Source: Candidatus Hodarchaeum mangrovi (GTDB lineage: Archaea; Asgardarchaeota; Heimdallarchaeia; Hodarchaeales; Hodarchaeaceae). Taken from it: 64,000 nt of DNA. Position 1 is the stretch's first letter; every line of letters starts with the position of its first letter. The notes under the pieces were generated by a model that saw nothing but the letters and a program-made list of their open reading frames with translations, searched no databases and was not told the origin of the DNA. The stretch spans positions 2,004 to 66,003 of the forward strand of contig JAEOUE010000108.1 in NCBI GenBank assembly GCA_016839515.1, in the 5' to 3' direction. Positions 1-64,000 of this stretch are shown one piece after another. Both the position numbers and the translations under genes were made by a program.

Positions 1-471
1 AGTACCAAATACTCCTCCTACACCAATTAATATATTGATATAAGCTATCGATTCACCTTTACGATTTTTTGGACTGTATTGGATCCAAAAAGCTATTATT
101 GAGCCAATTCTAATAGCAGTTCCGATACCAATTAATCCATTCATAAAAAATAATATAATTGGTTCAGTTATAATTGAAAGAACTAAAAAAGCCAAACCGG
201 AAATCCAATTTGAGGAGATTAAGAGGAATTTACGACCATAAATATCGCTTAAAGTGGCAAAAATTGGGCCAAGTAAAAACCAGAATAAGAAATATACACC
301 AATAATGAATCCACTTATCGTTAATAAATTTAATTCATCCAAATAGGCTGCTAATAAGAGTTGTTGGGCAGTAAAAATTGCTGTAACTATAATTTGGTAA
401 ATTCCAATAAGAATTAGAGCTGGTTTTAAGTAGAGGTCAAATAGTACCTCTTTCAAAGAAGAGATTTCCAT
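1..471 (-). CDS. MFS-family transporter, N-terminal portion (gene continues beyond window start)
   Basis: Own translation of minus strand from ATG 471-469: MEISSLKEVLFDLYLKPALILIGIYQ... Several hydrophobic spans and an MFS motif-A-like loop GPIFATLSDIYGRKFLL. Frame is open to position 1, so it is absent from the ORF track. Confidence 0.6.
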   Translation of the reverse strand, partial: MEISSLKEVLFDLYLKPALILIGIYQIIVTAIFTAQQLLLAAYLDELNLLTISGFIIGVYFLFWFLLGPIFATLSDIYGRKFLLISSNWISGLAFLVLSIITEPIILFFMNGLIGIGTAIRIGSIIAFWIQYSPKNRKGESIAYINILIGVGGVFGT

Positions 472-496
472 ATGTTTTGAATTATCCTTTAAATTA

Positions 497-1681
497 TTAA
501 ATTTCGTAGTAACTAGCAGCAGTACTTAATAATCGTGCTCCAGTATCCTCAATTGATATACTATCCTCAATTCCTAAAACAGTTTTATCTAAAACTATTA
601 TTTTTGGTTCACAGGCAAGGACATTTCCAACACAAAGATCTGGTCCTTTAGCGTAAAAAACTGGAAGCTCATCTAATTCCAAACCTATACCGTGACCTAA
701 AAAAACTGATTTGTCAGAATGGGTACCCATGAAGCAATCATATATCTTTAACTCTTTGCTAAGTTCCATAACCTCGAGAAAAAGATCTCCAAGGTTTTTC
801 ATTGGAGTTAGATTCTTCAAAATAAACTCTTTTACTTGTTCTAAAGCTATTAGCTGATTCAATGTTTCTTTGTCAAATTTACCACAGATAAAAGTTCTTG
901 TTGTATCTGAAATATATCCTTGCCAGTTTCCGCAAGTATCTACAAAAAAGGGTCTATTCCTTCCTATTTTTTGATTGCTTGGACCATAGGGGTATTTCAG
1001 GGTTAAACCATAACCCGAAATTGGTGTAAACTGTATATTAAGAGACGTAGAATGACTAGAAATGACATAAGAATAATTTAATAAAGCTGAATTCATAGCT
1101 CGTGTTGTAATGTAACCACCATGTCCATTGTTTAAGAGCCAGCTATCTAACTTTGAAGCTAACTCGATTTCACTCATATCAGGTTTTGCTATCTCACAAC
1201 AGTATAAAAAAGATTCATCTACCATCTTTGCTGCCTTTTTGATCATAAAGATTTCGTATTTAGATTTGATTGATCTTAATTCTCTGAATAACTGACTCCC
1301 ATCAAGAAATTGAATAGTTTGATTAATATCCCTTAGATATTTAACAAATGAATAAGAGAGATAATCTTCTTCAACCAAGATTATTGAGTTTTCAGGAATG
1401 TTTAGGGTATCAACTATTTTAGAAGTCCGCCCATAGGATCGAATATTAGATATTTGAGAGTATTTTTGCGCTAAGGCTACATTTCGCTTAACTAGATGGA
1501 TTGGTTCTCCTTCTATAGGAATAAATATTAAGCCATCAGCACCATATCCCGAATAATAATATGTTCCAGTAATTGAAAAAAGAAGAGCTCCATTCAAATT
1601 TTTTTGAATAAGGATTTTTTGCAATTTTTTTATACGATCGTTGATTTCTGCTCTTGGCAGTGATTTGTATAAATGACTCAA
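497..1681 (-). CDS. M24-family Xaa-Pro aminopeptidase/dipeptidase (prolidase-like)
   Basis: 394-aa ORF. Creatinase/prolidase-type N-domain plus pita-bread metal ligands in order: FFVDTCGNWQGYISDTTRTF (D,D), HGIGLELDE (H), ACEPK (E), GIEDSI (E). Confidence 0.8.
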   Translation of the reverse strand: MSHLYKSLPRAEINDRIKKLQKILIQKNLNGALLFSITGTYYYSGYGADGLIFIPIEGEPIHLVKRNVALAQKYSQISNIRSYGRTSKIVDTLNIPENSIILVEEDYLSYSFVKYLRDINQTIQFLDGSQLFRELRSIKSKYEIFMIKKAAKMVDESFLYCCEIAKPDMSEIELASKLDSWLLNNGHGGYITTRAMNSALLNYSYVISSHSTSLNIQFTPISGYGLTLKYPYGPSNQKIGRNRPFFVDTCGNWQGYISDTTRTFICGKFDKETLNQLIALEQVKEFILKNLTPMKNLGDLFLEVMELSKELKIYDCFMGTHSDKSVFLGHGIGLELDELPVFYAKGPDLCVGNVLACEPKIIVLDKTVLGIEDSISIEDTGARLLSTAASYYEI

Positions 1682-1723
1682 AAGTATCCCAACTTTAACA
1701 AAAAGAATTGATGGTTATAATGA

Positions 1724-2311
1724 TTAGAAGGAGTCTAATTCATCTAAAGCTTGTTTAACGCGGGAATCTAGGTCCGATTCTTTTTTCATTCCTTTGGCTA
1801 ATCCTTCAATATTTCTAATCATCTCTTCTTCTGCTGAAGTTAGTTGCATCAATTTTTGTTGATAAAGTGCTTTATACTTATCTCCCTTTTCCATATCTCC
1901 CACCTTATAATTTGCCTCAGAGATAATATAGAGTGCTGTAGTAAAGGCATTTGCATTATCGAGTATTTCATCTATTGATAAAGCTTGGGAAGCATGAGTT
2001 ATTGCCTCTATAAAGTTCTTGTTTTCTGTTTCAATCCAAGCTTTATTCATAAATGTCTCTACTAATCCCTGGTTATAATTTATTTTAGCAGCTAAGGTTC
2101 GAGCAAAATTAAATGACTTGGTAAAAGAAGCAGTATCGTTGTTTTGATAGTGTAAAAGTATTAATTGATTGTGAATATCAACAAGCTCTTGAACAGCATT
2201 ATTTTCAACTCCTATTTCATGAGCACGGTTGAGGAGTATTATTGCTTGGCTATAATCCTTTCTCTGCTTCAATGCTTTTGCTTTAAGAATGAGATCGCTT
2301 ATTTCTTGCAT
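1724..2311 (-). CDS. Helical-repeat (TPR-like) protein, function unknown
   Basis: 195-aa ORF, all-helical look with repeated A/Y/L-rich ~34-residue units. No catalytic motif seen. Confidence 0.5.
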   Translation of the reverse strand: MQEISDLILKAKALKQRKDYSQAIILLNRAHEIGVENNAVQELVDIHNQLILLHYQNNDTASFTKSFNFARTLAAKINYNQGLVETFMNKAWIETENKNFIEAITHASQALSIDEILDNANAFTTALYIISEANYKVGDMEKGDKYKALYQQKLMQLTSAEEEMIRNIEGLAKGMKKESDLDSRVKQALDELDSF

Positions 2312-2540
2312 AATAGCACTTCTTGTTAAGATTGAATAGAATATCTGGATGGAATAAATTAACTCAAGAACCTTAAGGTATTCTTTTAATTCATCGTCAT
2401 ATCAATAAATTAAACCTTTCTATTTTCCGGATATTTAGATAAAAATTTAATATATTCTTTGGAATCTTCTATTAAATCCGTATTATATCAATCATAATTC
2501 ATTATGTATAGGGTATAATCGTGCTACAGGAGATAAAAAA

Positions 2541-2792
2541 ATGTCCATCCCAAAAATAGGTCATGTTGAGCAGACCATTCTCGATATTATGGCACAGTTT
2601 CCAGATATACATGTGTTAAATATAATGGTTCAATTTAAAGATCTATATACAATTACTTCCCAGGATTTTAACAAAGATTTATTCGAGAGGGGGATGGAAA
2701 TATTAGAAAAACACAAATTTATTAAAAGAATCCCTTCAAATCCCGAAACTTTTACTTTAACGGCAAAAGGAAAAGAATATATAAATAGATAG
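2541..2792 (+). CDS. Small hypothetical protein, possible winged-helix fold
   Basis: 83-aa ORF with GGAG box (caggagataaaaaa ATG). C-terminal ...KHKFIKRIPSNPETFTLTAKGKEYI resembles a wHTH wing. Confidence 0.5.
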   Translation: MSIPKIGHVEQTILDIMAQFPDIHVLNIMVQFKDLYTITSQDFNKDLFERGMEILEKHKFIKRIPSNPETFTLTAKGKEYINR

Positions 2793-2793
2793 G

Positions 2794-4263
2794 TTATATT
2801 GAAGTTAAAATTTTCATATTTATAATTCCCTTAGCAAAAACCTGTGCGTTATAAAAAAATTGCCTAATGCCATAGCTTTCTAAGGAATATCTTAGTTCCC
2901 GAAATGAGTTCTGAAGAATTTTGCTTGGACGAAGGTAAAAACGTTTGTAAGCCCACTTAGTTAAAAGTTTCATTTCATTGCGGGAAATCCCAGAAATTTC
3001 TGCAATAGGAGAAAACAGGTTATATTTCGTATAATTATGTTCTTTAATTTTATTTTTAGTTCTCATTCTTCGATAAAATTCTGTTCCTGGATAAGGAGTA
3101 GCAAGCGTGAATAAAGCTAAAGAGGGGTCAAGACGTCTTGTGATCCATTCTACTGTATCAATTATGGTCTTTCGTGTTTCACCTGGAAAGCCAAATGAAA
3201 CAGATGCAAGAGAGTCTAATCTTGCTTTTTTAATATTATCAAAATAATTTTCTATTTGATTGAGGGTTGTTTTCTTATTTATATTATTCAATATTTTTTG
3301 ATTTCCAGATTCAACTCCCACAAATACAAGTCGACAACCTGCTTTTCTCATTAAATTTAGTAAGCTACGATCACCAACATCAGCTCGAGTAGTTGCTCCC
3401 CAATAAACATCCTGTATCTTAGAGAGCTCTTTTACTAAATTTAGTACTCGTTTTTTTGAAAGAAAAAACAAATCATCAACAAAAGCGACAGCTTTTAAAT
3501 TCATTACTTCACGAAGATAACGAATTTCCTCTGCGATTTTTTCTGGAGATCTTGGTCTCCATTTTGCATTATAAAAAGCTGATACACTACAAAAATCACA
3601 TGAATAAGGACAACCTCGGCTTGTTAAAACAGAGGTTGCTGGAAAAGAAGATCCAAAAATGCGATATTTATCCATTGGTAGTAAATGGCGTGCAGGTAAT
3701 GGTAAGGAATCTAAATCTTTGATGAAAGCAGCTGGTAAATTGTGAATTATTTTATTATTTGCACCTTTATATGATATTCCATGTATTAAATTCCATTCTT
3801 TACCTGATTCAATACATTTTATGAAATTTAATGTTGAGTATTCAGATTCCCCACGAAATATAATATCAACATTACCATTACTCAGCTCTAAACACTCCTC
3901 AGGCATTGCTGATGGATGATAGCCCCCAAGAGCGACATATGGAACATTTTCTTCTTTTGCTATCTTTGCTGCATTTAAAGCATCAAAAAATGTAGGAGTT
4001 AACGTTTGAATTCCTAAAAAGTCCGGTTGATATCGTTTAAGAATTCGTCGGTAGTTTTCTGAGGAAAGATTTAAAGCGTGTGAGTCAATTATTTTAAGTT
4101 TTGTAAAACCATTTTCTTCTAGGACAGCAGCAATATAACCAAGTCCAAGAGGTGGAGCTGTAAAGTTAAGGAAAGCTAGTTGATACTTTGAAGTAGATTC
4201 ATCTTGTAATGTGGGAGGAATAAGAAACAGAATCTTCACTGAAGTAACCATTGAGATCTTCAA
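2794..4263 (-). CDS. B12-binding-domain radical SAM protein
   Basis: 489 aa. CxxxCxxC cluster motif RGCPYSCDFCS preceded by a Rossmann-like N-domain typical of class B (cobalamin-binding) radical SAM enzymes. Confidence 0.75.
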   Translation of the reverse strand: MKISMVTSVKILFLIPPTLQDESTSKYQLAFLNFTAPPLGLGYIAAVLEENGFTKLKIIDSHALNLSSENYRRILKRYQPDFLGIQTLTPTFFDALNAAKIAKEENVPYVALGGYHPSAMPEECLELSNGNVDIIFRGESEYSTLNFIKCIESGKEWNLIHGISYKGANNKIIHNLPAAFIKDLDSLPLPARHLLPMDKYRIFGSSFPATSVLTSRGCPYSCDFCSVSAFYNAKWRPRSPEKIAEEIRYLREVMNLKAVAFVDDLFFLSKKRVLNLVKELSKIQDVYWGATTRADVGDRSLLNLMRKAGCRLVFVGVESGNQKILNNINKKTTLNQIENYFDNIKKARLDSLASVSFGFPGETRKTIIDTVEWITRRLDPSLALFTLATPYPGTEFYRRMRTKNKIKEHNYTKYNLFSPIAEISGISRNEMKLLTKWAYKRFYLRPSKILQNSFRELRYSLESYGIRQFFYNAQVFAKGIINMKILTSI

Positions 4264-4448
4264 TGTTTTTCTTAATAAATAAATTGTCTACATTGTTTAC
4301 ACTATCTCTGATTAACAATAGTGACATGATCTTTTTATTTTTTAAAGAAATCTACAACACTAAGAAAGATATTAATAACAATCATTGTTGGTGAGACAAA
4401 AACATAATAGAAGTACAAATCAGGTCCATTTACAACAGAAACCATATT

Positions 4449-4835
4449 TTGTGGCGGGATATTAGTATGTATGATGAAGCATTGACACATATGGGAATAT
4501 TTTTAGTTGCTGGCTTGGCAAGTCCAATAGTAATAAAATTAATACAATATTTACTTGCACCTAACATCCCTCGGTTAAGAAGGGCTTCAACTACCTATGA
4601 ATGTGGTGAAAAACCGATAGGAGAAGCTCAAGTTCATTATAATGTTCAATATTTTACCTTTGCTGTTGTTTTTGTGGTTTTTGATATTTTAACCGTACTA
4701 CTTGTATTATGGGCTTATGCATTTCAATTATTTGATCCTGTGGTTTCAGGATTGATCATCATGAGTGTTTTCGCTTTTACTTTATTATGTGGGCTTGTTT
4801 TTTGGATGAAAAAGGGAACTTTATCTTGGGTGTAA
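4449..4835 (+). CDS. nuoA: NADH:quinone oxidoreductase (complex I-like) subunit A
   Basis: Three TM spans and a YECGE loop. First gene of the nuo operon. True start may be ATG 4467 rather than TTG 4449. Confidence 0.85.
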   Translation: MWRDISMYDEALTHMGIFLVAGLASPIVIKLIQYLLAPNIPRLRRASTTYECGEKPIGEAQVHYNVQYFTFAVVFVVFDILTVLLVLWAYAFQLFDPVVSGLIIMSVFAFTLLCGLVFWMKKGTLSWV

Positions 4836-4838
4836 ATA

Positions 4839-5471
4839 ATGGCGAGTTTAGACGAGTTAAATCAACTAGGCGAACTTGAAATTTATGAACCGATGCCAAA
4901 TGTAGTTTTAGCTAATACAAGGAATTTTGTTGGAGTAATTATTAACTGGTTGAGAAATTGGGCACAAAGATGTAGTATCTATCCAGTTTATATAGGTATG
5001 AAATGTTGTGCTATTGAAATGGCAGCAACAATGGCTTCCCGATATGATACTGAACGAATTGGGGTATTAGCACGCGCAAGTCCAAGACATTGTGATGTTC
5101 TCTGGATAAATGGACCAGTCAGTATTAAATTCGCTTCTCGCTTACGTGATGTGTATGATCAAATGCCAGCACCAAAATGGGTTTTTGCTACTGGGGAGTG
5201 TGCTATAAGTGGAGGACCTTTTTGGCAATCTCCAACCATTTTAGAAGGCGCTGATCAAGTTATTCCTGTGGATATATTTGTTCCAGGATGTCCTCCACGT
5301 CCTGAAGCGATGTGGGCAGGAATTTTTAGACTTCAAGAAAAAATTAAAGCAGATGGTATTTTTGTTCCAGAACCACTATTACCTGAAGCTCGTGAATTTT
5401 ACGATCGTGATCCACCAATTTATGATTACAGAATAAAACTGAAGAAAGAATCGAAAGAGGAAGAGAAATGA
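4839..5471 (+). CDS. nuoB: Complex I subunit B (N2 Fe-S subunit)
   Basis: Cluster ligand motifs CCAIEM, GECAISGGPF, PGCPPRPE. Confidence 0.95.
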   Translation: MASLDELNQLGELEIYEPMPNVVLANTRNFVGVIINWLRNWAQRCSIYPVYIGMKCCAIEMAATMASRYDTERIGVLARASPRHCDVLWINGPVSIKFASRLRDVYDQMPAPKWVFATGECAISGGPFWQSPTILEGADQVIPVDIFVPGCPPRPEAMWAGIFRLQEKIKADGIFVPEPLLPEAREFYDRDPPIYDYRIKLKKESKEEEK

Positions 5472-5974
5472 ATTCAGAGTCACATCTACAAACTCTAAAA
5501 GATAATTATGGAACTAAATTGATACTATTAGAAAAATCTGACAACAATAGACTTAAGGTTCAAGTTAACCAAGATAATCTTCTGGAAGTAATGCAATTTC
5601 TCAAATATGAGATGGGATTTTCTTCTCTTGAATCAGTTACAGGATTGGATTGGGAGTCATATTTTGAAGTTGTATATCATATTGACCGTTGGGATGGTGA
5701 TCCCACTCTTCTTCAAGTTCATATCCGACTTGATAATCGGGAAAATCCTGTGGTTCCTTCACTAACTTCCATCTGGGCTTCAGCAAATTGGCATGAACGA
5801 GAACTCTGGGATTTATATGGTATTAATGTCAAAGATCATCCAAATTTAAAACGTTTACTCTTACCAGATGAATGGGACGATTTTGAGCATAAACATATAT
5901 CTGAGCTTTATCCTATGCGCAAGGAATACAAATTACCAGAGAAACCTTATTCTTTTAAACCACATCCCAAATAG
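5468..5974 (+). CDS. nuoC: Complex I subunit C (30 kDa)
   Basis: ANWHERELWDLYGI signature. ATGA start/stop overlap with nuoB. Confidence 0.9.
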   Translation: MNSESHLQTLKDNYGTKLILLEKSDNNRLKVQVNQDNLLEVMQFLKYEMGFSSLESVTGLDWESYFEVVYHIDRWDGDPTLLQVHIRLDNRENPVVPSLTSIWASANWHERELWDLYGINVKDHPNLKRLLLPDEWDDFEHKHISELYPMRKEYKLPEKPYSFKPHPK

Positions 5975-5988
5975 GAGAGAATTAATCA

Positions 5989-7077
5989 ATGTCTGAGCAA
6001 ATGTTTATACATCTTGGGCCTCAACATCCAGTTAATCATGGATTATGGTCTCTGAAGATTAAAAGTGAAGGAGAGCGAGTTGTAGATTCAGAGATTATGA
6101 TCGGATACATCTTCCGAATGATTGAGAAAATAGCAGAATCACGACCTTATGATAATTTTCAACCAATAGCTGATCGATTGTGTTATGTCTCTGCTATGTC
6201 ATGGGAGGCAAGCTATATTTTAGCAATCGAAAAATTACTGGGAATAGAGGTAAGTCGACGTGTTCAATACATGCGAGTAATTCTTCTTGAATTTCAAAGG
6301 ATTGCTTCTCATCTTACTTGGCTTTCTGCGTACGCTGGAGACCTTGGAGTTATAACAATGCTTGTTATTTCATATCGTGAGCGAGAATATATTCTCGACC
6401 TTCTGGAGCATGTAACCGGTGCAAGAATGATGTATAATTTTTTCCGTCCTGGTGGGTTAAAAAATGATTTTCCCCAAGGATTCATAGAAGATGCAACAGC
6501 TTTAACTTTCTATTTAGATGAGCGAATACGAGAATACAAAGCCATGTTAGATGATTCAAAAGTATTTATGCTTCGTAGTAAGAATGTAGGGATCTTAGGT
6601 AAAGAGGATGCATTGAATCTAGGAGCTACAGGCCCAGTACTACGTGCATCAGGTGTTCAAGCTGACTTAAGAAAGATTGAACCTTACTTAGTTTATGATG
6701 AACTTGATTTTAAAATACCAGTTCAGAAAGCTGGGGATTGCTATGCTCGATTTCAAATACGCATGGAGGAAATAATGCAATCTACACATATAATACGCCA
6801 AGCTTTGGCCGAATTGCCTTCTGAAGGAGAAATTGCTATAAAAGTTCCACGACAACTCCCGAAAGGAGATGTGTACTTTCGAACAGAAGATCCGCGTGGC
6901 GAAGCAGGTTTTTATGTTGTGGGAAATGATAATAGGATTCCTTATCGGGTGAAAATTAAATCACCTGCTTATTCAAACTTAAGTATTGGTTCCCACCTTT
7001 TACGAGGAGCCAAAATAGCAGATATACCTCCAATTATCGCGAGTCTAGATCTTTGTATGGGAGAAATTGATCGGTAG
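5989..7077 (+). CDS. nuoD: Complex I subunit D (49 kDa, quinone-binding)
   Basis: GPQHPVNHG, IGYIFRMIEK and C-terminal SLDLCMGEIDR. No NiFe-hydrogenase CxxC pairs. The His of the QHPxxHG loop and the Tyr in RLCYVSA are retained. Confidence 0.9.
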   Translation: MSEQMFIHLGPQHPVNHGLWSLKIKSEGERVVDSEIMIGYIFRMIEKIAESRPYDNFQPIADRLCYVSAMSWEASYILAIEKLLGIEVSRRVQYMRVILLEFQRIASHLTWLSAYAGDLGVITMLVISYREREYILDLLEHVTGARMMYNFFRPGGLKNDFPQGFIEDATALTFYLDERIREYKAMLDDSKVFMLRSKNVGILGKEDALNLGATGPVLRASGVQADLRKIEPYLVYDELDFKIPVQKAGDCYARFQIRMEEIMQSTHIIRQALAELPSEGEIAIKVPRQLPKGDVYFRTEDPRGEAGFYVVGNDNRIPYRVKIKSPAYSNLSIGSHLLRGAKIADIPPIIASLDLCMGEIDR

Positions 7078-7086
7078 GTGGATTAA

Positions 7087-8328
7087 ATGGGTTATGGTAT
7101 ATATGATGGAATAGCTGAGTTTCTTTTAAAAATAGCTAGTTTAATTTTATCACCTCTTGTAGTCTTTTTTGTGAATATAATAGGATTTATTCAAGATTTA
7201 ATCCCTATCTTTCACTTAGTTAATCCAGAAGATTTTCTACATTATGAAATTGAGTTTCAAGATTCTCTTAGATCAACATTAATTGATACTCTAGAAATGA
7301 CTACTATCCTCCTCTTTCTTATCGTGAATGCCATAATGTTGATTTGGTTCGAACGAAAACTAGTAGCACGAATGATGAACCGTCGCGGGCCAACTTTCAT
7401 TGATTTCAACTACGGGCATCTATTCGGAAGAACTTGGAAATTTGGTCTTCTTCAAAATATTGCTGAGTTCTTAAAATTCTTCTCTAAAGAGGATATTGTT
7501 CCTGAGAAAGCAGACAAATTTCCGTTTAACATTGGGTATTTTGCATTTATTGTTGTCCCACCATTCGTTCTTGGCGCTATCTTGCCATTAGGGGGAGATG
7601 CGGTTATTGCTGACCCCGAAGTGGGATTTTTATTAATTTTTGCGTTATTCTCTCTTGTTCCAGTTGGAGTTCTAATTACTGGATGGTCCTCAAACAATAA
7701 ATATTCATTAATTGGTGGATTTCGATCTGCAGCTCAAATGATCAGCTATGAGATTCCATTAATCTTTTCTGTTTGCTCTGTTGTTATTGTATCCCATTCG
7801 TTTTCATTGGTAGAGATTGCAGAAAAACAATCCTTCGGAAGTACACCATTTGGACTTCCCTATATGTTTTTGATCCCAATCGGATTTATTGTATTCATTG
7901 TTTCATTGGCAGCAGAGACTGAACGTATTCCGTTCGATATTCCTGAAGCAGAGGCTGAACTAGTTATGGGATGGAGAACCGAACTGACAGGATTCCGTTA
8001 TATGATGTCAATGGCAACAGAATATTTCATTCTATTGATAGGTGCGTTTATCGGTGTATCATTATTCTGGGGTGGATCCAACCTTCCTCTAATTTCCCCA
8101 GACTTTCTTATGAGCATTCCATTATTACCAAACATAATCTTCGTCGTGAAATTATGGCTTTTTATCTTTCTTTTTATCTGGGTTCGTGCAGCATTACCTA
8201 GGGTAAGAATTGATCAACTTTTAGATATAGGATGGAAAAGATTAATTCCTCTAGCCATTCTAAACATCTTCCTTGTTATATATTTATTTATAAATTATCC
8301 AGGACTTTTTGGAGTGATTAATGGATGA
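7087..8328 (+). CDS. nuoH: Complex I subunit H (ND1-like), with N-terminal extension and a loop insertion
   Basis: WFERKLVARMMNRRGP, LLQNIAEFLKFF, PFDIPEAEAELVMGW motifs. About 60 extra N-terminal residues compared with typical NuoH. Confidence 0.9.
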   Translation: MGYGIYDGIAEFLLKIASLILSPLVVFFVNIIGFIQDLIPIFHLVNPEDFLHYEIEFQDSLRSTLIDTLEMTTILLFLIVNAIMLIWFERKLVARMMNRRGPTFIDFNYGHLFGRTWKFGLLQNIAEFLKFFSKEDIVPEKADKFPFNIGYFAFIVVPPFVLGAILPLGGDAVIADPEVGFLLIFALFSLVPVGVLITGWSSNNKYSLIGGFRSAAQMISYEIPLIFSVCSVVIVSHSFSLVEIAEKQSFGSTPFGLPYMFLIPIGFIVFIVSLAAETERIPFDIPEAEAELVMGWRTELTGFRYMMSMATEYFILLIGAFIGVSLFWGGSNLPLISPDFLMSIPLLPNIIFVVKLWLFIFLFIWVRAALPRVRIDQLLDIGWKRLIPLAILNIFLVIYLFINYPGLFGVING

Positions 8329-8954
8329 ATTTTAAGTTAATTCCAAATTTTCTAGTCACAAGGCCTTTAGCATATGTTGGAAGGTTACTCATAAAAAAAC
8401 CGATCACAATACCTGATGGTGATCGAAGGAACAAAAACACTATATACTATCCTAAAAGCCTTGCAAAAAAACAAGAAACAATTTTAGATCGTGATCTGAC
8501 ACTTTCTGATGTATTCAAGCATACACCACATTTAACTCCAAATGCTCGTGGACTAATTGGACTAAATGCAATAAATTGTACTGGTTGTCAAGCTTGTTAC
8601 CGAATATGTCCTAATAAATGCATAGAAATGGTTGAAGTCAGTCCACCACCACCTCATTGGGTAGAAAAGCAGAAAGATAAGGAGAAAATACGTCCACTAT
8701 TACACCCTCAAATTTTCATTGGTCGATGTCTTTATTGTGGTTTTTGTGTGGAATCATGCAAGTTTGATGCCTTATATCATACCCCTGGGTTTGATGCTGC
8801 AACTAATTCAAAAGAAGATCTTCACCATAACTATCGTGATCTCTATAAGATTTATCAACTATATTTTCCACAAGAATATGAAAAACAATGGAAAGAGTAT
8901 GAGAAAAAATATAGCAAAAGCTTATACCAAGAAGATGAAGCAAAGGAGGAATAA
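8325..8954 (+). CDS. nuoI: Complex I subunit I (2x[4Fe-4S] ferredoxin-type), with extended N- and C-termini
   Basis: CTGCQACYRICP and CLYCGFCVESCK motifs. ATGA overlap with nuoH. Confidence 0.9.
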   Translation: MNFKLIPNFLVTRPLAYVGRLLIKKPITIPDGDRRNKNTIYYPKSLAKKQETILDRDLTLSDVFKHTPHLTPNARGLIGLNAINCTGCQACYRICPNKCIEMVEVSPPPPHWVEKQKDKEKIRPLLHPQIFIGRCLYCGFCVESCKFDALYHTPGFDAATNSKEDLHHNYRDLYKIYQLYFPQEYEKQWKEYEKKYSKSLYQEDEAKEE

Positions 8955-8956
8955 AT

Positions 8957-9517
8957 ATGGCATATCTATTTCCACCAGAGTTATTTGAGACTTTGGATTT
9001 TGTATTTTTTCTTATTTTAATAGTTTATACCACTGGTTCTGCTTATTTAGCAGTTTCGGTTAAAAGCATATATCATGCAGTTTTATGGTTAATATTTACG
9101 CTTTTAGGGATAGGTATGATCTTTCTACTTTACGCAGAGTCCGCAATATTATTGGTTGTTCAACTAATTGTCTATGCAGGTGGGATTGCTGTTCTTATGC
9201 TGTTTGCAATCTCTCTTTCTGGAAAAGAGGCTATGTTTGAAAAGAGAAAAGATATAAAGTTATTAGACTGGCGATTAAGTTTCGCTGGTGCTTTTATTTT
9301 ATTTACTATAGTAATTTACCTATTAGGACAGGTTACAGGGTTGTTCTGGCGGAATAAGAGCATAGGAATGAAGCCAACAGAAGCAGAATTAATAGAAAAT
9401 TTCGTAATAGAGCTTTTCACTACATATGGAGGAACGATTATACTCCTAGGTTTTCTCCTATTAGCTGCAATGTTAGGTAGTGTTTACTTAGTTAAAAAAG
9501 AGGTTGAGAATTTATGA
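8957..9517 (+). CDS. nuoJ: Complex I subunit J
   Basis: 186-aa polytopic protein in the canonical operon position. GGAGG box 7 nt upstream. Confidence 0.8.
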   Translation: MAYLFPPELFETLDFVFFLILIVYTTGSAYLAVSVKSIYHAVLWLIFTLLGIGMIFLLYAESAILLVVQLIVYAGGIAVLMLFAISLSGKEAMFEKRKDIKLLDWRLSFAGAFILFTIVIYLLGQVTGLFWRNKSIGMKPTEAELIENFVIELFTTYGGTIILLGFLLLAAMLGSVYLVKKEVENL

Positions 9518-9825
9518 ACCTAGATGCTTCAGTTTTTGTTGGAATAGCATTAATTTTATTCTTAATAGGATTTGCAGGATTCATAAAATCCCAGTCGGCT
9601 GTTCGAATGTTAATTGCTATCGAACTAATGATTAATTCTGCAAATATAAATTTTGCAATTTTTGCTTTATATAATGATTCAACTTTCGTTCTAGGACATG
9701 TTGCAGTTATAATTAGTATTGCTTTGGCGGCTGCTGAAGCTGCGGTTGGGCTTGGTATCATTCTTTCGGTATATAGAAATCATGGAACCGTTGATGCTAC
9801 AGATTTTGTTGAGTTTAAAGGTTAA
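9514..9825 (+). CDS. nuoK: Complex I subunit K
   Basis: 103 aa, three TM spans, conserved membrane Glu (LMINSANINF..., LAAAEAAVGLGI). Overlaps nuoJ by 4 nt. Confidence 0.85.
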   Translation: MNLDASVFVGIALILFLIGFAGFIKSQSAVRMLIAIELMINSANINFAIFALYNDSTFVLGHVAVIISIALAAAEAAVGLGIILSVYRNHGTVDATDFVEFKG

Positions 9826-9837
9826 GGTGACATAAAA

Positions 9838-11703
9838 ATGGCTGTAAATTTATTATTACCCGAATTAGCTTTTCTAATACCTTTAATTCCTATTTGTGCT
9901 TCTTTTATCATTCTTTTCTTTGGTAAATTCGTAGATCGTGCAGCTCATGGGAATCTAATAGCTTTACTTTCTTTAGGGTCGAGTTTCATACTAACCCTTT
10001 TTGTCTCAGGTCAATATATCTTGAATTTATTACTAGGAAATCATCTAGAGCCATATGAGAAATTAATACCTTGGTTTTCAGTTGGTGAATTTAGTATAGA
10101 TCTTGGGATTTTACTTGATCCACTTTCTACTATTGTAAGTCTTATGGTTTCTTTAATTTCATTTCTTGTAATTGTGTACAGTCGTAGTTATATGTCTCAT
10201 GAAGGGTCCCCGCGATATTATGCTGAAATGAATATGTTTGCAGCAGCCATGTTAGGACTCTGTTTATCTCCAAATATGATACAATTATTCTTATTCTGGG
10301 AAGTTATGGGTGTATGTTCATATCTATTAATTGGCTATTTTTATACCAAGGCGTCAGTACCAGAAGGACAACCTCATCCTGCTTCGGCTGCGAAAAAAGC
10401 TTTTTTGACTACTAAGGTAGGAGATATTTTTTTATTCCTTGGAATTATATTATTATTCACTGAAACCCTTCATCTTCCATCCGAAGCAACCACCTTACTC
10501 GGTATTCATGGTCCAACCCTGAATTTCCTTGAACTAAGAGCCTTAATTGAGAGTGATTTATTACATATTGATCCAATGATTTTTGTTGTAATAGCTTTAC
10601 TGATTTTTGGGGGTGCAGTTGGAAAATCTGCTCAATTTCCTCTTCATGTTTGGTTACCAGATGCTATGGCTGGCCCGACTACGGTTAGTTGCTTAATACA
10701 TTCAGCTACAATGGTTAAAGCAGGGATTTTTCTTGTTGCAAGATCATATTTTATTTTTGAACATGCAAATATCTTAGGAGATGGGACTACTCTTCTCGTT
10801 TTAGCAGGTATTGGAGGAATTACTGCTATTCTTGCCGGTACAATTGCTTTAGTTCAGACTGATATTAAAGGGATCTTAGCCTACTCAACAATTAGTCAAT
10901 TAGGATATATGACGATTGGATTGGGGGTCGCAGGTATGCCTGCAGCTATTTTTCATGTACTTAATCATGGTATTTTTAAAGCACTATTGTTTTTATCTGC
11001 AGGATCTGTGATCCACGGAGCTGGAACTCAAGATATTCGGGAAATGGGAGGATTAAAGGAAAAAATGCCTCACACATGGAAAGTAATGCTGATAGGATCC
11101 CTTTCTTTGGCAGGGATAGGAAATGGGTTTTTTAGCAAAGATGCAATAATATTACATGCCCTACATCGGGCTCAACATTCAGGATTTGGGTCATTCCATG
11201 ATCAACTAATTCTAATAGTTTGGTTATTTTCTGTTATTACTGCATTTCTCACCGCATTTTATATTTTTAGAATGTGGTTTCTTGTATTTCCAGGGAAAAA
11301 CCGAAAATCCGAACATCATGTACATGAATCTGATAGATGGATGACTGGTCCCTTATGGACATTATCAGCTCTATCAGTAGTTCTGGCTCTTTATTTTCTT
11401 GTTGGACTATTTATACCTGATCTGTCTTTTGAGCATAAACTTGTTCATTGGCTAGAACCAGGTGTTCAGGCATTAGATTTTGATTGGATTGTCGGTTTAA
11501 CTTCAATTGTTCTCGCAATTCTTGGTATAAGTTTAGCTTATCTGATTTACTACCCGAGGGGTGAGACTTTCATCAGTTTTGCAAAAAATGAACCAGTTTT
11601 CAAGATTGAAGTTGAAAATCCAGACTTAATTGCAAAAGTTCAGCAATCAGTTCGAAAAGTAACATATGTTACAAAGAAATCTTTCTTTGGTCTGATGGTT
11701 TAA
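9838..11703 (+). CDS. nuoL: Complex I subunit L, antiporter-like core (TM1-15); terminated by an in-frame TAA that is followed by the rest of NuoL
   Basis: WEVMGVCSYLLIGY, GKSAQFPLHVWLPDAMAGPTTVSCLIHSATMVKAG. Ends ...KKSFFGLMV-TAA just before the conserved YFxDxxY element. Confidence 0.9.
   Translation: MAVNLLLPELAFLIPLIPICASFIILFFGKFVDRAAHGNLIALLSLGSSFILTLFVSGQYILNLLLGNHLEPYEKLIPWFSVGEFSIDLGILLDPLSTIVSLMVSLISFLVIVYSRSYMSHEGSPRYYAEMNMFAAAMLGLCLSPNMIQLFLFWEVMGVCSYLLIGYFYTKASVPEGQPHPASAAKKAFLTTKVGDIFLFLGIILLFTETLHLPSEATTLLGIHGPTLNFLELRALIESDLLHIDPMIFVVIALLIFGGAVGKSAQFPLHVWLPDAMAGPTTVSCLIHSATMVKAGIFLVARSYFIFEHANILGDGTTLLVLAGIGGITAILAGTIALVQTDIKGILAYSTISQLGYMTIGLGVAGMPAAIFHVLNHGIFKALLFLSAGSVIHGAGTQDIREMGGLKEKMPHTWKVMLIGSLSLAGIGNGFFSKDAIILHALHRAQHSGFGSFHDQLILIVWLFSVITAFLTAFYIFRMWFLVFPGKNRKSEHHVHESDRWMTGPLWTLSALSVVLALYFLVGLFIPDLSFEHKLVHWLEPGVQALDFDWIVGLTSIVLAILGISLAYLIYYPRGETFISFAKNEPVFKIEVENPDLIAKVQQSVRKVTYVTKKSFFGLMV
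11701..11703 (+). other. In-frame TAA separating the two nuoL reading frames (context GTT TAA AAA)
   Basis: 9838 and 11737 are both frame 1. Only this one stop lies between them. Confidence 0.9.
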
Positions 11704-11736
11704 AAAATTCTTGAAAAAGGATACTTTCTTGATGCT

Positions 11737-12132
11737 TTGTATCTAAAGATTGTTCATCTAATTTATACATACTACTGTGAGGCAATGAATTGGATCGAGA
11801 AGAATATTTTTGATCGAGCTGTACAGTTTATTGGGTTAATTGGATTTACAATTTGTGGAATTTCAAAATGGTGGGATGATGTTATTATCGATGGGATTGT
11901 ACGATTTACTGCTCATGCCTCTATTGCGTTGTGTGGATTAGCAAAAACTACTGATGAGAAAGTTATCGATCACGGAATTGTAAGAAACACAGCTAAATAT
12001 GTAATGCGAGCTGGAGTGCATCTAAGAAAAGTACAAACAGGCGTTATTGAAAATTATGCTCTCTATTCATTGGCTGGAGCAATAATCATATTATTAATTA
12101 TGATCATAATGGTAGGGGTGTTGCCCCTCTAA
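11737..12132 (+). CDS. nuoL: NuoL C-terminal fragment (lateral helix HL plus terminal TM16), same frame as nuoL
   Basis: Codons 11704-11760 read KILEKGYFLDALYLKIV. Then DDVIIDGIVRFTA, DEKVIDHGIVRNTA, LRKVQTGVIENYALYSLAGAIIILL, the pattern of the NuoL/Nqo12 C-terminus. No well-spaced SD before TTG 11737 or ATG 11785. Confidence 0.8.
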   Translation: MYLKIVHLIYTYYCEAMNWIEKNIFDRAVQFIGLIGFTICGISKWWDDVIIDGIVRFTAHASIALCGLAKTTDEKVIDHGIVRNTAKYVMRAGVHLRKVQTGVIENYALYSLAGAIIILLIMIIMVGVLPL

Positions 12133-12163
12133 AATAAATATATTTAAAGAAGGTTGAAGACAA

Positions 12164-13726
12164 ATGGTGGCACTATTAACATTTGGTGAAATTGAGATTG
12201 GAGTTCTATCTTTGATATTTCTGCTCCCAATCATTGCTTCATTTCCAACATGGCTTGTGGGACGAGTACACAATAATTTCTCAAAATACTTCGCCCTTAT
12301 AATCAGCGGGGTCGTTCTCGGACTTACAGTTCTAGCTTGGATGATGTTTGAGCAGCATTCTTGGTTACCTACAAGTTTACAGATAAGCGCAACGGAAAGA
12401 TCTGAACTTGCATTAGGAGGTTGGGTTCTCAAGGAAATAATTCCTTGGATTGAATCCATTGGTATGTCCTATGCATTGGGAACCGATGGCCTAAGTATGC
12501 CATTAATCCTATTGACTGGATTTATTTTCTTTGTTTCAGTTCTAGCTTCATTTAAAGAGATACACGAACGAGAGCCAGCTTATTATGCTATGCTAATGAT
12601 TCTTGAAACTGGTGTTATGGGGACATTTATTGCCCTGGATTGGGTTATCTTCTACGTTGCATGGGAACTAGTTTTAGTTCCAATGTTCTTCTTAATAGGC
12701 ATATGGGGTGGACCTAAAAGAGAATATGCTGCAATTTATTTCTTCATTTATACCCATGTTGCATCACTCGTATTATTGCTAGGTATTATAGGAATGTGGC
12801 TACAGTATGCATGGGATCCAGGTACTGCAAGTGGTACTTTCTCTTTTATTGAATTAAGTCAACACGGTTTTGATAGTACGCAACCGTTAATATTATTAGC
12901 ATTTTTAGCTCTGCTATTTGGATTTATTGTAAAGGTACCTTCAGTTCCTTTCCATACATGGCTTCCTTTAGCTCATGTTGAAGCCCCAACACCTGGTTCT
13001 ATGATTTTAGCTGGCTTATTGCTGAAAATGGGTGGTTATGGTTTATTAAGAACAAGTGGGTGGTTACTTCCTGAGATAGTTCCTCAATTTGCCCTACTAA
13101 TAGCTTTAATTGGATTAATTTCACTATTATATGGTTCTTGGGTTGCATTAAAGCAGATAGATATGAAGAGTTTGGTAGCTTATTCTTCTGTTGGGCATAT
13201 GGGTATCGTCCTTCTAGGTGTTGCAACTCAGACATCTGAGGGATTTGCCGGAGCAATGTTTATGCAAGTTGCACATGGTATTATTTCCCCATTAATGTTC
13301 TTTTTAGCAGGAACAATAGGTCATTCAACACATACCCGTAATATTCCTGAGTTGAAGGGTTTTGCTAAAAATATGCCTCTAGTTGCAGCTGTCTTAGTAT
13401 TTGGTTCTTTCGCTAGTGCTGGTCTACCTGGATTAGCTGGATTTTGGTCAGAATTATTAGTATTCGTTGCTTTATTTATGTGGGAACCCATTTTTGCTGT
13501 GATTGGAGTATTAGGGATAATATTTACTGCGGCATATTATCTTTGGATGCTTCAACGAACAGTTTTTGGAGAAACAAATCCTAAACTGGCACATTCGCAT
13601 GATGTGTCCTATTTTTCACAATATGCTGTCTTAGCTCTACTATGTTTCTTCATATTAGCCCTTGGAATTTTCCCAGCATTACTATTAGATGTCATGAAAA
13701 CCGCAACAATATTTTTTGGAGCTTGA
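12164..13726 (+). CDS. nuoM: Complex I subunit M (antiporter-like)
   Basis: VPFHTWLPLAHVEAPTPGSMILAGLLLKMGGYG and 14-TM architecture. Confidence 0.9.
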   Translation: MVALLTFGEIEIGVLSLIFLLPIIASFPTWLVGRVHNNFSKYFALIISGVVLGLTVLAWMMFEQHSWLPTSLQISATERSELALGGWVLKEIIPWIESIGMSYALGTDGLSMPLILLTGFIFFVSVLASFKEIHEREPAYYAMLMILETGVMGTFIALDWVIFYVAWELVLVPMFFLIGIWGGPKREYAAIYFFIYTHVASLVLLLGIIGMWLQYAWDPGTASGTFSFIELSQHGFDSTQPLILLAFLALLFGFIVKVPSVPFHTWLPLAHVEAPTPGSMILAGLLLKMGGYGLLRTSGWLLPEIVPQFALLIALIGLISLLYGSWVALKQIDMKSLVAYSSVGHMGIVLLGVATQTSEGFAGAMFMQVAHGIISPLMFFLAGTIGHSTHTRNIPELKGFAKNMPLVAAVLVFGSFASAGLPGLAGFWSELLVFVALFMWEPIFAVIGVLGIIFTAAYYLWMLQRTVFGETNPKLAHSHDVSYFSQYAVLALLCFFILALGIFPALLLDVMKTATIFFGA

Positions 13727-13755
13727 TTTTGAAAAATTAATTAGGTGGTTTAAAC

Positions 13756-15273
13756 ATGAGTAACTTCATTACTGTTTTATTTCCCTTTTTTGCATTAATG
13801 GGTACCATTTTGATATGTTTGCTATTAGAAGCTTTTAATATCGGTAAAAGGTTATATGGTCCTATTACATTAATAGGAGCTTTTATCGCTTTATTGACTA
13901 TTATCCTTGATACCTCTTCTGGAGTTATTCATGTTTTTGCTAATCCTAATGACATATTTGATGTGTCTGCTAGTCCAGGTTTGTTACTAATTGACGATTT
14001 TTATCGATTTTTTGCTATTGTGTTTTTACTTGTCTTAATACTTGTTACCCTTTCAAGTATTGATTTTATTAGCTCTGAAAGAAATACTGGGATTTATTAT
14101 TCACTGCTGATACTTTCAACTATTGGAATGATGGTCATTGCAGCAGCTAATGATCTGCTCATTATTTTTGTTGCATGGGAGCTAGGCAGCTTACCAGCGT
14201 ATTCATTGGCTGCATTTCAAAAATCTCGGGCCGAAACAAGTGAAAGTGCGCTAAAATTCTTCTTAATAGGTGCCATGTCTTCAGCTTTTATATTATTTGG
14301 CATTTCACTTGTTTACGGTATTTCTGCAGAAACAAATTTGCAATCCATCATCTTAGCGTTTTCTGATCTTTCATCTTATACACCATTACACATTGTGGCC
14401 TTAATGTTTTTATTTGTAGGATTTGGCTATAAGATGGCAGCTGTTCCTTTTCATGCTTGGGCTGTTGATGTTTATCAAGGAACACCTACAACAATTACCT
14501 CATTTCTGGCTGCTGGTTCTAAAGCAATGGGATTTGCCGCAGCTTTAAGATTAATAATATTTGCTTTTGGGGAAATAGAAGGTAGTTGGGGTGTAATCTT
14601 TGCTGTTCTTGCTGTTTTAACGATGACATTAGGTAATTTAGCTGCCTTGGTTCAAGAAAATATAAAGAGGATGTTAGCATATTCAAGTATTGCTCATGCA
14701 GGATATATGCTTATTGGTATGGCATCTATCAGTTCTTTTGATCGTGTTGCTTCTAATTTTGCAATTGCAGCTACTGAATTACATATTTTAACTCACGCAG
14801 TTATGAAATTGTTAGCATTCACAGCAGTTATTATTGTAGCTTTTTCATTAAAGAGTGAAAATATTTCTGATTATGCAGGTCTGAGAAAGAAACACCCATG
14901 GATTGCGTTTGGTTTAACAATATCCTTACTCAGTTTAATGGGAATTCCACCTTTAGCAGGGTTTATTTCTAAATTACTGTTATTTTTTGCTGCTATTTAT
15001 GCTAATATGGCATGGTTAGCGGTAATTGGAATAATTAACAGTGGAATTTCTATATTTTATTATTTACGAGTAATAAAACTAATGTTGATTGATAAACCGA
15101 TTGAGGAAGAAGAGGAAACTGCTGTAGTCTCTGTTGACCGATTTGTTCCATATTCAGTACCAATATCTTACCAAGTAGCACTTATGAGTGCAATCATCCT
15201 TATTATCCTAATAGGTTTACTTCCTGGGTTCTTTATTGATTATGCCTTATCAGCTGCTCAAAGTTTAATTTAA
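13756..15273 (+). CDS. nuoN: Complex I subunit N (antiporter-like)
   Basis: AAVPFHAWAVDVYQGTPTTITSFLAAGSKAMGF. Last gene of the operon. Confidence 0.9.
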   Translation: MSNFITVLFPFFALMGTILICLLLEAFNIGKRLYGPITLIGAFIALLTIILDTSSGVIHVFANPNDIFDVSASPGLLLIDDFYRFFAIVFLLVLILVTLSSIDFISSERNTGIYYSLLILSTIGMMVIAAANDLLIIFVAWELGSLPAYSLAAFQKSRAETSESALKFFLIGAMSSAFILFGISLVYGISAETNLQSIILAFSDLSSYTPLHIVALMFLFVGFGYKMAAVPFHAWAVDVYQGTPTTITSFLAAGSKAMGFAAALRLIIFAFGEIEGSWGVIFAVLAVLTMTLGNLAALVQENIKRMLAYSSIAHAGYMLIGMASISSFDRVASNFAIAATELHILTHAVMKLLAFTAVIIVAFSLKSENISDYAGLRKKHPWIAFGLTISLLSLMGIPPLAGFISKLLLFFAAIYANMAWLAVIGIINSGISIFYYLRVIKLMLIDKPIEEEEETAVVSVDRFVPYSVPISYQVALMSAIILIILIGLLPGFFIDYALSAAQSLI

Positions 15274-15298
15274 TCATGTTCCACGTTATTCTCATTTT

Positions 15299-16552
15299 GT
15301 GATTATCAATTCCATACAATATGAAGGTAATTTCATGGAGGTCGATGTTCTAATTGTTGGACTAGGTCCTGCAGGTGCTTCAGTACTTTATAATCTGTCT
15401 AAAGGATCTCATACTGATATTTCTGTATTAGCTATAGATCAGAGAGAAAATCCAGGATTTCCTGTTCAATGTGCTGAATTTATGCCTTCTCCTGACGAAA
15501 TGAATATTCTAATGCCTGATGTAAGTGATAGCAGAACAATTTTCCGTTTTGAAGACAAATACATAAGTCAAAATACAAATCAAATAACTTTTATTACTCC
15601 AAATGGAAAATGGATTTCTACACCCTTTGAAGGACATTCACTTAAACGAGGATTATGGAATAATGATTTAATTAAGAGTTCTACAAAAGAAAATATCGAA
15701 GTATGGAATTCTACATCAGCAATAAAAATGAAGGGTCAAAAAGTGACCCTCTCCTTTAAAAAAAATCAGCAAATTGATGTGAAAGCTAAGATTGTTGTCG
15801 GAGCTGACGGTGTAAATTCTCGAATTGCACAATGGAGTGGATTGAATGAAACTAGAACATCATATAATTTTGCAATTGTTAAGCAACATCACATGACTAA
15901 TATTTTGGACGAGTCATACGATCCAACAAATATATTAATGGTGTTTGGTGAAAAATACGCTCCTGGTGCCTATGGATGGGTAATTCCAAAGGGGAAGCAT
16001 ACAGCAAATGTAGGAACTGGTGTTCGGGTTCCTATGCTTAAAAAAGGTATGACCATCTCAAAAGCCCTAGATCAACTGCTTAATTCTCATCCTACCATCA
16101 GAAAAATGCTTGAAGGGGCAAAAATTTCCGAAACAATAGGCGGAGCTGTGCCTGTTGGATTACCTTTTAAAAAAACTGTAAATCCAGTTGTAAATAGTTT
16201 ATTAATAGGCGATGCTTGTTGTCAGGTGGTTTCTAGTGTTGGTGGAGGAATACCACCTTCAATTGTTGCAGGAAAACTTGCAGCAAGGTCAATAACTAAT
16301 CATATCTACAATGATGAACCATTGATTAATTATCATCGAAATTGGGAAACCCAAATGCTTTCAATGTTTAAAAAAGCCTTTTTCATAAGGAACTTTTTTG
16401 ATAGAATATCAGTTGGAAGAGATAGCAGAATCCAATGGTATATGAATCATTTAACTTCAAAAGATATTGACAATGTTGTCCACTGTCATATTCCATGGAA
16501 ATTATCATTAGCTTCTAGATTTGTTAGACCATTAAACCAAATTATAAAATAA
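15299..16552 (+). CDS. FAD-dependent oxidoreductase, geranylgeranyl-reductase family
   Basis: VLIVGLGPAGAS dinucleotide fold, PVQCAEFMP, GADGVNSRIAQ. Likely start is ATG near 15335 (MEVDVLIVG). Lies directly after nuoN on the same strand. Confidence 0.75.
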   Translation: MIINSIQYEGNFMEVDVLIVGLGPAGASVLYNLSKGSHTDISVLAIDQRENPGFPVQCAEFMPSPDEMNILMPDVSDSRTIFRFEDKYISQNTNQITFITPNGKWISTPFEGHSLKRGLWNNDLIKSSTKENIEVWNSTSAIKMKGQKVTLSFKKNQQIDVKAKIVVGADGVNSRIAQWSGLNETRTSYNFAIVKQHHMTNILDESYDPTNILMVFGEKYAPGAYGWVIPKGKHTANVGTGVRVPMLKKGMTISKALDQLLNSHPTIRKMLEGAKISETIGGAVPVGLPFKKTVNPVVNSLLIGDACCQVVSSVGGGIPPSIVAGKLAARSITNHIYNDEPLINYHRNWETQMLSMFKKAFFIRNFFDRISVGRDSRIQWYMNHLTSKDIDNVVHCHIPWKLSLASRFVRPLNQIIK

Positions 16553-16572
16553 ATCGAAATAATCCCTCTCAG

Positions 16573-16761
16573 TTAAATCCATCGACTATAAGCAGGCATA
16601 GTACAGCAGGTTGGAAGTGGTTTACTTGGACAATTCTCACCATTTACTAAACAAATAAGTGAAGGTATCCCATTCACCTCTCCTGGAACCATATCTTTGT
16701 TATGACATTGTGGAATTGGTCTTATTACATTTCCACAGGAACCACAACGGTAGGATGGCAT
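16573..16761 (-). CDS. Small cysteine-rich (putative metal-binding) protein
   Basis: 62 aa with 7 Cys: YRCGSCGNV..., QCH, ICL, NCP, TCC. Good AGGAG box 7 nt before the ATG. Confidence 0.6.
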   Translation of the reverse strand: MPSYRCGSCGNVIRPIPQCHNKDMVPGEVNGIPSLICLVNGENCPSKPLPTCCTMPAYSRWI

Positions 16762-16846
16762 GTTTACACTCCTCTGTTATATTTTTTATTTTTTAGATAT
16801 ATAATTGAATTGAAAGATTTCATGAAAAGTAGAGAACATCTATTTT

Positions 16847-18238
16847 TTATCTTTTCCATATAATACGGATTGAAACAAAAACAAGCCCTATTCCAGTAAA
16901 GAATACAAACAATCCGATTAGGAACAGCGAAAGTCTACTAGATTCTATTTTTATCTCCAAAAAAGCTTGTTCCACTTGCAATTTACCTTCTAATATCTCT
17001 GAGTTATTCCAATTCTCAATAATTCCAGCCAATACATAAGATCCTGCGGGTAGGACTTCATTCAGATAGGTTTCATTTTGATTTGTTAGATTTATTCCAA
17101 GTACATTCGAATAAAGAGTACCTAATAAACTATCATAACCTTCTTTAAATTTTAGTAAATTATCTGAAGTATTCAAAGGGTATTTTTCAAATAAACTTGA
17201 AACAGCGGTTGAAAAAATATTATAGTCAGAAGTTTGAGTGATTAGTAAAACCTGTTCAAAAGAATGATTTGAAGAACTTATCACTAAATGTCCATCTACA
17301 AAATATCGCGTATTGGGTTGTAAAAGATATTGAGTAGTTTCGAATGAAATTGCAATACTTGGAGCGAATTTATTATTTGAAATAAGAAATGATCCAGTTA
17401 CTGAATTCCTTTCTGTGGTTGAATTTCCAGTTAAAGGACCTATTACTACTCCTGAGATAATTAATATCAAAGCTAAAGATAAAGCAGTTCCATTAAAGGA
17501 GATTGAGGATATTTTTGATCTATAATAATTACAAAACTTCATTGAGCTTAGATTTTTAATTGTAGGAATCATCGGAATTGCTACAATTTTAATAAAAATC
17601 ACAAAGATAAGAAAATGGATAAAGAAATCCTCAATTATAAAAGGGACTGGAGCTGTCCCATAAATTGCTTCACGTTCTGAAGGGGTTAAATTAATGAAAA
17701 AAATGCTTAAACCTCTCATGTAAGAAATACTGTTAATGTTAAATCCAATACCAGCAAGAGAAACAGGAAGGAAAAACCAAGGTATCATTTTTAGTAAAAA
17801 AGTAAAATTAAATTGGTATAATTGATCTGATAGAGGATAAAAAATTGCAATAGGATAATCCAAGTCTAATAAAATATGTAGTAACCAAAGAGTACCGATA
17901 TAATATAGAGATTTCCCGATTAGAGCTATTTCAATTTCATATCCTTTAATTGTTATTCTTTGAGCAAAAACGGAGAATTTTGAAGAAAAAAAGTCTTTTG
18001 ATTTCACATTTCGATAGTAGATGTAAAAACCTAATATTGTAATTATTAATGGAGGGAAAAGGCTATGAAGCAATCCGCGATGAATACCTAAAAATATATC
18101 AAGATCAGGAGCTACCGAAAAAAGTAAAATAATCCAGAAAACTAATTTTCTCTTTTTAAAGATGATTTTTTCTGAATCAGGAATAATAAACCAAAGGAAA
18201 ATTCCTGCTAAACTAAGATGAGTTGGGAATAAAGTCAT
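16847..18238 (-). CDS. Membrane protein with N-terminal DUF457/YdjM-like metal-dependent hydrolase domain and a large C-terminal extracytoplasmic region
   Basis: N-terminus THLSLAG...APDLDIFLGIHRGLLHS matches the DUF457 His/Asp pattern. Multiple TM spans and a terminal TM anchor. Confidence 0.55.
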   Translation of the reverse strand: MTLFPTHLSLAGIFLWFIIPDSEKIIFKKRKLVFWIILLFSVAPDLDIFLGIHRGLLHSLFPPLIITILGFYIYYRNVKSKDFFSSKFSVFAQRITIKGYEIEIALIGKSLYYIGTLWLLHILLDLDYPIAIFYPLSDQLYQFNFTFLLKMIPWFFLPVSLAGIGFNINSISYMRGLSIFFINLTPSEREAIYGTAPVPFIIEDFFIHFLIFVIFIKIVAIPMIPTIKNLSSMKFCNYYRSKISSISFNGTALSLALILIISGVVIGPLTGNSTTERNSVTGSFLISNNKFAPSIAISFETTQYLLQPNTRYFVDGHLVISSSNHSFEQVLLITQTSDYNIFSTAVSSLFEKYPLNTSDNLLKFKEGYDSLLGTLYSNVLGINLTNQNETYLNEVLPAGSYVLAGIIENWNNSEILEGKLQVEQAFLEIKIESSRLSLFLIGLFVFFTGIGLVFVSIRIIWKR

Positions 18239-18247
18239 TTTCGATCA

Positions 18248-19093
18248 CTATGTTAAGTTGCTAACGAGAAGTGTGAGGATTGCAATAAAAATAGTTAAGA
18301 GGCCAAAGCCTATACAGAATTTATTATATTCAATGTTCTTAAGGCTTAAAAGGGTGTTCATTGTTACTAAACCAATCAGAGCACTAATGAAGATCGTCAA
18401 TATAACAAGAATATACGGAAAAGAAACAGTTCCAATAATTAGGTTTGATGAACTAAGGTAAAATCCACTTAGTAGGTATTCTAGTACAGTTGCTCCTAAA
18501 ACTGCTGGAACTGAAATGATAAAACTTGTTCGTAAGGCATCCCGTTGACCTAATCCTATGATAAGAAGAAATGTAAGTGTCATACCACTTCTGCTGATCC
18601 CAGGAAGGGCAGCTACCCCTTGGATCATACCAAGAATAAAAACTTCTTTATATGTGAGGGATGAAATTTCCCGGATTCCTTGTTCTGGTTGTTTAGACAA
18701 TATGAAACCTGTAAAAATTAACATTAATCCAATTATTATTGTAAAAAGTATATCAGTTGGAATTGGAAACAAATAACTTATATCTATCCAAAAATTTTTT
18801 AGAAGAATAACTAAAGGTATGGCTGTGATCGCTGTTCCAAATGTAACGAATAGTAATATACGGGTTATAGGTTCATTCTTATTTATTATTTGGTAAAATT
18901 CCTGTCTAAACTTCCATAAGACAGAGACCATTGTACCTAAGTGGAGAAATAAAGCTAAGGTTACCGCTTCCAGTTCTGGGATTTCATAAATATTGATAAA
19001 TATTAATGTAAGCTGCCCTTCAGACGATATTGGTAACCATTCAATTATCCCCTGAAGAATTGCCATCAGAATCGCTTGAATAAGATCTATCAT
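18248..19093 (-). CDS. uppP: Undecaprenyl-diphosphate phosphatase (BacA/UppP family)
   Basis: GIIEWLPISSEGQ and PGISRSGMT motifs. I place the start at ATG 19093 (MIDLIQAIL...); the ORF-track start at 19228 adds 45 non-homologous residues. Confidence 0.85.
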   Translation of the reverse strand: MIDLIQAILMAILQGIIEWLPISSEGQLTLIFINIYEIPELEAVTLALFLHLGTMVSVLWKFRQEFYQIINKNEPITRILLFVTFGTAITAIPLVILLKNFWIDISYLFPIPTDILFTIIIGLMLIFTGFILSKQPEQGIREISSLTYKEVFILGMIQGVAALPGISRSGMTLTFLLIIGLGQRDALRTSFIISVPAVLGATVLEYLLSGFYLSSSNLIIGTVSFPYILVILTIFISALIGLVTMNTLLSLKNIEYNKFCIGFGLLTIFIAILTLLVSNLT

Positions 19094-19335
19094 TTTCTTA
19101 AAACCCCTAAATACTAATTTCTTCAAGAATTTAACGATTTTTTGATTCGAATGGTTTCGAAAGACAATGACTATTTTTTTATAATTTGTGAAAATATTCC
19201 TTTTAGCATACCATACGAAACAATGCATTTTTTGATATATTGAGGGCTTAGAGCTGATATGTAGATTTTATTCACATAGCGTTAAATTTATATATAACAT
19301 ATGAATTTATTTTAAATAGGAAATAAATCATTAAG

Positions 19336-19920
19336 GTGATTAAAATGAACAAGAAAGATAAAAATTTAGGAAATTTTTGGAACTTCGGGTTTTTTAACCT
19401 ATTTAAAGAGTTTGAAGAAGAAATAAATTCTTTAATGAATAATAATTTAACAGAATATCAGGCAGGAGGTCCAATAACCTATGGCTATTCTATAAACATT
19501 GGCCCTGAAACAAATTATCAACCAGAAATTCGCCAATGGGGAAATTTGAACGACTTCCGTAAGAAACACAATCTGCCTGAACTAGAAGATCCTTTCGAGT
19601 TACATCAAACCCCTCAACTTCCAAAGAATTCTAATTCCAGTGACCCCTATTTTGATATCATTGATGAAGATGAATACCTAAAGGTTATTGTTGAAGTACC
19701 TGGATTCACAAAAGAAACAATAGCTATTGAAATTGATGAAGAAGGATCTGAAATCAAGCTTAAAGGAAATGTAGAAGGCCGAGAATTAAATACATCAATT
19801 CAATTGCCTTCGAAGATAGAAGCGAAGGGAACAAAAAGCTCGATAACAAATGGGATACTTGAGATTCGTGGAAAAAAAAGGAAGAATTCATCAAAACATT
19901 TTAAGTTGAAGATTGATTAA
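19336..19920 (+). CDS. Small heat-shock protein (Hsp20/alpha-crystallin family)
   Basis: Alpha-crystallin domain DIIDEDEYLKVIVEVPGFTKETIAIEI...ITNGILEIRGKK. Probable start ATG 19345 after AAGGTGA. Confidence 0.8.
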   Translation: MIKMNKKDKNLGNFWNFGFFNLFKEFEEEINSLMNNNLTEYQAGGPITYGYSINIGPETNYQPEIRQWGNLNDFRKKHNLPELEDPFELHQTPQLPKNSNSSDPYFDIIDEDEYLKVIVEVPGFTKETIAIEIDEEGSEIKLKGNVEGRELNTSIQLPSKIEAKGTKSSITNGILEIRGKKRKNSSKHFKLKID

Positions 19921-20004
19921 GCGCAAAAACTAATGAGGGCTTACCTCATTCTTCAACTTTTTAATAAAATGACAAAAAAAAGTAATTAAAGAGTTGCTGA
20001 AGAA

Positions 20005-20637
20005 TTGAACTCGTTCACAGACCAAGATGATCAATCTATACCTGAATACCTGTCTCAGCTAGAAGAAACTGTTTTAGAAGAACTATCAGTAAGAGAACGG
20101 AATTATTCTTTCCGGTTTAATGGTTTAAGAAGATTGTTAAATGATGTCCACCAGCAGAAATTAGCACGAGCACTGGAAAGATTACAGGAAGACAATCTTA
20201 TTGAGCGTTATCCAGATGGGGGTTATGGTTTAGATAGTAAGTATTATGATCGGATAAAAGAAAAATTTGGTAAGCAATCTCTGAATAACGGAAATTTCGG
20301 ATTTGACCTAAATATTCACCAAAATTATACCGCTATCTCAACAGGAACGGATTTTCCAGTTCAAATTATTATTAACAAGCTTACAGGAAAATATTTTGGG
20401 CAATATAGATTCATTGGCCATTATTTCTCAAATGGAAAAGGACGATTGGAATGGATTCACGCTGAGAATCAATCTAAAATCCTTATAACCCAGATTTCAC
20501 CTCGTAAGATTGAAATTTCAGCATCAAACGTATCTAAATTAGCTATTGAAAGATTTCTAAGAATCATCCAACAAATTTTGTACGAGTTACAGATAATTGC
20601 TCAATTCTCTGGAGAACATCAATCTCAAGCAAATTAA
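20005..20637 (+). CDS. Winged-helix DNA-binding-like protein with uncharacterised C-terminal domain
   Basis: FRFNGLRRLLNDVHQQKLARALERLQEDNLIERYPDGGYGL resembles a wHTH. TTG start. Confidence 0.5.
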   Translation: MNSFTDQDDQSIPEYLSQLEETVLEELSVRERNYSFRFNGLRRLLNDVHQQKLARALERLQEDNLIERYPDGGYGLDSKYYDRIKEKFGKQSLNNGNFGFDLNIHQNYTAISTGTDFPVQIIINKLTGKYFGQYRFIGHYFSNGKGRLEWIHAENQSKILITQISPRKIEISASNVSKLAIERFLRIIQQILYELQIIAQFSGEHQSQAN

Positions 20638-20926
20638 ATTAGTACTCTTTCAGTAATATTCCACTTGATCTTTTATTATTTACATCCTTACCCAAGAACT
20701 CAGGCTAAAGACTTATAACCAATTATATTAGGTTGGTTTTTTGAGGTAAAAAAATGAGGCCTTGCGTTCTCCAGGTATAGTATCGCTTTTTTCGTAAAAT
20801 ATGAATGCATTGTGCCATCCTCTAAGAATTACTTTTTGCCTTCATTATTTAGTATCAAATATATACTAAATTTTAGAAGACAGATAGAAAAATGTAAAAT
20901 ATTAAGGTTAAATACGGTGAATTTCA

Positions 20927-23893
20927 GTGAGTGAGTCACAACAATCTATTGAAGAATTTTTTGCGATATTACGGGCAATTGAAAGTAAATGGCAATCCCG
21001 CTGGGCTGAAAAAGATATTTTTAAAGGAGTAAAAAAACACGACAAAGAGAAATACTTTGTAACAATACCTTATCCATATGCCTCGGGACCACTCCATGTT
21101 GGTCACGCTCGTACTTATACAATCGGGGATGTATTTACCCGATTCAAACGAATCCAAGGTTTCAACACCTTATGGCCAATGGCTTTTCATATAACTGGAA
21201 CTCCAGTACTTTCTGTATCAGCAAAAATAGAAGCAAACGATGAAGAGACCATAGAATTATACAAGGATTACATAAGAATATACGAATCTGATGAAGGGAT
21301 AGTTAACCAAATTATACATTCCTTTATAAACCCCCTCAATGTTGCGATGTATTTTGCGGATAAATTAATCAATGATTTTAAGGCAATGGGTTATTCATTA
21401 GACATACATAGACAATTCACCACTGGTGACCCTGAGTATAATAAATTTATTGAATGGCAATATAATCATTTAATTAAGAAAAATTACATTGTCCAAGGCG
21501 AATATCCCATTTTATGGTGCTTAAGAGAGCAAAACGCTGTTGGAGAAGATGATATACGTGATGCAGATGTAAATAAAGTTGAAGTTCAAGAGTTTGTTGC
21601 TTTAAAATTTAAATTTGAAGAGGATTTTCTAGTAGCAGGTACTTTTCGTCCCGAAACAATATATGGAGCTACAAATATATGGTTACATCCTACAACCACA
21701 TACTGTAGAGTTAAGGTAGATGAGAAGGAAACATGGATTATTTCAAAAGAAGCTGTTGAAAAATTAACTCACCAAAATCATAAAACGAAAGTATTAGAAG
21801 AATTTTTGGGTTCTACATTAATTGGGAAAAATGCTTTTGCCCCTCGGGTTCCTGATAGACCTTTACCTATTCTGCCTGCCACCTTTGTTGATCCTGACCA
21901 TGCAACAGGGGTAGTTTATTCAGTTCCTGCTCATGCTCCTTATGATTATATTGCTTTACGAGATTTACAACAAGACTCTAGTGCTCTAAAACCTTTTAAT
22001 GGATTAGAAAAAATAGTAAAATCGATTAAACCTATTGCGCTAATTGCAATTGAATCTTATGGAGAATTCCCAGCCGTTGAAATCGTAGAAAAAATGGGAA
22101 TAATGAATCAAGCTGATATTAAAAAATTAGAAGCTGCAACTCAAGAAATTTATTCGACAGAATTCTATAATGGCGTTATGATGGACTTCACTGATGAATT
22201 TGCTGGTTTAAAAGTAGAAATAGCTAAAGATAAAGTAACAGAAGTTTTGAAGGAAGAAGGTTACGCCACTTCCTTTTATGAAGTATCAAGAAAAGCAACT
22301 TCTAGATCAGGAGGAAAAATAATCGTTGCAGTTTTACCTGATCAATATTTTTTGAACTACGGTGATATAAAATGGAAATCACTGGCTAAAAAAGCTTTGG
22401 ATCAAATGAAAATAGTTCCTGAGAAGTACAGAAGATCATTCGAGAGTACATTTGAGTGGTTAGATAGACGTCCATGTGTTCGGAAAAGAGGCTTAGGTAC
22501 TGAATTTCCATTAACAAAAGGCCAAGGTTGGATTATTGAGTCATTAAGTGACAGTGTTATTTATATGGCCTTTTATTTGGTAATTCCCCACATAAAAAAA
22601 CATAATATCAGTCCTGAACAATTGATTCCTGAGGTATTTGACTATATTTTCTTAAATAGAGGTGCTTTATCTAATATAGCTAAAAAAAGTAGAATTGAGG
22701 AGCAAATTCTGAAAGAAATGCAAGATGATTTCAGATATTGGTATCCCAATGACCTACGCCACACAGCAATTGCTCACATAGGTAATCATTTGTCATTTAC
22801 TATTTTTCATCACGTTGCAATATTCCCAGAGAAATATTGGCCTAAAATCTTCTCTTTAAATGAACTCCTAATAAGAGAAGGAGAGAAAATGTCTAAATCA
22901 GCTGGAAATGTAATTCCAATAGCTCATCTGCCAAAAAGGTATTCTGTGGATGTAACTCGCTTGTACTTAGTTTCAGCTGGAGCTTCAGATACAGTTTTAA
23001 ATTGGACAGAAGAAGGAATAAGTACATTAGTATCACGAATCAAAAAATTTTGGACCTTAGCGAATGAGATACTAGATAATACATCGAAAATTACATTTGA
23101 TATGTCTAAGGCTTCTTTTATGACACGTTCATTTATTTCAGCATGTAATCATCACTTAAAAGAGGGTATGAAACAATTAGAATTCTTTGATGGACGTGGA
23201 TATGTCTCTCACACATTCCATTTAATGTTAAAAGAAGTGGAATTTTATCTTAAGGCTTCAATAGGATTACATGAGGCCGAAAGAAATTCTGCCTTAAGAT
23301 CAATTATTGATAATTGGATTCTATTGTTATCTCCTGTAATTCCGCACCTAAGTGAGGAGTTGAATGAAAAACTAGGAAATAAAGAATTTTGTTCTCTTAG
23401 AGTAATAGAATCAATAGAAATTTCAGATGAAGCGCCTATTCTAAGTCATCAAATCTCATTCGTGAGCAATCTGATTGAAGATATCAAATCAATTATAGAA
23501 CTTAAACGCAGTTCTCCTAATAAAATCTTTATCTATATAGCCTCACAATGGAAACATGATTTATATAACCAGATAGGGTCTATGGTAGATGAAGGAGCTT
23601 TAGATATAGGTAAAATAATGAGTAATTTAAGAAAAGATAAAAAATATGCTTCCAGAATGTCTGAAATAGCAAAAGATTTGAAAATGACTAAAGGCGATGT
23701 AAAAGTATTCAGACAACAGGTAATTGGGTCTGAAAAGGAAATGGAAGTTATTAGAGGATATTCTAAATATCTTGAGGCATTATTTGAGTCCCCAATTTAT
23801 GTTTATCTTTCTGATGATGAGAAAGTCGATGACTTCCACAATAAAGCTATCCGAGCTCAACCCTTAAAACCTGCAATCTATATCGAGTTTTAA
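20927..23893 (+). CDS. leuS: Leucyl-tRNA synthetase (archaeal/eukaryotic type)
   Basis: HIGH motif PLHVGHARTY, KMSKS motif EKMSKSAGN, CP1 editing insertion. 988 aa. GTG start after GGTGA. Confidence 0.95.
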   Translation: MSESQQSIEEFFAILRAIESKWQSRWAEKDIFKGVKKHDKEKYFVTIPYPYASGPLHVGHARTYTIGDVFTRFKRIQGFNTLWPMAFHITGTPVLSVSAKIEANDEETIELYKDYIRIYESDEGIVNQIIHSFINPLNVAMYFADKLINDFKAMGYSLDIHRQFTTGDPEYNKFIEWQYNHLIKKNYIVQGEYPILWCLREQNAVGEDDIRDADVNKVEVQEFVALKFKFEEDFLVAGTFRPETIYGATNIWLHPTTTYCRVKVDEKETWIISKEAVEKLTHQNHKTKVLEEFLGSTLIGKNAFAPRVPDRPLPILPATFVDPDHATGVVYSVPAHAPYDYIALRDLQQDSSALKPFNGLEKIVKSIKPIALIAIESYGEFPAVEIVEKMGIMNQADIKKLEAATQEIYSTEFYNGVMMDFTDEFAGLKVEIAKDKVTEVLKEEGYATSFYEVSRKATSRSGGKIIVAVLPDQYFLNYGDIKWKSLAKKALDQMKIVPEKYRRSFESTFEWLDRRPCVRKRGLGTEFPLTKGQGWIIESLSDSVIYMAFYLVIPHIKKHNISPEQLIPEVFDYIFLNRGALSNIAKKSRIEEQILKEMQDDFRYWYPNDLRHTAIAHIGNHLSFTIFHHVAIFPEKYWPKIFSLNELLIREGEKMSKSAGNVIPIAHLPKRYSVDVTRLYLVSAGASDTVLNWTEEGISTLVSRIKKFWTLANEILDNTSKITFDMSKASFMTRSFISACNHHLKEGMKQLEFFDGRGYVSHTFHLMLKEVEFYLKASIGLHEAERNSALRSIIDNWILLLSPVIPHLSEELNEKLGNKEFCSLRVIESIEISDEAPILSHQISFVSNLIEDIKSIIELKRSSPNKIFIYIASQWKHDLYNQIGSMVDEGALDIGKIMSNLRKDKKYASRMSEIAKDLKMTKGDVKVFRQQVIGSEKEMEVIRGYSKYLEALFESPIYVYLSDDEKVDDFHNKAIRAQPLKPAIYIEF

Positions 23894-24095
23894 GAGTTTA
23901 ATACTAGGAAAATTCATGATCCTAATCGAAATAGAATATAAGCTTTAAACCTTCCTAGTCGTTTAATTATTAAAATTCGTATTTTAAAATAATATTTTAG
24001 AAAGCTGGTCAATATAATATAACATTAAAAATATTTATACAGATATGAAATTTGACTTAATATAATAGAAAACATAATTAAAGGAGAAGGATGTT

Positions 24096-24749
24096 ATGAA
24101 TTTTCCTACAAACCCGTTTTATGACAATATCAATCAAAATCAAATACAAGGTCTTAAAGGAACGACAGGTCTTGCTTTAAAGTTTTCTGATGGAGTTATT
24201 CTCGTCGCAGATCGTCGTGCCTCAATGGGAACTTTTGTTGCAAGTAAACAAGCAAAAAAGGTTCACAAATTAAATGAATATACTGGTATGGGAATCGCTG
24301 GTTTAGTCAGTGATGCTCAAGCCTTAGTCGATCTGATGCGTAGCGAACTTCGTCTTTATCATCTTGAAAACAACTTTCCACCAACTATTAAAGTTGCTTC
24401 TTCTCTGCTTTCTACGATTATGCATGGTGGGTATCGTCGATACCAACCTTGGTGGGTTCAATTATTAGTTGTTGGAGTTGATCGTAGAGGAGCTCATGTT
24501 TATACATTAGGACCAGATGGATCTGTTTCTACTGAGGATTATTTCGCGATTGGATCAGGAACATACCTAGCAATGGGTCTATTAGAAAACAGCTGGAAAG
24601 AAAATCTCCCTCGGGAAAAAGCTAAAGAATTAGCCATATCTGCCTTGAAGGTTGCTATTGGTCGTGATAGTGCGACAGGAAATGGTATTGACGGACTAAT
24701 TTACAGCATTAAAACTCCTGAAGTTGAAGAAATTAAGATTGATTTGTGA
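24096..24749 (+). CDS. psmB: Proteasome beta subunit (with propeptide)
   Basis: ...QGLKG/TTGLALKFSDGVILVADRRAS..K..: Thr1, Asp17 and Lys33 pattern; GSGTYLAMG. Confidence 0.9.
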   Translation: MNFPTNPFYDNINQNQIQGLKGTTGLALKFSDGVILVADRRASMGTFVASKQAKKVHKLNEYTGMGIAGLVSDAQALVDLMRSELRLYHLENNFPPTIKVASSLLSTIMHGGYRRYQPWWVQLLVVGVDRRGAHVYTLGPDGSVSTEDYFAIGSGTYLAMGLLENSWKENLPREKAKELAISALKVAIGRDSATGNGIDGLIYSIKTPEVEEIKIDL

Positions 24750-25423
24750 GGTTAATAAAAATGTATGATTCTAGAGCTCCTTATGATAAAAGTGCTGCGA
24801 TGTGGTCCCCCGATGGGGAATTAGTCCAATTATCATATGCTCGAAAAGCGTCCGAAAGAGGAGCAGCTGCGGTTGGTATGATTATTGACAAAAAGACTAT
24901 TTTATTAGCTGGAGAAACCCTATATGACCCATTAGTTGTTCGACCAGATAAAATCCAAGAAATTGATGAAAAGTTATTCTTAGTTGCCTCAGGTCTTTCA
25001 ACTGACTCTAATCTCTTAATTGGGCAGTCAAGAATTCTAGCACAACAACATAGATTAATTTATGGTGAAAAAATATCAGTTCGAGCATTAGCTCAACGTT
25101 TAGGAGATTTAATGGCACGTCACACAATTCAAGGAGGACTTCGTCCTTTTGGAACAGCTTTACTTTTAGCTGGATTTAATCCCGTAACGAATGATGCTGA
25201 ACTATTTTTTGTTGATAACGGAGGATCCTATTTTGCAGTAAATGCATATGCTGCGGGAAGTGGAAATGAACGAGTCATTGAATCACTAAGGAAAGAATAT
25301 AAAGTAGGTCTTCCAATAGAAAATGCCAAAAAATTAATTCTTCAGACTGTTTCTTCTGCTCTTGGGAAAAAGGAGACCCTTACTGAAAAAGATTTAGAAA
25401 TTCGAATTTTAACAGTAGAATAA
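24746..25423 (+). CDS. psmA: Proteasome alpha subunit (divergent)
   Basis: YDKSAAMWSPDGELVQLSYARKASERGAAAVGM corresponds to the alpha signature YDRxxTxFSPDGRLxQVEYA. Likely start ATG 24761 after GAGGT. Confidence 0.75.
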   Translation: MRLIKMYDSRAPYDKSAAMWSPDGELVQLSYARKASERGAAAVGMIIDKKTILLAGETLYDPLVVRPDKIQEIDEKLFLVASGLSTDSNLLIGQSRILAQQHRLIYGEKISVRALAQRLGDLMARHTIQGGLRPFGTALLLAGFNPVTNDAELFFVDNGGSYFAVNAYAAGSGNERVIESLRKEYKVGLPIENAKKLILQTVSSALGKKETLTEKDLEIRILTVE

Positions 25424-25430
25424 AACACTT

Positions 25431-25446
25431 CTTTTCCCTTTTTTTT
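25431..25446 (+). terminator. Oligo-T tract downstream of psmA
   Basis: cttttcccTTTTTTTT right after the stop. Oligo-T is the known archaeal termination signal. Confidence 0.4.
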
Positions 25447-25539
25447 CATTTAAGAAATAAATCTTTCTGAGATTAAACATAAGAGAAGATTTATATTAAC
25501 TTATTTACTATAGTTCAAACATTAAAGAGCTGGAAGTAG

Positions 25540-26274
25540 ATGGCTCATCGTCCGATACGAATTTTATTACTTGCAGATTTACATAGTAATCTTCCAGCTT
25601 ATAATGCCATTCAAGATAAAGTTACAGAAAAATATGGTTCAAATATTGATCACGTGCTTTGTTTAGGTGACATTGTCGGATATGGGCCTTACCCAAATGA
25701 GCTTATAAAAATCGCTGAAACCTTCGATGCAATGGTAATAGGTAATCATGACATAGCTTGTGCCACAGGAAATGCCACAGGATTTAAGAAGTGGGCCATT
25801 GAAGCAGTACTATGGACTTTTGATGAATTAACTACATATTCTAAAACATTTTTGTCTATTCTAGCTAAAAACGAGTTTTTAGAGATAAATGAAAAGGGAG
25901 TGCAACTTTATTTAACTCATGCATCTCCTAAAGATTATATTAATGATTATATATATCCTGAAGACTCCCAAACAAGAAAAGAAGAACTATTAGACATGAT
26001 TGGTGTAAATCATATTCTTATAGCTGGTCATACACATATTCCTTTTATATATCAAAGCGAGAAATCAAAAAAAGTAATATTCAATCCAGGAAGTGTTGGA
26101 CAACCCCGAGATAATGATCCTCGTGCTTCAGCAGGAATTCTTGAGATTGATTTAAATTCAAATATTAAATTAGATTGGATTCGTGCAGAGTACGACATTA
26201 GGGAAATTGCACGTGAGATACAACAAGTTGGATTACCTATAAGATTGGCTGAAAGATTATTTTTTGGTCAATAA
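25540..26274 (+). CDS. Calcineurin-like metallophosphoesterase (YfcE/MJ0936-like)
   Basis: Motifs in order DLHSN, GDIVGYGP, GNHD, GHTH. Confidence 0.8.
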   Translation: MAHRPIRILLLADLHSNLPAYNAIQDKVTEKYGSNIDHVLCLGDIVGYGPYPNELIKIAETFDAMVIGNHDIACATGNATGFKKWAIEAVLWTFDELTTYSKTFLSILAKNEFLEINEKGVQLYLTHASPKDYINDYIYPEDSQTRKEELLDMIGVNHILIAGHTHIPFIYQSEKSKKVIFNPGSVGQPRDNDPRASAGILEIDLNSNIKLDWIRAEYDIREIAREIQQVGLPIRLAERLFFGQ

Positions 26275-26291
26275 GATGAAAATATAAGGGA

Positions 26292-26699
26292 TTACAAATA
26301 TTTAATCTCATCTATCGGATCTTTTACCATCTCTAACTTAATAGAACTTCCAATTTTTAATTGATTAAAGAAAGTTAAATTCTCCACTTGTCCAATTGGA
26401 TTGACTGGATATTCTACCTCTTTTGATTTGATAAATATGATTAACACTTGACTTTGTGTCCAATATGCTACATCCCCTTGATTAACATATTTCACTGTAT
26501 TCTCTGGGCCAGCTCGACCTATTTTAAAAGGAATACTTACTTCATCGTCTCGAACGACAACTCGGGATTGAATTGGATTTCTTAAACGAAATTCCAATAA
26601 TGCATAGGTTTTTGGAGCCAAGTGTTTTTTGAATACAACTTTTCCAATATCTGAATTGCCTAAAATAGAGAATTCTAAAATAAATTCTTGATTAGACAT
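26292..26699 (-). CDS. Cyclophilin-like-fold protein (TM1367-like family), function unknown
   Basis: 135 aa. GDVAYWTQSQVLIIFI and IGQVENLTFFNQLKIGSSIKLE resemble the Cyclophil_like family pattern. Confidence 0.45.
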   Translation of the reverse strand: MSNQEFILEFSILGNSDIGKVVFKKHLAPKTYALLEFRLRNPIQSRVVVRDDEVSIPFKIGRAGPENTVKYVNQGDVAYWTQSQVLIIFIKSKEVEYPVNPIGQVENLTFFNQLKIGSSIKLEMVKDPIDEIKYL

Positions 26700-26856
26700 A
26701 CTACAAATCTCAATGTTAAGAAAGATATCAATTTATTAATAAAAATCATTTGTGTAATATTTTATTTAATCATTAATAGTTTCCACTACACACTAGTTTT
26801 TAACCAGATATATATAGGTAAAAAATTAGATTGTTTACAAATGAATAAATTTAGGT

Positions 26857-27759
26857 TTGATTAATATGAGTTTAACACAATTACCTGAACCGTTGAATAC
26901 CATAACATTGTTTTTACTCTTTTTTGGTGGTTTGTTGGTTCTAATATATGTACTCAGTGGGTTTAGAATAGTAAAAGAATGGGAAAGAGCTCCTGTTTTA
27001 CGACTTGGACGGTATACAGGTTTGAAAGGACCGGGTTTATTTTGGATCTTACCTGGAATAGATCGAATACCTAATATTGTGACAACAAGAATTCAAACAT
27101 ACTCCTTTCGATCAGAACAAAGTCTAACCAAGGATAATGTCCCTGTTACAATTGATGCAGTTTTATTTTTCAAAGTTATTGACGTTGAAAAAACAATTTT
27201 AGAAGTTGAACATTATGTATCTGCTACTCAATGGGTAGCACAAACTACGTTACGCGAAGTGACAGGACAAGTTGAGCTTGATGAATTATTAGCTGAAAGA
27301 GAGAAAATTGCAGCTCATTTAGCTGAAATTGTAGATGAGAAAACTGAACATTGGGGAATAAAGATAATCTCAGTAGAAATCCGCGATGTTGTGATCCCTG
27401 GTCGGTTACAGGAGGCGATTTCACGACAAGCTGAGGCTGAAAGAGAACGTCGTGCTCGAATAACTCTCGCACAAGCTGAAAAGGAGGCAGCTAAAGGAAT
27501 GATTGAAGCAGCTGAACAATATGCAACTTCTCCTATTGCCATGGAACTTAGATGGATTAACTTATTGTTTGAAGCAGCTACAGAAGGTGGAGCTACTATA
27601 ATGCTGATTCCCGCTAATATTCCTACAGCTGGGTTCAGTTATGCAGGAATGCAAAAGTTGGGTGAAGGCGGAAGTGGTCCAATTTCTCCTTTCGGGGTAT
27701 ATGGAGTAAAACCCATACCATTTAAGAAAAAAGAAGAAGAAGTAGAGAAAGAATCATAA
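26857..27759 (+). CDS. SPFH/Band-7 (stomatin/slipin-like) membrane protein
   Basis: N-terminal TM, RIVKEWERAPVLRLGRY, then coiled-coil EAERERRARITLAQAEKEAA. Confidence 0.85.
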   Translation: MINMSLTQLPEPLNTITLFLLFFGGLLVLIYVLSGFRIVKEWERAPVLRLGRYTGLKGPGLFWILPGIDRIPNIVTTRIQTYSFRSEQSLTKDNVPVTIDAVLFFKVIDVEKTILEVEHYVSATQWVAQTTLREVTGQVELDELLAEREKIAAHLAEIVDEKTEHWGIKIISVEIRDVVIPGRLQEAISRQAEAERERRARITLAQAEKEAAKGMIEAAEQYATSPIAMELRWINLLFEAATEGGATIMLIPANIPTAGFSYAGMQKLGEGGSGPISPFGVYGVKPIPFKKKEEEVEKES

Positions 27760-27770
27760 TCTTATCTCTA

Positions 27771-27799
27771 TTTTTTTTCTGTTTATCCTCTTTTTTTTT
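27771..27799 (+). terminator. Two oligo-T tracts downstream of the SPFH gene
   Basis: T8 (27771-27778) and T9 (27791-27799). Confidence 0.4.
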
Positions 27800-27896
27800 G
27801 GGGCAGGGTATTAAAAAGTAAAGAATGGTGACCAAAGGTTAAAATAATGTGACCTACAAATGATCTTTACACTTATTTTCTATAGAGCTGACATCT

Positions 27897-28769
27897 ATGT
27901 CTCTTAAAGGCTATTATCTGATTAGTAGACCATTGAATTCATTTTATTCTGGATTTGCTGTTTTAATTGGAGCAATTGCAGCAATTTCAAATCCTTTAAC
28001 CGAGATACAAATTATAAATATCTTTTTAGGATATTTAACTACAGCTTTTATTGCTGCTGGAGGATATGCAATTAATGATGCATATGATGTGGAAATCGAT
28101 AAGATTAATATGCCACATCGTGCAATTCCTTCTGGATTAATAACACCAAAGCAAGCTATGATCTATGCACTTATTCTCTATGTGATAGGCATACTAACTG
28201 CTTTAGTTATAGATATTTTAGCCTGTATTATAGCAAGTATAGGAGCTTTTCTCCTATTTCTTTATGCTGCATATTTCAAACGAACAGGGTTTGTAGGTAA
28301 CTTGTTAGTCAGTATTTTAACCGCAATCCCGTTCATTTTTGGAGGGATAATTACTGAAAGTTATGAGACTTTGATTTATCCTGCTCTATTTGCTTTTCTA
28401 TTGATATTGGGAAGGGAGATTATAAAGGATATAGAAGATGTTCGTGGAGATAAATTAGAAAATGTTCAATCCCTTGCTTTACGATATGGTGTAAAACCTG
28501 CAAGGAATATAGGAATTATAATAATTCTATCCTTAGTATTATTAGTCCCAATCCCAGTCATATTAGGTTATTATAAAACCCCTTTTTTCCTTGGAGCTCT
28601 AATAATAATATTTTTAGCAGTTTTTTATGCAATTTTCCTCTTATTAAAGCAAACTGATGAGGAAATAATCAAAAATGCGACAATTACTAAACGGATATTA
28701 AAATCCTGTATGGTTGTAGGAATTCTTGGATTCATTTTAGAGGGATTAACGAAGATTTTACTTAATTAA
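27897..28769 (+). CDS. UbiA-family prenyltransferase, digeranylgeranylglyceryl-phosphate synthase-like
   Basis: NDAYDVEIDKINMPHRAIPSG first Asp-rich motif, EIIKDIEDVRGD second motif. About 9 TM spans. Confidence 0.8.
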   Translation: MSLKGYYLISRPLNSFYSGFAVLIGAIAAISNPLTEIQIINIFLGYLTTAFIAAGGYAINDAYDVEIDKINMPHRAIPSGLITPKQAMIYALILYVIGILTALVIDILACIIASIGAFLLFLYAAYFKRTGFVGNLLVSILTAIPFIFGGIITESYETLIYPALFAFLLILGREIIKDIEDVRGDKLENVQSLALRYGVKPARNIGIIIILSLVLLVPIPVILGYYKTPFFLGALIIIFLAVFYAIFLLLKQTDEEIIKNATITKRILKSCMVVGILGFILEGLTKILLN

Positions 28770-28890
28770 GCAATATTTCCTTCCTTACCTTGATTTTATT
28801 TTACTTTTTGAATTATTTCAGCTTCTTATAGATCTAGAAATATATTTGTAAGCGAGGATAAATAATAGTTTTTCCTTATTCTTTAGTTAA

Positions 28891-31521
28891 ATGGAGATAA
28901 ATTATCAGATGAAACGATTTTATCGTTGTTTGATCATATTATTTTTTATCCTGGCCTTATTAAAAATTAATAATGTTCCTCTAACCACTGCTAATTCCCC
29001 CACATCGGTTTTATTTATGACAACTTCCAATGATGGAAAATTAAAGGAACGATTCAGTTTAGATCCAAAATATTTTATCGAAACACGGAATACATTACCT
29101 TCTAACTTAGAAATTTTTGATGTTATAATTTTAATTGATTTTATTTTTAATAGCTCTATTTTAACATCATATGAGGGAGGATTGATCATTTTTACTGGAC
29201 CAACCTTAGCAAATAATGGTACTTGCTTAGTAGAATTAGGATTAGCATCAACACCAATTGGGACAATAATTAATAATCCAGCTCTCCCAGTTGTGAAAAA
29301 AGGTGCTCTTTCCCATCCTTTATTAAAACAAATACAGTGGAATTCAATTCCAGTAATCACAAATTATTCTAATATAGCTCTACTTGGAACAATTTTGGTA
29401 GAAACCTCTTCAGATAGTATAAATCCAAATCTACCTTTAATCAGCTCAAATAATAATGATAAACATCTCATGGTTAATATTTGGCCAAATGAACAGCTGA
29501 ATTCTGAGTTTGTTCAATGGCCCTATTTTAATTATTTTCTATTTCTCCTTTTAGAGATCTCTACAAATCAATCTCCAATGAATTATGCTGATTGGCCCTA
29601 TTCTCCAGTTCCCCATCTTCCAGAATCTATCTTTCTTGGGCTCTCTGTTCTTCTTATAACTATTGTCACTGTTGGAGGGTATCAGTATGCTAAGAACTAT
29701 GCTCGTAAAAACCCAATAAATGAAAGAGATCTCCAAGAATTAGCCAAACAAATCGAAAAAGACCAAGACTGGGAAGATATAGGTATGCATCGGCCATTGG
29801 GAGGTTTTATGGTTCAATTCTTCATTGGAATTCTTATACTGTTACCAAATGTTATAATGAGTGCCTTGGTTTTTCCCTTACTAATTTTACCTTCTCCCCA
29901 AGCAGCAGGATTTTATGATTTTACTCTCCACTTTTTTGAGGCCCTCTGGTTACTATTTGATTTAGGAACTAGTACGGCATTAGTGAAGTTTTTTGCAGAA
30001 CATCGCGTTAAAAGGCCTCAATATTCAATACGTTTTATTCAGATTTTCATTTGGTTTCAATTAGTTTCAGGTATTATTCAGTTATTCTTGATCTCATTCC
30101 TTGGGTCTATTATTTTCCCCAGAACTTTTCTTGCACACATGTCTTGGGTCTTTGTTACTCATGCATTTTTTCAGTGGCCAGCATTCTTTATTGTATTCAT
30201 ACTAATTTTTCAAGGCATGAATCGATTAGACTATTATCAGATTTTAAATCTTTTATTATATGGAGTATTTAACATTACAATTCAATACTTAGTTATAATT
30301 ATCTTCCGATTAGTATTAGGTCCTAATATCATTTATGGTGACTCTTTGGCAGGAGCAATTGGTTACAGTATGGGGAATTACGTTGTAATGTGGACTGGAT
30401 TTCTAGTGGGGTTATGTTTCTTCAAACGCTTAGGTTTTTCCGTTAAAAGTATATTCCGAGTAGATTTCACTTTTGAAGAGATAAAAATAACTCTTAAATT
30501 TGGATCAAAATGGGCAATAGGAAATTTATTACCTCCCTTAGGCTGGTTTTGGCAAGTATTTTTACTATCAGCATTTTTACCAAATTATACAGAACAACAA
30601 GGCTTTTTTTCAATAGCTTGGTCTTTTGCATTAATTGTTATGCTAGTAGGTTTATTTGCTCAGTCCATCCTAGGCGGAGTTTCTGAATCATTTCATGCAG
30701 GGAGAAAAAAACTTACACAATACTATGCTGCTAGTTCTTTAAAGTGGTCCGCGTTTTTTGATTTTTTCTTTGTTGCAGCATTACTAACAATTGGACCTAA
30801 ATTTATTTTAGGTGGAGCAGGTTCTGAATGGATTGGGGCAGCTATTTTAATTCCTTGGTTACTCATATTTCATGGATTTGGATATTTATCTTGGCTTGGA
30901 GATTGGATGTTTGCAGGATCAGATCGTCCTGGATGGGCAGCAATTTCTTGGATAATAGAACAAGGAATCAGAGGTGTTTTATTGCTTCTCTTTATTCCAA
31001 ATTGGACTTTATTTAGTAAAACCTTTGGTAGTCCAATGATTGCTGTAATGTTTGCTTATATTCCAGCCTTAATAATTAAAGATATATTTATGTGGTGGGG
31101 AATACGTCGTTCAGAATTCTTCCGTTTTCCATGGCGTGATGTTGTTTATCAAGGTTTTATCGCTCCGATATTAAGTGGAATACTAATTTTTTTACTTTTA
31201 GATTCCTTATTTAACATTATATGGCAAGGTGATATTCTAACTTCTGTAATAATTCTTCTTATCGGAATCATTGGAGGAATTTATCTATTTAGCTTCATAT
31301 ATGGATTATTAGGAGGGTTTGATGATAATTCACTCACTGAATTCCACCGTGCAGCAAAAATGGCTAAAGGACTCCGTTTTCCAGCAATCTTACTTTATAA
31401 AACATCAAGAGTAGGGGCGAGAGTCTCTCCATTACACAATAGATTCCCAATTACGATTTTCGAAAGTGCCATGCAGGAAGCACATAGCTTAACAAAAGAG
31501 AAAGAAGAGCTTGTAATTTAA
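28891..31521 (+). CDS. Large polytopic membrane protein, Wzx/MOP-flippase-like core with ~230-aa N-terminal extracytoplasmic domain
   Basis: 876 aa. Signal/TM at the N-terminus and 12 or more hydrophobic spans with polysaccharide-biosynthesis-protein-like composition. No catalytic motif recognised. Confidence 0.35.
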   Translation: MEINYQMKRFYRCLIILFFILALLKINNVPLTTANSPTSVLFMTTSNDGKLKERFSLDPKYFIETRNTLPSNLEIFDVIILIDFIFNSSILTSYEGGLIIFTGPTLANNGTCLVELGLASTPIGTIINNPALPVVKKGALSHPLLKQIQWNSIPVITNYSNIALLGTILVETSSDSINPNLPLISSNNNDKHLMVNIWPNEQLNSEFVQWPYFNYFLFLLLEISTNQSPMNYADWPYSPVPHLPESIFLGLSVLLITIVTVGGYQYAKNYARKNPINERDLQELAKQIEKDQDWEDIGMHRPLGGFMVQFFIGILILLPNVIMSALVFPLLILPSPQAAGFYDFTLHFFEALWLLFDLGTSTALVKFFAEHRVKRPQYSIRFIQIFIWFQLVSGIIQLFLISFLGSIIFPRTFLAHMSWVFVTHAFFQWPAFFIVFILIFQGMNRLDYYQILNLLLYGVFNITIQYLVIIIFRLVLGPNIIYGDSLAGAIGYSMGNYVVMWTGFLVGLCFFKRLGFSVKSIFRVDFTFEEIKITLKFGSKWAIGNLLPPLGWFWQVFLLSAFLPNYTEQQGFFSIAWSFALIVMLVGLFAQSILGGVSESFHAGRKKLTQYYAASSLKWSAFFDFFFVAALLTIGPKFILGGAGSEWIGAAILIPWLLIFHGFGYLSWLGDWMFAGSDRPGWAAISWIIEQGIRGVLLLLFIPNWTLFSKTFGSPMIAVMFAYIPALIIKDIFMWWGIRRSEFFRFPWRDVVYQGFIAPILSGILIFLLLDSLFNIIWQGDILTSVIILLIGIIGGIYLFSFIYGLLGGFDDNSLTEFHRAAKMAKGLRFPAILLYKTSRVGARVSPLHNRFPITIFESAMQEAHSLTKEKEELVI

Positions 31522-31535
31522 AATTTTCCTTGAAT

Positions 31536-32105
31536 TTAAAGTATATTTAGGATTACAAATAATAATGTAAAAGGGATAACCCATAAAATTGCGGGAATCA
31601 TGTTGACAATAGAAATGTCTTGTATTTCTAAGATTCTAAAGCCTAAACCTAATATTAAAATCCCTCCAACTATATATATCATATCAATTATTACGATAGA
31701 TAAATTTGCTCCTAAAAACATAGCAAGAATTGTAATAGTTCCCTGATAAACTAATACTATAATAATACTAAATATGACGCCAGTTCCATATGAAGTGGCA
31801 AGAACTAACACCATGATTCCATCTAAAGTCGACTTGATAAGTAGTAAGGTAAGGTCTTGAGTAAGACCATCATTGATTGATCCTAAAATTGCCATAGGAC
31901 CTGTTTCAAATATTATAGAAGCTATTAAAAAGCCTTCCACAAATTTCGTTTCACTCCTTTTAGCTTTTGCTTTTAACCGTTCACCATGCTTATTTAGATT
32001 CCCTTCAATATTAACAATCACCCCTGAAATTCCACCTAATACGAGTGAAAAAATTGTAATTAGAAATTCTTTTGCTCCCAAACCTTGTTCGGGAGATATA
32101 CACAT
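31536..32105 (-). CDS. DUF554 (YdfK/YqgA-like) membrane protein, C-terminal 189 codons
   Basis: SLVLGGISGVIVNIEGNLNKHGERL..., FETGPMAILGSINDG..., DGIMVL. The ATG is directly preceded by an in-frame TAA and the N-terminal part of the family. Confidence 0.75.
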   Translation of the reverse strand: MCISPEQGLGAKEFLITIFSLVLGGISGVIVNIEGNLNKHGERLKAKAKRSETKFVEGFLIASIIFETGPMAILGSINDGLTQDLTLLLIKSTLDGIMVLVLATSYGTGVIFSIIIVLVYQGTITILAMFLGANLSIVIIDMIYIVGGILILGLGFRILEIQDISIVNMIPAILWVIPFTLLFVILNIL

Positions 32106-32108
32106 TTA
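32106..32108 (-). other. In-frame TAA inside the DUF554 gene (context ATT TAA ATG)
   Basis: Own translation: ...GIGLITIILGI-TAA-MCISPEQG... Confidence 0.9.
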
Positions 32109-32246
32109 AATTCCCAGTATAATTGTTATCAATCCTATACCTTTGATTGTAATACTCTTCATCTCTTCAGAGAAGTATTTACCAATTGAAAGACCACCAA
32201 GGGTTCCAAAAACGACCGTAATACAATTAATCAATGTTCCAAACAT
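32109..32246 (-). CDS. DUF554 protein, N-terminal 46 codons (same frame as 31536-32105)
   Basis: MFGTLINCITVVFGTLGGLSIGKYFSEEMKSITIKGIGLITIILGI, a typical DUF554 N-terminus. Too short for the ORF track. Confidence 0.7.
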
Positions 32247-32455
32247 TTGGCTTCTTCCTTGGTTTTTATCCAAAAAATTAATATTTTTTAAGTAATTAAT
32301 ACCTAAAATAAATCTATAAGGAGAGCTAAAAAAACTTTGAAAAAGATTTAGATTCCTTATATCCTCTAATTATTCCTTTTAATATTTGGTAAATTAGTGA
32401 TTCGAAACTCCTTCTCTATCAAGTATCCACGAAAAGATCATAAGGATTAATTTTT

Positions 32456-32788
32456 ATGCTTCAGATGAGCAAGAAAGGGTTACTGAAGGCACCAATTATG
32501 AGTGTAATAGATAAAAAAGTACGAAAGAAAAGAAGATGGGGAAAAATTTTTGAATATAGTAGTTACGAACGTTTACTACCTGTTGGTAAAGAATATGAAG
32601 AAATTTTGAATGAATTAATTAAAGAATATTCTAAGAAAAAATCTATTCTTGTAACTCCTCAAGAAATTGCCTCAAAACGAGACATTCGGGTTTCAGTTGC
32701 AAAACGTTTACTTGACGATCTAACAGAAAAGAAAATTCTGAAACAGGAACATTCTTCTAAACGTTTAAAGGTTTATACTAGAGCTTAA
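32456..32788 (+). CDS. rps25e: Ribosomal protein S25e
   Basis: Basic N-terminus then ...LVTPQEIASKRDIRVSVAKRLLDDLTEKKILKQEHSSKRLKVYTRA, the S25e wHTH signature. Confidence 0.8.
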   Translation: MLQMSKKGLLKAPIMSVIDKKVRKKRRWGKIFEYSSYERLLPVGKEYEEILNELIKEYSKKKSILVTPQEIASKRDIRVSVAKRLLDDLTEKKILKQEHSSKRLKVYTRA

Positions 32789-32846
32789 TCTGAAGACATG
32801 ATAGCTCTTAAAATGACCCTTTTTTGAGTAAACTAAGTGAAAATAT

Positions 32847-33494
32847 TTGAGCTTTAGAAATAACCTTCATTTGATGAAGCAGCTATTAAGACAGGGTTGG
32901 ATTCGGGCGGGAGTTCCATTAAGTTCCATTGAGTCGCTTGCTGATCATTCTTGGTCCTCAGCAGTTATATCATACATTTTAGTACAATTAGAGAATGAAT
33001 TTAGAAAAAGAAATAATTTTTCGTTATTAAATGTTGAAAAGGCAGTTTGTATTGCACTTTTTCATGATTTTCAGGAGTCTCAATACTTTGATATGGACAA
33101 GAGTTTAGAAAATCTTGTTGATAGTAGTTTATGGGGAAATATTGTTACAAAAATAAATGAGTCTGCAATAGATAACTTAATTGAAGATATACCTAAATCT
33201 GTCCAGAATTCAATATATAAGCTAATGAAGGATCGAAAGAGTGAGGAATATCACATTGCTAAAGCTGCAGATTTACTTGATCTCTATTTTCAAGCAGTCG
33301 AATATTTTAATCGAAATTGGATAGTAGAGTCTCAATACAAGAAATTTACAAAAAAAACACTTTCCAAGTTGAAAGGTTATGAAAAGCAATTTCCTTCAAT
33401 AAGGGAATTATATGATGAGCCTCATGACTCATATTATTACCTAGCTTTTTTTATTCATCTTCTTTTAATTGTGTGTACTCAACAACCTCTTTAA
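32847..33494 (+). CDS. HD-domain phosphohydrolase (YfbR-like 5'-nucleotidase family)
   Basis: LRQGWIRAGVP..ESLADHSWS...ALFHDFQES...D pattern. The hydrophobic C-terminal tail overlaps the convergent gene by 44 nt. Confidence 0.7.
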   Translation: MSFRNNLHLMKQLLRQGWIRAGVPLSSIESLADHSWSSAVISYILVQLENEFRKRNNFSLLNVEKAVCIALFHDFQESQYFDMDKSLENLVDSSLWGNIVTKINESAIDNLIEDIPKSVQNSIYKLMKDRKSEEYHIAKAADLLDLYFQAVEYFNRNWIVESQYKKFTKKTLSKLKGYEKQFPSIRELYDEPHDSYYYLAFFIHLLLIVCTQQPL

Positions 33495-34461
33495 TAAATT
33501 CTATGCTAACATCAAAAAAATTATTAGAATCTGGCAACTTTATTCCTAATTTAAATGCGTGTGCCTGTTCTAGCATTGTATAAAATTTCGAAAAAGGTGA
33601 TTTTTCTCCAAATATTTCTCGAATTTCTTCATGAATATCTGGTTTAACTAAATCCATTTGCACTGAATTGAATCCAACTTCATAACACGAGAGTGCAAAT
33701 GCAATGTCGATTACAGAACCTCCTATTAAATACTCCAATTCTCCATCAGGTAGATCTTCTTCTTTGGCAGCGCTAATTATTTCATCAAATGATGCAATTG
33801 CATCCGCAATCAATACCCTTGCCGATTCTTTTAATTGCTCTTCCGTAATTTCAAGTTTTGTGAAAACATTTTCACCATATTTAACCTCACCATCTTTTGC
33901 ATAAAGCGCATGAATATGAGTAAAGACGGATCCGAATTTTTCGAGTTGTGGGAGATCATCTTCCTTTAAAATCATTAAATCAAAAATGTGAGCAACTTCA
34001 GGAGTTATAATTTCCTCTGCAATTGAATTGATTGACTCAATAGCCTCCTCCTCATTTAGGATATCTGATCGTAAAACCACCACAAAATTAATATCACTTT
34101 CACCAACAACATGTAATCGCTTTGCATATGAACCGTAAATAATTATCGCTTTAATATTATCTTTTAACATATCATTGGTAGTAAGTCTACTGACAACTTG
34201 ATTTTCTAACATTTCGTACTCTGTCGATTCATCTCCTCCTAATTCTTCTTCAGAAATTTCAGAAAGATCATCTTCATCTAATTTATTTGCTTTTTCAATC
34301 TCTTCTTTCACAATTGCCATTGAAGATCTGACTATATTTTTCAAGTCAGGATTATCTGTAATTGCCAGTTTTAGTACAGATGTAAGTGTAGCCTCACCTT
34401 GTTCTAAGCGTACTTGAATCGCATAATTTTGAATAAGAGCCCGAAGTTCTGATTCATCCAT
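33451..34461 (-). CDS. Pol-beta-superfamily nucleotidyltransferase with GatB/YqeY-like N-terminal helical domain and helical C-terminal domain
   Basis: NTase motif IIYGSYAKRLHVVGESDINFVVVL. N-terminus LRALIQNYAIQVRLEQGEATLTSVLKLAITDNPDLKNIVRSSMAIVKEEIEKAN resembles the N-terminal/YqeY-type domain of archaeal GluRS and GatB. Confidence 0.6.
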   Translation of the reverse strand: MDESELRALIQNYAIQVRLEQGEATLTSVLKLAITDNPDLKNIVRSSMAIVKEEIEKANKLDEDDLSEISEEELGGDESTEYEMLENQVVSRLTTNDMLKDNIKAIIIYGSYAKRLHVVGESDINFVVVLRSDILNEEEAIESINSIAEEIITPEVAHIFDLMILKEDDLPQLEKFGSVFTHIHALYAKDGEVKYGENVFTKLEITEEQLKESARVLIADAIASFDEIISAAKEEDLPDGELEYLIGGSVIDIAFALSCYEVGFNSVQMDLVKPDIHEEIREIFGEKSPFSKFYTMLEQAHAFKLGIKLPDSNNFFDVSIEFIKEVVEYTQLKEDE

Positions 34462-34581
34462 TGAAAATCATCGTCCTATCGTTATTCATCTCTTAATTCT
34501 CTGATTTGGTTGTTTACGGTATTTTAATATTAGGAAAAATACCTATTTATGGTTTAAGATTTGCACTTAAATTTATAAAAC

Positions 34582-35793
34582 TTAAGGCTTTCCTTGAAAG
34601 TAAGCTTTACTATTGGATAATCGGTTTCGAAGTTTTCCAACTTCTAAATTGATATTCCCTTCTTCATGAAGAGAAATTTTTCCTTTTTTTCGTATTAAAT
34701 TGACGATTTTGGCAATTATGAACCCAAGATCCAACATATCTTGTTCTTTAAATCCCCGATGAGTCAATTCAGCAGTTCCAAATCTTAATAATCCATCAGT
34801 TACGATTTTATACCTATATAGACAATCTCTAAGATATTCTCCTTCTAGTGAATCTTGAATTTTCAATAATACTTGGTGAGACTCGGTAAAACCTAATTTT
34901 TCTCCAAATAGAGGGATGTGATTTTCATAGAGAGAGTTTGCTAATTTTTTAGAGTTCTTGACTACTTGAGTAGCATAATCCCTCCCATATTCTTTAAATT
35001 CTCCAAATGATATACCTAAAGCGGCTATTCGAGAATTGTGGATATTATCAACAAGACCTATTCCTTCTAGGGGATCTATACCAATTAATCGTTCTAATTG
35101 ATCGTTTTGGAAATCATTTGATAAAATAATACCTCCTTGAGGACCTGGAAATGATTTGTGAGTTGATCCTAATAAAATATCTGCTCCTTCTCTAAGAGGA
35201 TCTTGAAATTCTCTACCTGCAATTAATCCAAGAACATGCGAAGCATCATATATGACCACTCCACCATATTTATGAATCTCCTCTGCGATCTCGGCAATAG
35301 GTTGTGGAAATAGAATTAAAGATGCTCCCAAAATAACTAAAGAAGGTTTTAAGTTTCTTATCATTTCTCTAGTTTTAGCGATATTAATATTAAAATGATC
35401 TATGTTATATGGAATATCTATCTTTTTTCGATTAAAAATTTCCAAATTGAGAGGGTATCCTCCTCCAGGGAAAAACGGGAGAATTGCGATTTGGTCACCT
35501 GGATTTGAAAAAGTAAAAATTATAGCTAAAAGAGCCATATTACCTGAAAGAGGAGAAATATGAGCTGAGGAACAACTAAACAGATCCTTTGCTAAACTAA
35601 TAGTTTTTTCATAAATTTCTAAAAAAACCTCAGTCCCTGCATAAAATTTCGCATGATACCGGGAATTTTCAACACTTAAAGCATATTTTACATTTGGACT
35701 TAGACAATTTTCAGATGCAATCATATTTAAGGAGGACGAACGAATATTTTCATGTTTTTTTAATAAATTAAAAATATCCAAGTTTAAAATCAC
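34582..35793 (-). CDS. glyA: Serine hydroxymethyltransferase-family PLP enzyme (divergent)
   Basis: LNMIASEN..., PLP-lysine signature LLGSTHKSFPGPQGG. The canonical NKYAEGYPGKRYY and GGHLTHG blocks are replaced. Confidence 0.6.
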   Translation of the reverse strand: MILNLDIFNLLKKHENIRSSSLNMIASENCLSPNVKYALSVENSRYHAKFYAGTEVFLEIYEKTISLAKDLFSCSSAHISPLSGNMALLAIIFTFSNPGDQIAILPFFPGGGYPLNLEIFNRKKIDIPYNIDHFNINIAKTREMIRNLKPSLVILGASLILFPQPIAEIAEEIHKYGGVVIYDASHVLGLIAGREFQDPLREGADILLGSTHKSFPGPQGGIILSNDFQNDQLERLIGIDPLEGIGLVDNIHNSRIAALGISFGEFKEYGRDYATQVVKNSKKLANSLYENHIPLFGEKLGFTESHQVLLKIQDSLEGEYLRDCLYRYKIVTDGLLRFGTAELTHRGFKEQDMLDLGFIIAKIVNLIRKKGKISLHEEGNINLEVGKLRNRLSNSKAYFQGKP

Positions 35794-35927
35794 CTTATTC
35801 AGTATACAAATTTACATCATCTAGTTGAGGATCATCGAATAATAAATCCTCTGATGCCTACAACAAATATTAATTTTAAAATAAAATAAAATATGTATCT
35901 TTAGGCTTTATCTAGAGGTTAACCTTT

Positions 35928-36671
35928 ATGATTGATTCCCATGCTCATCTTCTCCCTGATTTTGTCAATGATGTCGAACAGTTGGTAATTAATGCCCAAA
36001 ATTCTGGTCTAACGGCAATAATTAATTCTGCTATTGAACCAAAGCATTATAATTATTCAAGAGAACTTGCAGAAACCTTTAAATCATTTGTTTATAGCAC
36101 TTATGGTTTTGCTCCTCAGAAAATTAAATCTCTAAATGATAATGAATCCATTGAAGCAATAAGAAAGATTAAATCCTTGGTTGCAATTGGTGAAATTGGT
36201 TTAGACTACCATTGGATACAAGAAAGGGAATGGAGAGAACAAGAAAAAAATGCTTTTTCAAAATTCATCAATTTTGGGAATGAAATGAAACTACCTCTTG
36301 TTATTCATTCAAGAAAAGCTGAAGAAGAGTGTATTTCGATCTTAGCAAAGAAAGCTGAAGTACCAGTCTTAATGCATTGTTTTGCGGGAACAATTGATCA
36401 AGCAAAGCAGGTAATTGATCTTGGATGGCTTATCTCAGTACCTACTGCAGTCAAAAACAGAAAGAAGCATCGAAAGATTACGAGAATTACTCCATTAGAT
36501 TTTATTGTAGTAGAAACCGATACTCCCTTTCTAAGCCCATTTAAAGGGAGATCTAATGAACCAGCAAATATTAGATATGCAATTCAAGAAGTTAGTTTAT
36601 TAAAAGACACAACTTTTGAAGAGGTCGAATTGGTTACTACACGTAACGCTAAAAAATTTTTCAAAATCTGA
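35928..36671 (+). CDS. TatD-family metal-dependent hydrolase/DNase
   Basis: MIDSHAHL..., GEIGLDYHW, VIHSR, MHCF, ETDTPFL motifs. Confidence 0.85.
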   Translation: MIDSHAHLLPDFVNDVEQLVINAQNSGLTAIINSAIEPKHYNYSRELAETFKSFVYSTYGFAPQKIKSLNDNESIEAIRKIKSLVAIGEIGLDYHWIQEREWREQEKNAFSKFINFGNEMKLPLVIHSRKAEEECISILAKKAEVPVLMHCFAGTIDQAKQVIDLGWLISVPTAVKNRKKHRKITRITPLDFIVVETDTPFLSPFKGRSNEPANIRYAIQEVSLLKDTTFEEVELVTTRNAKKFFKI

Positions 36672-36687
36672 CATTTTATAATTATCT

Positions 36688-38340
36688 TTGGTGAAGAAAG
36701 TGTCTGAAAAGAGTTTAAAGTACCGTGATGAAGTGGTTAAGAAGCTAGAAAACGAAAAATTCGATATTTTAATAATAGGTGGTGGAATTACAGGAGCAGG
36801 AATAGCAAGAGATGCAGCTCTTAGAAAACTTAAAGTAGCATTAATTGAGAAAGGTGATTTTGGATCTGGAACAAGCAGTGGATCTTCAAAGCTAGTACAC
36901 GCAGGTTTACGTTATCTTGCTCAGAAAGAATTCCGTTTAGTATTTGAAGCCTCAAAAGAACGGAAAAAATTATTAGAAATGGCTCCACACCTAACAAGAC
37001 CTTTAAAATTCTTAATTCCGTTACATTCAGACACAAAAACACCTAAGAATAAAATAAGATTAGCTGTATGGCTTTATGATTTTTTAGCTGGATTTAAAAA
37101 CTATACTTTCCACCAGATATTAGGAGAAGAAAAATCACGAGAGGTATTACCCAAATCGCTTAGGAGTGAAAATTTTCAGGGAGCTGCGTTATACGGGGAT
37201 GGACAGATGGATGATGCACGATTAACATTAGATGTAATTCTTTCTGCAGAAGAATATGGAGCTTATATTTTAAATTATTGTTTAGCTGAGGAATATCAGG
37301 TAGGAATAGATGAAAAAATCGAAACAGTTGTTGCTGTAGATAGAATATCAGGTAAAAAAATAAAAATTGCTGCTAAATATATTATTTTAGCCTGTGGTCA
37401 TTGGACTGATAAAATAATCAGACAATTAAATCCTAAGACTCCTATACGAATTCTTCCTTCTAAGGGAATACATATAATAACTGAAAAATTTTACGATCAA
37501 GATTTTGCTGTAGTTGTACCTGTAAAAGATGGAAGGATAATATTCTTAGTTCCATTTGGTGATAATTTACTCATTGGTACAACTGATACAGAATATTCAG
37601 AGGACCTAGATTATGTTCCTGTTCTAAATGAGGAGATAGAATATTTAATTGAAGCTATCAATTTCATTTTTCCAGGAATTTTGAAGAGAGAAAATATTTT
37701 AAGTGCTTATTCAGGGGTAAGACCATTAGTCTTATCACCAAATGCGAAATCGGAATCAGATACTTCACGAAAACACGAAATCTTTTCTGTTAAAGCTAAT
37801 ACCTTCGCTATTGCTGGGGGTAAGTACACAACATATCGATCTATGGCTAAGGAGATAGTAGACAAAGTTTCAAAGGAATTAAGTTTAACAACAAAATGTA
37901 TCTCTGATAAAATGCCATTATATGGTTGGCAAGCAATAACACGTTCTCAATGGAATAGTTGGAAGACTTTGATAAAAGAAGAAATGATTTATAGATACAA
38001 TTTTCCAGATGATGTAGCTGAACATTTAACTACCTATGGGAAGCATTATAAGTCAATTTGTGAGATTTCAGAGACCAATCCAGAGTTAAAGAAGCGGATC
38101 TCAGGATCTAGACCTTATATCTTTGCAGAAGTAGTATATATGATAAAAAATGAAAAAGTAGTTACTCTGAATGATGTAATGCTAAGACGAACACAAATTC
38201 AACTCTCAGAAAATCAAGGATTGGACTGCGTTGAAGATTTAGCACAATTTATGGGTAAATATATGGACTGGACACCAGAGAAAATAGCAAATGAAATAAA
38301 AAATTATCATGAAAGTTTAGTATTTAAACCCACATCCTAG
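36688..38340 (+). CDS. glpD: FAD-dependent glycerol-3-phosphate dehydrogenase (GlpA/GlpD family)
   Basis: DILIIGGGITGAGIARDAALRKLKVALIEKGDFGSGTSSGSSKLVHAGLRYL, a near-canonical GlpD N-terminus. 550 aa with C-terminal helical domain. Confidence 0.85.
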   Translation: MVKKVSEKSLKYRDEVVKKLENEKFDILIIGGGITGAGIARDAALRKLKVALIEKGDFGSGTSSGSSKLVHAGLRYLAQKEFRLVFEASKERKKLLEMAPHLTRPLKFLIPLHSDTKTPKNKIRLAVWLYDFLAGFKNYTFHQILGEEKSREVLPKSLRSENFQGAALYGDGQMDDARLTLDVILSAEEYGAYILNYCLAEEYQVGIDEKIETVVAVDRISGKKIKIAAKYIILACGHWTDKIIRQLNPKTPIRILPSKGIHIITEKFYDQDFAVVVPVKDGRIIFLVPFGDNLLIGTTDTEYSEDLDYVPVLNEEIEYLIEAINFIFPGILKRENILSAYSGVRPLVLSPNAKSESDTSRKHEIFSVKANTFAIAGGKYTTYRSMAKEIVDKVSKELSLTTKCISDKMPLYGWQAITRSQWNSWKTLIKEEMIYRYNFPDDVAEHLTTYGKHYKSICEISETNPELKKRISGSRPYIFAEVVYMIKNEKVVTLNDVMLRRTQIQLSENQGLDCVEDLAQFMGKYMDWTPEKIANEIKNYHESLVFKPTS

Positions 38341-38341
38341 A

Positions 38342-40003
38342 TTATTTCTTTTCTAAATTCAATACTCCCAAGTTCATAATTCGATTAGGGTCTAAGGTAG
38401 ATTTTAAGTTCTCTAGAATATTTATTCCTTGTTCTCCAATTTCGTTAAACAACCAATTTTTAAAAGATCTACCAATTCCATGATGATGACTCAGGATTCC
38501 ACCATATTCTTGAATTGTATCTAAAATAATTTTCCTTAGAGAGTAAAACTGATTTATTTCTTGATCTTTTTGTTGATTTGCAAATATAGTGAAATAGAGA
38601 TTAGCTCCATTTGCATAAACATGGCTTACATGAGACCATAATATTGGATAATCTGGTTTTAATCGTTTTCTAATTTCGAGATAAAGATTATACACCTTAT
38701 CCCAAGTTGCACAAGTTTCAAATGTGTCTAATAAAACTCCACGATCGATTAAAGGATCACGAAGGAAAGGGGTTTCATAGCGGGTCTTAAACCACGATTT
38801 CGCAGGGCCTTCTCCAAGATAAAAACCTCCATGTTTTCCTATTATATTTTTTGAAATTTGCTTTGTTGAATTTACCAATATGGGATCTCCTTCAAATGTC
38901 ATGATTCCTAAACACCGATTTTCTTCTGAATAACCTCTCAGATTCAGAAATTTAAAGGCTAGTTCCTGAAGAAATGATTCTTTTGGGGGTTCTTTCATTA
39001 GACTAGAAAGAATAATGTTATCAATGGTTTCCTCTGGATCAGAAAGACGCATAATAGCTGGTTTATATCCTCGTTGTAAAATTTCACGATATGCGTTTAA
39101 TCCGTCCTCAAAACTTCGAAAGAAAAAAGTTCCATACTTTATTGATCGTGGCATCTTCCATATACGAAGTGTTGACTCGGTTATTATGCCAAAAGCTCCT
39201 TCTGAACCAACTATAAGTTGATTTATATCAGGACCGGTAGCTCTAGCTGGAGAGGGCTTTATTTGAAGGGTTTTACCAGATCCAGTAACCATTTTTAATC
39301 CGAGAATCATATCTTCTATTTTACCATACAATGTGGAATTCTGTCCTGCACCCCTTGTAGCAATCCATCCACCTAAATTACTATATTCAAATGATTGTGG
39401 AAAATGACCCAACGTAAATCCTTCCTTATTTAATAGTCTTTCTAAGAGAGGCCCTGAAATTCCAGTCTGTGCTGTTACATAGAATGAATTCCGATTTATG
39501 GTAATAATTCGATCCATCTTTGAAATATTAACTGCAATGGTTTTAGGAGAAGGTTCAATTCCAAGTGTTACAGAGGTTCCACCCGCTACAGTATTAATTG
39601 GAATCTGATATTCATTAGCAATGTTTATGATCTTTAAAACGTCTTTGTGATCAGTAGGAAACAATACTAGCTCTACTACTGCAACTGGAAGGCCTAATCT
39701 TACTCTAAGATTTTCTAGGTAAGCTTGCCCAAAAGAATTCTTTAATCGGACCCAAATATCTTTTGAAACACTTTCAATGCCTAGTTCATTAATAAAACGG
39801 TTATAAATTTCTTCAAAAGGTGGAGAAATATGATCAATAGAGTTACTGTCAAATTTTGAACCAAAATCTTTCAGTTCTAAATCTTTACTCAGAAGAAGAC
39901 GTTTAGAAAAATACGATAATACAGCTGGAGTTAATTTAATATGGGGAGAGTCTCTATCTCCCCACTTAGAAATCTTTGATAATTTTTTCATTATTACCCC
40001 CAC
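38342..40003 (-). CDS. Alkyl-dihydroxyacetonephosphate synthase-like FAD-linked oxidase (VAO/PCMH family)
   Basis: GGTSVT FAD domain, GGWIATRGAGQNSTLYGKIED, TGPDINQLIVGSEGAFGIITE, SHVYANGANLYFT and the AGPS-type HHH loop GGILSHHHGIGRS (GlcD/D-LDH types have EHG here). Probable start ATG 39991. Confidence 0.75.
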   Translation of the reverse strand: MGVIMKKLSKISKWGDRDSPHIKLTPAVLSYFSKRLLLSKDLELKDFGSKFDSNSIDHISPPFEEIYNRFINELGIESVSKDIWVRLKNSFGQAYLENLRVRLGLPVAVVELVLFPTDHKDVLKIINIANEYQIPINTVAGGTSVTLGIEPSPKTIAVNISKMDRIITINRNSFYVTAQTGISGPLLERLLNKEGFTLGHFPQSFEYSNLGGWIATRGAGQNSTLYGKIEDMILGLKMVTGSGKTLQIKPSPARATGPDINQLIVGSEGAFGIITESTLRIWKMPRSIKYGTFFFRSFEDGLNAYREILQRGYKPAIMRLSDPEETIDNIILSSLMKEPPKESFLQELAFKFLNLRGYSEENRCLGIMTFEGDPILVNSTKQISKNIIGKHGGFYLGEGPAKSWFKTRYETPFLRDPLIDRGVLLDTFETCATWDKVYNLYLEIRKRLKPDYPILWSHVSHVYANGANLYFTIFANQQKDQEINQFYSLRKIILDTIQEYGGILSHHHGIGRSFKNWLFNEIGEQGINILENLKSTLDPNRIMNLGVLNLEKK

Positions 40004-40066
40004 ATGTTGATATGGGAACTGTGAATAACAAGTAAGTATTAAAGTACAAGGATTCTAAATGTTTTT

Positions 40067-40681
40067 TCAACTAGGTGGAGAATTATTTGATTTTTGAGCA
40101 TATGTTAATAAAATGAGTAGTGATTCTCTTGCTGTTAAAGCTCGCCCAGTTTCAGCCTCTATATTGATATTTTCCACAACACGATTATGCTCACCAATTA
40201 TTCTGTGATATGTAAGAGCTGATTTTTGTAGCGATGATTTATTGATCTTATTGCCTTTTCCTATACCTGGACATGTCTTTTCTGCATTTTTTGCCCAAAT
40301 AGATAATATAAAATCTTCTTCTTCAATGAAAGCAAAAGGATAATTTTGACAAGCAAGAGGTCTGCTGGAATAAATTGAACAACTAGGTTTGTGATAAAAT
40401 ATACAAACTTCATTATCTAGTTTTTTCAATCCAGGGAGAATAATCCCATCTGAAGTATTTACAGGGCTTAAAACTAATTGTTTAATAAAATTTGAATTAT
40501 AATTTTGTTTAACCTTATAAAACGTAATTTTTCGTAATAATTGTTCGAAATCACTGTCGAGATAATCAAATAAATTGAAAATATCCAAATAAGTAAGTGT
40601 GACCAAGATTTTGGAGCTTGTGCAACAATGGCCACTTTGTTGACATTTAAATCTTCCATGAATAGTTTCAATAAAATTCAA
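40067..40681 (-). CDS. YkgJ/UPF0153-family CxxCxxCC zinc/iron-chelating-domain protein
   Basis: CQQSGHCCTSS near the N-terminus plus later Cys (CIFYHKPSCSIY, ACQNYP). TTG start overlaps the stop of the upstream small ORF (TTGA). Confidence 0.6.
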   Translation of the reverse strand: MNFIETIHGRFKCQQSGHCCTSSKILVTLTYLDIFNLFDYLDSDFEQLLRKITFYKVKQNYNSNFIKQLVLSPVNTSDGIILPGLKKLDNEVCIFYHKPSCSIYSSRPLACQNYPFAFIEEEDFILSIWAKNAEKTCPGIGKGNKINKSSLQKSALTYHRIIGEHNRVVENINIEAETGRALTARESLLILLTYAQKSNNSPPS

Positions 40682-40857
40682 TAATCTTCTTCCTGGGGGA
40701 CCTTATATTTACAATATTCACATCTGATAATTCGAGACCTTTTTTCTGTTACTGTATCAAGGTATGTTTCCATTACGAATGGTCTTAGGCAATTACCACA
40801 TCTTTCCTTGATTGTTTCAATTTTGATTAATATTCCTGTAGGGATATCGCTATTCAT
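40678..40857 (-). CDS. Small zinc-ribbon protein (59 aa), not in ORF track
   Basis: Own translation MNSDIPTGILIKIETIKERCGNCLRPFVMETYLDTVTEKRSRIIRCEYCKYKVPQEEDY with CxxC...CxxC. ATGA overlap with the KaiC-like gene stop and TTGA overlap with the next gene. Confidence 0.6.
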   Translation of the reverse strand: MNSDIPTGILIKIETIKERCGNCLRPFVMETYLDTVTEKRSRIIRCEYCKYKVPQEEDY

Positions 40858-41585
40858 CTTAGATTACCTCGCCCTATTGTACGTTCTGGAAATATTTTTA
40901 CTCCATCTTTAGTAATTTTAAATTCCTTCCAAGAAAAGTCGTGCTCAAATCCACGCATCTTTTGTACTAAAATCAATCTACGAAATTCTCCTGTTGGAAG
41001 TTCATCGTAACTTAATCGAATTAATCCTTGAGCAGAATATTCTTCAACTCCAGATTCAGAACTTTCAGATGTTAGCATTGTAGTGCAGCCTTGTTCTCCT
41101 AAAATTGCCCCCATAGTTAGAATTTCTTTGCGAACCTGCACTGGATCTTTAACTATTGTTGAGAGGGTCGATAATGAATCAATACACACTCGTGTTGCAC
41201 CAGTTTCTTCTAATATTTCATTTAAAACCATTAACAAACTATCTAAATTTGCCCTTATTGTGAATTTTTCATTAGTAGTTAAACCTACACGAGCAGAAAA
41301 TCCATCTACAAGAGTTAATAGCGGTGGATCAAATTCCTTTTCAAGCTGTTCAATATTCCACCCAAATGATTTCATGTCTGTTCGAATATGTCTTGGGAGA
41401 TCATCAAAGCTTACAAAAATACCCGGGTCATTAAAATTTAAAGCTCCATTAATGAGAAATTGCAGTCCAAAAACAGTTTTTCCACTTCCAGGAGGTCCTG
41501 TAACGAGTATTTGTCTTCCTTTAGGAAATCCTCCACCTTCAAATAGTGAATCTAATCCTGGAATCCCTGACCGAATAGTATTCAT
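40854..41585 (-). CDS. KaiC/RecA-superfamily single-domain ATPase
   Basis: GIPGLDSLFEGGGFPKGRQILVTGPPGSGKTVFGLQF (Walker A), RVCIDSLS (Walker B-like). Confidence 0.8.
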   Translation of the reverse strand: MNTIRSGIPGLDSLFEGGGFPKGRQILVTGPPGSGKTVFGLQFLINGALNFNDPGIFVSFDDLPRHIRTDMKSFGWNIEQLEKEFDPPLLTLVDGFSARVGLTTNEKFTIRANLDSLLMVLNEILEETGATRVCIDSLSTLSTIVKDPVQVRKEILTMGAILGEQGCTTMLTSESSESGVEEYSAQGLIRLSYDELPTGEFRRLILVQKMRGFEHDFSWKEFKITKDGVKIFPERTIGRGNLR

Positions 41586-41957
41586 TATTAATCAAGAAGC
41601 ATTCTATAATATGTGGTTTAAATCTTTCCTCACCATGATAAATATAAAAGAATATTTCAGAATTAAGTAGTTATTAAGCAATTACGCAAGTACAATTTGT
41701 GTGATTATGACATTTAGTAAATAGAATTTGTATTTAGAAGCATTATCTATCTCTAGTTTCTAATACTATTAATTTTTTTTAGATGAAATCCTTTACTCTC
41801 AAATTATGGATTATTGAATAGATCAAAGATTTTTAGGCAGAATCATTGCTACAATTATTTATCAACTAGAAGGTTGAAAGATTTAAAAAATTATTCAAAA
41901 AACCTTACAATAGGAATCTTTTGCCTTTTAACTGAAAAAATATAAGGTAGATACACA

Positions 41958-42173
41958 ATGGGAAAAGTAAGAACTGCTTCTGTTAAAATAATTTCCCGAG
42001 AAATTATTAAGGAGTATGGTGCAAAATTATCACCAGATTCTTTCGAGCATAATAAAGATATTGTCTCTAAAGTTGCTATAATCCATTCAAAATCCTTTAG
42101 GAATAGAATAGCAGGCTATGTCACTCATCAATTGAAATTAAAGAAGATAAGGGAAGAAGGGCTAGAAATCTAA
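41958..42173 (+). CDS. rps17e: Ribosomal protein S17e
   Basis: MGKVRTASVKIISREIIKEY...SKSFRNRIAGYVTHQLK matches the S17e signature. Confidence 0.9.
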   Translation: MGKVRTASVKIISREIIKEYGAKLSPDSFEHNKDIVSKVAIIHSKSFRNRIAGYVTHQLKLKKIREEGLEI

Positions 42174-42252
42174 ATCCTAATAAGTATTAGGATGTTAAAT
42201 ATTCGCTTCATTCAATCAGAAGCGATTTCTTATACGAAATTTTATTTCTACT

Positions 42253-42552
42253 TTATGGGGAATATATTAATTCCTGTTCATCATCGAATGAATTACATGT
42301 TAGTAATAATTTGATAATTGTTTTCATCTGCGGTTTTTTAATAACCCAATTGATTATTATCTGGTTCTTATTTATCTCTGAAATCTCAATCATATCAGAT
42401 TGAGGTGGAATAAAGATTACAGGAGGATTTGCTTGAAGTTTTATTTTGATATCAAAAAGGGGAGGACTATTAGATGGTTGTCCAAGATCCCATGATATCA
42501 ACAGTCTATCATCGAAGAACTGAAAAATTCTCGGAGACTGAAGAAAAGACAA
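42253..42552 (-). CDS. Beta-rich 99-aa protein of unknown function, co-transcribed with the EAP30-like gene
   Basis: TTG start 6 nt after GAGGT lying inside the end of the upstream gene. About seven predicted beta-strands and proline-rich loops (SPPLF, NPPVIFIPPQ). Confidence 0.55.
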   Translation of the reverse strand: MSFLQSPRIFQFFDDRLLISWDLGQPSNSPPLFDIKIKLQANPPVIFIPPQSDMIEISEINKNQIIINWVIKKPQMKTIIKLLLTCNSFDDEQELIYSP

Positions 42553-42554
42553 TA

Positions 42555-43232
42555 TTAGACCTCTTTAAAATAGTCTGGTAGGTATAATTTTTTCTCTTTA
42601 TGATCAATAATACATAAATTATATGATTCTAAAATTTTGAGTAAGTTGTGGATCTTATCCCTTGACCAAATAGTGCTAGAATAAATTTTTTCAAAGGAAA
42701 CCTCACCATTGGGAGATATATGAACTGAAATAATCTTTAAAAATTCTTGAATATCTTCTGAAAGGGTTAAAGGTTCAAATAAAAGGCCATTTGGAGTTTT
42801 TATAACGATTTTTTCGTCGACCAGTAGTTTTAAAGATTTTTCTATGTCTTGAATGTCACAATGCCACCATGGTCTATGTTTATGAAAAGAATGAGCTATT
42901 TCTGAAAGATGAGTAGCTCTTAAATAAACTCGTTGATAGGATAAACCAAAAACAATCAATTCAGAAGCTAGACGAGAGAAAAAGTCTTCTTTTCCTCGGA
43001 ATGTGGGTCTTTTAAATAAAGATGAAGGTAATATTGATTCAGGTAAATTTGAATGTTGTTTTAATGATAAAAGATAATTAGAAAAATCCTCTGGGAGAAA
43101 GCGAGGGCTTGATATTTTTTCAACTCCTTTCGCTAAGGTTGATTTAGCTTCTTGATTTACTTCATCCTCTATTCGTTTAAGCTTCTTTCCTAATTCTTTG
43201 AAATGGTTTTCTCTATCTTTATTGTTTGGGAT
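42555..43232 (-). CDS. Tandem winged-helix protein, EAP30/Vps22(SNF8)-like (ESCRT-II family candidate); 5' end without canonical start codon
   Basis: The ORF track begins at internal TTG 42959, but the frame is open to 43235. The extended product has an N-terminal helix plus two wH units that align block-wise (from memory) with SNF8. GGAGG sits 8 nt before ATC 43232. Confidence 0.45.
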   Translation of the reverse strand: MPNNKDRENHFKELGKKLKRIEDEVNQEAKSTLAKGVEKISSPRFLPEDFSNYLLSLKQHSNLPESILPSSLFKRPTFRGKEDFFSRLASELIVFGLSYQRVYLRATHLSEIAHSFHKHRPWWHCDIQDIEKSLKLLVDEKIVIKTPNGLLFEPLTLSEDIQEFLKIISVHISPNGEVSFEKIYSSTIWSRDKIHNLLKILESYNLCIIDHKEKKLYLPDYFKEV

Positions 43233-43263
43233 GTTTTATTCCTCCATGTGTTACATCTTGAAG

Positions 43264-43275
43264 CTTTATAAAAAA
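43264..43275 (-). promoter_or_regulatory. TATA-box-like element upstream of the EAP30-like gene
   Basis: Minus strand reads TTTTTTATAAAG, 16 nt before ATG 43247 and about 30 nt before ATC 43232. Confidence 0.4.
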
Positions 43276-43389
43276 CTTTTACTTTGAGGAGATTTTATTG
43301 GTATTAATCGGATCTGATCAACAAAAAATTTGGGGATTATAATCAAAATCAATAACAAAAATGAGGATGCTTTTTTAGCGTTTAAAAAT

Positions 43390-43719
43390 TTATTTATTTG
43401 CCATGAGTGCTTCTTTACGTCCTTCCCATGGTTTTTCTAACCAATCGAGAGGAATCGTTTGAGATTTTCCATTTGGTAGGGTACGAAGAATAAGGATTGG
43501 AAGCACATCTCTTCTCAATTCATCTTCTGCAATTAATAATGGATCTCCCTGTTCCTCCTCAATACTTATTGATTTTTCCTCTGTAGCAGAAAGATCACCT
43601 AAGACTGGTGCTCCCATTGAGATCTGAAGTGCTCTTGCGCCTAAAATTCGTGCATATTCGAATCTAGTGAGCATTTTAGGCCCAATATCAATTTTATGAA
43701 TTTCCTTCCGTTTCACCAA
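43390..43719 (-). CDS. rpoK: DNA-directed RNA polymerase subunit K (Rpo6/Rpb6 homologue)
   Basis: [24 protein letters not shown]...[26 protein letters not shown], the Rpb6/RpoK signature, with an acidic insertion. Confidence 0.9.
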
Positions 43720-43939
43720 ATGTTAACCAGTCCCAAAGATCCATTGAAAAAAAATTAGAATAACAAATGCTCTGCTGAACAGGTTTGGATGAATTTGAAG
43801 GAGATTTATGAGTCTTTTTGCCAGATAATGATAGAAAGCTTATCTCGAATAGAAGATTTTTCTAGAGTAAAATTTGTTTACTTTGCGTATTTGAGAAGGA
43901 AAGCTAAAAAAAAAAATGAAAAGAATAGAGGTTACACCT

Positions 43940-45568
43940 CTAATCCATATCGTCCATACCTTCTCCGCCTGGTCCACCAGGAGGTCCAGCACCTGGTCCA
44001 CCGCCAGCTTTTGCGGCAATGATGTCATCAATTCTTAATATCATCTGAGCATTTTCACTAGCTGCTGTTATGGCATGAGTTTTAACTCGTAAGGGTTCTA
44101 TGACATCGATCATTTCGCGTACTTTACCTTTGAAAACATCGATTCCAGTAGCTGAACTTCCACTTTCATGAGCACTTCGGAGTGCTACAATTATATCGAT
44201 TGGATCCAGACCAGCGTTTTCTGCTAAAGTTCTTGGAATAACTTCTAAAGCTTTTGCAAAAGCTTGGACAGCTAATTGTTCGCGACCAACAAGAGACTCA
44301 GAAAATTTCATCAGCTTTCGACTGACATACGCTTCAGGAGCGCCACCACCTGGTACAACTTTTTTATCCTCTAGAACGTTTCGAACAACGCAAATTGCAT
44401 CATGTATTGACCGTTCTGCTTCATCAACAACTAATTCAGTTCCACCCCGAATTAATATAGTTACTGATTTAGCTAAAGGACAATCTTCCACAAAAACCAT
44501 GTCATCATCACCAACAGAAGTCTCATATACTTTTCCTGCGGTTCCTAAATCATCTGATGAAAGGTCTTGTATGTTATCAACTATTTTTGCACCAGTTGCT
44601 TTAGCCAATTTTTCCATATCTGATTTTTTGACACGGCGTATACCCATTATGCCCTTCTTTGCTAGTAAATGTTGAGCAATATCTTCAATCCCTTTTTGGG
44701 CAATTACAACATTAGCACCTGATTCGATTACTTTATCTACCATTTTTTTGATCATATCTGATTCACGATCGAGAAATTCTTGGATTTTTGATGGATCAGT
44801 GATACTGAGTTCAGAATCGAATTCTGTTTTTGAAATTTCGAAAGCTTCAGCGATAAGGGCAATTTTTGGATCCTTTAGCTTTTTAGGCATTCCTGGATGA
44901 ACAACTTCTTTATCTAAGACAATTCCCCTTACCATTCTTGTTGATGTTATATCTTCGCCCTCTTTTTTCTCAACCTTAATATCTTCAATGTCAATTTTTC
45001 TTTTACCGCTATCAATACTTTTAACAGCGTCGATTACGATCTTTGATAGATGATCACTGTGAGAAGCTACAATTTTGGATCCCATTGACGTCTGTACTAC
45101 CATTTTGAGGAGTTTTTCATCATCAACAGCTACTTCATGAGCTATCTCATTTAAATATTCTAATGCTTTTTCAGTAGCAACACGGTACCCTTCAACTATT
45201 AGAGTAGGATGGATTTTGTCACTACTAATCAATTCAGCTGCTTGTTGTAAAAATTCACCTGCAAGAATGACGACAGTGGTTGTTCCATCACCAACTTCCT
45301 GATCTTGAATTTTACTTAATTCAACCATCATTTTTCCAATTGGATGTTGAATGTCAATTTCTTTAAGAATAGTGGCACCATCATTTGTTATAACCACATC
45401 ACCAAAGTTATCAACGAGCATTTTATCCATGCCTTTTGGTCCTAAAGCTGATCGAATAGCTTCAGAAATAACTCTAGCTGCAGCAATATTACTACTTGTT
45501 GCATCTTTACCAGTTGTACGTTGAGTATCTTCTTTTAATATAAAAATTGGGGTTCCTTGTAATGTCAT
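43940..45568 (-). CDS. ths: Thermosome (group II chaperonin) subunit
   Basis: [59 protein letters not shown] box. 12-nt gap to the upstream paralogue. Confidence 0.95.
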
Positions 45569-45580
45569 TTTTATCTCCTC

Positions 45581-47242
<1,662 letters not shown>

Positions 47243-47306
47243 CTTGTTTTTTCTTTATATACGATATTTATTCCACAATGATAAAAAATGGGTTTTTTTA
47301 GGTGTA

Positions 47307-47348
47307 AGATCACCAAGTAGATATTTTTATTGATATTCGGGGTGATCT
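47307..47348. promoter_or_regulatory. 8-bp perfect inverted repeat AGATCACC-N26-GGTGATCT upstream of the thermosome operon
   Basis: 47307-47314 and 47341-47348, 65-105 nt upstream of the thermosome ATG (47242). Confidence 0.3.
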
Positions 47349-47607
47349 AATAGCATGAAAACTTATTTTGAAAGTATTTCTTAAATATGTTGATTGCTTC
47401 CGGACAATCTCCTTGAAATATATTTCATAAAAGAAAACGAATTACTAAATATTAATAGCTATTAATTCGGGAAATACCTCCAAATCCCATTTATTATGAT
47501 TTTTTGCCTTAAAAATTAAAAATATAGTTCTAATTACTTTTACATAGTTAACATTAAAAAATTAGGGTGATAGGTGGTCAAAAAGATTTTTATTTAAAAG
47601 TAAAAAT

Positions 47608-47616
47608 AAAAAAAAA
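47608..47616 (-). terminator. Oligo-T (T9 on minus strand) downstream of the histone gene
   Basis: A9 on the plus strand about 20 nt past the histone stop codon. Confidence 0.45.
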
Positions 47617-47636
47617 GGAAAATGATGAGCCTACAG

Positions 47637-47846
47637 CTATTTAGAAGCTGCTAGCTTAACATCAGATTCTTTGACAGTTTTTCGACCAGAGTGACGGGCA
47701 ATTTCAACCGCATATTTTGCGATACCCATGCCATAGTCACTAACGACTTCATTTAATCTGTCAATTGCACCAGCGGAAACTCTACGAGCACCCGCATCAC
47801 GAATTATTTTTTCAATTCTTGCAGAAGCAAATGCCATTTTTTTCAC
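47637..47846 (-). CDS. Archaeal histone (HMf family, single histone fold)
   Basis: MAFASARIEKIIRDAGARRVSAGAIDRLNEVVSDYGMGIAKYAVEIARHSGRKTVKESDVKLA. The real start is probably ATG 47837, because GGTGA (including the GTG at 47846) sits 5 nt upstream. Confidence 0.85.
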   Translation of the reverse strand: MKKMAFASARIEKIIRDAGARRVSAGAIDRLNEVVSDYGMGIAKYAVEIARHSGRKTVKESDVKLAASK

Positions 47847-47946
47847 CTTTTCTCCGTATAAGTGATTGTTCTGGATTTCGACATCTAACAGAACAAATGT
47901 CCCGAAAAATCTAATACTTATAAACTTTTTCTTTCTTCTTCAAAGT

Positions 47947-47956
47947 ATTGACCAAT
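47947..47956. promoter_or_regulatory. ATTGACCAAT motif copy 1
   Basis: Near-palindromic ATTG-NN-CAAT, about 110 nt upstream of the histone start. Confidence 0.3.
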
Positions 47957-48186
47957 TTATTCTGAAGTGCCTCTCTACTAGTATGTGGTAAGATCAAAAA
48001 ATCAATGAAGTGAGTGTCTGTTCGCTTCCAAAACTTACCTTTGTTAGTTTGTTTCTTTTTCCTTTAAAATTTTTAATTTGTCATTTGCCGTTATTATTTT
48101 AAAAACAAAAGTCTCTTCACAATAGATTTTACTAGAAAAAATTCTAGCTTATACTTTGTGAGCTATTTTTAACATTGAAATAATAC

Positions 48187-48196
48187 ATTGTCCAAT
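48187..48196. promoter_or_regulatory. ATTGTCCAAT motif copy 2
   Basis: ATTGTCCAATACTGGTTGG. Shares 15 of 19 positions with copy 3. Confidence 0.3.
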
Positions 48197-48244
48197 ACTG
48201 GTTGGTAAGTATTTGCTTCAGCTTTTCGTGTTGAAATCTAAGAG

Positions 48245-48254
48245 ATTGTCCAAT
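48245..48254. promoter_or_regulatory. ATTGTCCAAT motif copy 3
   Basis: ATTGTCCAATTCAGTTTGG. Confidence 0.3.
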
Positions 48255-48261
48255 TCAGTTT

Positions 48262-48303
48262 GGAAAAAAGTAATTAAGCATCTCAAGGAGGTTTCTTTTT
48301 TCC
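48262..48303. other. 9-bp inverted repeat GGAAAAAAG-N24-CTTTTTTCC (possible hairpin/terminator)
   Basis: Arms at 48262-48270 and 48295-48303, about 90 nt downstream of the orphan open frame on the minus strand. Confidence 0.25.
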
Positions 48304-48393
48304 TTATCTTGTCAATATAAAGTCAAAGATTAATAAAGTGCTTTAAGGAAAATCCAAAGATAAATAGGGAAACATGGGACCTAATTAAGGGTA

Positions 48394-48639
48394 TCAATGA
48401 GAATTTTTTAACTTATTTCTGATTTGTACAATTCGTGATTCAGTTTCATTATCATAAAATTTACAGGTGATGAAGGAAAACCCTCTGGGATCAGGAAATA
48501 AATGTAAATCGAGTTTATCAGTCTTTATGATTGAATATTCATCCTGTTCTGCGAATGGGGTTTTAAATTCTTTGCTGACTTCTTTTAAAAAGGTTTTTCC
48601 AAGATCCCAAGTATTTAATTTAAATTTAATACGTTTTAT
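48394..48639 (-). CDS. Candidate small protein (81 codons) with no canonical start codon
   Basis: Own translation: (I)KRIKFKLNTWDLGKTFLKEVSKEFKTPFAEQDEYSIIKTDKLDLHLFPDPRGFSFITCKFYDNETESRIVQIRNKLKNSH-TGA. ATA 48639-48637 overlaps the TAA of the upstream gene (ATAA) and lies 8 nt after GGAGG. No ATG/GTG/TTG in frame. Confidence 0.2.
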   Translation of the reverse strand: MKRIKFKLNTWDLGKTFLKEVSKEFKTPFAEQDEYSIIKTDKLDLHLFPDPRGFSFITCKFYDNETESRIVQIRNKLKNSH

Positions 48640-50822
48640 TTGAGATTCCTCCTTAAATAGGCTAGAATAAGTACGGAACTGAAAATAATTGGAAAATATA
48701 ATGGAGTTTCATTCGTTGTATCATTTTTAGTTTTTAAGGGAATAAGTGGAACACTCCCTTTAGGATCAGGTGAACCGAATATGAAATCAGATGCTTTATT
48801 TGTATCAATATGAAGCATTTTCCTTAGTATAGCTTGACCTGATCCAGGAATGCTTAATTGTTCAGAACCATCAGGAGCGGGAATTCCATATGCTACAACA
48901 TCATAGAATTTACCTAAAGGATCAATTAATTGGACATAATCTCCACCAGTATTAACTAGAGTAAATCCTAGCTGAAAATCTCCCACATTTCCATAAGCAT
49001 TGTTATATCCTGCAAGACTCTTCGCAATAATTATAGAACTGTAAGCTGGAATAGTATAATTATATGGAAAAGTCAGTAGAATATTATTATCACCAATTTT
49101 CCAATTTTCAATAAGTAGATCGAATGGGAAGCTATTTGTAAGCTCTATATATTCTCCTTCTGCATCTGAGACATCTGTAGGATCAGGTAATAATTCTGTT
49201 ATTAAAAACCTCCAATTATCACTTGAATGATAATTAGCGATGTTTACTGTAACTTTATCAAAGAATACATTGGAATTATTACTAGCTTTGACTTCAAAGG
49301 ACTGGATACCATTTTCCAACGCTGTTGTATCATATTGAATTGAAAAAGAGCTTTCAGAGGATGATACCTCAACCCATTCTGATGTTCCCCATCGATATGA
49401 TAAAGTGGGATTTTCTAAACCAATAGATTGAGCATTCAGTGAAACTATACCAGATATTACTTCTGCATGAGTAAAACTTGTTTGAAAAACTCCTATTGGT
49501 AAATCCCAAGCCGATCCAACAGCTATATCGGATTCCCAGACAGATTTGAAGAAATCTGCAATATCAGGGGCATTATGGACTGCAATACCCATGTCCCGAT
49601 TAGCCTCTGTTGAAGTGTATTCATTTTTTTGTGGTGTGACACTACGAGGACTCCAATTTCCAGAATAAACAAATACATGTTTTCCATCAATAATCCAATA
49701 CTTGGCATGATAATAACCATTCACTTTATTCGCATCGGTTGTAGAATTATAAACAGGGATTAAATTATTAACTAAGGATATAGCTGCATTTTTGGTGTCA
49801 ATATTCTCTGATTCTCCGAAACGTCTATTAGAAATTAAAACCTGAATATCAATGTTTGGATTGTTTTTCTTCAAGTCAATCAATGTATTATTAAAATCTG
49901 GACGACTAATAGTATACATAGAAACATATATTGATTCCTTAGCGCTTAATAAATATTTAAAAATTGTTTCATCTGCACTATCAGGATTTGTAAAAAGCGT
50001 CATGTTATAAATTCCTGTAAAATTAGCTTTTGGAATGTTTGTATGACTCGGATAGCTTGATGCAATGAAATTTTCTTTATCATCAGGTTTTCCAACAAAT
50101 TTTCCTTTCGATTTTATAGGAATAGTATTTGAAGGATCAACTCCATCATTCCAGTCACGATTAAATATAGTTGTAAAGTAATTTGCTATATTAATATTTA
50201 TGATGGCGAAACCTGCTTCTCTATTCTCGGTAAAAGCATTTTCTCCAAAATTGATTGAGGATAGAAGAGTAACTTTATTGTCAACAACAATCAGCTTATT
50301 ATGGGTGCTTGATAACCAATCGTTATCAGGGTTATTATCTTGACTTCCCATCCATCTAATATCAATTCCTAAATTATTGAAATAGCTTGTAATATCATCT
50401 GAATCCGAATCTTCACGGACTTGAACTCTAATATTAATACTTCGATTATGTGCAGCCACTAAAGCACGAACGAGCGGATTAGAATCAGATATCCAATCTC
50501 CTGAATCAAATTTAGTAATGTACTGATTCTGAAGAATAATACTAGTGTTAGCACGATTAATCCATCCCACATGAATATCTAATGCATTATCAGGCGTAAA
50601 CATGGGGCTTATTGTCATTATTTCTTTGATGTTTGTTGCATTAAAAGATGGGATATAAGCTTGACTTATTAAAGGTTCTTTTACCATCAAAGGAATATTA
50701 TTATTATTTATAGAATAATGTGAAGTCGGTAGTGATGACAATACGCAACTAATCAGAGTGATTATAAAGAGATAAACATACACACGATTTAGCATCCTAA
50801 ACACCATAAATCTAAACAGCAT
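48636..50822 (-). CDS. Secreted, C-terminally anchored phospholipase-D-superfamily protein (two HKD motifs) with lamin-tail domain
   Basis: Signal-like N-terminus. HNKLIVVDNKVTLLSSINFGENA and HAKYWIIDGKHVFVYSGNWS (HxK..D motifs). LTD-like LITELLPDPTDVSDAEGEYIELTNSFPFDLLIENWKIGD. Terminal TM plus RRNLK. Confidence 0.75.
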   Translation of the reverse strand: MLFRFMVFRMLNRVYVYLFIITLISCVLSSLPTSHYSINNNNIPLMVKEPLISQAYIPSFNATNIKEIMTISPMFTPDNALDIHVGWINRANTSIILQNQYITKFDSGDWISDSNPLVRALVAAHNRSINIRVQVREDSDSDDITSYFNNLGIDIRWMGSQDNNPDNDWLSSTHNKLIVVDNKVTLLSSINFGENAFTENREAGFAIININIANYFTTIFNRDWNDGVDPSNTIPIKSKGKFVGKPDDKENFIASSYPSHTNIPKANFTGIYNMTLFTNPDSADETIFKYLLSAKESIYVSMYTISRPDFNNTLIDLKKNNPNIDIQVLISNRRFGESENIDTKNAAISLVNNLIPVYNSTTDANKVNGYYHAKYWIIDGKHVFVYSGNWSPRSVTPQKNEYTSTEANRDMGIAVHNAPDIADFFKSVWESDIAVGSAWDLPIGVFQTSFTHAEVISGIVSLNAQSIGLENPTLSYRWGTSEWVEVSSSESSFSIQYDTTALENGIQSFEVKASNNSNVFFDKVTVNIANYHSSDNWRFLITELLPDPTDVSDAEGEYIELTNSFPFDLLIENWKIGDNNILLTFPYNYTIPAYSSIIIAKSLAGYNNAYGNVGDFQLGFTLVNTGGDYVQLIDPLGKFYDVVAYGIPAPDGSEQLSIPGSGQAILRKMLHIDTNKASDFIFGSPDPKGSVPLIPLKTKNDTTNETPLYFPIIFSSVLILAYLRRNLK

Positions 50823-51024
50823 TGAAAGAAATTTCTATGTAATTCTATGATATATTGACCACAAATTTTTGGCTTTAAAAACCCGACTTTATTAAGTTCG
50901 TGACGTAAAAAATCAAAGAGAAGCAATTTTAACAGTATAAAATGATATTGGAAAACAACAGTAAAAGTCTAATAGAGATATTTTTTTAATAAAAAATTAG
51001 GATATAAACTTAGGAGAAAATGTC

Positions 51025-52380
51025 ATGGAATCCTTATTATTAAAAAATGGTCTAATTGTAACAATGAATCGAAACAATGAGGTGATAGAAAGGGGGAACT
51101 TATATATTGAGGATGGAAAAATTCTTGAAATTGGGGAAAAAACACAAAAAAAGGCGGATATCGAATTAGATTGTAATTATCAGATAATTTTTCCTGGATT
51201 TATCTGTGCTCATACACATCTATATTCTGCCTTACTAAGAGGAGCACCAATGAAAATCACCCCTCCTTCTGATTTTACCCAAAATTTACAGCGTATTTGG
51301 TGGACTATGGATGAGGCATTGTCTCTTGAAGATGCTTATACATCAACTCTCTACGCTGTACATGAATTAGCCCTAAATGGAGTAACTGCATATCTGGATA
51401 CTTATTCTGGTCCAAATTCAATTGAGGGGTCATTAGACCGAATTTCAAAAGCAACACAAGAAGTTGGTTCTCGGGGTGTTATATGTTTTGAAGCTACAGA
51501 ACGCAGAAGTCCAGAGGAAGGAATTAGAGGACTTGAAGAAAATCGACGCTTTATTCAACAGAATGATCCTCAAAAGACTCTGATTCATGGAATCTATTGT
51601 TTACATGCATCCTTTACTGTTTCAGATGATTTAATTCATAAAACAAATGAATATGCTGAACAAACTGATTCTTTTAAAACAATCCATACATCGGAGGGCA
51701 TGGCGGATCTACATCACAATTTGGAGAAATATGGTAAAAGAACGGTTGAACGGTTGTTCGATGAAGAATTTCTTGGTCCACGAACTGCATTAGCTCACGC
51801 AGTTCATATTAATCAGCATGAAATTGATTTAATTGCTCAAACCAATTCAAATATTGCACACAATCCCAAAAGTAATGAATTAAATGCAGTTGGAATTGCT
51901 CAAATCCCTGAAATGATTCAGAAGGGAATAAATATCGGCGTAGGGAATGATGGGTTTATTTATGATGCAATAGAAAACATGCGAACAGCATATCTTATGC
52001 ATAAGCTGAATCATCTTAATCCAAGTCAACTTCCTACTCCCTTACAAGTCACTCAAATGATAACTATAAATGCAGCTCAAGCAATAGGACTTAAAGATCA
52101 TATTGGTTCAATAGAAGTCGGGAAAGCAGCTGATTTTGTAATATTCGATTGTACTGCATTACCTACACCCATTCATAGGGAAAATGTTTTTGGACATCTA
52201 GTATACGGTTCGTTTTCACGGAGAGACATTAAACGAGTAATTGTAAATGGAAAAACTATTGTGAAGAATGGGATTCACACATCATTAGATGCTACTCAAA
52301 TTAGTCAACAGTCTAAGGAATCAGCTTTAAAACTTTGGGAGCGATTAGATCTAACACCTAGAATTGGTAAACGTTTTTAA
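51025..52380 (+). CDS. ssnA: Amidohydrolase-superfamily aminohydrolase, SsnA/chlorohydrolase-like
   Basis: FICAHTHLYSALLRG (HxH), IWWTMDEAL, HTSEG, AHAVH, GNDG motifs. Confidence 0.65.
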   Translation: MESLLLKNGLIVTMNRNNEVIERGNLYIEDGKILEIGEKTQKKADIELDCNYQIIFPGFICAHTHLYSALLRGAPMKITPPSDFTQNLQRIWWTMDEALSLEDAYTSTLYAVHELALNGVTAYLDTYSGPNSIEGSLDRISKATQEVGSRGVICFEATERRSPEEGIRGLEENRRFIQQNDPQKTLIHGIYCLHASFTVSDDLIHKTNEYAEQTDSFKTIHTSEGMADLHHNLEKYGKRTVERLFDEEFLGPRTALAHAVHINQHEIDLIAQTNSNIAHNPKSNELNAVGIAQIPEMIQKGINIGVGNDGFIYDAIENMRTAYLMHKLNHLNPSQLPTPLQVTQMITINAAQAIGLKDHIGSIEVGKAADFVIFDCTALPTPIHRENVFGHLVYGSFSRRDIKRVIVNGKTIVKNGIHTSLDATQISQQSKESALKLWERLDLTPRIGKRF

Positions 52381-52539
52381 ACTTTCAATCAATCTTTCGG
52401 TGGAAGGGTGTGTTATTTTTTAATGGATTGTATTGACTAAATCCATTTTTTTAACTTTAATGGTAAGTTTGCCTAGGCTAGCAGAAATTTCAAACATATA
52501 ACCCTAATAATAAAAAAAATTTAAGAAAAAAGAGATATA

Positions 52540-53040
52540 TTACTCTTGAAGTTCTTCTAACGCTTTGAAAATTGGTTTTTCATTTGGAGGGCCTTCATTT
52601 AACTCGTTTGGTACATCTATATATCTTATAATACCTTTTTTGTCTATTATAAAGATAGCACGCTTTCCGAAACCGATTCGGGGAATAAAAGCGTCATATT
52701 TCTTACTAACTTCACCAGCAGGTACCCAATCTGCCAATAATGGAAAGTTTAAACCTCCTAATGCTTCTATCCATGCATTATGAACAGGAATTGAAGCTAC
52801 TCCAATTGCTAAAACTTGGGTATTTAATTCCTCAAATTTTTCTATTTGCTTGCTATATGAAGGTAATTGGTGGGAACATACTGGAGTAAAATCTTGAGGA
52901 TAAAACGCAAGCATAACATTCTTTTTTCCACGAAAGTCAGAAAGTTTTATTTTTTTTCCATCTTGAGCGGGTAGCGTAAAATCTGGAGCTTTATCTCCTA
53001 CTTTTAACGAAGTTCCGCCTTGCAATACTTTTTCAGTCAT
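52540..53040 (-). CDS. Peroxiredoxin (AhpC/TSA-Bcp family)
   Basis: [14 protein letters not shown] peroxidatic Cys motif; thioredoxin fold length. Confidence 0.85.
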
Positions 53041-53155
53041 TCTGATTCACCTAATCTTAATTTTGATTGTTTAACGTTTTTATTTTACATAAAAAAAGTA
53101 GATTCAAAAACTTAATTATTGTTAATTCGTTATAAAAACAAAAGAATTAACTGTT

Positions 53156-53899
53156 TTAATCATCATACTCAATTATAGATGATAATTTTTTAGCATTTTC
53201 AATGTTATTAACTAGATCAGATAGATTAGGAACCATTCCATCCCAATTTGTATCTTTAATATATACTTCAAAGTGTTTTCGTAATTTTTTTGCATCCCAT
53301 TGACTTAATATTTCAGGTGTTTGGATACCAGCGTTATAATAAAGACGGGTTAATTTCTCTTTAACATATCCTACTCTAGTTAAATCAGAAATTTTTGTTA
53401 ACTCGAGAATAACCTCATAGGGGATTTCCAACTTTTCAGCTAAATCAAATCTATTTTTTCTTGTTTTTCCAGCTAATATCATGTCATTTGCAGTTTTAAT
53501 ACCTTCAGATGATAGCTTTTCTATAAATCTTTTGTTCACATCAAGAATTTTGTCTAATAAAAATGGAGTCTTTTTAGATTTTTTCAAAAGTCGTAATTTT
53601 TGAGCTTTGTCCTTCATAACTTTATTATCAGTCGCTTTATAATATAATAGTAAAGTATAGATTACAGTTTTTGAAGATTGTTTTTCTGATGCCTCGAAAT
53701 GTTGAAGAAAATCTTCTAGATCTTCTGATACGGCTTTTTTTAATTCTTTGAATTTATTTTCTTTTAAGTAATCTTCATACAGTTGAACATACGTCAGATA
53801 CTTGTTAATGACATTAGACTTTCTACCTGACTTTTTCAAAAACCTTTCAAAGGTGTCATTCTCCATTAATTCACCATTTCGTTTTTTTGCAAAATTCAA
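53156..53899 (-). CDS. DUF4332-domain protein with integrase-SAM-like N-terminal helical domain
   Basis: C-terminal half GIKTANDMILAG...LAEKLEIPYEVILELTKISDLTRVGYV...LYYNAGIQTPEIL fits the DUF4332 double helix-hairpin-helix pattern. The N-terminus resembles phage-integrase N-terminal SAM-like domains, but no catalytic integrase domain is present. Confidence 0.5.
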   Translation of the reverse strand: MNFAKKRNGELMENDTFERFLKKSGRKSNVINKYLTYVQLYEDYLKENKFKELKKAVSEDLEDFLQHFEASEKQSSKTVIYTLLLYYKATDNKVMKDKAQKLRLLKKSKKTPFLLDKILDVNKRFIEKLSSEGIKTANDMILAGKTRKNRFDLAEKLEIPYEVILELTKISDLTRVGYVKEKLTRLYYNAGIQTPEILSQWDAKKLRKHFEVYIKDTNWDGMVPNLSDLVNNIENAKKLSSIIEYDD

Positions 53900-53958
53900 T
53901 CAAGCTTAAATTCTTAAAAGTTTGTTCAAACTGACTGGTTTCAAATATTGAGTAAATT

Positions 53959-56900
53959 TCAATGAGAAAATAGTTCTTGAACATCTCTAGCATTATTTTC
54001 AGAAGGTAAATTTGGGACCAGATAGTAAATTATTTCATTCGATTGATTCGGTTCAAGGTAACAACTAGAAAAGACACCACCTGCTGAAACCATTTCACCT
54101 GCATCAAAAATCAAAACATTAGATTTTTCAACATCTGGAATTAGCGACAAAGAATGTCCATTTTTATGATAAAAAAGACTTTTTATAGAAGAAGACCCTA
54201 ATCCAATTAATGGTATAGGATTCTTTCGTGAGAATTCATAGATTTGAGAAGGATCATCAAAATCCAACATTGAGTACATTTCATCACGTTTTCCTTCAAA
54301 TCCAGGGAATAGAAATCCGATATGAATGAATCTAAATGCTGCTGTTGTTGGATTATCTATTCTAATTCTAATTCTTAAAATCCTCGAGTTTCCTCCTAAC
54401 ATCTCATATGAGATCTTAAGAACTAAACCTTTCAATGATTTCTGTTCGTTGATATTAACAGTATATTGTACTCCTTTCCAAGGTCCATCATGAGTTTCTT
54501 CATATACGTATTTTTCATCAATATACTTAAGTTCATCTAGTTCATCATTTTCTCCGAGAAGAGAGTTATATACCCCACCAGGATCCTTATTGAAAAATAC
54601 CGAAGGAATTAGCATTGGAAAATTACTGCAGAGATATTCAATATCATTCCATTTAAGAGAAGTCATAGCACCGGCAAAATCTTCTGAACTAGTAATAGAT
54701 AAACTCTCATTTCTAAGTAAAACTTGCTTTTTACCTTGATGTTGAGGAAGAATCTCGATTCTAGGTTGGGATGTTGCTTGAAAAGCTAAAACTAAAAATC
54801 TTTTCATAATATTATTGAAAGGACTTTGAATAAGAACGGTTAGGGGATATATTCCGAAGTATATACTATCAGGTAGTTTGACCGTCAATTTGCACTGATG
54901 AGAATTTTGAAAGCATAAATTTTCAATTTGATCATTATCAATGTCAATAGACCATCCATCAGGGGATTTTACAGTTAATTTGCCATTTAAAGGCATATTA
55001 CGATATGATTCAATTGTCAGATTAATTCTATTTTCTGAATTCCCAAGTAATAAGTCCTCTTGAGGGATGAGTAAATTAAGTGCAGCTTTAGCTTTTTGAT
55101 TATTTTCTCGAACAGACAATAATTTTCCTTGAGTTAAAAAGCGTGCTTTTTGTCTGATATCTTTCCATTTATATTGGTTAGAAATTCCTAGCCAACTTTT
55201 TGGTCCTTTAACAACAGTTAAAGCAGGAATGTTTAGCGTTTTTTCTAAATAATTCAATTTGTTTCTACTTGGATCAGCGGAAGTATTGATTGGATCATGT
55301 ATATGATAATAAGAAACCCCAGCCACATCAATGCAAATCCAGGGTTCAAATCGCTCTGATTCATCAGGTAAATCCCCCTCTCTAATCGGCCAAATTACAT
55401 TTTTTTCATGTAATATTTCACCATCAAGTGCTAAATATGTTTCACCTATAGGTAAGCTTACTCCATTAGTGAAATGAGGTTGAATTAATACACTCAATGA
55501 GTCATCAATTGAGCCATGATTTTCAATTTCTTCCCAAACTTCGATATGATGATTTTGGGGAGACAATTTGAAAAGACGATTAAATTTTAGCTCAGGTTTT
55601 GACAAACTCGCCTTAGACAGTCTTACAACAATTCCATCTTCATTTTTGGAGATTTTAGAAGAAAATTCGACTTGATTAAATTCACTAAACCCAAAGGGTG
55701 GACCAAAATCTAATAAATTTACTCCAATTCCCATCAAAGAATAATCCTTAGATAAAATTGTAACTCGAGCTCCTTCTAAGTTAATTTCTGTCCTTATAAA
55801 TTGATTCAATAGAATTATCTTTTTAGAATCTGAGAGTAAACCAGCTGCGACTGATGGATCATTTGAAACAAAAAGAGGAATCTCAAAAATACGACTTTTG
55901 TTATTGTTAATTACTAATTGAGCGTAAAGTGTTATAGAAGATTCTGAAAATGATTTTGGGACTTTTATCTGAAATTTCTTCCCAATAACTTCCTCTGAAG
56001 AAAGTGTAATTGGAGAAATTTTTTCTATTATTTCAATATTTGCATTAGACCAAATGCGAATCTCTCCTTGGATCGGTTCATGAGTTCTATTCTGAATGAC
56101 TAAAGGAAGATCAATTATTCCCGTGGGATACCACCAGTCAAGATGGTGAGAGGTTATATTTATTAATTGCTTAGCTCTTACACCCATTTCTAAGGTGAAT
56201 AGCTCTCCATTAACATTTAAATGTGCCTTTAAACTTGGAGTCTTTCGATATACATTTGAATCGGGAGTTGTTGAATTAACTAAATAATAATTGGAATAAA
56301 TTAAACCCTCTGGAAGAGCTTCAGTATTAGCGGTCATTTTATGAATAGAGATCTCTTTAGAAGGTTCAAAATTAATTGATAAAGGAAGAGCTTTCCCTAA
56401 ATTATGATTAACACCCAGATGAAAATTAGTTTCTATTCCTGTGAAAACTTCGTGTGTGTTTTGTCTAAGGATAACTTCTATTAATTTTCCCTCTAAATTT
56501 CGGGAGATACCAACTATTGAACGACTAAAGCGATCAATAGTGACTTCTAGTGAATCTTCTCCTTCCTTAAAATAATACTTAAAAACGCTCATATCTGCTA
56601 ATTTATGATCATCAGGAGCTTGAGTAATCTCACGGACTTGATTTGAATACCAATTAGGATGTTTTTCGAAAAAAGGCTTGCAAAATGAGTGGTTAAGAAT
56701 AGCAGGAAGATAATTTTGCATATAAACACTCGTATCAGGAACCCATTGAAGACCGATCTTTTTATATAAAGGAACGGCCTTCATATTTGATGCCCAAGTA
56801 TTAAGATCTTGCCGTAAATCACCGTTTTTAACGCTAAAGTCAACTGCAGCGAGAAGTAAATTCTTACCATATTTTTTAGAAAGAATTGAGGGATGTGCTC

Positions 56901-57192
56901 CAAGAACTCCAATGTACGAAACATTTGGTTCTTCCATTCTTTTATGAACCGAACAAAAACCTACTAATTTTCCATCAGGATTAAAAGCGACAAAATTCTT
57001 TAGAGATTTTCTCTTATTGATAAAATCAATTGCCAATTGTTTTGTATAGGGGATTCCACGAGTCCATGTTCCAGGCCAAAGTTCATCAATTTCATTAAAA
57101 AAATCAGCAAGATTTTGCGCATCATTTACAATGTCAATTGGTCGAATTATACCTTCGAACTCACTCAATTTCTCATCTTGTGACCGATCCAT
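53959..57192 (-). CDS. 1077-aa protein: N-terminal GNAT acetyltransferase domain fused to a ~900-aa beta-rich region of unknown function
   Basis: GNAT core FVAFNPDGKLVGFCSV...IGVLGAHPSILSKKYGKNLLLAAVDF...VPLYKKIGLQWV. No signal peptide or TM seen. The remainder is unrecognised. Confidence 0.5.
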   Translation of the reverse strand: MDRSQDEKLSEFEGIIRPIDIVNDAQNLADFFNEIDELWPGTWTRGIPYTKQLAIDFINKRKSLKNFVAFNPDGKLVGFCSVHKRMEEPNVSYIGVLGAHPSILSKKYGKNLLLAAVDFSVKNGDLRQDLNTWASNMKAVPLYKKIGLQWVPDTSVYMQNYLPAILNHSFCKPFFEKHPNWYSNQVREITQAPDDHKLADMSVFKYYFKEGEDSLEVTIDRFSRSIVGISRNLEGKLIEVILRQNTHEVFTGIETNFHLGVNHNLGKALPLSINFEPSKEISIHKMTANTEALPEGLIYSNYYLVNSTTPDSNVYRKTPSLKAHLNVNGELFTLEMGVRAKQLINITSHHLDWWYPTGIIDLPLVIQNRTHEPIQGEIRIWSNANIEIIEKISPITLSSEEVIGKKFQIKVPKSFSESSITLYAQLVINNNKSRIFEIPLFVSNDPSVAAGLLSDSKKIILLNQFIRTEINLEGARVTILSKDYSLMGIGVNLLDFGPPFGFSEFNQVEFSSKISKNEDGIVVRLSKASLSKPELKFNRLFKLSPQNHHIEVWEEIENHGSIDDSLSVLIQPHFTNGVSLPIGETYLALDGEILHEKNVIWPIREGDLPDESERFEPWICIDVAGVSYYHIHDPINTSADPSRNKLNYLEKTLNIPALTVVKGPKSWLGISNQYKWKDIRQKARFLTQGKLLSVRENNQKAKAALNLLIPQEDLLLGNSENRINLTIESYRNMPLNGKLTVKSPDGWSIDIDNDQIENLCFQNSHQCKLTVKLPDSIYFGIYPLTVLIQSPFNNIMKRFLVLAFQATSQPRIEILPQHQGKKQVLLRNESLSITSSEDFAGAMTSLKWNDIEYLCSNFPMLIPSVFFNKDPGGVYNSLLGENDELDELKYIDEKYVYEETHDGPWKGVQYTVNINEQKSLKGLVLKISYEMLGGNSRILRIRIRIDNPTTAAFRFIHIGFLFPGFEGKRDEMYSMLDFDDPSQIYEFSRKNPIPLIGLGSSSIKSLFYHKNGHSLSLIPDVEKSNVLIFDAGEMVSAGGVFSSCYLEPNQSNEIIYYLVPNLPSENNARDVQELFSH

Positions 57193-57288
57193 AATTAAAT
57201 CCTTCTGAAAAATGTTATTATCAAATTGAAAAAAGATATCAAGAAATTACGATATTTTGTAAGAATCATACATTGATATTTATATACC

Positions 57289-58071
57289 TCATTTTTGTGG
57301 CAATCGTTTTAGAAATTTGCTTCCTCCAAATTCATCAATCTTGGCGAATTTAGCTACAATACCTGGATGTAATGGTAAATTTTTAGGATTTCGATACCTC
57401 TTTTCTTTATATATCTCCTCTGACCAAAAATCTAACCAAATAGCTTTTCCGCCAAAATTAATAGCACCTAAAACATCACGGTAATAATCATCCCCAATAT
57501 GAAGCAACTGTTCGCGGTTACTCAAATTTAAATCGTTAATAGCGGTTTCAAACATTAAATAATGAGGTTTATGAAATCCAACCTCCCCTGAAAAAACAAT
57601 GGTATCAAAAAAGGCGGTAAGATTAAATTTATTCAACAAATCATACCCATTTGGAGGCCAATCATGATCAGAAATTAATGTTAAGAAAAAATTATGTTCT
57701 TTCAGATCTTGGAGTAGAGAAGGGATGGTAGAAAAGATTTGAGTATATTCTAAAATATTATTAAAAAATGATTTAATTAATAGGTCCGTGTATTTTTGAT
57801 TTGCAACAATATTTTGGGGATTTAATTCAGAAAAAATCGATAAGAAAACCTTATCCATTGTTATTTCTTTTAATTTGGTATTATTGAGTATAGAGTTATG
57901 TACAGAAAATTTGTGATATAAATTCATAAATTCATTAAAGGAAAATAAATTTGATACTTCTTTAACTAACTCCCATGCTAAATTAAGCTCTTGTTTGAAT
58001 GAGAGATTAAATGGTTTCTTTATATAAGCAATCGTATTCCATAAGTCAAATGAAATAATTTCAAAGGACAT
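57289..58071 (-). CDS. HAD-superfamily hydrolase (motif I DLWNT variant)
   Basis: SFDLWNTIAY (nucleophile Asp; second Asp replaced, as in dehalogenase-like HADs), LISDHD, HIGDDYYRDVLGA. Confidence 0.6.
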   Translation of the reverse strand: MSFEIISFDLWNTIAYIKKPFNLSFKQELNLAWELVKEVSNLFSFNEFMNLYHKFSVHNSILNNTKLKEITMDKVFLSIFSELNPQNIVANQKYTDLLIKSFFNNILEYTQIFSTIPSLLQDLKEHNFFLTLISDHDWPPNGYDLLNKFNLTAFFDTIVFSGEVGFHKPHYLMFETAINDLNLSNREQLLHIGDDYYRDVLGAINFGGKAIWLDFWSEEIYKEKRYRNPKNLPLHPGIVAKFAKIDEFGGSKFLKRLPQK

Positions 58072-58326
58072 TCTATGATTTTTCCTTTTAATAATTGATT
58101 CTACAGTAAATAATTAAAGTTTTAACCTTGAAATATTTTGATAAAATAAAAAGTATTAGGTGAATTTTCTAAAGCAAAAAATATAATTTCTTGATAGCCA
58201 AGCTATTCTTCAATAACAAATTTGAATATAGGAGGATGGAGGAGTTGATGTTTTAGATTAAGTACTTGGAGAATAATTATCTATATTATCTAAAGAACTT
58301 TAGATTATTTTTTTGGTGAAAGTAAT

Positions 58327-59391
58327 ATGGTAGTGACTGAAGATTTAAAAGGACGCGACTTCCTTACAATGATTGAATTTACCCGAGAAGAAATTGAGAC
58401 GATGTTAAGTGTCGGGATAGACTTAAAACGTCGTTTTGTGACCCATGAAGACCATAGACACATTCTTCCAGGAAGAACCTTGTTTATGGTTTTTTATAAT
58501 GATAGTTTAAGGACAAGAAACTCTTTTGAAGCAGGAATGACACAACTAGGTGGACATGCTCATTTCTTAGAACCTGGTGCAATTTATACTCCAGCATTAA
58601 AAGGCGATGAAGTAGCTTATTCTACTGAACGTGTATCAGATGTAGCTCGAGTTTTATCTAGAATGGGTGATGCAATATCAATTCGTATTTATGGAGGTAA
58701 ATGTGGATGGATCTATGGAAAAGGACATAAAATCATCCGAAACTTTGCTCATTGGTCTGAAAAACCAGTAATAAACATGGAAGACGATATTTATCATCCA
58801 TGTCAAGGAATGGCTGATGTAATGACAATATATGAAAAATGTAGCCATGATTTTAATAAATTACAGGGGAAAAAATTCGTTATGAGCTGGGCATATTCCG
58901 CAGGTCAAAAACCAATGGCTGTACCTCAAACTGGTGTATTAGCTCCGTCAATGTTCGGTATGGATGTAACTTTGGCTTGTCCACAGGAAATGGATTTACA
59001 TCCTGATATAATTAAAAAAGTTGAGGAACATTGTGATTTATTTGGTGGATCATTTACAATAGAGCGAGATATGAAGACTGCATTTGAAGGAGCTGATTTT
59101 GTATATCCCAAAAGTTGGGGAATTCTCGATGCGCATGGCATAGAAGGAGTTAGGCCAGCTAAACCAGAAATTATGCCTGAAATCATGAACAAATATAAAA
59201 ATTGGAAGACAACTGTTGAATTAATGGATGTTACCAATAAAGGACGAGGATATTATATGCATTGTCTTCCCCAAGATCGAGCAATGGAAGTGGATGATGA
59301 AGTTGCAGATGGTAAATGGTCTATTATTTTTGATCAAGCAGAAAATCGCCTTCATGCTCAAAAGGGAATTATGGCTTCAATAATGCATTAA
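58327..59391 (+). CDS. ygeW: YgeW-like (knotted) carbamoyltransferase of the ATCase/OTCase family
   Basis: NDSLRTRNSFEAG, IYHPCQGMAD, YMHCLPQDR, and a long block LQGKKFVMSWAYSAGQKPMAVPQ...GMDVTLACPQEMDLHPDIIKKVEEHCDLFGGSFTIERDMKTAFEGADFVYPKSWG closely parallel to E. coli YgeW as I remember it. Confidence 0.75.
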   Translation: MVVTEDLKGRDFLTMIEFTREEIETMLSVGIDLKRRFVTHEDHRHILPGRTLFMVFYNDSLRTRNSFEAGMTQLGGHAHFLEPGAIYTPALKGDEVAYSTERVSDVARVLSRMGDAISIRIYGGKCGWIYGKGHKIIRNFAHWSEKPVINMEDDIYHPCQGMADVMTIYEKCSHDFNKLQGKKFVMSWAYSAGQKPMAVPQTGVLAPSMFGMDVTLACPQEMDLHPDIIKKVEEHCDLFGGSFTIERDMKTAFEGADFVYPKSWGILDAHGIEGVRPAKPEIMPEIMNKYKNWKTTVELMDVTNKGRGYYMHCLPQDRAMEVDDEVADGKWSIIFDQAENRLHAQKGIMASIMH

Positions 59392-59521
59392 TCCCCTATT
59401 TTTTCATTTTTTAAAAGTTATTCTATGTTTAAAATACTACTTAAGGTAGGATTGGCAATTATATGACCAATGTTTGAACCAGTTCAGGTAAGCTATTAAC
59501 TTGAATATATCTATTTCTTGT

Positions 59522-61267
59522 TTACAGGAATCCTCCCAGAGTGAATGTATCTGCAATAATCCAAGCTATGATCAAAGCATTAAAAAGGGCTCCTGTTCCT
59601 ATTGAACGTGTTAATCGATAAAACCAGTCAGTAAAAATTGCTGAAATTGAGATTAAAGGAATAATACCCCATAGAAACTCTAGGATAAGTCCCAAAAAGC
59701 CTGGAATGATCTTTTGGTTGAATAAAAATAATGGAACGTATAATACAAAGATGATCACTCCAAAAGGAGCTAGTTTTACACCTGTAATCTTGAAGAATTG
59801 TGAAAGTGTTGATTTTACATCTTTTTCCGTTCTATTATCATAATATTCATAAAAAAACAAACCATCTGCAAAAAAATTAATGAATAAGAAAGGTATATAG
59901 ACAAAAAAGATGAATAGACGGGGAATAGGGAATAAATCCCCAAATAATGGTGTTAAAATTTGGAAATTTAGGTTAAAAATAACTTTTAATGAAAAGCTAA
60001 TAAAATAGATGAAAATGATTAAGAGGATAACAATAATTATTTCCTGCTTATTTAGGGAGGTTTGAAGTCTTTTTTTAATATCTGGGGTAATTTCTGTGAA
60101 TTTAGGAATAAAAAATTTAATCAATAACAATCCTAAAATCCCCCATATGAATAACCACCAAATGATCGAAGTTCCAAATAATAAAGGAGGGAAAGGAATG
60201 AAAGTACCAGCTATCATCATAGGAAGAAATAAAATAGCCCCAAGGCAACTCCAGAGGAGCAGTATCTTCCAATTTTCATGATATGATATAGAAAATAATT
60301 CTTGCATCTTTTTCTTACGAACATCTAAAAGATCGTATAAAACTGCAGAAAAACAACAAATAAAACCAATAAAGGTAAAAAAACTGCCGACAAGGATAAG
60401 ATCTCTTAAATTAAAGAGATAATCTGAAGGAGATAGCTGCAATTGGCTTGATGGATTAAGCGTTGATTCCATCCATTGGACTATTTCAGAAACAATAAAA
60501 GGATCAAATGCTTCTGCAAGATGTATAGTAGATGTTAAGACAAATTTACGGGCGGTATTTGTAGAAAAGCTTCCATACTGAATATTAGGCTCAACCACAT
60601 CAGTTGTGTTAAAAATTGGCCTTAAATCCTCTTTTAATAAAGGTATATCAAATAGAATATCCTGATTACCAACTGCAATTAATAGATTTTTTGGAAATGT
60701 CGCATTAAATACCCCATAAGCTGCTTCCTCAACCATTTCCCCTACTCCTCCTCCGATTAATACTGTTGCAGTGATATTACCATGTGCTATACTTGTAGCT
60801 CGTACAGCTCCTGCTCCGAGGCTGTGACCAATAAGACCTATGGAAGACTTATTCACATAAGAAAGTGATTCAATATATCTTACTGCTGATAAAATTCCTA
60901 ATGTAGGATCGCTAGTAAACCCGAAAGTTCCACCCGAATTACCATGACCTATTTCATCAACAGCTAAAGAGACAATCCCTCTCCGACTGAGTTCTAAGGC
61001 AATTCCACTCATATATTCCTTGGAGCTCCCAATTCCATGTGTAAGAATAACAGCGGGATAAGGAGTCATAGACGAGACACTTTTAGGTTTATATAACAAT
61101 CCACTAAGCTGTACTTCTGCATGCGATATTGAAACGGGACTTATATTCAATGTTCCAAAATTGGAATTTAATAATGCAGCACTAATAATACCTATCATCC
61201 CAAGAAGAGCAAAGACTCCTAGAAAAAGCAATGATGTTCGTTTAAAGGACATTAAGAAGACTTCCAT
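59522..61267 (-). CDS. Alpha/beta-hydrolase domain fused to a C-terminal polytopic membrane domain
   Basis: N-terminal TM, nucleophile elbow LIGHSLGAG, then about 8 hydrophobic spans in the C-terminal 300 aa. Confidence 0.6.
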   Translation of the reverse strand: MEVFLMSFKRTSLLFLGVFALLGMIGIISAALLNSNFGTLNISPVSISHAEVQLSGLLYKPKSVSSMTPYPAVILTHGIGSSKEYMSGIALELSRRGIVSLAVDEIGHGNSGGTFGFTSDPTLGILSAVRYIESLSYVNKSSIGLIGHSLGAGAVRATSIAHGNITATVLIGGGVGEMVEEAAYGVFNATFPKNLLIAVGNQDILFDIPLLKEDLRPIFNTTDVVEPNIQYGSFSTNTARKFVLTSTIHLAEAFDPFIVSEIVQWMESTLNPSSQLQLSPSDYLFNLRDLILVGSFFTFIGFICCFSAVLYDLLDVRKKKMQELFSISYHENWKILLLWSCLGAILFLPMMIAGTFIPFPPLLFGTSIIWWLFIWGILGLLLIKFFIPKFTEITPDIKKRLQTSLNKQEIIIVILLIIFIYFISFSLKVIFNLNFQILTPLFGDLFPIPRLFIFFVYIPFLFINFFADGLFFYEYYDNRTEKDVKSTLSQFFKITGVKLAPFGVIIFVLYVPLFLFNQKIIPGFLGLILEFLWGIIPLISISAIFTDWFYRLTRSIGTGALFNALIIAWIIADTFTLGGFL

Positions 61268-61383
61268 TTAATAAAACGGATTAAATTTTAATTAAAAACA
61301 CTATTAAATAATACTCTTGTTCTTATTTTGGAAAACTTTATTGATTTAAATAATAAATTAAATAATAGCTCAAGAGCTACCCG

Positions 61384-63513
61384 TTAGTTATCTATACCCA
61401 AAATATCAAGAAAAAAGGCATAATAAAGCGTAATTTCTTTAAGATAATCATATCTTCCTGATTTTCCTGCGTGACCAGCCCCCATATTCGTTTTTAAGAG
61501 GAGGAGATTATTATCTGTTTTAAGAATCCTTAATTTTGCAACCCACTTAGCTGGTTCCCAATATTGGACACGAGGATCATTTAATCCAGCAGTGACTAGA
61601 AGATGGGGATAAACTTTAGGTTCAACATTGTCATAAGGACTATAGGATAACATAAAATCGAAATATTCTTTATCATTAGGATTTCCCCATTCTAAATATT
61701 CTAGTACTGTTAATGGTATTGTTTCATCAAACATAGTTGTTACTACATCTACAAATGGTACTGTTACAACTGCTCCTTTGAATAATTCTGGTCGCATGTT
61801 GATCACTACTCCCAAGAGAAGACCACCTGCACTACCCCCCATAATAATCAACTTTTCTTTTGAGGTCCATCCTTCATTTATTAAATATTCTGCACAGGCA
61901 ATAAAGTCAGTAAAAGTATTCTTTTTGGCTAAAAGCTTTCCATTTTCGTACCAAGGTCTTCCTTGGCTACTTCCTCCTCTGATATGGGCGATTGCATAGA
62001 TTATACCTCTATTCAGTAGGCTTATTCGTGTACTTAAAAATTGTGGATCGATAGTATATCCATATGATCCATATCCATAAAGAAGTAATGGTTGATCACT
62101 TTTTGGTACAATCCCTTTGTGATGAACCAAAGAAATGAATATTTCTGATCCATCTTCTGCAGTGGAGATAAGACGTTTAGTTCTGTACTCTTCTGGTTTG
62201 TATCCAAGTACTTCTTCTTGCTTAAGCATGTGTAGACTCTTTGTTAAAATGTCATATTCATACCTTATGGTTGGATTAGTTAATGATGTATAATTAAACT
62301 GAATAAGTGGACTGCTATATACAGGATTTACTAATGATTCTTGAAGATGAATGGGTTTCCAAGTGGTATATATCTCATCGGGGAAATCAATGTAATAATC
62401 AAAATTATTTGCTAGGACTCTAATTTTTTTAATACCATCTATACGTTCATATAAGACTAGTCCAGCCTGTTTAGGTACTATATCTATTAGATAAACTTCT
62501 TTACGGTGTGGGATTATTTCTTCCCAATTATTAATACTAGGAGTATCAATGTCTGTTTGCATTAGCTTGAAATTTTCAGCATTATCTACGTTGGTTAAAA
62601 TTAAAAATTTTCCAGCCTGATGTTCTAGATAGTATTCTAATTCATTTTCCTCATCTCGTGGATGAATCATGGTAAATTTTTGGTTTCTTCCTTCTGTAAG
62701 AGGTAAAAAATGAATTTCAGATGTATTTTTGCTACTAAGAGTAAGAAATAGGTATTGATAATCATTTGAAACATTCAATTTGAGATAATATTGTTCATCT
62801 TTTTCTTGATATAACAGTTCATCTATTGATGGATCCGTCCCCAATACATGTTTATATACCTTATCTGGTTGTTTTTGAGGATTAAGAGTTGTATAATAGA
62901 CAGTTTTATTGTCTCCTCCCCATGCAAAGGTATAAGAAGTGTTTTGAATTGTTTCAGGAAATAATTCTCCTGTTATAAGATCTTTAAAATAGATTACAAA
63001 CTCTTCTGCTCCAGAAGTATCGACAGAATATGCCAGGAAATTATCATTAGGGCTTACTTTAAAAAACCCTAATTTATAATACTCTAAGCCTTCTGCTTCC
63101 TTGTTTTCATCTAAAAGTAATTCTTCATGAGTAGCGCTTGATGAATCATTGGAAGTATTTCTATAATAAGCTCGATACTGTTTTCCTTTAAATGTTTTCC
63201 AATAGTAGTAGTAATTTCCATGTTTTTCTTTAGTACTAACATCATCCTCTTTTATCCTACCTTTCATCTCTTTAAAGAGTTTTTTTTGAAGTAATTTGGT
63301 ATGATCCATCATTTTATGTGTATAAACATTCTCAGCTTTAAGATATTCAATGACTTCTGCATTTTCTTTTTCTCGTAACCAATAATAGTTATCTACTCGT
63401 TCTGTACCATGATTAATCATTTTTTGTGGTTTAATTGTTGCTTTAGGCGGTAAGATTTTCTTTTCGTTTAGGTTCATAGATAGGATCCTCTGTTTAATGC
63501 TAAATCTGATCAA
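61384..63513 (-). CDS. ptrB: Oligopeptidase B / prolyl-oligopeptidase family (S9A) serine protease
   Basis: DNYYWLREKEN N-terminus, beta-propeller region, GGSAGGLL nucleophile, DPRV, GAGHAG His region. Likely start ATG 63477 after GAGGA. Confidence 0.85.
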   Translation of the reverse strand: MIRFSIKQRILSMNLNEKKILPPKATIKPQKMINHGTERVDNYYWLREKENAEVIEYLKAENVYTHKMMDHTKLLQKKLFKEMKGRIKEDDVSTKEKHGNYYYYWKTFKGKQYRAYYRNTSNDSSSATHEELLLDENKEAEGLEYYKLGFFKVSPNDNFLAYSVDTSGAEEFVIYFKDLITGELFPETIQNTSYTFAWGGDNKTVYYTTLNPQKQPDKVYKHVLGTDPSIDELLYQEKDEQYYLKLNVSNDYQYLFLTLSSKNTSEIHFLPLTEGRNQKFTMIHPRDEENELEYYLEHQAGKFLILTNVDNAENFKLMQTDIDTPSINNWEEIIPHRKEVYLIDIVPKQAGLVLYERIDGIKKIRVLANNFDYYIDFPDEIYTTWKPIHLQESLVNPVYSSPLIQFNYTSLTNPTIRYEYDILTKSLHMLKQEEVLGYKPEEYRTKRLISTAEDGSEIFISLVHHKGIVPKSDQPLLLYGYGSYGYTIDPQFLSTRISLLNRGIIYAIAHIRGGSSQGRPWYENGKLLAKKNTFTDFIACAEYLINEGWTSKEKLIIMGGSAGGLLLGVVINMRPELFKGAVVTVPFVDVVTTMFDETIPLTVLEYLEWGNPNDKEYFDFMLSYSPYDNVEPKVYPHLLVTAGLNDPRVQYWEPAKWVAKLRILKTDNNLLLLKTNMGAGHAGKSGRYDYLKEITLYYAFFLDILGIDN

Positions 63514-63821
63514 AATAATCTTTATGTATTATGTCAATAAACCTCTTGATGCTGACACTTTCAGAGACATGATGAATATTGATGAATTTTTCTTACAAAA
63601 TCTAATAAATCGTATAAAAAAAATAGATTGGACATCAGAAGGTAACATGGATACTCTCAAAAGAGAATAAGGATATTGGTATATTTTAACGAAGAATTAA
63701 AAGAGAAAGAACATGTAAATATTTTTCAAACTAATAAATTGTTAATTATTATCTATCAGATTGAAATTTCTTAACATTTTATTAATAAACAAGTAGAAGT
63801 CAAATCGATTAGATTAAATTT

Positions 63822-64000
63822 TTACTTTTTCCTGAATATTTTATTAAAGGAACCATAGAATATTACTGTCAAAATAACTATTAAGAATTCAAATCCAGAA
63901 GTATCATCAGAACTCGATATGTATGCCTCTCTAAAATTAATTCCTTCTTCATACAATACTTTAAAAATAGGCGATATGGGGTCATCTTCATAGAAGTTAT
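63822..64000 (-). CDS. C-terminal end of a protein with terminal TM anchor (gene starts beyond window end)
   Basis: Own translation ...NFYEDDPISPIFKVLYEEGINFREAYISSSDDTSGFEFLIVILTVIFYGSFNKIFRKK-TAA. Confidence 0.4.
   Translation of the reverse strand, partial: NFYEDDPISPIFKVLYEEGINFREAYISSSDDTSGFEFLIVILTVIFYGSFNKIFRKK

Follow-up and report, generated by a model that had tools for sequence, protein, structure and literature searches.

In experimental work, ESCRT-II of Asgard archaea is treated as one Vps22 homodimer plus Vps25. Hatano et al. (2022) described one Vps22/36-like gene per Asgard genome, the product of which homodimerises; a paralogue linked to rpoK was not considered. The canonical Asgard Vps22, such as As_003-p_00309 of Heimdall LC_3 and its HeimAB125 counterpart, is an EAP30-family protein of ∼230–240 aa in which an N-terminal helical region is followed by two winged helices, and it is encoded with Vps20, Vps24, Vps4, Vps25 and Vps28. 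Eukaryotic Vps22/SNF8 and Vps36 (3CUQ, 2ZME, 1U5T) likewise have an N-terminal helix before the first winged helix, Vps36 also having a GLUE/PH domain, and their partner in the eukaryotic complex is Vps25. A second EAP30/Vps22 copy is already filed in asCOG cog.002769, and the protein family described below is not itself new. In LC_3 the first cog.002769 gene lies in the Vps22–Vps20–Vps24–Vps4–Vps25 cluster, and the second (As_003-p_01982, 222 aa, 'EAP30/Vps22 family protein') is followed by an unnamed 106-aa ORF, Rpo6, RPS17A, a Zn-ribbon protein and an Fe–S protein (Makarova et al. 2024, mBio; PMC10936438, supplement 9). The gene thus appears in the table of that study, without discussion of the paralogue, of a partner ORF or of the start codon.

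Reviews of archaeal translation initiation give AUG, GUG and UUG as the sole start codons (PMC7531240), and in vitro aIF1 selects against AUU (PMC4705826). The aEF1A mRNA of Pyrococcus abyssi, known from structures of initiation complexes, carries its Shine–Dalgarno (SD) sequence at −13..−9 (PMC6237735) and, as is usual for SD-led archaeal mRNAs of this sort, an AUG. In bacteria, the infC gene for IF3, autoregulated through its start codon, has long retained a conserved non-canonical AUU start behind a good SD, an arrangement that implies sensitivity to start-codon fidelity factors (PMC4705826).

We analysed a window of 64,000 nt from the Asgard archaeon Candidatus Hodarchaeum mangrovi, order Hodarchaeales (GCA_016839515.1, contig JAEOUE010000108.1, positions 2,004 to 66,003). 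It holds a second, rpoK-linked EAP30 paralogue that is distinct from the ESCRT-operon copy, and what is new about this gene is its 5′ end.

Results

An open frame extends beyond the annotated start

Gene callers start the gene at an internal TTG (42957..42959, minus strand) and obtain a product of 134 aa (42555..42959), which is also the RefSeq protein (WP_455140530.1, WP_455463036.1). A first-pass annotation, made from the sequence, had remarked on this start and on 91 further open codons lacking any ATG, GTG or TTG; the ORF listing and the minus strand bear out both observations. The frame is open from the TAA at 43238–43236 to the stop at 42557–42555, and upstream of TTG 42959 no ATG, GTG or TTG occurs in frame (92 codons counted from AAC 43235, 91 from ATC 43232). 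With a genomic G+C content of 32 %, ∼7.6 % of random codons are stops, from which the chance of 91 open codons is calculated as ∼7e-4. The full coding sequence occupies 42555..43232 on the minus strand (225 codons plus the TAA stop).

Comparison with orthologues agreed with the earlier proposal that the extension is coding. Orthologous proteins are 225–231 aa long, cover 97–100 % of the extended product and are full length, and their invariant residues are spread along the whole protein, many of them N-terminal to the TTG. That codon corresponds to residue 93 of the structural model described below, inside helix 1 of the first winged-helix domain, and the 30 nt upstream of it hold no SD-like motif. 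TTG 42959 is most likely not the true start, and databases give only the 134-residue fragment because the gene appears to start at a conserved AUC, AUU or AUA codon that follows a strong ribosome-binding site.

The extension is under purifying selection. On the branch leading to the window sequence, its 90 codons accumulated 12 synonymous and 7 non-synonymous changes (dN/dS ∼0.16–0.19), compared with a neutral expectation of ∼4 and 15, respectively, and intraspecific SNPs within it are all synonymous. Seven assemblies of the species carry the TAA, among them four Logan assemblies from different runs, an NCBI MAG and a further run, and the string ATG GAG GAA TAA AAC ATC is identical across them despite independent SNPs elsewhere.

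The product is an EAP30/Vps22-family protein

The 225-aa product is a member of the EAP30/Vps22 family and a homologue of ESCRT-II Vps22/SNF8. Alone, the window protein scored 18.9 bits against PF04157 (E 0.0013; residues 80–211 on profile positions 83–218), below the gathering cutoff of 26.8 bits. The same EAP30 profile matched 40 of 41 orthologues, with a best E of 6.6e-8, and some of these already carry a precomputed PF04157 match. An hmmsearch with the family profile retrieved P0062, P0066, P0091 and P0099, all of which score 47–144 bits on PF04157, and hhalign of the family profile against P0091, an EAP30 protein that passes the Pfam threshold, gave 95.9 % probability (E 5.4e-9) across 143 columns that take in both winged-helix domains. 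These matches uphold the family assignment of the first-pass annotation, and HMMER reproduced the block-by-block alignment to human SNF8/Vps22 that it had proposed (DFYYELGVQIIEVC..., GYVTVSEIKASLKWETERARQVLEHLL...). Identity to eukaryotic Vps22, SNF8 and Vps36 is ∼16–21 %. A profile search of the PDB reached SNF8 at E 0.12 in the expected register; its top entry, the Crov588 repeat protein, was rejected as a spurious match to a low-complexity 'LP..L' repeat, and a single-sequence search of the PDB returned nothing relevant (uteroglobin fusions at E 0.4).

An AlphaFold (AF2) model built from the 41 orthologues (mean pLDDT 72) has the EAP30 architecture, with N-terminal helices followed by tandem winged helices, as had been read from the sequence. 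The N-terminal helical region (residues 5–61; 43053..43223, minus strand), the counterpart of the helical N terminus of Vps22, comprises helices at residues 5–40 and 49–61 and is modelled with low-to-medium confidence (pLDDT 40–65). Winged-helix domain 1 (residues 82–153; 42777..42992, minus strand), which HMMER and hhalign align to the first winged helix of SNF8, has helices at 82–104, 110–120 and 128–140 and strands at 144–147 and 150–153 (pLDDT 76–91). Winged-helix domain 2 (residues 160–218; 42582..42758, minus strand), which aligns to the second winged helix of SNF8, has helices at 160–170, 181–187 and 192–204 and strands at 178–180, 209–211 and 216–218 (pLDDT 80–90). Both units follow the canonical H1-(S1)-H2-H3-S2-S3 order in the model. 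Foldseek placed EAP30-type structures first rather than MarR/Lrp regulators, the best PDB matches being SNF8 (3cuq_A, E 4.8e-5, and 2zme_A), yeast Vps22 (1u5t_A) and Vps36 (1u5t_B). Alignments to SNF8/Vps22 ran over the full length (227–233 columns, probability 0.97–1.00) with both winged-helix domains in register. The global TM-score was low (0.27–0.30) because the domain arrangement and the N-terminal helices are poorly modelled.

The gene lies beside rpoK and outside the ESCRT operon

As the first-pass annotation had placed it, the gene sits between rpoK (Rpo6/Rpb6; 43390..43719, minus strand; PF01192, 30.7 bits) upstream and rps17e (41958..42173, plus strand and thus convergent here; PF00833, 68 bits) downstream. 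The neighbourhood rpoK/EAP30-like gene/∼100-aa ORF/rps17e is conserved from the window to Heimdall LC_3-type relatives and recurs at loci L040, L041, L042, L004 and L001. Shared synteny and profile matches suggest that As_003-p_01982 of LC_3 is orthologous to the window gene. The two agree in family, orthologous group and length class (222 versus 225 aa) and in surroundings, which include the ∼100-aa ORF, Rpo6/RpoK, S17e, the Zn-ribbon protein, a CxxCxxCC Fe–S protein, LeuS and SsnA. They differ in the place of rpoK, which in the clade of the window has shifted to the upstream side of the gene, and in the start codon, which is ATH in this clade and ATG or GTG in LC_3-type relatives.

The absence of Vps4, ESCRT-III and Vps25 genes from the window, also remarked on earlier, held in a scan of 41 other window ORFs for Snf7/ESCRT-III, Vps4, Vps25 and Vps28 domains, which covered the window outside the Nuo-operon region at ∼4.4–15.3 kb and, within that region, the nuoA-like ORF. 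No ESCRT genes were found in the orthologous neighbourhoods of 8–20 kb either. Thus, unlike the canonical Asgard Vps22, the paralogue is in none of the loci examined linked to Vps25, to ESCRT-III (Vps20/Vps24) or to Vps4. Our best guess is that the protein serves as an adaptor or scaffold of the ESCRT-II kind and does so outside the core ESCRT operon. One further family member, P0094, lies on a short contig with a metallo-β-lactamase gene as its sole neighbour.

A small conserved ORF follows the paralogue

Two nucleotides past the stop of the EAP30-like gene begins a conserved ORF of 99 aa with a TTG start (42253..42552, minus strand), preceded at 7 nt by an SD-like GAGG (42563–42560). At every locus examined, even in relatives with ∼26 % identity, an ORF of 98–112 aa occurs here, and 14 residues are invariant among 19 sequences. 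Searches of Pfam and of PDB sequences gave no match for it. Its AF2 model, from a three-sequence alignment, is all-β with seven strands (pLDDT 74), and Foldseek returned weak Ig-like matches at E 3e-3 or worse (GAE/adaptin ear, BBSome and FN3 domains), so the fold is probably Ig-like. Its translation would be coupled to that of the EAP30-like gene, and the product is most likely a binding partner of the EAP30-like protein.

The 5′ end is conserved across the orthologous group

Upstream of the extended frame the window reads TTTTTTATAAAG at 43275–43264 and then ATG GAG GAA TAA at 43247–43236, with GGAGG (43241..43245, minus strand) 8 nt before ATC 43232; all of these had been located correctly by the first-pass annotation. 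The third base of the ATG (43247–43245) is the first G of GGAGG (43245). We propose the ATC at 43230..43232 (minus strand) as the initiation codon. Between it and GGAGG, which takes up −13..−9, lies an 8-nt spacer, AATAAAAC (43233..43240, minus strand), that includes the in-frame TAA. An SD 5–10 nt upstream of the initiation codon, as here, is the mark of an SD-led start, and the thermosome gene of the window has GGAGG at the same 8-nt distance from its ATG. We take the anti-SD at the 3′ end of 16S rRNA to be present, as is general in archaea and as the SD motifs of the window suggest.

We compared 29 distinct orthologous 5′ regions, and the non-canonical 5′ end proved not to be peculiar to this genome but conserved across the whole orthologous group. 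GAGG is found in 29/29 regions and the preceding G in 26/29; if the position of ATG 43247 is counted as codon 1, the glutamate codon at position 2 is GAG in all 29, whereas other glutamate codons of the family are GAG in only 31 % of cases. Every region has a spacer of exactly 8 nt, the sequence of which is weakly kept (11–22/29 per column). At the position of the proposed initiation codon we found ATT in 19 regions, ATC in six, ATA in two and ATG in two, that is, ATH in 27/29; ATG is confined to one lineage (L025/L026/L034), in which codon 1 is GTA. In principle, the invariant isoleucine could instead reflect constraint at the protein level.

Codon 1 itself varies (ATG 14, TTG 5, TCG 4, GTA 2, and GTG, CTG, ATT and ACG one each; n=29). 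A leaderless mRNA is not what these counts describe, since ATG stands at codon 1 in only 14/29 regions and a non-start codon in 9/29, and an invariant SD lies just downstream. Eight of the regions have TCG, ACG, ATT or GTA at codon 1, and in none of these does the spacer contain an in-frame stop; in six the first canonical in-frame start comes only at +13 to +20, and the two with GTA have ATG at codon 6 itself. ATG-GAG-GAA is nevertheless the start chosen by gene callers in most orthologues, and since ATG, TTG or GTG at codon 1 in 20/29 regions is more than drift obviously predicts, many species may start there. The in-frame TAA at codon 4 occurs in two lineages, that of the window and that of L022 (Hodarchaeota YT2_004), where codon 1 is CTG; the closest relative of the window gene (84 % identity) reads ATG GAG GAA AAT AAT ATC, without a stop.

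A predicted archaeal promoter occupies 43268..43281 on the minus strand and consists of a TATA box, TTTTTTAT (43275–43268, −43..−36 relative to the start codon), with an A-rich BRE-like stretch directly upstream of it (43281–43276). Among the orthologous 5′ regions, T is kept at −43..−40 in 26–28/29 and A at −48..−46 in 24–27/29, and the position of the TATA box relative to the start codon is fixed in all loci. Two canonical ATG genes of the window have the same geometry, the TATA box lying at −42 for orf51025 and at −39 for orf24096. From a TATA centre ∼26.5 nt upstream and a conserved pyrimidine–purine step at −14/−13 we infer a transcription start at ∼43245 (−13), a position that rests on promoter geometry and carries an uncertainty of 2–3 nt.

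Proposed initiation at AUC and its alternatives

Taking these observations together, we think it reasonably probable that the two genes form an intact operon, with the EAP30/Vps22 paralogue starting at AUC 43232 behind a short, SD-led leader and the gene for its Ig-like partner following. The BRE/TATA promoter would drive transcription from about G 43245, giving an mRNA with the predicted 5′ end 5′-GGAGGAAUAAAACAUC... / 5′-GGAGGAAUAAAACAUCCCAAAC... and a 13-nt leader with GGAGG at its very 5′ end. Pairing of the SD with the anti-SD would position the small subunit, and initiator tRNA would start at the near-cognate AUC 8 nt downstream. ATG 43247 would then lie mostly or wholly outside the mRNA, and the TAA, falling in the 5′-UTR spacer, would be harmless. 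AUC appears to serve as the initiator, and a weak AUH start retained throughout the clade would hold the protein at a low level and make its synthesis sensitive to start-codon stringency through aIF1, much as with the AUU of bacterial infC.

The first-pass annotation had set initiation at AUC, reinitiation after a three-codon upstream ORF and TAA readthrough side by side. Comparison lends the strongest support to AUC 43232 behind GGAGG and less to the other two, and the supposed upstream ORF, ATG-GAG-GAA, is better read as the region of the transcription start and SD. Reinitiation supposes a leaderless or near-leaderless AUG behind which, in this species, a TAA arose at codon 4, so that Met-Glu-Glu is translated, termination follows and ribosomes held by GGAGG start again 3 nt downstream at AUC. 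The frequency of ATG, TTG and GTG at codon 1 speaks for it, as does the fact that both stop-bearing lineages read TAA-NNC-ATC, with the stop 3 nt before the ATH codon; a transcription start at A 43247 would place the TATA centre at ∼−24.5, a plausible distance even so. The other gene of the window with a non-canonical start, described below, begins at an ATA overlapping the TAA of a PLD-like ORF (ATAA), and overlap of a start codon with an upstream stop is the classic arrangement for coupling. However, the eight regions with TCG, ACG, ATT or GTA at codon 1 have no upstream ORF and still keep ATH and GAGG, and L022, one of the two stop-bearing lineages, has CTG there. A leaderless AUG, moreover, gives no reason for GAG-G to be invariant at the nucleotide level, and the best-fitting transcription start removes the AU of the AUG. 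We therefore regard reinitiation as unlikely.

Readthrough or reassignment of UAA after a start at ATG 43247 would account for a frame that is continuous save for a single TAA, yet TAA is the stop codon of the EAP30-like gene, of the PLD-like gene and of many more genes in the window, and a stop in only 2/29 lineages amounts to no conserved readthrough signal. Scanning the window for Rfam families and tRNA genes gave no hits, so that neither a riboswitch or recoding element nor a suppressor tRNA can be called upon, and the lineages without a start at codon 1 would be left unexplained; we hold this reading to be very improbable. The TAA might instead be a recent nonsense mutation, the gene being a young pseudogene or yielding only the 134-aa fragment from TTG 42959. 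Gene callers and RefSeq do give 134 aa, the closest relative lacks the stop, and starts of the AUH type are not established in archaea (PMC7531240). Loss of function is, however, hard to reconcile with the strong purifying selection on the window branch, with polymorphism that is only synonymous, with 91 codons free of a second lesion and with a TAA fixed in seven assemblies. The fragment would moreover begin within winged-helix domain 1 and without an SD, and other lineages lacking a start at codon 1 keep the full frame, which makes this reading improbable. An assembly or sequencing error at codon 4 might be suspected in a MAG-derived sequence that differs from its nearest relative at single base-pair scale; TAA versus AAT requires two substitutions, though, and recurrence of the identical string in independent assemblies refutes an artefact, the chance of which we consider negligible.

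A second candidate gene of this kind lies in the window

Initiation at an AUH codon behind an SD may not be confined to the EAP30-like gene. A scan of the window for an SD followed by an ATH start returned only that gene and a conserved 81-codon ORF at 48639, which lacks any ATG, GTG or TTG and begins at an ATA 8 nt after AAGGAGG. Its orthologue at L001 has the same arrangement and was the only addition when the loci compared were scanned. We also asked whether a programmed frameshift fuses the PLD-like ORF with the 81-codon ORF and discarded the idea, since the junctions CUC AAA UAA, CUU AGA UAA and AAG G UAA share no slippery site. A NuoA-like ORF at 4404 was dropped as a further ATA-start case, its Pfam domain beginning at residue 43 of the long form.

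Discussion

The product described here shares with the canonical Asgard Vps22 its family, its asCOG and its succession of N-terminal helical region and two winged helices. Compared with the eukaryotic proteins, it is without the GLUE/PH domain of Vps36 and has a separate Ig-like protein as its putative partner in place of Vps25. Its SD core and 8-nt spacing to the P-site codon are identical to those of the P. abyssi aEF1A mRNA, whereas the start codon differs, being AUC in the window gene and AUU or AUA in its relatives. The nearest parallel to the start codon is infC, although that gene is bacterial and its product is IF3, whereas here the gene is archaeal and the fidelity factor would be aIF1. 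The regulatory meaning of the AUH start is drawn by analogy, and there is no obvious feedback loop here because the product is not an initiation factor.

More speculatively, and with considerable doubt, conserved initiation at a near-cognate codon in the manner of eukaryotes may link output to aIF1-type stringency, and the EAP30 paralogue and its co-translated Ig-like partner may together make up a further module of ESCRT-II type. The paralogue could be a second stalk subunit resembling Vps36, with its membrane- or cargo-binding domain contributed in trans. Eukaryotic EAP30 has an ELL-associated role, and another possibility, by analogy, is an adaptor tied to the surrounding transcription and translation genes.

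The start codon also bears on annotation. RefSeq and metagenome calls for this species consist of the 134-aa fragment that begins inside a helix, and in several other lineages the protein is annotated at 205–212 aa (truncated) or with five spurious residues at the N terminus. Where eukaryotic signature proteins are surveyed with Pfam thresholds, the paralogue will be missed or miscounted. Heimdallarchaeia carry in it a second, widely conserved EAP30 protein with its own small partner, which bears on when a state resembling the Vps22/Vps36 duplication arose and offers a concrete protein pair. An AUH start that persists through divergence at the level of an order, behind an invariant SD and a spacer of fixed length, would suit studies of start-codon fidelity in Asgard archaea, and the second SD+ATH example lies only 5 kb away.

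A probable full-length EAP30 paralogue beside rpoK

In the ORF listing the EAP30-like gene starts at TTG 42959 and yields 134 amino acids, ending at 42555 (minus strand). Translation upstream of this TTG showed that the same frame stays open as far as TAA 43238-43236 (minus strand), and a frame scan found no ATG, GTG or TTG in the 92 intervening codons; by arithmetic, the chance of a 91-codon open stretch is ∼7 × 10−4 (window G+C ∼32%). The open frame is preceded by ATG GAG GAA TAA (43247-43236, minus strand), itself preceded by the TATA-like TTTTTTATAAAG (43275-43264, minus strand). The open frame, its lack of canonical starts and these upstream motifs are all as the first-pass annotation had described them.

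Among 5.8 billion proteins searched there were 42 relatives of the extended 225-residue product (43232-42555, minus strand), named as Hodarchaeales, Hodarchaeota, Heimdallarchaeota or Promethearchaeota. Nearly all are 225-231 amino acids long and cover 97-100% of it; RefSeq entries of Candidatus Hodarchaeum mangrovi cluster with the 134-residue form. The family alignment has 31 invariant columns, 15 of which lie upstream of TTG 42959, including P48, Y54, L56, L58, S67, L69, P70 and F74 as well as P77, G81, R88, L89, S91 and E92. Parsimony against the two nearest relatives placed 12 synonymous and 7 non-synonymous changes of the window branch in the extension, where 57 sites are synonymous and 213 non-synonymous, and pairwise dN/dS is alike in the extension (0.19) and the rest of the gene (0.22). 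TTG 42959 itself falls within the first helix of winged-helix domain 1 in the AlphaFold model, and no Shine–Dalgarno (SD) motif was found at it. The full length of the relatives, the invariant residues and the matching constraint thus support the N-terminal extension proposed at first pass: it is coding, in an organism that is an Asgard archaeon, and we consider it highly probable that the gene is an intact full-length EAP30 paralogue.

Where the window reads ATG GAG GAA TAA AAC ATC, the nearest relative (84% identity) has ATG GAG GAA AAT AAT ATC. Six other assemblies have exactly the sequence with TAA: four independent Logan assemblies, an NCBI MAG and another run. This excludes an assembly error. 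A few other positions do vary between these assemblies and the window, and where such variants fall in the extension (GCG/GCA, TCA/TCT) they are synonymous. An in-frame TAA at codon 4 occurs in two lineages, the window species and Hodarchaeota YT2_004.

The EAP30 signal is sub-threshold in the single window protein, which matches the Pfam EAP30 model at 18.9 bits (E 0.0013; cutoff 26.8) and gave no relevant match in a PDB search, whereas at the family level it is clear. EAP30 is matched by 40 of 41 orthologues (best E 6.6 × 10−8), and the family profile finds human SNF8 in the PDB at E 0.12, in the register first proposed. When 1.84 billion representatives were scanned exhaustively with HMMER, only 55 clusters emerged, and these shade into proteins above the EAP30 threshold (47-144 bits); hhalign of the family against an EAP30-passing protein gave 95.9% probability (E 5.4 × 10−9) across both winged-helix domains. 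The AlphaFold model (pLDDT 72) comprises N-terminal helices and two canonical winged helices, for which Foldseek ranked SNF8 (E 4.8 × 10−5), yeast Vps22 and Vps36 at the top, albeit with low global TM-scores (about 0.29), and placed other tandem winged-helix proteins, among them SelB, Roco COR, MCM and Vps25, below them. Profile, hhalign, AlphaFold and Foldseek evidence therefore supports the original EAP30/Vps22 assignment over a generic MarR/Lrp-type one.

A conserved GAGG element and a proposed AUH start codon

The comparison of 5′ ends covered 29 distinct orthologous regions, drawn from GTDB genomes, JGI metagenomes and assemblies, with positions counted from the first base of the proposed start codon as 0. 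The triplet at −15 to −13 (‘codon 1’; ATG 43247-43245 in the window), which is the callers' start in most orthologues, reads ATG in 14 regions, TTG in 5, TCG in 4, GTA in 2, and GTG, CTG, ATT and ACG in one each. GAGG follows at −12 to −9 in 29/29, with G at −13 in 26/29; the spacer (−8 to −1) is exactly 8 nt in all and poorly conserved in sequence; the codon at 0 to +2 is ATT (19), ATC (6), ATA (2) or ATG (2); and a TATA box starts at −43/−42 everywhere. The ‘Glu-2’ codon is GAG in 29/29, which is conspicuous in a family that otherwise encodes Glu as GAA at 69% of positions. Both regions with ATG at position 0 belong to a single lineage, which has GTA at codon 1. Where the other lineages lack a start at codon 1, a canonical in-frame codon is first reached 13-20 codons downstream, inside the conserved helix, and in the window it comes 91 codons on. 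As judged from the aligned sequences, this pattern is the signature of an SD element plus start codon, not of Met-Glu-X coding.

The centre of an archaeal TATA box usually lies about 26-27 nt upstream of the transcription start site. From a TATA core at −43 to −36, this distance would place the first transcribed base at about −13, the G of ‘ATG’ (43245), a prediction uncertain by 2-3 nt; the −14/−13 step is pyrimidine-purine in 28 of the 29 regions. The AU of ATG would then be left untranscribed and the TAA would sit harmlessly within the spacer. Ordinary ATG genes of the window share the layout of the EAP30-like gene, with TATA at −42 (orf51025) and −39 (orf24096) and AGGAG ∼13 nt before the ATG in both, and a thermosome ATG is preceded by GGAGG and 8 nt. 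In the P. abyssi aEF1A mRNA, a strong-SD model, GGAGG occupies −13 to −9 (PMC6237735), exactly its position in the EAP30-like gene.

The uncertainty of 2-3 nt also leaves room for a leaderless AUG in those species that have one, in which case Met-Glu-Glu would be translated as a uORF in the window, with reinitiation at AUC after it. We rank this second to direct SD-guided initiation at the AUH codon. AUG, GUG and UUG are the start codons given in reviews of archaeal initiation (PMC7531240), and in a Sulfolobus system aIF1 discriminates against AUU (PMC4705826); a conserved AUH start, formally like the AUU of bacterial infC, would therefore be expected to give low output dependent on initiation stringency. 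Overall, the explanation we favour, with moderate confidence, is an intact EAP30 paralogue with an SD-plus-AUH start at AUC 43232, which would account for the drift of the ‘first codon’, the in-frame TAA and the truncation of the annotated product to 134 residues.

Just 5′ of the TATA box, AAAATCTCCTCAAAGTAAAAG (43276-43300, minus strand) is shared unchanged by the window and its 84%-identity relative in an otherwise diverged intergenic region, and a CTTCCT/ACTCC motif ∼20 nt upstream of TATA is kept in more distant orthologues (among loci L001-L039). This block may be a regulator binding site.

Gene neighbourhood and a putative partner ORF

Pfam placed rpoK (PF01192) upstream and rps17e (PF00833) downstream of the gene, as first noted; none of the 41 other window ORFs scanned contained an ESCRT-III, Vps4, Vps25 or Vps28 domain, in line with the absence of Vps4, ESCRT-III and Vps25 genes from the window stated at first pass. 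Hatano et al. 2022 described a single Vps22/36-like gene in each Asgard genome, with linkage to Vps25, ESCRT-III and Vps4. In Makarova et al. 2024, a table of gene neighbourhoods lists two cog.002769 ‘EAP30/Vps22 family’ genes in Heimdall LC_3 (Hodarchaeota), one within a Vps22-Vps20-Vps24-Vps4-Vps25 cluster and the other, As_003-p_01982 (222 amino acids), preceded by LeuS and SsnA and followed by an unnamed 106-residue ORF, Rpo6, RPS17A, a Zn-ribbon protein and an Fe-S protein (PMC10936438). The second context recurs in two distant relatives (L040 and L041, about 26% identity) and, with rpoK moved upstream, in the window, L001, L004 and L042. Unlike the canonical ESCRT-operon Vps22, this paralogue is never found with ESCRT genes and persistently adjoins rpoK and rps17e. 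LeuS (20927-23893) and the SsnA-like amidohydrolase (51025-52380), which directly flank it in LC_3-type genomes and L040/L041, lie 8-20 kb away in the window; the neighbourhood is broken up, with the EAP30-like/partner/rpoK/rps17e core kept together. The gene is thus a known paralogue already catalogued in asCOGs, not the ESCRT-operon Vps22; in the text of the literature searched we found no discussion of an rpoK-linked EAP30 paralogue. Extra cog.002769 genes outside the ESCRT cluster are also listed for Heimdall AB_125 (As_001-p_00607) and LC_2 (As_002-p_02899), next to YSH1, TilS and RPS25-type genes (PMC10936438 supplement 9), and non-operon EAP30 paralogues are therefore widespread in Heimdallarchaeia. 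The window rpoK ORF (43390-43719, minus strand) opens at TTG 43719 and encodes 109 amino acids; its orthologues are called at 94-110, and at 144 in a distant relative.

Two nucleotides after the EAP30-like stop begins a 99-residue ORF (42552-42253, minus strand) with a TTG start and GAGG 7 nt upstream. An ORF of 98-112 residues occupies this position in every locus examined, with 14 residues invariant across 19 sequences, and sequence searches of Pfam and PDB gave no match. Its model, built from three sequences only, is a seven-strand all-beta fold (pLDDT 74), and Foldseek matches are weak, none better than E 3 × 10−3, and of a kind common to Ig-like sandwiches; they include gamma-adaptin-ear/GAE and BBSome GAE domains. 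Because the linkage is tight, conserved and translationally coupled, we infer that the product is an Ig-like binding partner of the EAP30-like protein. The latter has the elements with which Vps22 forms the ESCRT-II stalk and holds Vps25; its most likely role, assigned with low confidence, is that of a winged-helix scaffold of ESCRT-II-like type that acts together with its Ig-like partner and apart from the core ESCRT operon.

With the protein family already in asCOGs, the real addition is the proposed conserved SD-plus-AUH start, and the previously unrecognised partner ORF is a further one. The start would be a testable oddity of Asgard translation initiation in a gene of a eukaryote-signature protein family, and does not amount to a new type of system.

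A second proposed non-canonical start and other window genes

A conserved 81-codon ORF (ATA 48639 to TGA 48394, within 48394-48652, minus strand) has no ATG, GTG or TTG anywhere in frame. Its ATA follows AAGGAGG at 8 nt and forms an overlapping ATAA with the TAA of the PLD-like gene upstream. The L001 counterpart (L001:590-852, 81% identity) has TAG directly before the ATA and no canonical start; in L042 (L042:4740-4992, 49% identity) the codon is GTA, with the first ATG at +17. The ORF has no Pfam match, and gene finders leave it uncalled or truncated. Systematic scans of the window and fetched loci gave no further convincing SD-plus-non-canonical start, which makes the signal a rare feature of individual genes and not a general relaxation of start selection. 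In the NuoA-like gene (PF00507; 4404-4835, plus strand; callers' start TTG 4449), an in-frame GGTGA-9nt-ATA is found 15 codons further upstream, directly behind a stop codon; this ATA start is not required, the Pfam domain beginning at residue 43 of the long form.

Two ORFs, of 876 (28891-31521, plus strand) and 210 residues (20005-20637, plus strand), had no Pfam match at E ≤ 1 × 10−4. The PLD-like gene (48636-50822, minus strand) encodes 728 residues with two PLD-like domains and a Lamin Tail Domain (PF00932, 36 bits), and is conserved beside a histone-fold gene in the relatives L001 and L042. Two thermosome (Cpn60/TCP-1) paralogues lie in tandem (43940-45568 and 45581-47242, minus strand), and the last codons of the GGM-repeat tail that ends the upstream one lead directly into the start signal, GGAGG-8nt-ATG, of its downstream neighbour.
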